In this document: one piece after another, positions 1-30,576 of the stretch | Layout of the letters: every line of letters begins with the position of its first letter | Numbering within the stretch: the first letter of the stretch is position 1 | Assembly (NCBI GenBank): GCA_038046605.1 | Contig: JBBSVW010000078.1 | Span: forward strand, 1 to 30,576 | Direction of reading: 5' to 3' | DNA from: Candidatus Micrarchaeota archaeon | Lineage (GTDB): Archaea > Micrarchaeota > Micrarchaeia > Norongarragalinales > SBBD01 | DNA: 30,576 nucleotides | The notes under the pieces: generated by a model | What the model was told of the DNA's origin: nothing | What the model saw: the letters and a program-made list of their open reading frames with translations, nothing else | Databases searched by the model: none | Program-made: the position numbers and the translations under genes

Positions 1-27
1 CCCAAGACATGTACTACAATAAGAAGT

Positions 28-303
28 TCAAATATATAAGTCTTTGCCTATAAATGCCGTTATTTTCCCATTCGAAATTGTCACTTCATCGCCATTTAGG
101 CATTCGGTCTCGTTATTGATATTTTTACGAAATTCTCCATCAGGCGTAGTATAACAAAGTCTTTGCATCATTGCCTGCTCTAGGGTCAATTCGTCAGTAA
201 AATTTTTTTTACCAGCATATGTTAAATAGCCTATTACGATGATTATTAATATAAGACAAAAAAGCGCAATTTTCATTATTAAAGAAACCATATGAATCTG
301 CAA
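28..303 (-). CDS. Small hypothetical membrane-anchored protein
   Basis: 91-aa ORF with an N-terminal hydrophobic helix (IALFCLILIIIVIGY) and a short domain with 2 Cys. AT-rich; the true start may be a downstream Met. Confidence 0.55.
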   Translation of the reverse strand: MQIHMVSLIMKIALFCLILIIIVIGYLTYAGKKNFTDELTLEQAMMQRLCYTTPDGEFRKNINNETECLNGDEVTISNGKITAFIGKDLYI

Positions 304-351
304 TTGCTTATCTTTTCGCTTTTATTAAACTAATAGTTTTGCTCTAATACC

Positions 352-579
352 TCACGCTTCCACGATGTACGCATATGCGATTATGAAATTGGCGACCCCA
401 AGGAACCAGTGCACGGAAAGCGCAAGAATGGCGCTTATGAATGCCATGAACATCAAGTAATCCTGCTTGCACGCCTTATTCCAACTCCTTGATTGAAATT
501 TATGCGGAAAAATATATGTGAGTATCCGTTTTGCCTGGTGGCCCTTCTTGCCAATTATTTTCCAGCCAATTTCCAGCAT
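352..579 (-). CDS. Possible small membrane protein (start uncertain)
   Basis: The C-terminal ~35 aa (LMFMAFISAILALSVHWFLGVANFIIAYAYIVEA) look like a hydrophobic hairpin. The N-terminal half may be non-coding. Confidence 0.35.
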   Translation of the reverse strand: MLEIGWKIIGKKGHQAKRILTYIFPHKFQSRSWNKACKQDYLMFMAFISAILALSVHWFLGVANFIIAYAYIVEA

Positions 580-851
580 TTTGCATGTGCAGTTTTCCTA
601 TTTTGCTCCAATCCGCGCTTAATAATTCTTCCGGATTGCCTAAAAATGGGGAATTGGGGATTTTATTTCCGAGGGAAAAGGGTCGGTTGCAATAATTCAT
701 CAATTAGTATTTTGGCATATTCCAAATTCCTCATTTTGGCGCCTTTTTACGTGGTTTTTCCGCAAAAAATTCCGTGTTTTCCCACTCCAAAACCCCCTAT
801 TTGTGCTTTCCCCCGTATAAATTTTGGAATAAGCAGGGAAACCTTCCTTAT

Positions 852-868
852 GCAAAAGTATTTAAATA
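852..868 (+). promoter_or_regulatory. Putative BRE/TATA promoter for ftsZ
   Basis: Purine-rich GCAAAAG followed by TTTAAATA (861-868), about 70 nt upstream of the ftsZ ATG. Confidence 0.5.
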
Positions 869-938
869 TGGCACGGATATTTGTTGATGTTAAAAAAATT
901 TCTAAAAAACCCAAAGGTTTAGCGATGAGGCGATAAGT

Positions 939-2006
939 ATGGAGAGCATTATCAAATCCGCCCTGTCTGGAAACAGCGGCACCGGCGTTAGGAACGATGA
1001 ATTTGACCACATCCGGATTTCCGTTATCGGAGTAGGCGGAAGTGGAAACAACACCGTTAACAGGCTCAAGAAGCTTGGAGTGAAAGGCGCGGACCTAATA
1101 GCTTGCAACACCGACCGCCAGCACCTGAACATCGTTGAGGAGGGTGTCAAGAAATTCCTGATTGGAAAATCAATCACAAAAGGCCTTGGGGCAGGCGGTT
1201 ACCCGGAAGTGGGGGCCAAGTGCGCCGAGATGGATAGGGAGCAAATTAAGAAGGAACTTGAAGGGTCGCACCTCGTATTCGTTTGCGCGGGCATGGGCGG
1301 GGGCACCGGCACTGGCGCAGCGCCAATCATTGCTGAAGTCGCAAAGGAAATGGGCGCAATTGTCGTAGCCATGGTTACCTATCCATTCGCCTTGGAAAGG
1401 GCGCGTGTAGTAAAGGCGGAGGAAGGCATCTCCAAGCTTCGCGGTGTTGCGGATTCCGTAATCATACTTGACAATAACCGGCTTGTGCAAATCGTGCCAA
1501 ACCTGCCCATGAACCAGGCGTTCCTTGTTGCCGATGAAATTTTGGCAAAGGCAATCGGGGGCCTTGTTTTCACAATTACCCAGCCATCCCTTGTAAACAT
1601 CGATTTTGCGGATGTCCGCTCGATCATGGGCCAGGGGGATGTTGGGATGATCGCTGTAGGCTCTGGAAAAGGGCCAAACAAGGTGGATGATGCGGTCGAA
1701 GGCGTTCTCAAAAACCGCCTTCTTGATGTTGATTTTGCAGGCGCAAGGGGCGCACTAATCCACATCGCAGGTGGATCCGACCTGACATTGGGGGATGCGA
1801 TACGCGCTGGCGAACGCATAACCGAGCAGATGGATGCAAAGGCGTCGGTCAAATGGGGCGCAAGGCTTCTTCCTGACTATGACGGAAAACTTGAAATCGT
1901 GGCAATCATTACGGGCGTTACATCCCCCCACATTGTTGGAAGGGAATTTTTGAAAAAGCAGCAGCCCCAAAGGGAGGCTGGCTACGATATTGAAGTCATA
2001 GGATGA
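939..2006 (+). CDS. ftsZ: Cell division GTPase FtsZ (FtsZ2-type), copy A
   Basis: GVGGSGNN, GLGAGG, GMGGGTGTG tubulin signature and T7 loop NIDFAD. DNNRL, PNLP and PSL motifs resemble archaeal FtsZ2. Confidence 0.97.
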   Translation: MESIIKSALSGNSGTGVRNDEFDHIRISVIGVGGSGNNTVNRLKKLGVKGADLIACNTDRQHLNIVEEGVKKFLIGKSITKGLGAGGYPEVGAKCAEMDREQIKKELEGSHLVFVCAGMGGGTGTGAAPIIAEVAKEMGAIVVAMVTYPFALERARVVKAEEGISKLRGVADSVIILDNNRLVQIVPNLPMNQAFLVADEILAKAIGGLVFTITQPSLVNIDFADVRSIMGQGDVGMIAVGSGKGPNKVDDAVEGVLKNRLLDVDFAGARGALIHIAGGSDLTLGDAIRAGERITEQMDAKASVKWGARLLPDYDGKLEIVAIITGVTSPHIVGREFLKKQQPQREAGYDIEVIG

Positions 2007-2202
2007 ATTTGCGAGTAGGAATTGGACTGGTGGGGGGTCATTTTCCCCTTCAACATTCTTTTTCCTTTTCCCGCAAAATCGTTTTTCCCCTTTCTTTTGG
2101 AAGGTTTTTTCACCGCAAGTTTGCAGCAAATTGCTGTGTTCACCCATCACGTTTTTCCTCGTTGGAGGCGCTGGCATACGCTATGCTTATACCCTAAGTT
2201 TT

Positions 2203-2229
2203 GATGAACCTTTTGTTAAAAGGTTCGTT
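2203..2229 (+). other. 12-bp hairpin upstream of the second ftsZ RBS
   Basis: GATGAACCTTTT-GTT-AAAAGGTTCGTT inverted repeat, followed by a GGAGGAG Shine-Dalgarno. Confidence 0.5.
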
Positions 2230-2255
2230 CGGTAACCCACCGGAGGAGATGCGAT

Positions 2256-3335
2256 ATGGATAGTTTAATTGCAGACGCACTCAAGTATAGTGCGCACGAG
2301 AAGCTTCCTGAGGAAGCCTCGAAAGGCTACGCCCCAGCGAAGCTGAAGATCATGGTTGTTGGAGTTGGAGGGGCAGGCACAAACTGCGTTTCGAGGCTCA
2401 GTAAAATGGGCATCACAAGCGCGGAAACAATTGCCATCAACACCGATGCAAACCACCTCAAGATGGTGGAGGCAAACAAGAGGATCCTGATTGGCGCTTC
2501 CATGACAAAGGGCCTTGGAGCCGGTGGATTCCCGGAGGTAGGCGCAAAGGCGGCTGAAAGCGCGCGCGAAAAGCTTGCGGAAATATTAAAGGATGCCGAA
2601 TTGGTTTTCATAACCGCAGGCATGGGCGGGGGCACCGGCACTGGCGCTGCGCCAATAGTTGCGCAAATAGCCAAGCAGCAGGGCGCAATCACCGTCGGAA
2701 TGGTCACATTCCCATTCGCGCTCGAGCGGGCAAGGATGGAAAAGGCGGACTGGGGCCTAGAGCAGCTCTCCAAGGTATGTGACACCGTTGTAATCATCGA
2801 CAACAACCGGCTTGTGAAGTTCGTGCCAAACCTTCCAATGAACCAGGCGTTTGCAGTTGCCGACACACTGGTAGCAAAGGCGGTCAAGGGCATTGCGGAT
2901 ACCGTAATGCTCCCATCCCTCATGAACATTGATTTTGCGGACCTACGCATGATCATGGGCAATGCAGGGACGGCCATGATTTCCATCGGGGAGGCATCCG
3001 GAACCGACCGCGTGAACCAGGCTATCCAATCAACGCTCGAGCATCCGCTTCTTGAGGTCGACTATGTCGGATCCAAAGGCGCGCTCATCCTGATCAACGG
3101 CGGCCCACAGATGACTCTTGGGGAAGCTGTAAAGATAGGCGAAGGGATCACAAATGCGTTTGATTCCCGTGCATACGTCAAATGGGGCGCAAGGATTTCT
3201 CCAGACCTTGGGGATAAGATCATCGTGACCGCAGTTGTTACCGGAGTCACATCGCCAAATGTGATGAAGCACGAGTCGGTAAAGAAGGCTGCAACCAAGG
3301 AAGGGATCGGATTGGAGAATGTCAGCTACATCTGA
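2256..3335 (+). CDS. ftsZ: Cell division GTPase FtsZ (FtsZ2-type), copy B
   Basis: GVGGAG, GLGAGG, GMGGGTGTG, DNNRL and NIDFAD motifs; strong GGAGG RBS. Confidence 0.97.
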   Translation: MDSLIADALKYSAHEKLPEEASKGYAPAKLKIMVVGVGGAGTNCVSRLSKMGITSAETIAINTDANHLKMVEANKRILIGASMTKGLGAGGFPEVGAKAAESAREKLAEILKDAELVFITAGMGGGTGTGAAPIVAQIAKQQGAITVGMVTFPFALERARMEKADWGLEQLSKVCDTVVIIDNNRLVKFVPNLPMNQAFAVADTLVAKAVKGIADTVMLPSLMNIDFADLRMIMGNAGTAMISIGEASGTDRVNQAIQSTLEHPLLEVDYVGSKGALILINGGPQMTLGEAVKIGEGITNAFDSRAYVKWGARISPDLGDKIIVTAVVTGVTSPNVMKHESVKKAATKEGIGLENVSYI

Positions 3336-3385
3336 TCTTTTCCTTTCCTTTTTTATTCTTTTTTTATTTTTTTGGACTTTTTTCT
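3336..3385 (+). terminator. Oligo-T terminator
   Basis: Several T4-T7 runs directly after the ftsZ stop. Confidence 0.6.
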
Positions 3386-3471
3386 AATTATTTAAGTTAT
3401 TAATCTGCCGGTGGTTACGTTTACTAATTCAAATAATTAGATTTCTTAATTGGATCCGCAAAATCACTATG

Positions 3472-3479
3472 TTTATATA
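3472..3479 (+). promoter_or_regulatory. TATA box of the surface protein gene
   Basis: TTTATATA about 45 nt upstream of ATG 3525; GAGGTTGA RBS. Confidence 0.55.
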
Positions 3480-3524
3480 GGGATCAAATGTAACAATTTA
3501 GATATTTATTTTGAGGTTGATTAG

Positions 3525-6500
3525 ATGAATAAGCTCTTCGTTCTTGCATTCCTTCTTGTTGCCCTCTCCTCCAATATTTCCGCAGCAGCGTTTAATGCAT
3601 TCACCGCAACTCCGGGGGTATCAACTGCCAATGCGTCCACTTTTTACAACCTCACCATAAACGTCTCTTCACTTACCAATATGTCTAATATCTCCATCGC
3701 TTTCCCCACAGGGTTTTTCATCGCCGGCGCTTCCGTCACTTCCGGTTCCGTTAACTTCTCAAATGGAACCACCTTGATCTCCGGCCAGAATCTCACCTAT
3801 AATCTGAACCAGTCTTCAGTAATACTTGCCGCACAGAACTTTTCCATCGGAATATCGGGCGTATTTAATCCTTCTGGGGCAGTTTTCCAAACTTTGAATG
3901 CCGTCACCTACAACAGCACGAACACTTCCACCTTCACCACCATGGATTCCGGCACCGGAAATACGACGATAACGGCTGGCGCGATTGAAAAAATGAACAT
4001 GACTAACTTATTTCCCGTTACCACTTCTGGCAACACTTATACTATAATAGTTACAGGTACGGATCGTTATGGAAATCTCAACAACACCGGAGGCTTCAAC
4101 GTTTCCAGCAGCAACACTTCCGTCTCCGCCAACACCACCGGCGGACCCACTTCCTTCACCTTCAATGCTGTGCAAGCCGGCAACACCACCCTCACATTCC
4201 AGGCTTATGGCAACTTCTCCGTCACCAACAACACCAACTCCTCCGTGATCGCCGCTGCAATACAAAGAATCGAGCTTTCCAATTTATTCCCCGTCACCAC
4301 TTCCGGCAGCACTTACTCCATTACAGTAACCGGCAGGGACTTGAACAGCAACGCCAATAATTCATTAGGTTTCAATGTCAGCAGCAGCAACACCTCCATC
4401 TCAGCAAACACAACAGCAGCTTCACCCTTCACTTTCAATGCAGTCCTCTCTGGCAATACCACATTAACATTCCAGGCTTACGGCAACTTCTCAGCTACAA
4501 ACAACACCAACTCCTCCGTACTAGTAGGCGCCATCACCAACCTCAGGCTTTCACCGCTATTCCCTGCTACTGCGTCCGGCAATACCTACGTAATTACCGT
4601 CACCGGCGTGGACATCAACGGCAACACCAACAACACCGGAGGCTACAACGTCAGCATAAGCAATTCCACGGTTTCCACGCTTGCTTCAAACACTTCCACC
4701 GCGTTCACGTTCAATTCGCTCGTAATTGGAAATACCAGCCTTACCTTCCTTTCTTTGGCAAATGTATCCGCTTCAAACAACACAAATGCTTCCGTGACCG
4801 CTGGCAATCTAATTAAAATCGAGCTCTCTCCACTCTTTCCCGTCACCACTTCAGGCAGCGCCTACACCATCACGGTCACTGGCAGAGACGTGAACGGCAA
4901 TTTGAACAACACCGGCGGCTTCAACGTTTCAAGCAGCAACACATCGGTTTCAATAAATACCACTAGCGGAACTTCATTCACTTTCAACGCCCTCTTGGCA
5001 GGGAACACCACATTAACATTCCAGGCTTACGGCAACTTCTCAGCTACAAACAACACCAACTCCTCCGTACTAGTAGGCGCCATCACCAACCTCAGGCTTT
5101 CACCGCTATTCCCTGCTACTGCGTCCGGCAATACCTACGTAATTACCGTCACCGGCGTGGACATCAACGGCAACACCAACAACACCGGAGGCTACAACGT
5201 CAGCATAAGCAATTCCACGGTTTCCACGCTTGCTTCAAACACTTCCACCGCGTTCACGTTCAATTCGCTCGTAATTGGAAATACCAGCCTTACCTTCCTT
5301 TCTTTGGCAAATGTATCCGCTTCAAACAACACAAATGCTTCCGTGACCGCAGGTCAACCAGTGAGAGCTGAAATAACCCCTCTTTTCCCAGTAAACACTT
5401 CGGGCGGATTGTTCACATTCACAATTACTGGTAGAGATATAAACGGGAATACGAACAACACTGGTGGCTTCATTTTCAGTGTTGGAAATAGCTCCATATT
5501 GATTCTGTCCACGAATACATCAACTTCCGCAATCTACAACGCCTCAGCCGCAGGCAACTCCTCGTTTAGCATCACTTCAGTTGCCAACTCTTCAGTGACG
5601 AATTCGACTAACGCTTCCGTAATAGCAGGCACTGTGACTAAGATATTGCTTACCCCCCAAGCACCTGCATTAACTGTCGGCGCCAGCCAGCAATTCACGG
5701 CTGTTGCATTGGATGTTAATGGGAACACCAACACTACCGTCACCATCACTTGGGCAATAGTGAACCTGACTGCTAACGCTTCAATAAATTCAAGCGGTTT
5801 CCTGACAAATAATTCTAACGCTGGAATCATTACCGTTAATGCCTCATATGTAACAATTGTCAATGTGACAAATGCAACATATAGTGCTGCTGCAACCCCA
5901 ACTCCAACGCCAGTTTCTTCTGGTGGTGGAGGAACTGGAGGAAATCCTGGTGCTGGCTCAACTCCAACTCCAACGCCTACTGCTACTCCAACACCTTCGG
6001 CTGAACCACTCCCTACTGCGCCCAAAACCATCATTGTAGATGAGCACACGGCAGTAACCGGAACATTCACACCAACCAGCGGAAAAATTGAGATCGTATT
6101 CAACGGCGGAAAGAACGGCTTTATAGGAGAATTGGAGCAAAAAATGCCCTTCGATTATGCCGACTATGTGGCGGGCAAGATCAAGATTTCACCCAAGCCA
6201 AAATCAGTCAAGAAGGGAAGCATAATTGCCATTTGGGATATCAATCTAAAGGCCAACCAGGACTTTAAGGCAACATTTGATGTTTCAAAGCCAATTGCGC
6301 CATCGCTCTTAAGCCAAATCGCCGCTCCAAAGACCACGCTAGCAAAACCCTCCTTGAAGCCAACAACCACTCCATCGCCTACGCCGACATCCGCGCCCAC
6401 ATATGTGCCAATTGCTCCAAAAGCAGGTGGAAACGATTACACCGGCTACATCCTGCTATTCATTGTGCTGCTTTTGGTTGCGGGATACCTCTGGAACGCA

Positions 6501-6530
6501 AACCAGGAGCAAAAGCGCCACAAGCTTTAG
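3525..6530 (+). CDS. Large surface glycoprotein/adhesin with tandem Ig-like repeats and C-terminal TM anchor
   Basis: Signal peptide; about seven ~91-aa beta-rich repeats (LFPxTxSG...TGxDxNGN); dense N-x-S/T sequons; Pro/Thr linkers; C-terminal TM helix with basic tail. Confidence 0.85.
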   Translation: MNKLFVLAFLLVALSSNISAAAFNAFTATPGVSTANASTFYNLTINVSSLTNMSNISIAFPTGFFIAGASVTSGSVNFSNGTTLISGQNLTYNLNQSSVILAAQNFSIGISGVFNPSGAVFQTLNAVTYNSTNTSTFTTMDSGTGNTTITAGAIEKMNMTNLFPVTTSGNTYTIIVTGTDRYGNLNNTGGFNVSSSNTSVSANTTGGPTSFTFNAVQAGNTTLTFQAYGNFSVTNNTNSSVIAAAIQRIELSNLFPVTTSGSTYSITVTGRDLNSNANNSLGFNVSSSNTSISANTTAASPFTFNAVLSGNTTLTFQAYGNFSATNNTNSSVLVGAITNLRLSPLFPATASGNTYVITVTGVDINGNTNNTGGYNVSISNSTVSTLASNTSTAFTFNSLVIGNTSLTFLSLANVSASNNTNASVTAGNLIKIELSPLFPVTTSGSAYTITVTGRDVNGNLNNTGGFNVSSSNTSVSINTTSGTSFTFNALLAGNTTLTFQAYGNFSATNNTNSSVLVGAITNLRLSPLFPATASGNTYVITVTGVDINGNTNNTGGYNVSISNSTVSTLASNTSTAFTFNSLVIGNTSLTFLSLANVSASNNTNASVTAGQPVRAEITPLFPVNTSGGLFTFTITGRDINGNTNNTGGFIFSVGNSSILILSTNTSTSAIYNASAAGNSSFSITSVANSSVTNSTNASVIAGTVTKILLTPQAPALTVGASQQFTAVALDVNGNTNTTVTITWAIVNLTANASINSSGFLTNNSNAGIITVNASYVTIVNVTNATYSAAATPTPTPVSSGGGGTGGNPGAGSTPTPTPTATPTPSAEPLPTAPKTIIVDEHTAVTGTFTPTSGKIEIVFNGGKNGFIGELEQKMPFDYADYVAGKIKISPKPKSVKKGSIIAIWDINLKANQDFKATFDVSKPIAPSLLSQIAAPKTTLAKPSLKPTTTPSPTPTSAPTYVPIAPKAGGNDYTGYILLFIVLLLVAGYLWNANQEQKRHKL
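4458..5350 (+). repeat. Exact 344-bp intragenic direct repeat (4458-4801 = 5007-5350)
   Basis: Identical by direct reading; offset 549 nt (183 codons, two repeat units). Confidence 0.9.
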
Positions 6531-6749
6531 AGGCCTTTTTCCCTTTTCTTTTATTTTAATTAGCGCAAGCACGGTGTGCGGTCAATTCCTTCACAAATGG
6601 CCCATATCAATGGCTGTTTTCCCCCATTTTGCGGTGCACAACCTATAGTGCTTGGGCGATGCATTTTACTCAAGCAAATCGATAGCTATTTATATGGCGG
6701 TAAATTTAACTCGTATCCACAATAGTTTATATCCAGAAAAGGTGTTATC

Positions 6750-8591
6750 ATGAATATTATAAAAAATCTTATTTTGTCCATTGCTTTGGTGGCACTGCTT
6801 TCCGTTAATGCATATGCTGATGATAATTCTGGCCTTAGGGTCCGCAGCCCAATTGATGGCGGCGGAGCTTGCACGTTGGATTACAATCCCGTTTGCGGCG
6901 CTGACGGGATAACTTATAGCAACCAATGCACGGCAAGGTCAGCTGGCGCTAAAATAGCATACAAGGGCGAGTGCGGAACTCTTCTAACCGAAGCGCAGAA
7001 ATGCCGCGCACTTGAAAGTGCATCCGAAAAGGCCGCATGCCTTCGGAAAATTGGCGCAAATGACGATGATTCCACTCCATTTAGGGACTGCAAAAAACTT
7101 GACGATGATGAAAGGGAAAAATGCTATGCGGGAATAAAGGAAAACATACGTTCGACCCTTCCAGCAATCAAGCTAAGGGAATGCGCAAATGCCGATAACG
7201 AGAAAGATAGGCTCGAATGCAGGAAAAAAGCCGCTATGCTGGGCGGGGGCAAGATAACGGAAAAATGCGACGATTATTCCGATCCGGAGGATAAGCGTGT
7301 TTGCATAATTGCCCTTCGCGAGGATGTCGAAGAGCGCGTGGAAGTGAAGGCAACTGCTTTTGCCTGCGCAAAGAAATTTGAAAATGATGAGGCTGGCAAA
7401 ATTGCCTGCCTTGCAAAACTAAACGTGGAACTTGCCGACATGCGAATGGATTGCCAGGTGTATTCGGATAGCCCCGAATTGCAGGAACGATGCCGTGTAT
7501 GCGATGCCATGACTGAAAACCTTCCCGCAAGGGCGTCTTGTGTTTCCCGCATGAAGGAGTGCCGGGAGGATTTTGATGAGGCTGGAAACAAAACAGATAA
7601 TAACGGAACAATCGATTTGCGCGCGTGCCTAATGGATCTTAAGCAGGATGATGAGCGCGAAAATCGCTGCAAGAATGTCGAAACGCCCCTTCTGAAGGCG
7701 CAATGCCTAGGCAAGGAATACGGCCTTGGCAATCTCAAGGCTTGCGACGATGAAAAAGGTTTTGACAAGTCCAGGTGCCAGGGGGAATTGAAGGAAAAAG
7801 TCAAGGGTTACATCCAATCAAACTTCCGAAGGATTTTGAATGCCATAGAAAATTTGGAATCAAATGGGTATTTGACTCAGGATGAGCTAACTGCCTTTAA
7901 AACCTATGTTTCCCAAAAGCAAACCGAGTTCGATGCAGCCTCTACCCCCTCCGAAAAGCGCGCAATCATCAAGGAGGTTATTGCAAAATGGGATGAATTC
8001 CGCGAGAACAAGGTTTTCAAGTTCCACCTGAAAAATATTCTTAAGCGCATTGAAGTTGTTAGGAAGCACATTTCAAAATTAAAGGATTTGAGTGCGAAAT
8101 TAAATGAAAGCGGTACGGACACCGCAAAGCTTGATTCCGCAATCGCAAAGCTGGAAATTGAACTAGGTAAGGTTAAGGATTCGTCTACATTCCGCGAAGC
8201 CAAATGGCGCCTAAACAGCATCACCCTTTGGCTTGCGCATATCAAGCGCGTTCTTGCCTTTATACGAGAAGGTAGGCCAGTTGACATTCCGGATCCAACC
8301 ATTGGGCCTTTCCCAACTCCGGAGCCATCCGCAACTTCTACTCCAAGCGCAACCGCAACGCCTAGCGCAACTCCTACCGCAACAGTTTCGCCCTCGCCAT
8401 CAGTGGAGGCTTCCCCCACAACGACTCCATCCCCAAGCGCATCGGTTGAGGCTAGCGCTTCTCCATCGCCAACAGTTTTGGCATCCCCTTCAGCCGAGCC
8501 ATCTCCCAGCCCCTCTCCAGAGGCATCGCCCTCCCCAACAGCAACTCCCGCGCCAACCCCAAGCCCTTCAGTTCCTGCAAATTCAAGCTAA
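6750..8591 (+). CDS. Secreted protein with Kazal-type inhibitor domain, Cys-paired helical repeats, coiled coil and Pro/Ser/Thr tail
   Basis: Signal peptide; Kazal motif CTLDYNPVCGADGITYSNQC...YKGEC; about ten C-x(10-13)-C units; PSPS/PTAT low-complexity C-terminus. Confidence 0.85.
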   Translation: MNIIKNLILSIALVALLSVNAYADDNSGLRVRSPIDGGGACTLDYNPVCGADGITYSNQCTARSAGAKIAYKGECGTLLTEAQKCRALESASEKAACLRKIGANDDDSTPFRDCKKLDDDEREKCYAGIKENIRSTLPAIKLRECANADNEKDRLECRKKAAMLGGGKITEKCDDYSDPEDKRVCIIALREDVEERVEVKATAFACAKKFENDEAGKIACLAKLNVELADMRMDCQVYSDSPELQERCRVCDAMTENLPARASCVSRMKECREDFDEAGNKTDNNGTIDLRACLMDLKQDDERENRCKNVETPLLKAQCLGKEYGLGNLKACDDEKGFDKSRCQGELKEKVKGYIQSNFRRILNAIENLESNGYLTQDELTAFKTYVSQKQTEFDAASTPSEKRAIIKEVIAKWDEFRENKVFKFHLKNILKRIEVVRKHISKLKDLSAKLNESGTDTAKLDSAIAKLEIELGKVKDSSTFREAKWRLNSITLWLAHIKRVLAFIREGRPVDIPDPTIGPFPTPEPSATSTPSATATPSATPTATVSPSPSVEASPTTTPSPSASVEASASPSPTVLASPSAEPSPSPSPEASPSPTATPAPTPSPSVPANSS

Positions 8592-8604
8592 ATGGTGAAA
8601 AACT

Positions 8605-8862
8605 ATGAAAACAATATTATTCGCTTTGATAATTTCCGCAGTATTGCTTTTCGGCTGCCTTGGAGGAGGCGCCCAACCTTCGGCTACGCCTTCAACCCTG
8701 CCCTCGCCCGCAGCCATAACCGGTGCGGTCGTCGTTGGTCCCGAATATGATGCGGCAGTTGATGATGCGGGCAAGCAGATTGCTGATATCAACCAGCTAA
8801 CAAACGATATCGGCCAATCGCAGGTTGCAATTACCGATGATGAATTGAATGCGCTGGGATAA
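8605..8862 (+). CDS. Small putative lipoprotein
   Basis: MK plus hydrophobic stretch plus LLFGC lipobox-like motif; GGTGA RBS; 13 nt after the previous stop. Confidence 0.75.
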   Translation: MKTILFALIISAVLLFGCLGGGAQPSATPSTLPSPAAITGAVVVGPEYDAAVDDAGKQIADINQLTNDIGQSQVAITDDELNALG

Positions 8863-8892
8863 AGGATAAATGTTCCCCCCCGCCCAAAGCCA

Positions 8893-8996
8893 TGCCCCCT
8901 GCCGATTCAGTTGAATCGGGGGGCAAAGCCCACAAAAATTAATTTTCCCTTGCAATAGCAATTTATTGCAAAGGCAAAACCCACAAAAAAATTAAT
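8893..8996. repeat. Two hairpins each followed by the same GGCAAA(G/A)CCCACAAAAA(AA)TTAAT motif
   Basis: Imperfect direct repeats at 8922-8943 and 8973-8996, each overlapping the 3' arm of a different stem-loop. Confidence 0.6.
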
Positions 8997-9207
8997 GCCC
9001 CGCGGCAAAAGGTGCAAATGCAAAAGCGACATCTACCTTCTTCCGGTATCCATATCCGAAATAAACACACAGCTTGACTGTTCTTGTTCATTTTCGGGTT
9101 GGACGTTGGCAGGGGTTTTTCCTCCGGAGGGGAAGCTATTCATGCCCTCAGGGATGAGGCATTCCAGCTTTCGTTGCGCTTGCAAAGCATGAACTTTTCC
9201 GCGGGGT
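8997..9207 (+). ncRNA. Candidate structured ncRNA with a terminal bulge-helix-loop motif
   Basis: The ends pair (GCCCCGCGG/CCGCGGGGT, AAAAG/CTTTT, GTGC/GCAT, TGCAA/TTGCA). Three internal hairpins, one with a GGGA tetraloop; AT-rich flanks. Confidence 0.55.
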
Positions 9208-9415
9208 GAATTCTTATTTTATTAATTTTGGCTGATGATTTTTAGATGAAACCGCACTCAGGAAGGCTTCATTGTTGATTGCCCCTAATTTCCTTTCGTT
9301 CCTTCAAACAACAATAATTAAGCAAGGTCCAAAACAACCTTTTTAAACGTTCGATTGCTGAATATTACCTCTATTAAACTGATTTATTGTCAGAATCAAA
9401 CAGGTAGAACTACTT

Positions 9416-11602
9416 ATGGCACGAAAGGAAAACATTGCGGCGGAAGCGCAAAAACTGATGGGCAATAGGGCAAATATCAGGAACATGGGGATTGTTGCCC
9501 ATGTCGACCATGGAAAAACCACATTAAGTGACTCATTAGTTGCACTAGCCGGCCTCATTTCGCAGGAATTGGCAGGGGAGCAGCGCATCCTTGATTACGA
9601 TGAGCAAGAGCAGGCACGTGGGATTACCATCAAGGCGGCAAATATTTCAATTCCTTATGCGTACGAAGGCCAGTCCTACCTAATTAATCTCATCGATACG
9701 CCCGGCCACGTGGACTTTGGAGGCCACGTTACAAGGGCAATGCGCGCAGTTGACGGCGCCGTTGTTGTCATCGATTGCGTTGAAGGCATCATGCCCCAAA
9801 CCGAAACCGTGCTCCGGCAGGCGCTCAAGGAAAAAGTCAAGCCAGTCCTGTTCATCAATAAAATCGACCGCCTGATCAATGAGCTCAAGCTGGATCAGCT
9901 CCAGATGCAGCAGCGCTTCCTCAAAATCATTACCGGCGTAAACAAGCTTATCACCACCTTTGGCCCCGATGAATTCAAAATCCCCTGGCAAATTGATGTC
10001 AATAAGGGAAATGTCGCATTCGGCACGGCCTTTAGCAAATGGGCAATTTCCGGCAAGCAAATGAAAAAATCCGGATTGACCTTCAAGGATATCTATCAGG
10101 CATGCGTGGATGGAAAGCATGCGGATTTGCAAAAGAAAATACCACTTGGGCCTGTCATGATGGATATGATCATTAATCACCTTCCAAACCCGCTTACCGC
10201 GCAAAAATACAGGGTGCCGGTCATATGGCATGGCGATTTGGAATCAGATCTTGGGAAAAGCATGCTTAATGTTGATCCTGCAGGCAAGGCGATTTTCATG
10301 GTCACGGCAATTCAAAATGACCCCCACGCCGGCGAAGTGGCAGTTGGGAGGCTATATTCCGGAACTTTAAAGAAAGGATCCGACCTTTACCTTGCATCCC
10401 AATTCAAGAAGGAAAAATTGCAAAGTGTAGCCGTATACATGGGCCCCGATCGCGTCACAATCGATGAGGTGCCTGCAGGCAACATTGTTGCGCTGGTTGG
10501 TTTGAAGGAGGTCTATTCAGGGGAAACCGTTTCAGAAGAGCCAATTACGCCCTTTGAGCAAATCAAGCACCACTCGGTTCCCGTTGTCACAAAGAGCATT
10601 GAGGCGAAAAACCCACGGGATCTTGTAAAATTAGTGGAGGCCATGAAAAAGCTTGCAAAGGAGGATCCCACCATGAAGCTTGAGATCAACCAGGAAACTG
10701 GCGAGCATCTGATTTCCGGCATGGGCGAACTTCATCTTGAGATCATCGAGTATAAATTGAAAAACGAACAGGGTGTTGATATTGTCACATCGCCTCCAAT
10801 TGTGGTCTATCACGAGTCAGTATTTGGTGAATCCCCCGAATTGGAGGGAAAATCCCCAAACAAGCACAACAAGTTCAAAATACTTGTGAGCCCAGTTGAG
10901 CCAAGTGTCATTGCCGCAATAAACGATGGTACAATTGACGAGCACAAGAAAGGAAAGGAGCTAATTGAGCTTTTGATTAAGGCGGGCCTTCCCCGTGATG
11001 AGGCAAAATCAGTAATGACAATCCACAACGGCAATTTCTTCCTTGACATGACCAAAGGAGTGCAATATTTGGTGGATATCAAAGAAGCCCTTATCACCGC
11101 ATTCGAAGAGGCGGTGGAACAAGGGCCGCTTGCAAAGGAAAAGTGCATCGGCGTCAAGGTAATCCTAACGGATGCAACGATCCACGTCGATCCGGCGCAC
11201 AGGGGGCCGGCACAACTGTTCCCGGCAATCAAGCGCCCTATTTATGCGGGCATGTTGATGGCCAAGTGCGCACTCCTCGAACCCAAGCAAAAGCTAGTTG
11301 TGAATTCGCCAGCTGATTATTTGGGGAACATTACCATGAAAGTGCAGGGCAGGCGTGGGCAAATTGAGAACATCGAGCAGGAAGGCGAAGTTGTGAATGT
11401 CACTGCCAAGGTGCCGGTTGCCGAGATGTTTGGCTTTGCAAATGAGATCCGCGGCGCAACCCAAGGGAGGGCCGCCTGGTACTATGAATACGCCGGATAT
11501 GAGAGGCTCAACCCCGATCTGCAGGCAAGGATACAGGCGCAAATCCGGAAGCGCAAAGGAGAGCCGGAGAACGCTCCGACTGCAAAGGATTTCCTCGAAT
11601 GA
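9416..11602 (+). CDS. fusA: Archaeal translation elongation factor EF-2
   Basis: AHVDHGKTT, RGITI, DTPGH, NKID, GMGELHL motifs and the HRG diphthamide loop; 728 aa. Confidence 0.98.
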   Translation: MARKENIAAEAQKLMGNRANIRNMGIVAHVDHGKTTLSDSLVALAGLISQELAGEQRILDYDEQEQARGITIKAANISIPYAYEGQSYLINLIDTPGHVDFGGHVTRAMRAVDGAVVVIDCVEGIMPQTETVLRQALKEKVKPVLFINKIDRLINELKLDQLQMQQRFLKIITGVNKLITTFGPDEFKIPWQIDVNKGNVAFGTAFSKWAISGKQMKKSGLTFKDIYQACVDGKHADLQKKIPLGPVMMDMIINHLPNPLTAQKYRVPVIWHGDLESDLGKSMLNVDPAGKAIFMVTAIQNDPHAGEVAVGRLYSGTLKKGSDLYLASQFKKEKLQSVAVYMGPDRVTIDEVPAGNIVALVGLKEVYSGETVSEEPITPFEQIKHHSVPVVTKSIEAKNPRDLVKLVEAMKKLAKEDPTMKLEINQETGEHLISGMGELHLEIIEYKLKNEQGVDIVTSPPIVVYHESVFGESPELEGKSPNKHNKFKILVSPVEPSVIAAINDGTIDEHKKGKELIELLIKAGLPRDEAKSVMTIHNGNFFLDMTKGVQYLVDIKEALITAFEEAVEQGPLAKEKCIGVKVILTDATIHVDPAHRGPAQLFPAIKRPIYAGMLMAKCALLEPKQKLVVNSPADYLGNITMKVQGRRGQIENIEQEGEVVNVTAKVPVAEMFGFANEIRGATQGRAAWYYEYAGYERLNPDLQARIQAQIRKRKGEPENAPTAKDFLE

Positions 11603-11676
11603 GGCTTCTCCATTTTTACTTATTTCCTAGCCCTACTTTTTTCTATTATTTAATTACAGGATTACACATACCTGTT

Positions 11677-11706
11677 CAAAACCAAATAGCACACAAAACC
11701 AAATAG
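11677..11706 (+). repeat. 13-bp direct repeat CAAAACCAAATAG x2
   Basis: Copies at 11677-11689 and 11694-11706, just upstream of an AT-rich TATA-like element. Confidence 0.7.
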
Positions 11707-11753
11707 TCAATGAATAAATATCTGGACAGTCTTATCATTTTTCAGGTGAATAT

Positions 11754-11960
11754 ATGCCAAAACCCAAATCAAGGAAAATGGAGGCGATTGACGGCTACAG
11801 GGCGCGAAGAATAAGCCTCGAAAAATCCGCAAGGCTTGCCGGAGTGAGCGTGAGTGAAATGATGGATTTACTTTCAGAATATGGAATACCCTCGAATGTT
11901 ACCGTTGAGGATTTCGAGGCGAGCTTGAGGTCGGTTGAAAAGATAAGGCCTTTGAAATGA
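11754..11960 (+). CDS. UPF0175-family small HTH protein (antitoxin-like)
   Basis: Pattern Y....ISLEKSARLAGVSVSEMMDLL...GIP; AGGTGA RBS. Confidence 0.75.
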   Translation: MPKPKSRKMEAIDGYRARRISLEKSARLAGVSVSEMMDLLSEYGIPSNVTVEDFEASLRSVEKIRPLK

Positions 11961-11985
11961 TGTGATGCCCCCGGATTATTTCGAT

Positions 11986-12162
11986 CTAATCCTTCTCGCC
12001 ATCGGCGCCGCATTTCTTGCATCGCCATATTGGGGAATAAGCCTCCCGTTCGCACCCCCCAATAATGATTTTGCCTTCCTCCGCCGCCTTCAGCATGCTT
12101 TCATCGGGCATCCCGTACTCTATCCGAACCGCTTCCATGGAATTGCATTTAGGGCATTTCAT
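11986..12162 (-). CDS. 58-aa zinc-ribbon microprotein (not in ORF track)
   Basis: Manual translation MKCPKCNSMEAVRIEYGMPDESMLKAAEEGKIIIGGCEREAYSPIWRCKKCGADGEKD; two CxxC pairs; ATG overlaps the LemA stop (ATGA). Confidence 0.85.
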   Translation of the reverse strand: MKCPKCNSMEAVRIEYGMPDESMLKAAEEGKIIIGGCEREAYSPIWRCKKCGADGEKD

Positions 12163-12716
12163 ATCATCTTCACCTCAACATTCTTCCTTTCCGCATCACT
12201 CGCCCCAAAAAACCCCCTTTTCCCAAAATCACCAATTCCGGCTACCAAATTCCATGGGAATATCTGGATGGAATTGTTGTAATTCATGGCCGTATCATTG
12301 TAAAAGCCCCGGGAATAAGCAATCCGTTCCTCTGCATCGGAAATCTCATCTTGCAGGTGTAAAAAGCTCTTGTTAGCCTTCAATTCCGGATAATTCTCTG
12401 CGACCGCAAATACCGACCTAACCGCCCTTACAATTGAGTCATTTGCCTTTGAAATCTCCTCCACTGATTTCGCGTTTTCGAACCCACTGCGCGCAAGCGT
12501 CACCTTCTCAAAAACCGATTTCTCATATTTTGCATATCCCTTCACGGCTTCAACCAGATTGGGGATCAGATCATTCCTCCTCTTCAATTGTATGTCAATT
12601 TGCGACCATGAATCATTGCAGCGCTCCCTAAGCTGTATTAGCCGATTGAAAATAATTGCGGCTGCTAGGGTAAGGAGCAAAATCCCAGCGCCAATTGCAA
12701 ACACAAAAAAATCCAT
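12159..12716 (-). CDS. lemA: LemA family protein
   Basis: N-terminal TM, then WSQIDIQLKRRNDLIPNLV, AENYPELKAN, YN...YN and FPWNLVA motifs. Confidence 0.95.
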   Translation of the reverse strand: MDFFVFAIGAGILLLTLAAAIIFNRLIQLRERCNDSWSQIDIQLKRRNDLIPNLVEAVKGYAKYEKSVFEKVTLARSGFENAKSVEEISKANDSIVRAVRSVFAVAENYPELKANKSFLHLQDEISDAEERIAYSRGFYNDTAMNYNNSIQIFPWNLVAGIGDFGKRGFFGASDAERKNVEVKMI

Positions 12717-12740
12717 ATTTTTTCGCCTCTCAATTTATTT

Positions 12741-13535
12741 TTACCTGACCATTGACCAAATCAAAACCAATATTCCGCCAATCAAAAGCCCATAGCTGAA
12801 TATTGTCATTGGCTTGTCATCTGAACGCATATGCTTAAAATATTCCTTTTCCCCCCGAAAGCTTGCAACAAGGGGCTCATCCTCGCTTTTTGCAATTACT
12901 AATTTTCCGTCAATTTTTTTGGTTTTCCCAATAATAAGAAGCTTTCCTGCGGGCAAAATCCACTCGTACGTGCGGCTATGCATATCCGTAAAGCTCCCGA
13001 TTGTATCCACCTCCTTTCCATCAATGTGCTCTGCCAAAACACCCTCCAAATCAACGGCAATTTTGCCAGTCCCGTCATCAATCTCAAAGGGCTTTGTTGT
13101 TATGCGGTCCTCCACCGTTTTCCAATGGCCGCCTTCCCGCGACTTGAAAGATCCACTTTCGACATACTCTTCCCTAACACTCCTTGCCCAAACACAATCC
13201 TGCTTCGAAAACGGGCCCTCAAAAGGCTTGCTTGAAACCTTGCCTGATATTTTAAGCAATACCCCCTCGTTTGCATCCTCGATTTCCGTTGGCGGGATCT
13301 TTTGCACCTTATAGAGCAATTTTTCCTCATCCCTAGTGCTTTTCATCATGACAAGCCCGGCAATCACCAATATTATACCAAATATCGGGAAGATGTAGCC
13401 TGCAAATGTTATTCCAAACGGCCTAAAAAATGATTTGTCGAAGTAATCCATAATGAATAGCATAACCCCGATAATCACAAGTACCAGCGCCGTCGAGAGC
13501 ACGATTCCGATGTTGCGCCTAGTTGATGGTTCCAT
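12741..13535 (-). CDS. GIDE/BAM-domain membrane protein (3 TM)
   Basis: Two N-terminal TMs, then KISGKV, CVW, PFEIDDGTGKIAVD and YEWILP motifs, then a C-terminal TM. Pattern of the MUL1/SP1 GIDE domain; no RING. Confidence 0.8.
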   Translation of the reverse strand: MEPSTRRNIGIVLSTALVLVIIGVMLFIMDYFDKSFFRPFGITFAGYIFPIFGIILVIAGLVMMKSTRDEEKLLYKVQKIPPTEIEDANEGVLLKISGKVSSKPFEGPFSKQDCVWARSVREEYVESGSFKSREGGHWKTVEDRITTKPFEIDDGTGKIAVDLEGVLAEHIDGKEVDTIGSFTDMHSRTYEWILPAGKLLIIGKTKKIDGKLVIAKSEDEPLVASFRGEKEYFKHMRSDDKPMTIFSYGLLIGGILVLIWSMVR

Positions 13536-13540
13536 ATTTC

Positions 13541-14239
13541 TCAGCCCGGCCAGAAAAACGAGGCCACAATCAGGATTGCGCCAACCACTGCAATTGCATA
13601 GCCGACAAACACCTGTTTTTTATCGTCAGTTCGCTTGTTTTTGAGGAAAGTTTTTTCATCATTCACGCTTGCTGCCATTTCGGATTCCTTCCATTGCCGT
13701 AGTTCCATGGCGCCGTTGAATTTGCGGGGCATCCCATAAATAAACATTTTTCCATCCGAAGGGATGATCCATTCGTATTTCCTTACCTTCAAGCCCCCGA
13801 TGTTGAATGGCCCAAACTGCCCAAGCCCCCCTTCGTATCCTTCCCAATTGAGGATTTTTTCCGTTTCCAGGAATTCTTTGTTCGCTGTGTGCAAATCAAT
13901 CCTGATCTTGCCTGTGCCATCATCGAGGTAAAAGGGCGAGTCCTGGAAATCATGCAATGCAGTTACCCAATTCGAGCTCTTTCCTTGCTTCTTCAATTCC
14001 TGCCTTTCCGAAATGAAATAAACGCAGCTCCTTCCCTCAAACCTTGATTTCAGCACCTCAATAGGTACCACTTTCCCGGTCAATTTGATTGGGACTCCCT
14101 CTATGACATCCTCGAGCTGGATCGGCGGCGTGCGCTCTATCCTATAGAAGAATTCGTCCTCCTTTTGCTGGCGTTTTATTGCAAAGGCGCCAATTGCCCC
14201 GATTATGAGGCCAAATGCGGTCAATTGAAATAGGACCAT
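13541..14239 (-). CDS. GIDE/BAM-domain membrane protein (2 TM)
   Basis: TM, then KLTGKV, GRSCVY, PFYLDDGTGKIRID and YEWIIP motifs, then TM. Clear paralog of the adjacent gene. Confidence 0.8.
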   Translation of the reverse strand: MVLFQLTAFGLIIGAIGAFAIKRQQKEDEFFYRIERTPPIQLEDVIEGVPIKLTGKVVPIEVLKSRFEGRSCVYFISERQELKKQGKSSNWVTALHDFQDSPFYLDDGTGKIRIDLHTANKEFLETEKILNWEGYEGGLGQFGPFNIGGLKVRKYEWIIPSDGKMFIYGMPRKFNGAMELRQWKESEMAASVNDEKTFLKNKRTDDKKQVFVGYAIAVVGAILIVASFFWPG

Positions 14240-14298
14240 ATATGGGTAACATTAGTGCTCAATAAATATCTATCATCCGTGGAAAAAAATTAGTTTTA

Positions 14299-14601
14299 TC
14301 AGCCCAGATTCATCTCAAGCGAGACGGTCTTTGGGATCTCCATCCTCATGACATCGCGAAGGACGCGGTCGTCCGCCTTGATTTCCATCAGGCGCTTGTG
14401 GATGCGGCATTCCCACTTTTCATAGGTATCGGAGCCATCCCCGCAGGGCGTTTTCCTGGTTGTAATTGCAAGCCTCTTGGTCGGCAGCGGAATAGGGCCC
14501 TTTACCTCGACTCCGGCCTTCTTGGCAATATCCTTGATCTGCGAGCATACGCCATCCAAATCAGCGTAACTGCGGCTTTCCAGCTTGATTCTTGCTTTCA
14601 T
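14299..14601 (-). CDS. rpsJ: 30S ribosomal protein uS10
   Basis: KARIKL, GPIPLPTK, TTRKTPCGDGS and RIHKRL motifs. ATG at 14601; alternative GTG at 14610. Confidence 0.97.
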   Translation of the reverse strand: MKARIKLESRSYADLDGVCSQIKDIAKKAGVEVKGPIPLPTKRLAITTRKTPCGDGSDTYEKWECRIHKRLMEIKADDRVLRDVMRMEIPKTVSLEMNLG

Positions 14602-14820
14602 AATGAACACGCGAAAATGAATTGTTGATAATTGTTAAAGCGATTTTTGACTCCTTTTAAACCAAGAGTCCATTCAGTTGAATCCGCTAATTTATATTAT
14701 AATATCATAAGCGAATGGCCTACTTGACAACCTGGTGCGTAATTTTAATACGGACCAACTCCTCTTTTGGCCATCCGGCTCATGAAAACAATTATAAAAA
14801 ATAAAAAAATTTCGATTCGC

Positions 14821-16125
14821 CTATGCCGCATTCTTCCTTGGGACGACCTCCAGGACAATTCCGGCGGCTACTGTTTGCCCCATATCCCTGATTGCAAACC
14901 TGCCAAGTGCCGGGAACTCGCTGTACTTTTCGACGACTGTAGGCTTTGATGGTTTTATCCTGACAATTGCAACATCCCCTGTCTTGATGAAATCAGGGTT
15001 CTTCTGCGCTGTCTGCACAGTCTTTGGATCCTTCTTTTCCAAAATTTCCGTTATCGTGCATGCAACCTGCGATGTGTGCAAATGGAATACCGGCGTATAG
15101 TTCTTCCCAATTGCCGTTGGGTGGTTTAGCACAACGATTTGCGCTGTGAATTCCTCCGCAACTGTTGGCGGGAATTTGGGATCTCCTACGACCGATCCCC
15201 TCCTGACCGCTTTCTTTTCAACTCCCTTGAGGGCGAATCCGATGTTGTCCCCAGGAATTGCCTGCGTAAGTGACTGGTGGTGCATCTCAATTGTCTTGAC
15301 TTCGGCAGTCACGTTTTCTGGCATGATGATTACGGTTTGGCCCGGCTTTAGAATGCCGCTCTCCACCCTTCCGACTGGAACTGTCCCCTGTCCGGTAATT
15401 GTCATGACCTCCTGGATTGGAAGCCGTAGCGGCTTATCTGTAGCCTTCTTTGGCTCAAGCAGCATGTCAAGTGCTTCCTTGAATGTTGGGCCAGAGTACC
15501 AAGGCATGTTGATTTTTTTGCTGGCTGGATCGGGGCCTCCTTCCCGTTGCCCTACATTGTCCCCCATGTAAGCGGAAACCGGAATTACCGGTATCTGATC
15601 TATCTTATAGCCCATGGGCTTGATTTTTGCAATGAGGGCGGCTTTGGTATCCTCGAATTTCACATGATCGTAGTTGACGGCGTCCATCTTGTTGATTGCA
15701 ATGATAAACTGGCTAACTCCAAGCACCTTCAAAAGGAATGCGTGCTCGATGGTCTGCGCCTGCACCCCTTCCTTGGCAGAGCAAACAAGCACGGCAGCAT
15801 CAGCCTGCGAGGCGCCGGTGATCATGTTCTTGACGAAATCCTTGTGGCCGGGCGCATCAATGATTGTGAAGTAATATTTCTGGGTGTGGAAATCGCGGTG
15901 GGCGATATCGATTGTGACTCCCCTCTCACGCTCCTCCTTCAATTGATCCATTGCGAATGCAAATTCGAAGGTCGCTTTCCCATACTTTGCGGCCTCCTCC
16001 TTGAGCTTCCTCAAATCGTTTTCCGAAAGTGCGCCGGTATCGTAAAGCACCCTTCCTACAAGTGTGCTCTTCCCGTGATCGACGTGACCGGTGAAGATTA
16101 TATTCAAATGTGGTTTTTCTGCCAT
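14821..16125 (-). CDS. tuf: Translation elongation factor EF-1alpha
   Basis: GHVDHGKST, ERERGVTID, DAPGH, NKMD and GRFAIRDMG motifs; AGGTGA RBS. Confidence 0.98.
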   Translation of the reverse strand: MAEKPHLNIIFTGHVDHGKSTLVGRVLYDTGALSENDLRKLKEEAAKYGKATFEFAFAMDQLKEERERGVTIDIAHRDFHTQKYYFTIIDAPGHKDFVKNMITGASQADAAVLVCSAKEGVQAQTIEHAFLLKVLGVSQFIIAINKMDAVNYDHVKFEDTKAALIAKIKPMGYKIDQIPVIPVSAYMGDNVGQREGGPDPASKKINMPWYSGPTFKEALDMLLEPKKATDKPLRLPIQEVMTITGQGTVPVGRVESGILKPGQTVIIMPENVTAEVKTIEMHHQSLTQAIPGDNIGFALKGVEKKAVRRGSVVGDPKFPPTVAEEFTAQIVVLNHPTAIGKNYTPVFHLHTSQVACTITEILEKKDPKTVQTAQKNPDFIKTGDVAIVRIKPSKPTVVEKYSEFPALGRFAIRDMGQTVAAGIVLEVVPRKNAA

Positions 16126-16411
16126 TCCAAATTCACCTATATTTTTTTAACGGGGGTTAAATCCCTTAAGTAAATGTTTTTCCTCCTAATTCAACCCATC
16201 TTTTTAGTGACGCAAGCTACGAATAGCAGCATTGGTCCTACGTAGAATCAGCCATTTTGAGCCTATTTGCTGAGATAACGGATAAAAGTAGCGTTTCATC
16301 TTTATAAATCTTTCCCTGAGGCGCTCTCAATTTGGGATAATTGACTGCAAAATCCTTATATAGTTTGTTTCGCAGGAAATAATCCCTCAAAATGCAATTG
16401 GTGATAATTTT

Positions 16412-16573
16412 ATGGCCAGCCTTTTCCCCAATGATGAGACCTCATGGGTTCTGCTAGCGCTTTTGCTTTTCTATTATGTATCCACAAGCGGCGTCAACTT
16501 CTCGCTTCCGGTCTGGGGCGCGGTTGCATTCATCGGTTACATCATAATCGGAACGGCGCAGCAGCATCATTAG
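16412..16573 (+). CDS. 53-aa two-TM microprotein (not in ORF track)
   Basis: MASLFPNDETSWVLLALLLFYYVSTSGVNFSLPVWGAVAFIGYIIIGTAQQHH; GGTGAT RBS at 16400-16405; TTATATA upstream at ~16356. Confidence 0.7.
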   Translation: MASLFPNDETSWVLLALLLFYYVSTSGVNFSLPVWGAVAFIGYIIIGTAQQHH

Positions 16574-16760
16574 GGGGTTTGTCCTAAAATAATCTCTATC
16601 CACGTATTTCTGTTGCCACTAATTTTACCTCAGTTCACCCGAAATCACCCCTAATTAGGGATATAAATAAGCCAATTTCATATCCGTGGTCGCTGGAGGC
16701 ATTTAGGGTGAGAATATGCGTCCAGTTGTAGGAACAAATAGGATTAAGAAATTACCCATC

Positions 16761-16861
16761 TAGCTGCAGCCTTCTCCAAAGGGATGGGCAGCAGCTATGA
16801 TGAGGGTTCGACTCCTGAAAAATGCCAAAGTGGCATTTTGATGACCGATGTTACGATCTGA
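16761..16861 (+). ncRNA. Box C/D methylation-guide sRNA with 5' hairpin
   Basis: C box ATGATGA 16797-16803, D' CTGA 16815-16818, C' TTGATGA 16838-16844, D CTGA 16858-16861. Guides of 11 and 13 nt; stem-loop between D' and C'. Confidence 0.85.
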
Positions 16862-16920
16862 GTTATTGTCCATTCCGGAGTTAAAAAAGCTTGCTAGTGC
16901 AAAACAGGTTGCCCGTTTTC

Positions 16921-17349
16921 CTATTTCGATCTCTTTCCCTTGATTATCGAACTTTTGAATGTTTTTGGCTTATAGGCTTTTGCCCGTACAATTTTTGCCC
17001 CAATGAACCCCTCCTTTTTGAGCATCCGTTTTAGCTCGTAGGTTTTAAGCGGCTGGTCATATCCGAATACTATGAGATCCGGCTTATGCCTGAGGATGGG
17101 GACAAGCGTATTCAATTTATCCCCCTTCACAACAACATCAACCAGCGGCTCATTCTCAACGTGCTCCATCCTTTGCTTTTGCGAAAACCACGGTTTTTTC
17201 GATTTCACTTTTTTGTACCGTTCATCACTGGCAACCACAACAAAGAGTTTTGCGCCCTTGCCCCCCAATTTCTTTGCCTGCTTGAACAATGAGCGGTGGC
17301 CCTCATGGATAACGTCGAATGAGCCGAATGTCATCACTTTTTTGACCAT
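16921..17349 (-). CDS. ribL: Archaeal FAD synthetase / cytidylyltransferase-family protein
   Basis: FGSFDVIHEGH (HxGH), L.VVVASD, PD.IVFGYDQ and SS.IK motifs. Confidence 0.8.
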   Translation of the reverse strand: MVKKVMTFGSFDVIHEGHRSLFKQAKKLGGKGAKLFVVVASDERYKKVKSKKPWFSQKQRMEHVENEPLVDVVVKGDKLNTLVPILRHKPDLIVFGYDQPLKTYELKRMLKKEGFIGAKIVRAKAYKPKTFKSSIIKGKRSK

Positions 17350-17432
17350 GGGATCTACCGCTAAGTGTAAGGGAATAAAAACAACAGAACTAGAACAAAC
17401 CCTTAATTCAAATAACTATCCTTTTATTGAAT

Positions 17433-17585
17433 TCAAGGCCCTTCAAAGCCGCATTCCTTGCAAGCGTATTTGTTCCCATTTTCCCGGCAGCTCTTGCACC
17501 TGGAAATCTTCCCCTTTTCGCAATTGGGGCAGGGGAAAACGGTTGCATCGGCAGCCATCCTTCCGCAGCTTAAGCATGTCCTCAT
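17433..17585 (-). CDS. Small zinc-finger protein (DUF1610 / HVO_2753-like)
   Basis: CxSCG...FPCPNC...I.RC..CR..G..Y.C..CGFEGP; AGGTG RBS before ATG 17585. Confidence 0.9.
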   Translation of the reverse strand: MRTCLSCGRMAADATVFPCPNCEKGKISRCKSCRENGNKYACKECGFEGP

Positions 17586-17749
17586 ATAGCAGCACCTTTT
17601 AGTAAGAATAAAGCGCAATTGTTATTCGGGTTTCACTTTATAATGTATTCGATGGATAATAATAACTTCATTTGGCACTATATTTTGTTGTTTTTGGGAA
17701 TAATGGCCAATAATTATTTGTCCCATATTTTCAAAGCCAATAATCATTT

Positions 17750-17823
17750 GGGCCTGTAGTATAACCTGGACAGAACGGAAGCTTGCGGAGCTTTAGATCT
17801 GGGTTCAAATCCCGGCAGGCCCG
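17750..17823 (+). tRNA. tRNA-Arg (anticodon GCG), intronless, CCA not encoded
   Basis: Acceptor stem GGGCCTG/CAGGCCC; anticodon arm GAAGC-TTGCGGA-GCTTT; T arm CTGGG-TTCAAAT-CCCGG. Confidence 0.95.
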
Positions 17824-17829
17824 TTGACA

Positions 17830-17866
17830 CGACAAAACAGGGGGAAGTATCCCCCTACTTTTGTCG
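17830..17866. terminator. Stem-loop between the tRNA and the convergent gene
   Basis: CGACAAAA-C-AGGGGGA-AGTA-TCCCCCT-AC-TTTTGTCG inverted repeat. Confidence 0.5.
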
Positions 17867-17935
17867 GATCGTACCCCCTCTATTTACTTCAGTGAATCAA
17901 TTGCGGCTATTATCGCTTAAGTCACCTTTCTATAC

Positions 17936-20677
17936 CTAATTTAACGAATAATCCGTATTTTGGATATAAGGCGACAAATCAACCTTTACCCCAAAACCTT
18001 CAAGAATTCCCTTAATTTCAAGTGCATCATTTGCCGTAAGGGTAAGCCCGCTTGGCGTATTACAGGTTAATTCCGTTGCCTCATTTGCGCCCCTGAAGGC
18101 GACATTGATAATTTTCACAACGTCAATTACATCAATTGCCCCATTTGCATCCCCGTTAACGTTCCAAACCCATGTCGGATTGCTCCCTTGCAAGCCTCCC
18201 CTGAATGCGACATCGATCATCTTCACAACATCAACGACATCTATTGCGCCGCTATTGTCAAGGTCTCCGCATTTTGCATCCTTGACCAATAAGCTCTTGC
18301 TTAGTTTGTTGTTGGTTTCATTGCTCTCATTTTGGTTATTTACCTCATCGACGCGGACTTCAATGGTATAGGCGCCGGCAGCAAATGCAAAATTGGGCGT
18401 TGTGATAAGGGCGCTTTTAAATGCCAATATATTCGCAAACTGCTCGTGGATCAATGTGTAATTCTTGTAGAACCTAACGGAAACATTTGTCAGGTTTGAT
18501 CCGCCCACATTTGAAACATTTGCAGTGATGCTTACATTTTCCCCAAAGTAAAGGTTGGAGTCGGAAAATGTAATGTTTGTTGGGACAAGGTCGCTGTAAT
18601 TAACAACCAGAATTGCCGCCCCATTATTATTAGCTTCATTTTGCTCGATTTTAATGTCTGGATCATCAACTTTTACTGTAAATGCGTAAGTGGTGGCTTG
18701 GTCGATGCCAGTGGAGAATGGAACCTGGTAGGAGGCAATTCCATTTGCATTGGCGCTTATAGCCCTCGAATCAATCAAATTCGCCCCTTGGTAGAGTTTG
18801 GATGAAACGTTCTGAAGCGCAACATCTCCAGAATTATTGATTGCCACAATTACATTCACTGTTTCGCCCTTATAGGGGATTTTTGAGAATGTGATCTTGG
18901 ATGTCAATTCCGCATACCACGGGATTGTCCCGTTTACATCCGTCCAATTCCGTAGGCCCCAGCCAGGCCCTACCGAAACATTTTGGTGCCAGGTGATTTT
19001 TCCCTCAAAATATTCCGCTGATTGGGCGGGGGCGTTAACCATGTATATTTTGGTTTTAAGTGGAGAATTTGTGAAGGAATCTATTGGTAAAGGTACAATC
19101 CGAACAATATATCCTTCATCCGCAGAATTGAATAGCATTTGCCAATCGTTCCGGCTATAATTCCAATAATAGCCCCTGACAATTATTGCTGGATTGTTAT
19201 CTAGGTATTTTACAGTCCAATTAGCTGAAAGGGGGTTTACCGCTATATCGTAAAATTCCGTAACATTTGCATTTCCCCCATAGGCATCGGGCACTGCTGA
19301 TGTTTCCCAATCCTGGTCATTTGCTTTGCTGCATTCGTGCCCAGCTCTAAGTGCCCCTTCACAAAACGCATCGATATAACTGCCTGCAAATCGATCATCC
19401 TCGGATATTTTTGTTCCGGGATCGTATCTCAAAATAGTCTTAATTTGATTGAATGTCAAGCCTGAAGCCCTGGCGAGCAAATCGATATTGTGCATATCCA
19501 GGTCAATTATACATCTTGCAACCTCGGAGGAATTTAGATTATAACATCTATTGTATGTTCGATTGATAGTTTCTAGGTTATCCCCTTGAATTTTATAATA
19601 TTTAGTCCAATTCAATGAATGGTTATCCCTCATCAAAGTTAACATAGAGGCAGTTATTGTATATCCAGTATGCACGTTGCTTGCTTGCAATTCAAAGTTA
19701 TATCCATCGCGGTAATCATTAGATAAATATCTATTCCATGAAAAAGCGCCCATGTTGGAAAGAATATTGTAATCAGCGGTCTCCTGGTTAATGTCAAAAA
19801 AACCATTTCCGTTGTAATTTGATAATATATTGTATCTGTGATACTCTGCAAACCCTTCTGTAATCCAACTTCGCGATAGCATGGTTGGAGGGTTAATTGA
19901 GTGTACCGCTTCATGTATTGTAACTCCCATATAAATCCAGAAATCCCCCAATTCCCCCGGGTTTCCAAAGTACCACGATCCATTCACTAAATAGTCCTGT
20001 TCACACCCCGAAAGGTACAGTGGATTGGAGAGAATGATATTCGCATTTCCGGCATATGCCGATCCGCCAGCGCAACCACCATAAATGCTCCCTGTTACAT
20101 TCATTTTCAATTTTTTCCCATAATATTTTTCCGAGCTCCATCCGGTAGTTGATTCCAAGAGCGCAAACCTCTCATCAAACTCGTTGAAGAAATTGTCAAC
20201 CGCAGGCGTATTGTTTGCATAATACCCGGATTCGATGTACAGATCATACCTTGGATGTGGGATGTAAACCCAAGATTGGGGTGAAGCGGGAGTTTTAATT
20301 GCAGCAACTGATTTTATTCCGTAATTTTCAATCAGGCCCTTTCCCTCTAAGTTGTTAATTTTGGCCCCTTCCCTGAAAACCTTCTTTTCATCCGTCCCCT
20401 TGTTCAAAAACACATAATAATTCCCATCCGCTTCTTTTCGGACGAGATCGATTTTTCCATCCTTATTGTAATCGTAATTGGCTTGGGGTGCTGGCATCAC
20501 TATCTCATCAACAATAGGCGGCATCTTTGGAACATCAATTTGGGGTGTTGGCGTTATTTCGAGTGTTGCTATTGGTGAAATAGTTGTTTTGGTTGCAGAA
20601 AGGGCAAAATTGGCTGCACCGATGGTGGTTGCCAAAAGCGCAAGAATTATGACTATGGTTAAGGATGCATTTTTCAT
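17936..20677 (-). CDS. Secreted multidomain zinc metallopeptidase (gluzincin-like) with two CARDB domains and a dockerin-like C-terminus
   Basis: Signal peptide; DYNKDGKID Ca-loop; HEAVH followed by WITEG; two CARDB-type ends (I.E.NE.NN); duplicated D/N-x-D/N..GAIDV.DVVK.I.VAFRG. A GGAGG RBS supports ATG 20677. Confidence 0.8.
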   Translation of the reverse strand: MKNASLTIVIILALLATTIGAANFALSATKTTISPIATLEITPTPQIDVPKMPPIVDEIVMPAPQANYDYNKDGKIDLVRKEADGNYYVFLNKGTDEKKVFREGAKINNLEGKGLIENYGIKSVAAIKTPASPQSWVYIPHPRYDLYIESGYYANNTPAVDNFFNEFDERFALLESTTGWSSEKYYGKKLKMNVTGSIYGGCAGGSAYAGNANIILSNPLYLSGCEQDYLVNGSWYFGNPGELGDFWIYMGVTIHEAVHSINPPTMLSRSWITEGFAEYHRYNILSNYNGNGFFDINQETADYNILSNMGAFSWNRYLSNDYRDGYNFELQASNVHTGYTITASMLTLMRDNHSLNWTKYYKIQGDNLETINRTYNRCYNLNSSEVARCIIDLDMHNIDLLARASGLTFNQIKTILRYDPGTKISEDDRFAGSYIDAFCEGALRAGHECSKANDQDWETSAVPDAYGGNANVTEFYDIAVNPLSANWTVKYLDNNPAIIVRGYYWNYSRNDWQMLFNSADEGYIVRIVPLPIDSFTNSPLKTKIYMVNAPAQSAEYFEGKITWHQNVSVGPGWGLRNWTDVNGTIPWYAELTSKITFSKIPYKGETVNVIVAINNSGDVALQNVSSKLYQGANLIDSRAISANANGIASYQVPFSTGIDQATTYAFTVKVDDPDIKIEQNEANNNGAAILVVNYSDLVPTNITFSDSNLYFGENVSITANVSNVGGSNLTNVSVRFYKNYTLIHEQFANILAFKSALITTPNFAFAAGAYTIEVRVDEVNNQNESNETNNKLSKSLLVKDAKCGDLDNSGAIDVVDVVKMIDVAFRGGLQGSNPTWVWNVNGDANGAIDVIDVVKIINVAFRGANEATELTCNTPSGLTLTANDALEIKGILEGFGVKVDLSPYIQNTDYSLN

Positions 20678-20816
20678 ATAAAACCCCTCCTTCAAATTTT
20701 AACTGTATATCTTAAAATAAGGTACTGATGAGGCAAGTGTGCACATTTGCATTGTTTTAACTAGGGAGATTAATGTCTCATCATTTGATTTCAATTAGAT
20801 TCTCTGCTAATTTTTT

Positions 20817-21524
20817 TTAGCCCCTGGCAAAGATGCGCTTCAAGAGGTTTGGGCTAATTGATCCGCGCTCAGCATTGCTCGAGCGGATTTCAAGCATCCC
20901 TTCAAGCCCTCCCATCTGCTGGCGGATGTCAAAAGCCGCCTTTCCAAGGGAGTTTGATTTTTCCTCAAGGGCGCGCAGTGATATTTCAAGGTCTCGCATT
21001 TTGCCCATGCTTAGCCTTGCCTCCTCGAGGGTGATTTCACCGCTTCGCAGGTTCTCAAAATGGGCATTTGCCTTTGAAATCTTGCTTATAATCTCTTTTT
21101 CGGAAAAGACAATGAGGTTTTCAGCTTGCAAAAGTTCCTTTCGGATGTTTTCAATGCGTTCAAGGGATGTTGATTTGAATGTGTTTTCAGGCGCAGCGTG
21201 TCCATTTGTGCCAGATCCACTTGCTGCAATTCCCATAGGGTTGCCATTGTTTGGATTTGCCAGCCCATTCCCATTGTAAACTCCATTTCCATTTGAATGC
21301 GCATTTCCAATTGCAGCTTTTTGCGCCTTTATTTTTGGCATCAGCCTAATCCCCATGAATCCGTATTTTATCTCAATCAGGTTGCTTTTCGCAAGCGTAT
21401 CGGCGGTTTGCTCGATCTTTTTTGGCGGCATGGAAAGCGCCCGGCTTGCATCCTCGACGGTACAGCCGTGCTTCAATGAGATGAAATCCATGAGCTTATC
21501 GACGTTAGTATGAATAACTGCCAT
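20817..21524 (-). CDS. Hypothetical protein: N-terminal winged-helix-like domain, Asn/Gly linker, coiled coil
   Basis: TNVDKLMDFI...TVEDASRALSM....IEQ.AD.L....LIEIKY wHTH pattern; heptad-rich C-half; GGGGGTGG RBS before ATG 21524. Confidence 0.7.
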   Translation of the reverse strand: MAVIHTNVDKLMDFISLKHGCTVEDASRALSMPPKKIEQTADTLAKSNLIEIKYGFMGIRLMPKIKAQKAAIGNAHSNGNGVYNGNGLANPNNGNPMGIAASGSGTNGHAAPENTFKSTSLERIENIRKELLQAENLIVFSEKEIISKISKANAHFENLRSGEITLEEARLSMGKMRDLEISLRALEEKSNSLGKAAFDIRQQMGGLEGMLEIRSSNAERGSISPNLLKRIFARG

Positions 21525-21722
21525 ATTTGCCACCCCCAAGGAGTAAGAATTAACCTCGAGGGTATTTAAACCATGCTGCTTCTATTTGGATTTCCAGGCA
21601 CCAAGCAAATGGGCTGTGCGAGGAAAAAATTTTATAGGGGGGCAAAACATTTGTTTTTTGAAAATAGGGAAAAAAACTATTAAGGGAAAAAATATTGTGC
21701 TTATTGAGGCGGTAGTTAAAAA

Positions 21723-22937
21723 TTAGGCAACAATAGTCGCAACGCCGTATAAGTGCCAGCGGTTATTGGCGCGCCTCATGATCGCAAGCTTATCCTTCAC
21801 ATTGGCACAAACCGGTTTTTTCAATTTCAGGAAAAACGCCTTCTTTTTCCTATCCACAATGAACCCAATTGTTGTGTTGGTCCCAATGCCCAATACCAGC
21901 GGCTCGTTTATTCCCGGCGAGGCATTGAAACTTTCAATTGCCCTTTTGAGCGGCTCGATTTCCACCTTGATTTCGTTTTTTGCCTCCGGAAGGGTGCCTG
22001 CCTTCCCAACCAAATTCCCAACAAGCCCATCGGATTTGCTAAGTGATGGATCCAGCGAGGTTGAAATGCCTACCAAGCCTCCAGGCGCGGCTTCCTCGAG
22101 CTTTTCGTTTTCCGCAAAAAGGCCGGTTACTTTGGTTTTGAACGATTCGTAATATTCGCGCTCCTTTTTTTTCCTCAATATGCCGGGTGATAGCTCGATA
22201 TCATCGCCAATTTTGAATTTGCCCCTTACTATGGATCCTCCAAAGACAGCGCCCACCATCTTTTCAATTTTTGCCCCCGGCTTATTAACATCAAAGCTTC
22301 GCGCAATGTAAAGGAATGGATCCGCTTCAGGATGCCGTTTGGGGGTTGGGATTGTTGTTTGGATCGCATCTATTAGGGCGGATAGCGATTTTGGGGAATG
22401 CGCGGCCGTTGGAATGATTGGCGCATTTTCAAAGGGCGTTCCCTTAAGGAACGCCTTGATTTCATTGAAATTTTCAACCGCGCGCTGCCGTGCCACCAAA
22501 TCAACCTTGTTTTGGGCAATCACTATATTCTTGATCCCGGCGGCTTCAAGCACCATCAAGTGCTCGGCTGTTTGGGCCATTGGGCATTTTTCATTTGCGG
22601 CAATCACGAAAAGCGCGCCATCCATGATGCTGCTTGCGGCAATCACCGTCGCCATCAGTGTTTCGTGGCCCGGTGAATCCACAAAGGATATTTTCCTTGC
22701 TGTTTTTGTCGGAGAGCCGCAATTTTCGCAATTTCCGCCAACCGTATAGCCCTCCGGCGCAACGCATTTTTCGCATTTGCGGAATACGACATCGGCGTAG
22801 CCAAGCTTGATTGTGATGCCACGCTTTATCTCCTCCGAGTGCGTATCCGTCCATTTTTTTGTGAGCGCGGCTACGAGAGTCGTCTTTCCGTGGTCGACGT
22901 GCCCGACGGTTCCTATGTTCACTTCAGCCTGCGGCAT
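21723..22937 (-). CDS. eif2g: Translation initiation factor aIF-2 gamma
   Basis: QAEVNIG.VGHVDHGKTT, TDTHSEE.KRGITIKLGYAD, Zn knuckle, DSPGHETLMA and QNKVD motifs. Confidence 0.97.
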   Translation of the reverse strand: MPQAEVNIGTVGHVDHGKTTLVAALTKKWTDTHSEEIKRGITIKLGYADVVFRKCEKCVAPEGYTVGGNCENCGSPTKTARKISFVDSPGHETLMATVIAASSIMDGALFVIAANEKCPMAQTAEHLMVLEAAGIKNIVIAQNKVDLVARQRAVENFNEIKAFLKGTPFENAPIIPTAAHSPKSLSALIDAIQTTIPTPKRHPEADPFLYIARSFDVNKPGAKIEKMVGAVFGGSIVRGKFKIGDDIELSPGILRKKKEREYYESFKTKVTGLFAENEKLEEAAPGGLVGISTSLDPSLSKSDGLVGNLVGKAGTLPEAKNEIKVEIEPLKRAIESFNASPGINEPLVLGIGTNTTIGFIVDRKKKAFFLKLKKPVCANVKDKLAIMRRANNRWHLYGVATIVA

Positions 22938-23047
22938 AGATGATAACCTGCTAGAATCAGCGTGAAAATTTACGATATATACTTTTATTAAAGCAGGACT
23001 TGCCTTCGAATTTGCGAATCAGGAAAAATCCATCCCCCAATGCCAAA

Positions 23048-23977
23048 TTAAAACTCATGTATGACCCGCTCGATTGCAGCAATCGGCTCGGCGCCTAGCT
23101 CCCCCCCGTGCTTCCTTTTTATCTCATCTGCGGAAAGCAGGGTTTTGCATGCGGCAATAAGTTCCCCATTCAAGGTGTATGCGCCGGCTACAATTCCAGG
23201 CTCGATATTTTCATCAAGCGCGCAAACATCCGTTATTTTCGGGCGTATCCCGGTCCGGATTTTCCTTGCCGCCTCATCCGTCAATATGATTTTTGCCATT
23301 GGCAGGCTTTCAAGGGGCAAAATTGCCTTGCGCAGGTATGATTCCTCCCCCATTTCCCTCCAAGCATAGGCATAATCCGTTAGTGCCTGGAGCGATATCG
23401 CCTGTTTTTCACTAAATGATCCGGCCCTTGTCCTTCGAAGCTCAACCATATCCGCTTTTTCCCCCAAAAGCTCCCCGCAATCAAACACAATCTTTCTGAT
23501 GTATGTCCCCGCCTCGCACTCGCACTCGAAAAGGATTAGTTTGCCCCTGATTTCAAGAATGTTCAAAGCGTGGACCTTCCTTACCCGAAGCTTTTTTGCA
23601 ACGGCGCTTAAAAGCGGTGGCTTTTGGTAGATTTCCCCACGCAAATTCGAAAACGCATCCTCAAGCGCATCCTTTGGAACTTCCCTTCCCAGTTTCATCA
23701 GGCATACATACTTCTTATCGGCCCTTGCCGCATATCCCGAGATTTTGCGCGAGTTTTCCAACAGGACAACCAGCACGCCGGATACATTCTGGTCAAGAGT
23801 TCCCGTATGCCCAGTTACGCTTAGCCCCAATATTTTGCGCACAAATGCGGATACCTCGTGCGAGCTGGGGCCGGGGGGCTTATCGATGATTGCTATGCCG
23901 TACATAAGGTGCTCTTCCATTGTCCTATCGGCTATCGCCTTTCCAAGGGCGCCATTTTGCTTGCTTAGAATGAGCAT
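23048..23977 (-). CDS. cbf5: RNA-guided pseudouridine synthase Cbf5 (TruB family)
   Basis: DKPPGPSSHEV, GHTGTLD (catalytic Asp), CEAGTYIRK and ELRRTRAG motifs; PUA-like C-terminus. Confidence 0.95.
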   Translation of the reverse strand: MLILSKQNGALGKAIADRTMEEHLMYGIAIIDKPPGPSSHEVSAFVRKILGLSVTGHTGTLDQNVSGVLVVLLENSRKISGYAARADKKYVCLMKLGREVPKDALEDAFSNLRGEIYQKPPLLSAVAKKLRVRKVHALNILEIRGKLILFECECEAGTYIRKIVFDCGELLGEKADMVELRRTRAGSFSEKQAISLQALTDYAYAWREMGEESYLRKAILPLESLPMAKIILTDEAARKIRTGIRPKITDVCALDENIEPGIVAGAYTLNGELIAACKTLLSADEIKRKHGGELGAEPIAAIERVIHEF

Positions 23978-24051
23978 AAATGTAATGAAAGGGATGGACT
24001 AATTAAAAAGTCATCGTGGATCTCAAACTATTTCGGGTCAAGCCGGCCTTT

Positions 24052-24215
24052 TCATGGCAGCGGCTCAAGGTGCATGATGTTGCATTTCTTGGCCTTGCCC
24101 TTGGCATCCTTGACCTCGCAGAAGGTGCCATCAATGATGCGCACGACCTCCATTTCCTGCCCCGCCTTCCTTCCGGCGACCTTCACGTATTTTTCCCAAC
24201 TTCGATTGCTGCCAT
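24052..24215 (-). CDS. rpl14e: 50S ribosomal protein eL14, with an apparent 1-nt frameshift (not in ORF track)
   Basis: MAAIEVGK in one frame and YVKVAGRKAGQ...IIDGTF...CNIMHLEP in another. The span is 164 nt, not a multiple of 3. Canonical position between cmk and cbf5; GGTGG RBS. Confidence 0.85.
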
Positions 24216-24316
24216 GAACATACCACCATTTTGCAAATATAATTTATTTTTTGGTTATTATTATTGGGGATGACCCAAAGTTATTTGGCACTTATCCACT
24301 GCCTAATCAATTTTTT

Positions 24317-24961
24317 TTAGCATCTTGCGATTCCTAGCCCCCTTGAGATGCGCACTTTCATTTCCTCAGCGTATTTGTTCTTCCTAACTTTTTTATAGCT
24401 TGGCTTTTGGGCAACACTTGCGATTTTTTCCATTACCTCCTGTGCGGAAAGATTATCCGTATCAATCTTCAGGTCGGCAAAACCGTGCTTGTTCACATCA
24501 ATTCCATAAAGCCTCCTATATTGGGCGGCGTTCTCCAAATCGCGGATTTTCGTCTTTGCAATCGCCTCCTTCAATGTTATCCCTTCGCGCTTGGCAATCC
24601 GTTTTGCCCTTGTTTTCAGTTCGCCATCCAGCCAGACATAAAGGTTCGCATCGGCAAGCCAGATTGCAAGCCTGCTGCCAAGGATCGCCCCCTTTTCCCT
24701 CTCGAACATTTCCTGCTGATTTTTATCCAGCATGTAGTCAAAGGCCGGGTCATCCTTGCGTTTTTCGTGTATCCCCTCAAAATCCATCTCCAGCTCCTTA
24801 GCCATATTCCGAAGGGTGTAGTTGATGACCCTTAGGTGGAGCTTTTTCCCAATCAATTCACTTACGGTTGTGTTGCCGGAGCCCGATAGGCCCGAAATTG
24901 CGATTTTCAACTTTTTGCACCTGAATGTATAATCCATGGAGGTAAATAAATGAATGGGCAA
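24317..24961 (-). CDS. cmk: Cytidylate kinase (archaeal type), atypical P-loop
   Basis: KIAISGLSGSGNTT, GSRLA.W, RAKRIAKREG and Y..LYGID motifs; conserved position after eL34. The start is probably downstream of 24961. Confidence 0.85.
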   Translation of the reverse strand: MPIHLFTSMDYTFRCKKLKIAISGLSGSGNTTVSELIGKKLHLRVINYTLRNMAKELEMDFEGIHEKRKDDPAFDYMLDKNQQEMFEREKGAILGSRLAIWLADANLYVWLDGELKTRAKRIAKREGITLKEAIAKTKIRDLENAAQYRRLYGIDVNKHGFADLKIDTDNLSAQEVMEKIASVAQKPSYKKVRKNKYAEEMKVRISRGLGIARC

Positions 24962-25077
24962 AGCATTCAGATGTAACGGTAGGGGGGGGTAAAACCTACC
25001 CTTTATGGAGATAAATTCGCAAATGTAAATAAGGGGGAGGCGGCAACACGTGGTGGGGGCTTAGCCCCCATGGGGTG

Positions 25078-25413
25078 TTAGCGCTTCATCATATCCAGAT
25101 ATTTGAGATGCTTGATATCTATATCCTCCCTTAGGAGTATTCCGGATTCAAGCCGGATCTTTTCGCGCACAAGGTCGCGCACATCCCCCGCGCAAAGCAC
25201 TCCCCCAAACATCCGCTCGGGGCGCTTTTTTGTTTTTGCAAGCTTTCGCATGCCCACCGTCGACCTGTTTGGGACTCCCTTAAGATTTTCCCCGCAAAGC
25301 GCGCAAATCGCCTTGCCTGGCTTTTTTGGCTTGTAAATTGAATGGACCGCTCCTCCTGGCGTCCTAACCGATCTGCTCTTTGCGCTCCTGCTCCTAAGTG
25401 AAGGCCTAACCAT
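25078..25413 (-). CDS. rpl34e: 50S ribosomal protein eL34
   Basis: RSRS...VRTPGG, CALCG..L.GVP and KRPERMFGGVLC motifs. Confidence 0.95.
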   Translation of the reverse strand: MVRPSLRSRSAKSRSVRTPGGAVHSIYKPKKPGKAICALCGENLKGVPNRSTVGMRKLAKTKKRPERMFGGVLCAGDVRDLVREKIRLESGILLREDIDIKHLKYLDMMKR

Positions 25414-25582
25414 TATTGATCACCATGTAAAAATAACTGATTTTATTGGCTCTTTATTATCGGGGCTGCAATTAATAAAATGTGTGAAAACGCCAAATCA
25501 CTCCCAAATTGGCCGCAAAGGGAATGTGCCTATTTGCCAATTTATCTTCTGCCTTTCCAAACCTACTTTTTTTATCAATAAT

Positions 25583-26101
25583 TTACTTCTTGTTGAACAC
25601 CTTGCTGTAGAGCTGCTCAATAACCATTCCGGAAACAATTGACGAAAGGATGAAAAAGCCCCTTGGGCCGTAGTGGCTGGTTTTGAGGATGTTTAGGCCA
25701 AGTAGTTCTTCCCCATTCAGGTGAAGTGCAATAGGAAGCCCGATCAAAAACCCATGGAAATATATATCCAAAACCCACATGAAGCCGATGAATAGGGGGA
25801 TCACAAAAATCATGTTCTTGAACGGGAGGAACATCATCTCGTTCATCATCTTCATGACCTCGGGTTCGCGAACCTTCAGCTCCTCCACCTTCTTCTTGTC
25901 ATCCTTCTTGAGCGCCTCACCCATTTCCTTCTGGTAATCCTTCATTGTTTTTTGGATGAGTTCGGTTTTTTGCTTGATGCCCGTTTTCCTGCTGATGTAG
26001 GATGTCAAAAAAGAGAAGAACACTGCCGTTGCGGATATGTACGCCCATGCCGGTATTCCAAAATAATCCATAATTGTTGCACCTAATTGAATTTGTTGCA
26101 C
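25583..26101 (-). CDS. EMC3/TMCO1-like (DUF106) Oxa1-superfamily membrane protein
   Basis: TM, cytoplasmic coiled coil, Met-rich segment, two TMs; conserved position between secY and eL34. Possible start at ATG 26071. Confidence 0.85.
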   Translation of the reverse strand: MQQIQLGATIMDYFGIPAWAYISATAVFFSFLTSYISRKTGIKQKTELIQKTMKDYQKEMGEALKKDDKKKVEELKVREPEVMKMMNEMMFLPFKNMIFVIPLFIGFMWVLDIYFHGFLIGLPIALHLNGEELLGLNILKTSHYGPRGFFILSSIVSGMVIEQLYSKVFNKK

Positions 26102-26200
26102 GATTTAACTGGGACTTTGCCCACCTGCAAATGAATAACGGTTATTTGGGGCCCATGCCAAACAATCCTGCTTCCCCCCAAAAAAAACCATCAATTCACC

Positions 26201-27670
26201 TTACCTTGCAATTCTCTTAAGCACGGGGTACATCTCGAAAATTTGCTGCTGCGCCAAATCCTCGTAGAACCGGTATAGGATGCCTACGGTTAGGAGGATT
26301 CCAGTCCCGGTCCCAAGCGCCCCGGTGATATCTGCAAACCATGCCAAAACCCCAACGAAAATGCTGCCAAGGACCGTAATAATTGGGATATACTTTTGCA
26401 AAATCTTTTCGGTAATCCTTGGATCCTGCCTATAGCCGGGAATCTGAAGGCCCGTATTCTTGAGCTGCTGCGCAACTTTTGCCGCGCCCATTCCCGTGCT
26501 TTCAATCCAAAACCAGCCGAATATGACGCAAAGTGTAACCAGAACGATGCCATAAACAAGAATGTGGAGGATTTCAGTTGGGTTAAGCAAATACTGCGAA
26601 ACATAGGTTGCATATCCTCCTGTTAGGAAAATTGGCGAAGGAAGCGCGCTTGATAGGTATGCAAAACCCCCATCAAGGCCAGGGAGGGGCCTATTGGATA
26701 CCTTATCGAATTGGCCCAGGAGTGGAAAGCCCGAATTTGCCATGAAAAGCCCAATCACCTGCACATTAAGCAGCAGGGCGGATGCCAAAATTACCGGAAT
26801 ATTGCTCACATATAGGAATTTGATTGGGTATCTTGCGCCAAGGCCCCTGGCTCCGCCATAAGCCAATGGCAGCTCAATTTTCATGCCTTCGGCAAAAACC
26901 ACAATCAAAAACACTATGATTGTGAACATCAGCGGGAATACAGTCCATATTGCAATATCAAGCCTGCCAGCTGTTAGCTGGAATAACGTATTGGGTAGGA
27001 TTCCTGCGGGTTCCGATGTTGCCGAAGGGACAATTCCAAGCCAATCAAGGAAAAAGTACCCAAAAGTCCCAACGAAAATTGCCTGCGCAACCCCGGCTGC
27101 GATGAATAGCGAAACTCCAGAGCCAATCCCGTACTTCTGGCAAACCTCATCCATGTAAAGAAGGATGATTGATCCCATGGTAAGCTGGAACATGACTGCC
27201 AGCTGCAATGGGGTGATTATCCCAAACATTGCATTTTGCGCAAAAAGAGCGGATGTTGTTGCATCGGATGCAACCACGATTGCCTTTGAATAGATGAATC
27301 CCTCGACCAGGGATAGGAAGATTGCAAGCAGCTTTTGGATTCCCTGGAATGTCTTCTTGTTTTCAGGAAGGGATAAATCAAGATTGATGAGTTTTGCGCC
27401 TACAGCAAGCTGCAGGAAGATGGATGCGAGCACAATTGGCCCAATTCCTGTGGTAATAAGTGTCCCCGTCCTGCTTCCCAGGAGGATTTCAAAGCGCTCG
27501 AATTGCTGGATTATGGATTTTTCCGCCCCATACGGATATACCTGCCCAAGAAGGAAGAATAATACCAAAACTCCGGCCGTCCACATCAGCTTTTCCTTAA
27601 GGCCAGGGGCCCTTAGGGGCGCTTTTACCTCCGGAAGGTTTGAAATTATGGGCTTTAGAAAATTGTACAT
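26201..27670 (-). CDS. secY: Preprotein translocase SecY / Sec61alpha
   Basis: LPEV..P, GIGPIV.ASI.LQL, KYGIGSGVSLFI, YPIKFLYVSNIP, GLQIPGYR and GTGILLTVGI motifs. Confidence 0.98.
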   Translation of the reverse strand: MYNFLKPIISNLPEVKAPLRAPGLKEKLMWTAGVLVLFFLLGQVYPYGAEKSIIQQFERFEILLGSRTGTLITTGIGPIVLASIFLQLAVGAKLINLDLSLPENKKTFQGIQKLLAIFLSLVEGFIYSKAIVVASDATTSALFAQNAMFGIITPLQLAVMFQLTMGSIILLYMDEVCQKYGIGSGVSLFIAAGVAQAIFVGTFGYFFLDWLGIVPSATSEPAGILPNTLFQLTAGRLDIAIWTVFPLMFTIIVFLIVVFAEGMKIELPLAYGGARGLGARYPIKFLYVSNIPVILASALLLNVQVIGLFMANSGFPLLGQFDKVSNRPLPGLDGGFAYLSSALPSPIFLTGGYATYVSQYLLNPTEILHILVYGIVLVTLCVIFGWFWIESTGMGAAKVAQQLKNTGLQIPGYRQDPRITEKILQKYIPIITVLGSIFVGVLAWFADITGALGTGTGILLTVGILYRFYEDLAQQQIFEMYPVLKRIAR

Positions 27671-27794
27671 ATTGCGTTTAGACCCTTATCCTTATTGTTT
27701 AATCCAATCGCTGCACGTATATAAAATTATTGATTTGTGAAAATATGCTTATCGAAAAGAATTGCAGCAAAATATTTTATACGGATTCTTATGC

Positions 27795-28265
27795 CTATGC
27801 AGTTGTTTTCGCTCCGGAAACAGGTTTTCCTGCCTCCCCTTTTGCGACAATTGCCTTTCCGCCGGCCTTCTCAATTGCCTCCTTGGCGGATTCCGAAAAT
27901 ATGTTGGCGGTGATGTTTGCCTTGAAGGGGAAATTGCCATTGCCAAGCACCTTCATGAGCTTCCTTTTCTGCCTCAAATCAATAGTGTACGCGCCTCCTT
28001 CGTTTTTGAACTTCCCGGTTTCAATTGCAAGTGCAAGCTTGTTTAGCCCAATTGCAGTGATGTGCCGCCTTGTGTCGTTCACAAAACCCGGAGCAGTTGT
28101 CGAGGTGCCTTCCAACTTCAGATACATCAGCCGCTTGTGCTTGTGGAATCCCGCCCTGCCAACGCCTCCGCGGCTCCCCTTGCCCCTGCGATTCTTGGTG
28201 TTGCCAGCGCCCATGGTGCGGCTTGCGTAGTGCTTCCTCATGCTTGATTTGATCCTTCGAGCCAT
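27795..28265 (-). CDS. rpl15: 50S ribosomal protein uL15
   Basis: SRTMG.G..KNRRG.GSRGG.G.AG, KVLG.G and FSESAKE.IEKAGG motifs; ATG at 28265. Confidence 0.95.
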   Translation of the reverse strand: MARRIKSSMRKHYASRTMGAGNTKNRRGKGSRGGVGRAGFHKHKRLMYLKLEGTSTTAPGFVNDTRRHITAIGLNKLALAIETGKFKNEGGAYTIDLRQKRKLMKVLGNGNFPFKANITANIFSESAKEAIEKAGGKAIVAKGEAGKPVSGAKTTA

Positions 28266-28439
28266 AAATTTTTCCCCTCTTTTGAATATTTCTATTTTTA
28301 GCGCCCGTTGCCAGGAAGTATTATCAAACTTCTTGGACTGATATTTCAGCAAAATCAGCGCGAGGTAGGATTTAAGATATATATCCTTTTAAAGGTAGAT
28401 TATCGATTCCTTGTCTTGATTAATAGGCACGTGGACCCC

Positions 28440-28928
28440 ATGGAAGAAATGCACCCTAAAACCGCAGCTCTTTTCGGAACATTGCGAAAATACCCGGAAT
28501 TTAGGAGAAATGAACCTTTCCTAAGACATCTTGTGGGTTCAGAATATAGCCGCGAAAATGCATGGCATGCTAGGGATTTTTTAGAGCGTGGTGGGTATTC
28601 GAAGACGGATATTGAGAGTTTGGAATTTCTTCATATGGGAAAAGTTTTCCATATGGGTGGTGCTATTAGCAAATTGGAACGCCCACCTGAGACTTTGGAG
28701 GATTTAATTGAGCATGCCAATTCTCTTAGGATTGTTAATCTTATGATGATATTCGAAATGAAGGATCGGGCAACTAGCGCAAAAAAGGATAGAAGAACGA
28801 ATTTAATCGAGAGCGCAAAAGCGCTTTCTGAAATTTCGAAAATGGCTGCAGTTGCCTCTAGAGATCTAAAAAAACTCCGAAGAAATCCTCTTTTCTTGAA
28901 GCAACGAGTAAGGGGTTGGAAATTGTAG
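28440..28928 (+). CDS. Hypothetical basic helical protein
   Basis: Open frame filling the gap between uL15 and pepA. ATG 28440 follows TATA-like elements; no recognisable motif. Confidence 0.55.
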   Translation: MEEMHPKTAALFGTLRKYPEFRRNEPFLRHLVGSEYSRENAWHARDFLERGGYSKTDIESLEFLHMGKVFHMGGAISKLERPPETLEDLIEHANSLRIVNLMMIFEMKDRATSAKKDRRTNLIESAKALSEISKMAAVASRDLKKLRRNPLFLKQRVRGWKL

Positions 28929-29069
28929 CTGTTTTCATGAACAATTCCAATCGCGCTTTTTGTGCCCACTCTAGTTTTTCCGATTCCTTTAAATAATCAT
29001 CCCGCCTAACGATTTCACTATTTTTAGAGGGGAAATGCGAGAGTTTTCACTCTCCAGTGGTATCGATAG

Positions 29070-30569
29070 GTGGTCCTGATGAAAATGCATGTAAAAGCCG
29101 GAAGGATTGGGGAAAGTTCTGAGGATGCAATTATCCTGCTTCTTTTCAAGGACGAGCCGTTCCACTCGCTTGTCAGGCACGTTGATGACAAAGTGAAAGG
29201 CGCCATCAGTTCCCTAATCAAAGCAAAGGAATTTACGGGAAAGCCGGGGCAGGCCTATTTGCTTTCCCTAAGCTTGGAAAAAGCCGGATCCAAAAAAATC
29301 ATCCTTTGCGGCCTTGGGCCAAGGGCCCAGTTTTCTCTTGACCGCATCCGTGGCGCAGCCTCAAAGGGTGCATGCTTTGCCCGCAATTTGGGCCTGAAAA
29401 ATTTCTCAATGCTTCATTTGCCAGATGCCCCGTGCACGCCTGAGGATAGCGCAAGTGCGCAGGTGGAGGGCATTGCACTTGGCCTATACCAATTCAATAA
29501 ATACCATACGGAGGATGCGCAAGAGCAAAAGGCAATCGAGGAATTCTTCCTTTACACCGATATCAACAAGCTTAAATCAATTGAAAAGGCTGCGTCCAAC
29601 GCACTTACGATTTGCGAGGCTACTAACCTTACCCGCAACCTCAACAACGAGCCTGGCAACGTGGCAACGCCAACTTTCATGGCGCGGGCCGCGCAGGAGG
29701 CCGCATCAAAATACGGCTTCAAGTGCAAGGTGCTTGGCCAAAAGGAAATTGAGGCGCTCAAAATGCACTCTTTCCTAAGTGTTGCCAAGGGAAGCGTCCA
29801 GGAGCCAAAGCTTGTGATTCTCGAGTACAATACGAACGCGAAGGATACAATTGTAATTGTCGGGAAGGGAATAACCTTTGATTCCGGGGGAATTTCCATC
29901 AAGCCCTCAAAGGATATGGAAAAGATGAAGTGGGATAAGAGCGGGGGATGCGCAATCATTGGCACATTTGCCGCCGCCGCATCACTCAAATTGCCCATTC
30001 ATCTAGTTGGGATTGCCCCATTCACTGAAAATCTCCCATCGGGAAGCGCAACCAGGCCCGGTGATGTTGTTGTTGCATCCAATGGGAAAACAATTGAGAT
30101 TGCCAACACCGATGCGGAAGGCCGGCTCGTTCTTGCCGATGCGCTGGTTTATGCCGCAAAATACAAGCCAAAGGCTGTAATTGACCTTGCGACCCTGACG
30201 GGCGCTTGCGTTGTTGCCCTTGGGGATGTTGCTGCTGGCCTTTTTGGGAATGATGAAAAGCTAATTGAAAAAGTCCGCAAGGCCGGGGAAAAATCCGGCG
30301 AAAGGGCCTGGCCCTTGCCACTTTGGCGCGATTACGATGACAAGATAAAAAGCGACATTGCGGATGTGAAAAATATCAGCACAACCCCGGGTGATGCCGG
30401 CGCAATAACCGCCGCAGCATTCCTGAAAAAATTCGTTAGCTACCCTTGGGCGCACCTGGATATTGCGGGCACCGCCTGGAATGATTACGACAAGCCCTAT
30501 GGGGGAAAAGGCGCAACGGGATACGGGGTAAGGCTCCTTATCGAATTACTTAAGGATTGGAAAAACTAA
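29070..30569 (+). CDS. pepA: Leucyl aminopeptidase (M17)
   Basis: VGKGITFDSGG, MKWDKSG, NTDAEGRL, DLATLTGA and WAHLDIAG motifs. The start may be ATG 29079 or 29085. Confidence 0.97.
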   Translation: MVLMKMHVKAGRIGESSEDAIILLLFKDEPFHSLVRHVDDKVKGAISSLIKAKEFTGKPGQAYLLSLSLEKAGSKKIILCGLGPRAQFSLDRIRGAASKGACFARNLGLKNFSMLHLPDAPCTPEDSASAQVEGIALGLYQFNKYHTEDAQEQKAIEEFFLYTDINKLKSIEKAASNALTICEATNLTRNLNNEPGNVATPTFMARAAQEAASKYGFKCKVLGQKEIEALKMHSFLSVAKGSVQEPKLVILEYNTNAKDTIVIVGKGITFDSGGISIKPSKDMEKMKWDKSGGCAIIGTFAAAASLKLPIHLVGIAPFTENLPSGSATRPGDVVVASNGKTIEIANTDAEGRLVLADALVYAAKYKPKAVIDLATLTGACVVALGDVAAGLFGNDEKLIEKVRKAGEKSGERAWPLPLWRDYDDKIKSDIADVKNISTTPGDAGAITAAAFLKKFVSYPWAHLDIAGTAWNDYDKPYGGKGATGYGVRLLIELLKDWKN

Positions 30570-30576
30570 ACAAACT

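Follow-up and report, generated by a model that had tools for sequence, protein, structure and literature searches.

The window, a 30,576-nt stretch of DNA from a Micrarchaeota genome, carries at positions 8997 to 9207 of its plus strand a conserved structured RNA, from which the cellular tRNA-splicing enzymes apparently cut out and close a 175-nt ring. The locus is probably a dedicated gene for a circular non-coding RNA that is made by EndA and RtcB and whose fold uses the ligation joint.

Closing motif and predicted cut sites

The ends of the RNA are held together by a relaxed bulge-helix-loop (BHL), evident both on reading the plus strand and on folding it. An outer helix (8997-9011 with 9194-9207, C9006 being left unpaired) is followed by a central helix of 4 bp, GUGC 9012-15 with GCAU 9187-90, and by an inner helix, UGCAA 9019-23 with UUGCA 9180-84. 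The outer helix, the 4-bp helix, a GAA bulge and an AAA facing AA had been described in an earlier note on this DNA, and all are present. The same note's 3-nt bulge on each strand holds for one strand: the 3' strand has a true 3-nt bulge, GAA 9191-93, and AAA 9016-18 opposite AA 9185-86 forms a 3x2 internal loop, not a pure bulge. Features of the closing region are as follows.

8997-9011, plus strand: 5' strand of the outer (leader-trailer) helix, pairing with 9194-9207; covaries in all homologues (alignment pairs 1-283 to 15-269); predicted to be discarded
9012-9015, plus strand: GUGC, 5' strand of the central helix, pairing with 9187-9190; predicted to be discarded
9016-9018, plus strand: AAA, 5' loop side; predicted cut after 9017, A9018 being the first base of the ring
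9018-9192, plus strand: predicted excised and ligated circular RNA, 175 nt; joint present in an RNA-run contig of a relative
9185-9192, plus strand: predicted 3' end of the ring, AAGCAUGA; with A9018-U9019 it would form the joint loop GCAUGA-AU (the hyphen marks the joint)
9187-9190, plus strand: GCAU, 3' strand of the central helix, from fold and consensus; predicted to be retained in the ring
9191-9193, plus strand: GAA, 3' bulge; predicted cut after 9192
9194-9207, plus strand: 3' strand of the outer helix, from fold and consensus; predicted to be discarded

Homologues from three other lineages, each folded singly, close with the same geometry, and the outer, central and inner helices are all paired in a 10-sequence consensus. 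The relaxed form, comprising the 3' bulge, the 4-bp central helix and the 5' loop, is kept in 10 of 10 aligned sequences, its 5' side being 3x3 in genus g3 and 3x2 here. The flanking helices on both sides (outer 14-15 bp, inner 5 bp) covary, the outer one strongly. The central helix, GUGU/GCAC in the sister genus, is also paired in all 10 sequences (alignment pairs 16-265 to 19-262). Among 13 solid homologues, base 3 of the 5' three-base element is always A (13/13) and bases 1-2 vary (AA in 8, AG in 3, AU in 1, UA in 1); in the 3' bulge GA is invariant and the third base, which would be discarded, is A in 10, G in 2 and U in 1. The bulge bases retained in the predicted ring are thus invariant and those discarded are variable.

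Conserved fold and strand

Folding of the plus strand gives a minimum free energy of -84.2 kcal/mol (z = -4.58), which none of 200 shuffles matches; the minus strand gives -75.6 kcal/mol (z = -3.78). Covariation in related genomes, named earlier as a check, is extensive: 44 of 66 consensus pairs are compensatory across 10 sequences from three lineages, and 23 of 67 within the genus. The bit score is 222.9 on one strand versus 32.5 on the other, and pair 16-265 is GU in 8 of 10 sequences; the G-U pairs and this asymmetry together indicate the plus strand. The interior of the RNA comprises the following elements.

9019-9030, plus strand: 5' strands of P1 (UGCAA 9019-23) and P2 (GCGAC 9026-30), pairing with 9180-84 and 9173-77; both covary (alignment pairs 24-257 to 36-246)
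9043-9109, plus strand: arm 1, a long irregular hairpin leading to a conserved CAG-CUUR..-CUG hairpin and then GUU; alignment pairs 53-142 to 82-102, many of them compensatory
9121-9130, plus strand: palindromic hairpin CCU-CCGG-AGG, from homologue comparison; its 4-base loop is always self-complementary
9131-9172, plus strand: arm 3, with lower stem 9131-36/9167-72 and a large internal loop; alignment pairs 169-243 to 188-225, with compensatory changes
9138-9145, plus strand: conserved block AUUCAUGC, 5' side of the internal loop in arm 3; complementary to the ligation joint
CCUC 9146-49 / GAGG 9156-59, plus strand: upper stem and loop of arm 3, from the genus and 10-sequence consensuses
9151-9165, plus strand: predicted second tertiary helix, arm-3 loop GGGAU 9151-55 with AUUCC 9161-65 of the 3' side of the internal loop

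The interior proposed in the earlier note is borne out in part. The inner helix UGCAA/UUGCA pairs in the fold and covaries in the consensus, and the long hairpin has covariation support at about 9043-9109. A helix 9038-46/9124-32 finds no support, 9121-9130 being a conserved palindromic hairpin of its own; the loop of that hairpin is CCGG in 10 of the 13 homologues, CGCG in 2 (G003 and G016) and GGCC in 1 (G026). The hairpin proposed at 9132-71 survives as the covarying arm 9131-9172 without its GGGA cap, which occurs only in this genome, the other 6 members of the genus having a 7-nt loop in its place. The plus-strand assignment had likewise been drawn from G-U pairs and a GNRA loop; the G-U pairs and the strand scores uphold it.

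The open reading frame 8995-9192 was not accepted as coding, since the rings of genus members vary in length (172-176 nt) by amounts that are not multiples of 3 and the substitutions compensate within pairs. Between families, conservation of single-stranded sequence is confined to the tertiary-contact blocks.

Distribution of homologues

The 13 solid homologues are spread over three families within a single Micrarchaeota order; each occurs once in its genome and is colinear. The hosts are tiny groundwater archaea. All 6 other genomes of the same genus are positive by BLAST. Model R1 finds the RNA in 11 of 68 genomes of the order and model R2 adds G035 and G026; in 53 of the 68 it was not found. 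Two further genomes, G023 and G065, give matches of 17-21 bits in which the 3' half and the block are retained but a closing helix cannot be drawn convincingly; they were counted as weak and not as members. Model R2 found the RNA in none of 40 genomes of other orders, and model R1 with strict filters found nothing outside the order among 151 genomes of the class. Not found in 53 of 68 genomes of the order or in 40 of 40 of other orders, the RNA is therefore not a universal component.

Pattern scanning of genome contigs returned 9 stretches, 6 of them already known Micrarchaeota copies; the remaining 3, in bacterial MAGs, are chance-like matches in unrelated, apparently coding sequence and were dropped. 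A scan of metagenome contigs yielded 4 stretches. One is the window's own contig and one nearly duplicates the G005 copy (189.4 bits); the other 2 are unmatched by model R2 and were dropped. A weak BLAST match in G027, 21 nt only, was ignored. Locus L020 scores 37-41 bits in the default cmsearch, against which the scattered 3-7 bit matches of a filters-off cmsearch were disregarded.

The ligation joint and the proposed pseudoknotted core

The predicted joint GCAUGA-AU and the conserved block AUUCAUGC (9138-45) are complementary, and judging from the sequence comparisons the joint seems to take part in the fold of the ring. In the sister genus both joint and block are altered, in step with each other; 12 of 14 sequences have 8 or more contiguous pairs linking the joint to the homologous block. 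The 13 tertiary pairs are 94.4% paired, versus 12-42% when slid. Pair 24-177 is UA in 8 sequences and CG in 1, with G-C also in G010 by eye; the linear alternative, pair 177-269, is unpaired in 8 of 10. Circular RNAalifold by itself selects UCAUGC/GCAUGA. Wobble variants aside, the covariation of the joint helix comes from what is essentially a single split between lineages, genus g3 against all others. An internal A-G mismatch interrupts the helix in G005, and within the genus of the window the AUG half of the block is predicted to form local, invariant pairs with CAU as well. The joint itself would appear to be under selection, and the pairing of joint and block would account for the conservation of the motif's sequence. 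Forming an 8-bp helix out of a 9-nt hairpin loop makes high steric demands.

The second tertiary helix within arm 3 has 91% of cells paired and 2 compensatory pairs. Its loop is GGAAU in relatives, and in other families the corresponding partners, found by eye, are GAACC/GGUUC, AAACC/GGUUU and CGAAAC/GUUUCG. In family f1 the two tertiary-looking stems of arm 3 that are separated by 1 nt cannot both form.

Splicing enzymes and RNA evidence for the ring

The genome encodes both an RtcB ligase and an endonuclease of the type capable of cutting relaxed motifs. The EndA, of 388 aa, matches the ARMAN-2 epsilon2 structure 4FZ2 over residues 14-388 (E = 3.5e-126), and RtcB is encoded without stops (569 bits). 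According to the accessible text of PMC3239211 and PMC12397907, epsilon2 cuts BHB as well as BHL substrates.

RNA evidence comes from metatranscriptome run X10, where one 204-nt contig with a depth of 205, from a relative about 93% similar, closes on itself. Its order is 9138-9193, then the relative's 9019-9040, then 9041-9166, with 30 nt repeated at the ends; it is thus an assembled ring of about 174 nt in which 9193 is joined to 9019. This joint has the same sequence as the predicted 9192 to 9018 joint, lies at symmetric positions of the two three-base elements and omits exactly the leader-trailer helix. The ring is seen as one assembled contig of one run, carrying no strand or end information, and this relative is represented by an RNA run with no DNA run of the same organism. 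Contigs of DNA runs X2, X5 and X8 do not contain the ring joint, and the X2 contig (upstream) and the X5 contig (downstream) run colinearly past the ring boundary into the flank. The proposal that cuts after 9017 and 9192 give a circle of about 175 nt thus draws support from the ring contig and from the EndA and RtcB genes. The check for a 9192 to 9018 junction, which had been framed in terms of RNA-seq reads, is answered by a joint in the assembled contig of the 93% relative rather than by raw reads. By the same rule the predicted rings measure 172-176 nt in g1 and g3 (family f1) and 203-263 nt in the other two families.

It is very unlikely that the RNA is an ordinary linear structured small RNA whose BHL serves for protein binding or architecture, with the back-joined contig stemming from a tandem or permuted gene copy in the relative or from an assembly artefact. 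The contig is single and from a single run, and RNA libraries can contain DNA; against a copy or an artefact, the joint is symmetric in both three-base elements, the leader-trailer helix is omitted precisely, and 13 of 13 genomic copies are colinear and single-copy. The sequence of the motif is unusually conserved, which a shape-reading endonuclease would not need, although the pairing of joint and block would explain this too. As for a protein-binding motif, the GAA bulge was not accepted as a k-turn, since it lacks flanking tandem G-A pairs, and no k-turn signature of that kind is seen by eye.

Comparison with known RNA families

No Rfam family matches between 8800 and 9450 even at E <= 10, nor at four homologue loci, as regards the Rfam check proposed in the earlier note. 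That the ring matches no tRNA, SRP RNA or RNase P also holds, and those models match elsewhere in the genome: SRP RNA lies at C9:57013-57281 (E = 1.2e-15), away from the locus, and RNase P RNA at C105:576-861 (RF00373, 88.6 bits, above the cut-off). A search with RF02357 gave no match here and none in control genomes either. The 5S rRNA (RF00001) is at C94:2305-2420 (69.4 bits), with no match at the locus. The only tRNA found by ARAGORN and the Rfam tRNA model is the tRNA-Arg at 17749-17824, with none at 8997-9207, and the ligated flanks would total 36 nt (21 + 15), leaving no cloverleaf exons. Guide sRNAs are marked by the C/D consensus RUGAUGA/CUGA, by ACA boxes and by the k-turn; within 8997-9207 no Rfam snoRNA or sRNA match rises above noise, and no C/D or ACA boxes are seen by eye.

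These results make it extremely unlikely that a divergent or permuted known RNA (SRP, RNase P, 5S rRNA, a tRNA with a giant intron, or a C/D or H/ACA guide) is concealed here, even though the accessible text of PMC4731332 describes such a case from Thermoproteus, in which a known RNA was hidden behind a BHB-closed, circularised gene.

Proposed mechanism and relation to known systems

Under the favoured reading, 8997-9207 would be the precursor of a dedicated non-coding RNA of a Micrarchaeota (DPANN) clade, transcribed from the plus strand. Its leader and trailer would form a long helix presenting the relaxed BHL, the epsilon2 tRNA-splicing endonuclease, an enzyme of broad specificity, would cut after base 2 of each three-base element (9017 and 9192), and RtcB would join the ends into the 175-nt ring 9018-9192, presumably the abundant form. 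Ligation would create GCAUGA-AU in a 9-nt loop, which would pair with the block AUUCAUGC of the arm-3 internal loop; the opposite side of that internal loop would pair with the arm's own hairpin loop, and the resulting double-pseudoknotted core would be complete only after ring closure. The hairpin with the always self-complementary loop may link two rings.

It is more tentatively suggested, as a possibility that falls somewhat short of even, that the RNA is obligately circular, the joint being a functional element whose 8-9 nt, created by ring closure, dock into the conserved internal loop and complete the double-pseudoknotted core, and the self-complementary hairpin loop joining rings into dimers or bigger RNA or RNP particles. 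If so, it would be a new, DPANN clade-specific class of structured circular non-coding RNA, possibly catalytic or a scaffold, the folding of the ring being dependent on the tRNA-splicing machinery. As to role, a protein-binding (RNP) or self-assembling scaffold RNA is guessed rather than a base-pairing guide, because no conserved single-stranded sequence is shared between families beyond the tertiary contacts.

As far as the accessible text of Plagens et al. (2015, PMC4731332) goes, the circular permuted SRP RNA of Thermoproteus tenax is comparable in being neither tRNA nor rRNA, in having termini that form a splicing-endonuclease site, and in being cut and ligated to a stable ring with the ligation site in a functionally important part of the fold. 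That RNA belongs to a known universal family and has a permuted gene, whereas the present gene is colinear and family-less, with the SRP RNA elsewhere. Pre-tRNA introns of Micrarchaeota (ARMAN) with BHB or BHL motifs, as described in the accessible text of Fujishima et al. (2011, PMC3239211) and of PMC12397907, share the lineage, the enzyme type, the strict or relaxed motif and an excised piece for which circularisation is expected. Here, in contrast, there are no tRNA exons, the flanks supply a helper helix only, and the conserved product is the excised piece and not the ligated flanks. Archaeal pre-16S rRNA and pre-23S rRNA in circular form and the C/D-box RNA of the tRNA-Trp intron (accessible text of PMC12558985 and PMC7714728) likewise carry a BHB in a leader-trailer stem, are cleaved by EndA and ligated to a ring, and have the function in the excised piece. 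Unlike these pre-rRNA intermediates and C/D-box guides, as that text presents them, the present RNA is a stand-alone RNA of about 175-260 nt with a predicted pseudoknotted core and no guide boxes.

The known archaeal rings made by EndA and RtcB are rRNA intermediates, tRNA introns (some with C/D guides) and one permuted SRP RNA. The literature search, in which subscription-only papers and supplements were outside reach, found no report of a stand-alone circular structured non-coding RNA from Micrarchaeota or other DPANN. The present case offers a probable dedicated gene of which the ring is the only conserved product, RNA evidence for that ring from an environmental transcriptome, and sequence evidence for a ligation joint within the fold. 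OLE, ROOL, GOLLD and raiA are large, structured, self-assembling bacterial non-coding RNAs of unknown function. They resemble the present RNA as orphan, abundant RNAs with conserved tertiary contacts and a self-complementary loop possibly serving homo-oligomers, and differ in being linear, bacterial or phage-borne and much larger; Rfam scans of the locus and four homologues gave no sequence or Rfam relationship to them. A 211-nt transcript and an already crystallised enzyme offer a compact testable system, opening the questions of why cells circularise an RNA and of what role orphan structured RNAs play in ultra-small symbiotic archaea.

Flanking signals and neighbouring genes

Two putative flanking signals were read by eye.

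8961-8996, plus strand: possible archaeal promoter, with A/T-rich ATTTATT at 8961-8967
9211-9229, plus strand: T-rich tract TTCTTATTTTATTAATTTT, a likely archaeal oligo-T termination signal

Near-repeats of the form CCCACAAAAA(AA)TTAAT occur at 8929-8943 and 8980-8996, the second following ATTTATT, and T-runs follow the outer helix in most members of the genus. Co-transcription with the upstream open reading frame would be equally possible as a promoter of its own at 8961-8996, because that frame stops about 13-15 nt before the RNA in three genus members (G003, G002 and G004). Downstream, the aEF-2 gene begins at 9416 on the same strand, about 210 nt away, and is placed likewise in 5 other f1 genomes (in all, 4 of 7 genus members and both g3 genomes). 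Families f7 and f9 and 3 of 7 genus members have other neighbours.

With these neighbours the ring could be a by-product or transient: a BHB-type intron removed from the upstream small-protein mRNA's 3' UTR or from a long aEF-2 leader, regulating that mRNA, or a ring later reopened to a permuted linear RNA, as circular pre-rRNAs are. The lack of promoter room in the three genomes with the close upstream frame and the recurrence of aEF-2 fit such an origin, and contigs cannot reveal whether some molecules are opened. Against it, the interior is conserved and not the cut site alone, with 44 of 66 pairs compensatory; the joint itself appears selected, the neighbours change, and the sole RNA contig, at a depth of 205, is a closed ring without flanks. 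A by-product or transient is accordingly held to be unlikely. The probability of a cis-acting aEF-2 leader (a riboswitch or r-protein-type operator) is close to negligible: the distance and shared strand in six f1 genomes would suit it, and against it stand the terminator-like T-rich tract in between, the absence of aEF-2 as neighbour in 3 of 7 genus members, f7 or f9, and the RNA being seen as an excised ring.

The genome's 16S gene is broken by a contig end and its leader is absent. One copy of the 5' motif GTGCA[AGT]ATGC was rejected as a cut site, lying within an open reading frame in a 16S insert. In the genome as a whole this motif occurs 21 times, versus roughly 9 expected by the analysts' own estimate.

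Fold and strand of the element

The closing geometry of the RNA element (8997-9207, + strand) is as drawn in the earlier note: the outer helix 8997-9011/9194-9207, the 4-bp helix GUGC 9012-15/GCAU 9187-90, the AAA 9016-18 opposite AA 9185-86, the GAA 9191-93 bulge and the inner helix UGCAA 9019-23/UUGCA 9180-84 are all present in the sequence and reproduced by RNAfold. The + strand folds at -84.2 kcal/mol (z = -4.58; 0 of 200 shuffles equally stable, RNAfold) and the reverse strand less well, at -75.6 kcal/mol (z = -3.78). Covariation, proposed as a check, is evident in related genomes, with compensatory changes in 23 of the 67 pairs of the genus-level consensus fold and in 44 of the 66 consensus pairs of a 10-sequence model-guided alignment (A6). 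The interior is only partly as earlier drawn. Covariation bears out the long and last arms but not the helix 9038-46/9124-32, and the following features are supported:

~9043-9109, + strand, long arm (arm 1)
9121-9130, + strand, separate palindromic hairpin
9131-9172, + strand, last arm (arm 3)

The GGGA cap assigned to the last hairpin is found in the window genome but is absent from the six other genus members, all of which have a 7-nt loop.

G-U pairs, strand score asymmetry, T-runs after the trailer and ring-length differences point to a non-coding + strand RNA. The pair between alignment columns 16 and 265, for example, is GU in 8/10 sequences, and the covariance score is 222.9 bits on the correct strand vs 32.5 bits on the complement. 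The trailer is followed by T-runs in the window and most genus members, and ring lengths in the genus (172-176 nt) differ by non-multiples of three.

A ring joint in RNA

Seventeen sequencing runs hold part of the stretch, one of them an RNA library (X10), which was compared along with three DNA runs (X2, X5, X8); the DNA-holding runs are mostly groundwater metagenomes. X10 yields one 204-nt contig (depth 205, ~93% like the window), arranged as follows:

letters 2-57, 9138-9193
next 21 letters, a relative's version of 9019-9040
letters 79-204, 9041-9166

The joint, listed as a return from 9193 to 9041 with 21 letters between, is effectively 9193 joined to 9019. With AAA at 9016-18 and GAA at 9191-93, the joints 9193->9019, 9192->9018 and 9191->9017 give identical sequence; the contig, from one RNA run and a ~93% relative, thus equals the predicted 9192->9018 junction, with 9191->9017 equally compatible. 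The contig ends share a repeat of ~30 nt, as a k = 31 assembly of a closed molecule of ~174 nt would produce, and the leader-trailer helix is wholly absent. No joint occurs in the contigs of the three DNA runs: those of X2 and X5 are colinear across a ring boundary into the flank, and that of X8 parts from the window's sequence at 8999, immediately upstream of the RNA. The evidence for the ring is a single unstranded contig of a single run, from a relative (known here from RNA alone) and not from the window organism. A linear sRNA with an artefactual contig would account for so narrow a record, but is decidedly improbable given the match to the predicted joint.

The joint as a probable part of the fold

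Across the joint, the family's two best-conserved blocks complement each other. The joint GCAUGA-AU (9187-9192 plus 9018-9019, ligation site hyphenated) is the reverse complement of AUUCAUGC (9138-9145), a block in the 5' strand of the internal loop of arm 3. With scripted cuts placed behind base 2 of each 3-base element and G-U pairs allowed, 12 of 14 sequences form a run of at least 8 contiguous pairs between the homologous block and a segment that spans the joint; G005, interrupted by one internal A-G mismatch, and the weak member G023 do not. Both partners are changed in genus g3 (block (C)GUUCGUGC, joint GCACGA-AC(G)). In alignment A6, pairing holds for 94.4% across the 13 proposed tertiary pairs and drops to 12-42% once the partner is shifted by 1-3 columns; in four of them both sides have changed. 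At pair 181-265, 8 sequences have AU and 2 have GC. Pair 24-177, which can form solely across the joint, is UA in 8 sequences and CG in one; in the last, G010, the alignment is shifted by one column and the pair is G-C by eye. The counterpart pair in a linear reading, 177-269, is unpaired in 8/10. A rough alignment of 13 sequences, folded with circular RNAalifold, likewise yields the UCAUGC/GCAUGA helix in its consensus.

Independently in line with this, the bulge bases that the ring retains are invariant (third base of the 5' element A in 13/13; first two bases of the 3' bulge GA in 13/13) and the discarded ones vary (5' AA, AG, AU or UA; 3' A, G or U). A cut behind base 2 of each 3-base element, the canonical position, would leave such a pattern. 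A motif recognised by shape would be conserved in sequence here because the ring-kept bases pair with the block. From these comparisons the ligation joint appears to be part of the RNA's fold, a new observation.

The arm-3 hairpin loop is in turn complementary to the 3' side of the internal loop of the same arm, with these partners by eye:

genus g1, GGAAU/AUUCC
genus g3, GAAC(U/A)/(A/U)GUUC
family f9, GAACC/GGUUC
genome G026, AAACC/GGUUU
genome G016, CGAAAC/GUUUCG

Counted for the part in f1, the window's family, this helix is paired in 91% of cells, with 2 compensatory pairs. A spacing of 6-8 nt in f7 and f9 is right for a classical H-type pseudoknot. The strands lie only 1 nt apart in f1, so that the two stems may form alternately there. 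The 4-base loop of the 9121-9130 hairpin is always self-complementary (CCGG 10, CGCG 2, GGCC 1), the CGCG loops of G003 and G016 being independent events, which hints at possible pairing between two RNA copies. Since conservation between families is confined to the tertiary-contact blocks, a tentative role for the ring is that of a scaffold that binds proteins or self-assembles, in preference to a base-pairing guide.

Family membership and distribution

The element is a genuine and new RNA family. No Rfam 15 model matches the locus at gathering scores or at E <= 10, and none matches the loci of four homologues in other genera and families; ARAGORN finds no tRNA at the element. The genome's SRP RNA (C9:57013-57281; 69.4 bits, E = 1.2e-15, below the family cut-off) and RNase P RNA (C105:576-861; 88.6 bits, above cut-off) lie elsewhere, so the earlier view that it matches no tRNA, SRP helix 8 or RNase P consensus stands; the 5S rRNA is at C94:2305-2420. 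A known RNA hidden at the locus is very improbable. Full-text literature searches, which cover articles without their supplements, turned up no account of an RNA of this kind from Micrarchaeota or other DPANN.

By BLAST the element is in 6/6 other genomes of the genus, and 8 of 41 relatives have matches, one being a 21-nt chance match. A covariance model (R1) built from 7 genus copies was positive in 11/68 genomes of the order. A second model (R2) was run against the 57 genomes that R1 left unmatched and against G039; it contributes G035 and G026 as well as two weak matches (G023 and G065, 17-21 bits). There are 13 solid members, with one match per genome:

family f1, genus g1 7/7 and genus g3 2/2
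family f7, 2/6 genomes
family f9, 2/12 genomes

It was not found in f1 genera g2 and g4 (one genome each), nor by R1 and then R2 in f11 (26 genomes) and f2 (7 genomes). R2 has no match in 40 genomes of other orders, and R1 with strict filters has none outside the order among 151 genomes of the class. Public records with the same element are Candidatus Micrarchaeota/Micrarchaeia MAGs.

The divergent copies in G023 and G065 (f9, genus g17; loci L034 1500-1740 and L038 1090-1305) retain ...GCAAAGCAUGAAC plus the block CAUUUAUGCC; the leader-trailer helix and 5' cut site were sought in them and could not be drawn. These copies may be processed differently, or be decaying.

Gene neighbourhood

Upstream lie genes for a 613-aa secreted Cys-rich Kazal-domain protein and an 85-aa small secreted protein, a pair that adjoins the RNA in 7/7 genus members; downstream is aEF-2, which lies next to the RNA in 4/7 genus members and 2/2 g3 genomes. 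Families f7 and f9 have other neighbours, and comparison across the genus, g3, f7 and f9 yielded no conserved partner gene. That the element is a leader of aEF-2, as its position in six genomes might suggest, is barely credible when other families place it beside other genes. The small ORF stops ~13-15 nt ahead of the leader in three genus members, so the precursor may derive from a longer transcript. The ring could then be a by-product or intermediate of mRNA processing, which is unlikely in view of the changing neighbours and the joint-block pairing.

The Kazal-domain protein (6750-8591, +) carries a Kazal-type protease-inhibitor domain at its N-terminus (PF00050, E = 1.1e-8; PF07648), which is unusual for an archaeon, and a Pro/Thr/Ser-rich tail. 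At 3525-6530 (+) is a 1001-aa secreted protein with ~95-aa repeats rich in N-x-S/T sites, a Big_3_3 match, a Pro/Thr linker and a C-terminal membrane anchor, an architecture resembling that of a cell-surface or S-layer-type glycoprotein. Just upstream of the RNA, two near-identical A/T-rich boxes (8929-8943 and 8980-8996, CCCACAAAAA(AA)TTAAT), 51 nt apart, sit in a 135-nt spacer absent from other genus members and may be duplicated promoter elements.

Processing

The genome has one splicing endonuclease (EndA), of 388 aa with two PF01974 matches, which matches the ARMAN-2 epsilon2 crystal structure 4FZ2 over residues 14-388 (E = 3.5e-126). In vitro, enzymes of this type cleave strict BHB as well as relaxed BHL substrates (PMC3239211, PMC12397907). 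An uninterrupted RtcB gene is present (569 bits). Probably, then, the leader-trailer helix would present a relaxed BHL, epsilon2 EndA would cut after 9017 and after 9192, and RtcB would close a 175-nt ring; GCAU, once released from the leader's GUGC, and the joint bases would both pair with the 9138-45 block. Processing of this kind is known from Thermoproteus, whose SRP RNA is circular (PMC4731332), and from BHB-excised circular introns and pre-rRNAs (PMC12558985); the element is a member of none of these RNA families. The processing would be of a known kind, here acting on a new RNA family.

Other observations in the genome

The 16S rRNA gene (G000:C1:13-2098, L043) is truncated by the contig end. 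It has an insert of ~1.3 kb after ...CTTAAAGGAA; ORFs with LAGLIDADG-like motifs lie inside, which makes this a probable rRNA intron encoding a homing endonuclease. ARAGORN finds only 13 tRNA genes, 7 with introns called at 74-233 nt, of which the 233-nt call (C45:21065-21392) is implausible; most tRNA genes are evidently too disrupted for standard detection. The 10-mer GTGCA[AGT]ATGC, the 5' half of the closing motif, has 21 copies in the genome, ~2x a rough chance estimate, several with G-rich runs just before; these might mark other endonuclease sites, or nothing.

Follow-up and report, generated by a model that had tools for sequence, protein, structure and literature searches.

A GIDE–LemA gene cassette in a Micrarchaeota archaeon: a candidate membrane scaffold with variable adaptors

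Four co-oriented genes on the minus strand form a compact cassette in a 30,576-nt stretch of DNA (the window, meaning the whole stretch that was analyzed) from a groundwater archaeon with a tiny genome, Candidatus Micrarchaeota. In gene order they encode the GIDE1 and GIDE2 proteins, a LemA protein and a 58-aa protein with five cysteines (Table 1). Their coordinates and spacing in the ORF listing agree with the original prediction: 5 nt between the two GIDE genes, 24 nt between GIDE2 and LemA, and a 4-nt ATGA overlap between LemA and the gene for the 58-aa protein. The box noted about 25 nt before the GIDE1 ATG (14239) was likewise found, as a TATA-like sequence, TATTTATT, that ends 21 nt and is centered 25 nt upstream of this codon; its position is compatible with a leaderless or near-leaderless GIDE1 transcript. 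In two other genomes of the genus (G001 and G004), the first GIDE gene likewise has an AT-rich box ahead of it. A synteny comparison located the cassette between the genes for S10 and EF-2 in four other genomes of the genus as well (G001, G002, G004 and G005). The antitoxin-like UPF0175 gene that converges on the cassette is missing from the equivalent slot in all four.

Table 1. Position of the cassette genes and nearby features in the window.
Feature	Coordinates	Strand	Details
UPF0175 (antitoxin-like) gene, convergent to cassette	11754..11960	+	PF03683 E 5.3e-13
Zinc-ribbon protein, strain-specific accessory gene	11986..12162	-	58 aa; CPKC...GGC...CKKC
LemA, GIDE-linked paralogue	12159..12716	-	185 aa; PF04011 E 4.3e-54
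GIDE2	12741..13535	-	264 aa; PF12483 E 1.4e-8
GIDE1	13541..14239	-	232 aa; PF12483 E 3.3e-10
TATA-like box TATTTATT	14261..14268	-	sequence inspection
T7 run, 3' of S10 stop, 5' of TATA-like box	14283..14289	-	sequence inspection

The first two proteins had been proposed to be GIDE/BAM family members flanked by membrane helices, and this assignment held: both scored above the Pfam cut-off for PF12483 (40.1 bits for GIDE1 and 34.8 bits for GIDE2; cut-off 23.6), both have hydrophobic segments at their ends, and a PF12483 search of the whole genome returned only these two sites, with a positive control in Synechococcus elongatus. GIDE2 is a paralogue of GIDE1 (31% identity), and both contain the sequence DDGTGK within an F..D.TG block that is nearly invariant among 26 homologues. 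The canonical EF-hand calcium loop has the pattern DxDxDG, which DDGTGK does not resemble by eye, and no EF-hand family matched either protein in Pfam at E≤0.1. In GIDE1, hydrophobic segments at residues 3–21 and 210–228 place a transmembrane (TM) helix at each end of a soluble, OB-fold-type beta domain (approximately residues 38–194) that carries DDGTGK. GIDE2 has three TM segments (11–29, 44–62 and 245–263), and thus an extra N-terminal TM helix relative to GIDE1. The last TM segment is followed by just four residues in GIDE1 and one in GIDE2. Across 49 sequences, lysine plus arginine counts per 15 residues were 4.00 and 3.45 on the side of the GIDE domain but 0.47 and 0.37 for the tails on the outer side, and by the positive-inside rule the GIDE domains are probably cytoplasmic.

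The AlphaFold2 model of GIDE1 (pLDDT 93.9, pTM 0.84) contains two long helices, at residues 2–36 and 195–229. Comparison of this model with solved structures gave OB-fold matches with Z scores of 7.4–9.4, a range rated as middling by the tool. Among the matches listed, 48 of 50 were OB-fold domains, aligned to a GIDE1 region starting at residues 31–39 and ending at residues 191–200; 5zg8, for example, aligned over 87 residues with a Z score of 9.4 and an rmsd of 3.0. The top rows of a wide VIA structure search were helical hairpins that matched just the two long GIDE1 helices, and a Foldseek search of the model against the PDB had no hits at E≤0.001. Nor did the GIDE profile identify a relative among solved structures, such that no solved BAM domain was detected by sequence. 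A word-index search with GIDE1 returned only the query, which is a property of the index and not a sign of orphan status. In the predicted structure, GIDE is modeled with high confidence as an OB-fold barrel carried by a stalk of two membrane helices. The beta domain has a median net charge of 0, with values of -2 and -6 for GIDE1 and GIDE2; because it is not consistently basic, there is no sign that this OB fold binds nucleic acids.

The same domain, also lying between two membrane helices, occurs in MUL1/MAPL/GIDE, the animal mitochondrial outer-membrane ligase with which plant SP1 is grouped. Ligases of this type have a C-terminal RING after the second TM helix, whereas GIDE1 and GIDE2 end 1–4 residues past their last TM helix and gave no RING match in Pfam at E≤0.1. 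The available text of a paper on MAPL (PMC4457424) describes no prokaryotic BAM protein with a RING, connects MAPL with vesicle formation and treats the function of the BAM/GIDE domain in MUL1/MAPL as an open question. It also places the BAM domain of MAPL in the intermembrane space and the RING across the membrane, a topology with both termini in the cytosol. In the host, on the other hand, the positive-inside counts predict a GIDE domain that faces the cytoplasm.

The fourth gene had been suggested to supply, as a free zinc module, what eukaryotes fuse to the GIDE domain as a RING. Its product has cysteines at positions 3, 6, 37, 48 and 51 and no histidine, and is for that reason unable to form a RING cross-brace, which takes eight Cys/His ligands. 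In Pfam it gave just sub-threshold zinc-ribbon matches and no RING family at E≤0.1. A word-index search again returned only the query, for the same index-related reason as with GIDE1. A full HMMER scan, however, recovered 1234 cluster representatives (E≤0.001) of a large, unnamed and promiscuous zinc-ribbon family with the motif CPxC...YGxP...GGC...PxWxCxxC, members of which are fused to unrelated domains. The host protein is 40–52% identical to 22 members over its full length and retains every conserved cysteine, glycine and proline position. Among 61 genomes of the order the family occurs in only one, and the four other cassettes of the genus lack it. A screen of 80 distant GIDE loci for a two-CxxC pattern found no homologue, although a zinc-ribbon protein of another kind is encoded at one of them (L102). 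In the data examined, the host protein is the sole family member beside a GIDE–LemA cassette. By this distribution, the zinc ribbon is a strain-specific accessory and not part of the conserved GIDE–LemA core.

These results bear on the possibility that the cassette performs quality control in the manner of a RING-less E3, with the free zinc ribbon replacing the RING of MUL1/SP1. The zinc-ribbon gene overlaps the LemA stop codon and is preceded by a good ribosome-binding motif (GAGGTGA, 7 nt before its start), and the host genome encodes, on another contig, an E2, a JAB protease and a ubiquitin-like protein ending in GG. However, the rarity of the ribbon, its cysteine pattern and the unrelated fusion partners of its family all speak against a RING equivalent. 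Moreover, an E2 is present in 58 of the 61 genomes of the order irrespective of GIDE, which is found in 22. Finally, MAPL has its RING and BAM domains across the membrane from each other in the available text (PMC4457424), while the zinc ribbon, a soluble protein, would be on the GIDE side. This reading is disfavored, and we consider it highly improbable; a tempting analogy is thereby removed. Models for RING (PF13639) and ubiquitin (PF00240) detected nothing in the host genome but were silent in control genomes too, which makes this result uninformative, and a literature search for Micrarchaeota together with ubiquitin-conjugating enzymes found no paper.

The third gene encodes a genuine LemA protein: the PF04011 match covers profile positions 1–148 of 149, and a profile comparison with the Thermotoga maritima LemA structure (2ETD; chain 2etd_A) gave an E value of 2.6e-51. 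An N-terminal TM helix is followed by a helical domain predicted to be cytoplasmic, with 2.11 lysine plus arginine residues per 15 after the TM helix versus 0.09 in the N-terminal tail (47 sequences). The original prediction described this protein as homologous to MamQ. It is indeed MamQ-like, but its score of 96.8 bits against the MamQ equivalog model NF040966 (NCBIfam) is below the cut-off of 250, and it is thus not a MamQ equivalog. Its predicted layout, an N-terminal TM helix and a cytoplasmic domain, is that of Pseudomonas PaLemA1, which is reported to be N-out with a cytoplasmic domain, whereas MamQ has the opposite orientation (preprint 10.64898/2026.10.21.759321, available text). In the same source, 13 LemA proteins remodel the membranes of E. 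coli and cause them to vesiculate, and LemA proteins are newly proposed to be general bacterial membrane remodelers. These remodeling data come from one unreviewed 2026 preprint and concern bacteria; in its available text GIDE goes unmentioned and archaea appear in a cited title only.

A second, solo LemA gene lies elsewhere in the host genome. The LemA search was positive in the control Methanosarcina acetivorans. In a tree of LemA domains, the 15 that are linked or fused to GIDE formed two clades apart from 20 solo LemAs, requiring 2 label changes versus 11.6 with shuffled labels, and none of 500 shuffles gave a value as low. On this phylogeny, the GIDE-linked LemAs are dedicated paralogues distinct from the near-universal solo LemA. 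The host LemA differs in this respect from the described members of the family (2ETD, PaLemA1 and MamQ), being a GIDE-dedicated paralogue that exists beside a separate solo LemA.

The conserved GIDE–LemA linkage that the original prediction called on a neighborhood survey to find was evident at both short and long range. Within the order, GIDE is adjacent or fused to LemA in 16 of the 22 GIDE-bearing genomes. At greater distance, across DPANN archaea, methanogens and some ten bacterial phyla, 67 of 80 GIDE loci have an adjacent LemA gene on the same strand. This sample was recruited with a narrower GIDE alignment by one peptide motif that GIDE1 and GIDE2 lack, and is therefore skewed to one subfamily. 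GIDE precedes LemA in 65 adjacent pairs and follows it in 5, and the median gap is 21 nt (62 pairs). The cassette is therefore more than a chance arrangement, given this adjacency and the recurrence of the S10/EF-2 slot in four genomes of the genus. Two genomes of the order encode natural GIDE–LemA fusions of 454 and 442 aa, and PF12483 and PF04011 occur together in five of six database relatives of similar length. Database sources name such fusions "LemA family protein", and a literature search found neither a publication linking GIDE or BAM with LemA nor a functional study of the pair; the original prediction's statement that their adjacency has been noted likewise found no source there. Between the two domains of the fusions lie two hydrophobic helices joined by a 3–4-residue loop, and the GIDE and LemA domains therefore face one side of the membrane. 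The residue counts and the fusion architecture thus agree with the earlier placement of both domains in the cytoplasm, in that the side is shared and is probably cytoplasmic. An AlphaFold2 model of a natural fusion had a pTM of 0.57; neither its inter-domain helices, which scored low, nor its domain–domain packing is confident.

The host cassette has both families, the usual GIDE-then-LemA order and the tight spacing in common with pairs elsewhere, and several GIDE genes with a single LemA are found in other lineages too (at least two GIDE genes at 12 of the 80 loci). It differs in its divergent, genus-wide GIDE subtype that lacks the motif TPTSK.RS.A.G, in its two genus-old paralogues ahead of LemA, and in the strain-specific zinc-ribbon gene coupled to LemA. 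Linkage is not universal: GIDE is solo, with no LemA nearby, in 6 of the 22 GIDE-bearing genomes of the order, and LemA is missing despite full flanks at 6 of the 80 loci, which indicates that GIDE can work without an adjacent LemA. No conserved third partner was found among the neighbors of the 80 loci, where the best neighbor cluster occurred at 5, and the solo GIDE genes of the order have no neighbor common across genera.

In NfeD–stomatin (SPFH) operons, an OB-type partner is encoded beside a membrane scaffold. By analogy, LemA might be a static membrane-organizing scaffold that regulates a protease, a channel or a lipid domain together with its OB-fold partner and involves no bending. The design is the same, with a gene for a TM-anchored OB-type barrel beside one for a TM-anchored helical protein of the oligomer-forming type, and the GIDE–LemA pair is tightly coupled. 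Nevertheless, no NfeD or SPFH chain was present among the fold matches listed, an absence that by the tool's own account excludes nothing, and the neighborhoods of the 80 loci contain no conserved gene for a protease or a channel. The available text of the LemA preprint also indicates active remodeling (10.64898/2026.10.21.759321). We regard a static scaffold of this kind as quite improbable.

The GIDE genes are among the fastest-evolving of an otherwise conserved neighborhood, as judged from identities to orthologues in the genus of 38–44% for GIDE, 67–81% for LemA and 89–93% for EF-2, EF-1a and S10. Phylogenetic analysis recovered a GIDE1 orthologue clade with members in G001, G002 and G004 and a GIDE2 orthologue clade with members in G002, G004 and G005 (SH-aLRT 97), and tandem duplication of GIDE has independent origins in several phyla. 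Individual cassettes contain one to four GIDE-related reading frames, at most three of them intact, and decaying copies are seen in G004, where one GIDE is split, and in G001, which has a LemA remnant. What follows LemA is variable: the slot holds the zinc ribbon, a Kunitz protein or a third GIDE, or is empty.

Such variability could also be the mark of a conflict or defense module, in which the GIDE proteins, anchored in the membrane, sense an invader (viral, or a factor of the host or symbiont) and LemA is a membrane-perturbing effector acting in the style of abortive infection or exclusion. The low GIDE identity where EF-2 is 90% identical, the changing copy number with its decaying copies, the variable slot and the adjoining antitoxin-like UPF0175 gene would all fit, as would the membrane disturbance reported for overproduced LemA in the available text of the preprint (10.64898/2026.10.21.759321). 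The setting of the cassette argues otherwise: it occupies a stable housekeeping slot inherited across the genus and not one among recurrent defense genes, it lacks conserved neighbors, and it is kept in very small genomes. In addition, none of the four proteins had a meaningful match in PADLOC-DB 2.0 (2023) at E≤0.01, the only row, a LemA–Cas9b hit at E 0.0093, being at chance level, and no paper on LemA and anti-phage defense was found in a literature search. A defense role is thus rather unlikely.

The reading that we favor, with moderate confidence, is that LemA is a membrane-remodeling scaffold with variable GIDE adaptors. The unit would consist of one LemA and one to several GIDE proteins, all anchored in the cytoplasmic membrane and with their soluble parts facing the cytoplasm. 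By analogy with bacterial LemA and MamQ in the available text of the preprint (10.64898/2026.10.21.759321), we infer that LemA bends or organizes the membrane in the host organism. Each GIDE would hold its OB-fold barrel just beside the membrane on a two-helix stalk, and would most likely dock on, and thus physically bind, its dedicated LemA through neighboring TM helices and membrane-proximal domains. The fast-evolving GIDE may then serve as an adaptor or sensor and set where or when LemA acts, with the tandem paralogues GIDE1 and GIDE2 as alternative or mixed adaptors for one LemA. The zinc ribbon would be a recently acquired passenger, co-translated with LemA in the host strain only. As for the proposal that the cassette is a membrane-remodeling or quality-control system, the first part fits the preprint data on LemA, but quality control of the ubiquitin type is not indicated.

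Near-obligate neighborhood, natural fusions, a shared membrane side and co-diversification together suggest a concrete and testable hypothesis, that of an OB-fold adaptor paired with a helical scaffold, which bears on both the BAM/GIDE and LemA families and extends to archaea with minimal genomes. A more far-reaching version, to which we give little credence, is that the BAM domain of MUL1/MAPL works in a machinery of which GIDE–LemA is the prokaryotic version. BAM would ancestrally have docked on and steered a LemA-type membrane-bending scaffold; eukaryotes would have kept BAM on vesicle-forming organelle membranes, swapped out LemA and added a RING, while in the ultrasmall DPANN archaea the module might shape vesicles or the membrane bridges that link them to their hosts.

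A search of assembled contigs only also returned a 593-nt contig, from what is probably the source study, that covers the LemA/zinc-ribbon junction; contigs from another study contain only short pieces identical to the locus.

The original prediction described four co-oriented genes here, encoding two GIDE proteins (with the membrane-flanked GIDE/BAM domain of MUL1/MAPL), LemA and a Cys-rich zinc-ribbon microprotein. The coordinates, the 5-nt and 24-nt gaps and the final 4-nt ATGA overlap, between the LemA and zinc-ribbon genes, were all found, and the GIDE and LemA assignments were borne out by Pfam. Between the T7 run downstream of the S10 stop and the GIDE1 ATG is a TATA-like box (TATTTATT), which ends 21 nt 5' of the ATG. 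In archaea, TATA boxes precede the transcription start by ~26 nt, and this placement makes a leaderless GIDE1 transcript plausible. No Shine-Dalgarno-like motif was found upstream of GIDE1; GAGAGG and GAGGTGA precede the LemA and zinc-ribbon genes, respectively.

Features of the window and of other retrieved loci (L-numbers)
Feature	Position	Strand	Description
TATA-like box	14268..14261		TATTTATT
GIDE1	14239..13541	minus	232 aa; PF12483, 40.1 bits vs cut-off 23.6
GIDE2	13535..12741	minus	264 aa; PF12483, 34.8 bits vs cut-off 23.6
LemA	12716..12159	minus	185 aa; PF04011, E 4.3e-54
Zinc-ribbon protein	12162..11986	minus	58 aa; sub-threshold zinc-ribbon matches only
UPF0175 antitoxin-like gene	11754-11960	plus	window only
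Solo LemA, window's genome	L121:3539-5040		contig C8; 210.7 bits
LemA remnant, G001	L031:7187-7300		37 aa, C-terminal
Arg-rich ORF, G001	L031:7304-7921	minus	
Split GIDE, G004	L033:7210-7899		130-aa and 87-aa frames
Kunitz-domain gene, G005	L034:2411-2707	plus	98 aa; PF00014, E 2.2e-12
Arg-rich ORF, G005	L034:2772-3443	minus	
Zinc-ribbon ORF, Omnitrophota	L102:5510-5812	plus	100 aa
Ubiquitin-like cluster, window's genome	L143:2955-7663		contig C90

The conserved core of this cassette is a GIDE(n)-LemA membrane module. A search of 61 genomes of the order found LemA in 59 and GIDE in 22, and GIDE was adjacent or fused to LemA in 16 of the latter (the window's own genome, G000, and G001, G002, G004, G005, G007, G023, G030, G031, G034, G037, G039, G043, G046, G048 and G052). 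The other six (G003, G006, G008, G009, G010 and G025) carry solo GIDE genes, for which no neighbor common to different genera was found. More distant relatives were sampled as one genome per species with one peptide pattern, and the best 80 of 220 were analyzed; because neither GIDE1 nor GIDE2 has this pattern, the sample is biased to one subfamily. LemA adjoined GIDE on the same strand in 67 of these best 80 of 220 loci, while the downstream flank was shorter than 700 nt in 5, LemA was missing despite full flanks in 6, it lay 1.16 kb downstream and non-adjacent in 1, and the ORF caller used gave no GIDE ORF in 1. Within the same best 80 of 220, GIDE preceded LemA in 65 adjacent pairs and followed it in 5, the median gap was 21 nt (62 pairs), at least two GIDE ORFs occurred in 12 loci, and no conserved third gene was detected, the top neighbor cluster being present in only 5. 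Archaeal carriers were DPANN lineages, Methanosarcinales and Thermoplasmatota; bacterial carriers, judged by title, were Nitrospirota, Marinimicrobia, Zixiibacteriota, Omnitrophota, Eisenbacteria, Planctomycetota, Elusimicrobia, Clostridia and Limnocylindria. A literature search found no paper pairing GIDE or BAM with LemA.

The neighborhood survey upheld the predicted GIDE-LemA linkage but not co-occurrence with the zinc ribbon. The zinc-ribbon gene is real and probably translated. Its product has Cys at residues 3, 6, 37, 48 and 51 and no His. A full HMMER scan returned 1234 cluster representatives at E<=0.001, of which 22 align end to end with the 58-aa protein (40-52% identity) and share the motif CPxC..I.YG.P..G..GGC..P.W.C..C. 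No Pfam model was found to cover this family, whose fusion partners include ADP-ribosylglycohydrolase, MshEN, TY-Chap2 and DUF6979, among others. Of 61 genomes from the order, only that of the window matched the family profile, and the gene is missing from the corresponding slot of four other genomes of the genus; the idea that it stands in for the eukaryotic RING was therefore rejected. When small ORFs with two CxxC motifs were sought in the best 80 of 220 distant loci, a same-strand zinc-ribbon ORF followed LemA only in an Omnitrophota locus, and its product, an N-terminal zinc ribbon with TM helices, is unrelated to the family. Given this distribution, the gene appears to be a recent passenger.

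In a tree of 35 LemA domains (20 solo, chosen across genera, 13 linked to GIDE and 2 fused), the linked and fused proteins formed two clades, separate from the solo proteins. This required 2 label changes versus 11.6 with shuffled labels (0/500 shuffles as low), a measure of clustering rather than of independent events because relatives share labels. The window's genome also encodes a second LemA, a solo one, which follows a ParA/MinD-type ATPase gene on the same strand; solo LemAs occur in almost every genome of the order (59 of 61). In a quick GIDE tree of 54 rows, GIDE1 grouped with copies from G001, G002 and G004 (support 94) and GIDE2 with copies from G002, G004 and G005 (support 97); duplicates in other phyla pair together, and duplication has therefore recurred independently. 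Against genus orthologues, the window's proteins were 90% identical for EF-2, 89-93% for EF-1a, 90-93% for S10, 67-81% for LemA, 38-39% for GIDE1 and 39-44% for GIDE2.

In two genomes of the order, GIDE and LemA are fused into single proteins of 454 and 442 aa, and a database search added six relatives of near-equal length, five with both Pfam domains. Two hydrophobic helices, linked by PWW or KLPF, separate the domains (250-277 and 286-363 in an AF2 model), which places both domains on the same side of the membrane. Lys and Arg per 15 residues numbered 4.00 and 3.45 on the domain side of GIDE versus 0.47 and 0.37 in the outer tails (49 sequences), and 2.11 after the LemA TM versus 0.09 in its N tail (47 sequences). 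By the positive-inside rule, the soluble domains of both proteins are thus predicted to be cytoplasmic, as originally proposed. According to a LemA preprint (bioRxiv 10.64898/2026.10.21.759321), PaLemA1 has this same layout, whereas that of MamQ is opposite.

An alignment of 26 sequences gave an AF2 model of GIDE1 (pLDDT 93.9, pTM 0.84) with two long helices, at 2-36 and 195-229, and a beta domain between them. Foldseek returned nothing at E<=0.001, its high-probability rows being RPA/SSB OB folds. On re-alignment, OB-fold domains made up 48 of the 50 matches listed (Z 7.4-9.4), covering the beta domain from about residues 31-39 to 191-200; examples are 5zg8 (Z 9.4, rmsd 3.0, 87 residues aligned) and, from a separate search, 3e0e (Z 9.1). 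Because the tool grades such scores as middling, the domain is described only as a modeled OB-type barrel, not as a relative of any one family. It is not consistently basic, and a sequence search found no solved BAM domain. The LemA profile matched 2etd_A (E 2.6e-51).

PMC4457424 reports BAM domains in bacteria and archaea, none of the prokaryotic proteins having a RING, and places the MAPL domain in the intermembrane space, calling its function open. According to the LemA preprint, proteins of this family reorganize membranes and drive vesicle formation; its text is silent on GIDE and names archaea only in the title of a reference (bioRxiv 10.64898/2026.10.21.759321). The likeliest mechanism, to which we give about even chances, is that LemA would act as a membrane-remodeling scaffold and the GIDE proteins as putative fast-evolving OB-fold adaptors steering it. 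The main rival, a role for GIDE-LemA in conflict or defence, seems unlikely; the scaffold reading is preferred.

The window's genome is a 1.64-Mb assembly (106 contigs, 90.7% complete). Within window 9416-16125, the cassette is flanked on one side by same-strand EF-1a/S10 genes and on the other by a convergent EF-2 gene. It therefore interrupts a translation-factor cluster, acting as a local spot of gene gain and loss in the genus. The S10/EF-2 slot holds GIDE-LemA-GIDE plus a LemA remnant in G001, where this decaying copy follows a GIDE gene; GIDE-GIDE-LemA-GIDE in G002; GIDE, a decaying split GIDE, GIDE and LemA in G004, in which one GIDE match contains a TAG stop; and GIDE-LemA followed by a Kunitz-domain gene in G005. 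In G003 and G006, of the same genus, a solo GIDE lies elsewhere. Like the zinc-ribbon gene, the Kunitz gene has a 4-nt overlap with the LemA stop; its product joins a hydrophobic anchor at the N-terminus to a Kunitz/BPTI domain, which is unusual in an archaeon. An Arg-rich ORF (205-223 aa) without a Pfam match lies between cassette and EF-2 in G001 and G005 and is absent from the window. The UPF0175 gene, convergent with the cassette and with no adjoining toxin partner, is absent from this slot in the four other genomes.

Outside the window and unlinked to GIDE, the same genome contains a eukaryote-type ubiquitin-like gene cluster. It encodes a protein of 83 aa with a terminal GG (only weak UBL matches), an E2 (UQ_con, 60.5 bits vs cut-off 27), a JAB/MPN protease, NurA and a 367-aa protein with no Pfam match whose Cys/His-rich C-terminus looks RING-like by eye. 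A literature search found no paper on Micrarchaeota and ubiquitin-conjugating enzymes; the E2 family was present in 58/61 genomes of the order versus 0/14 control genomes.
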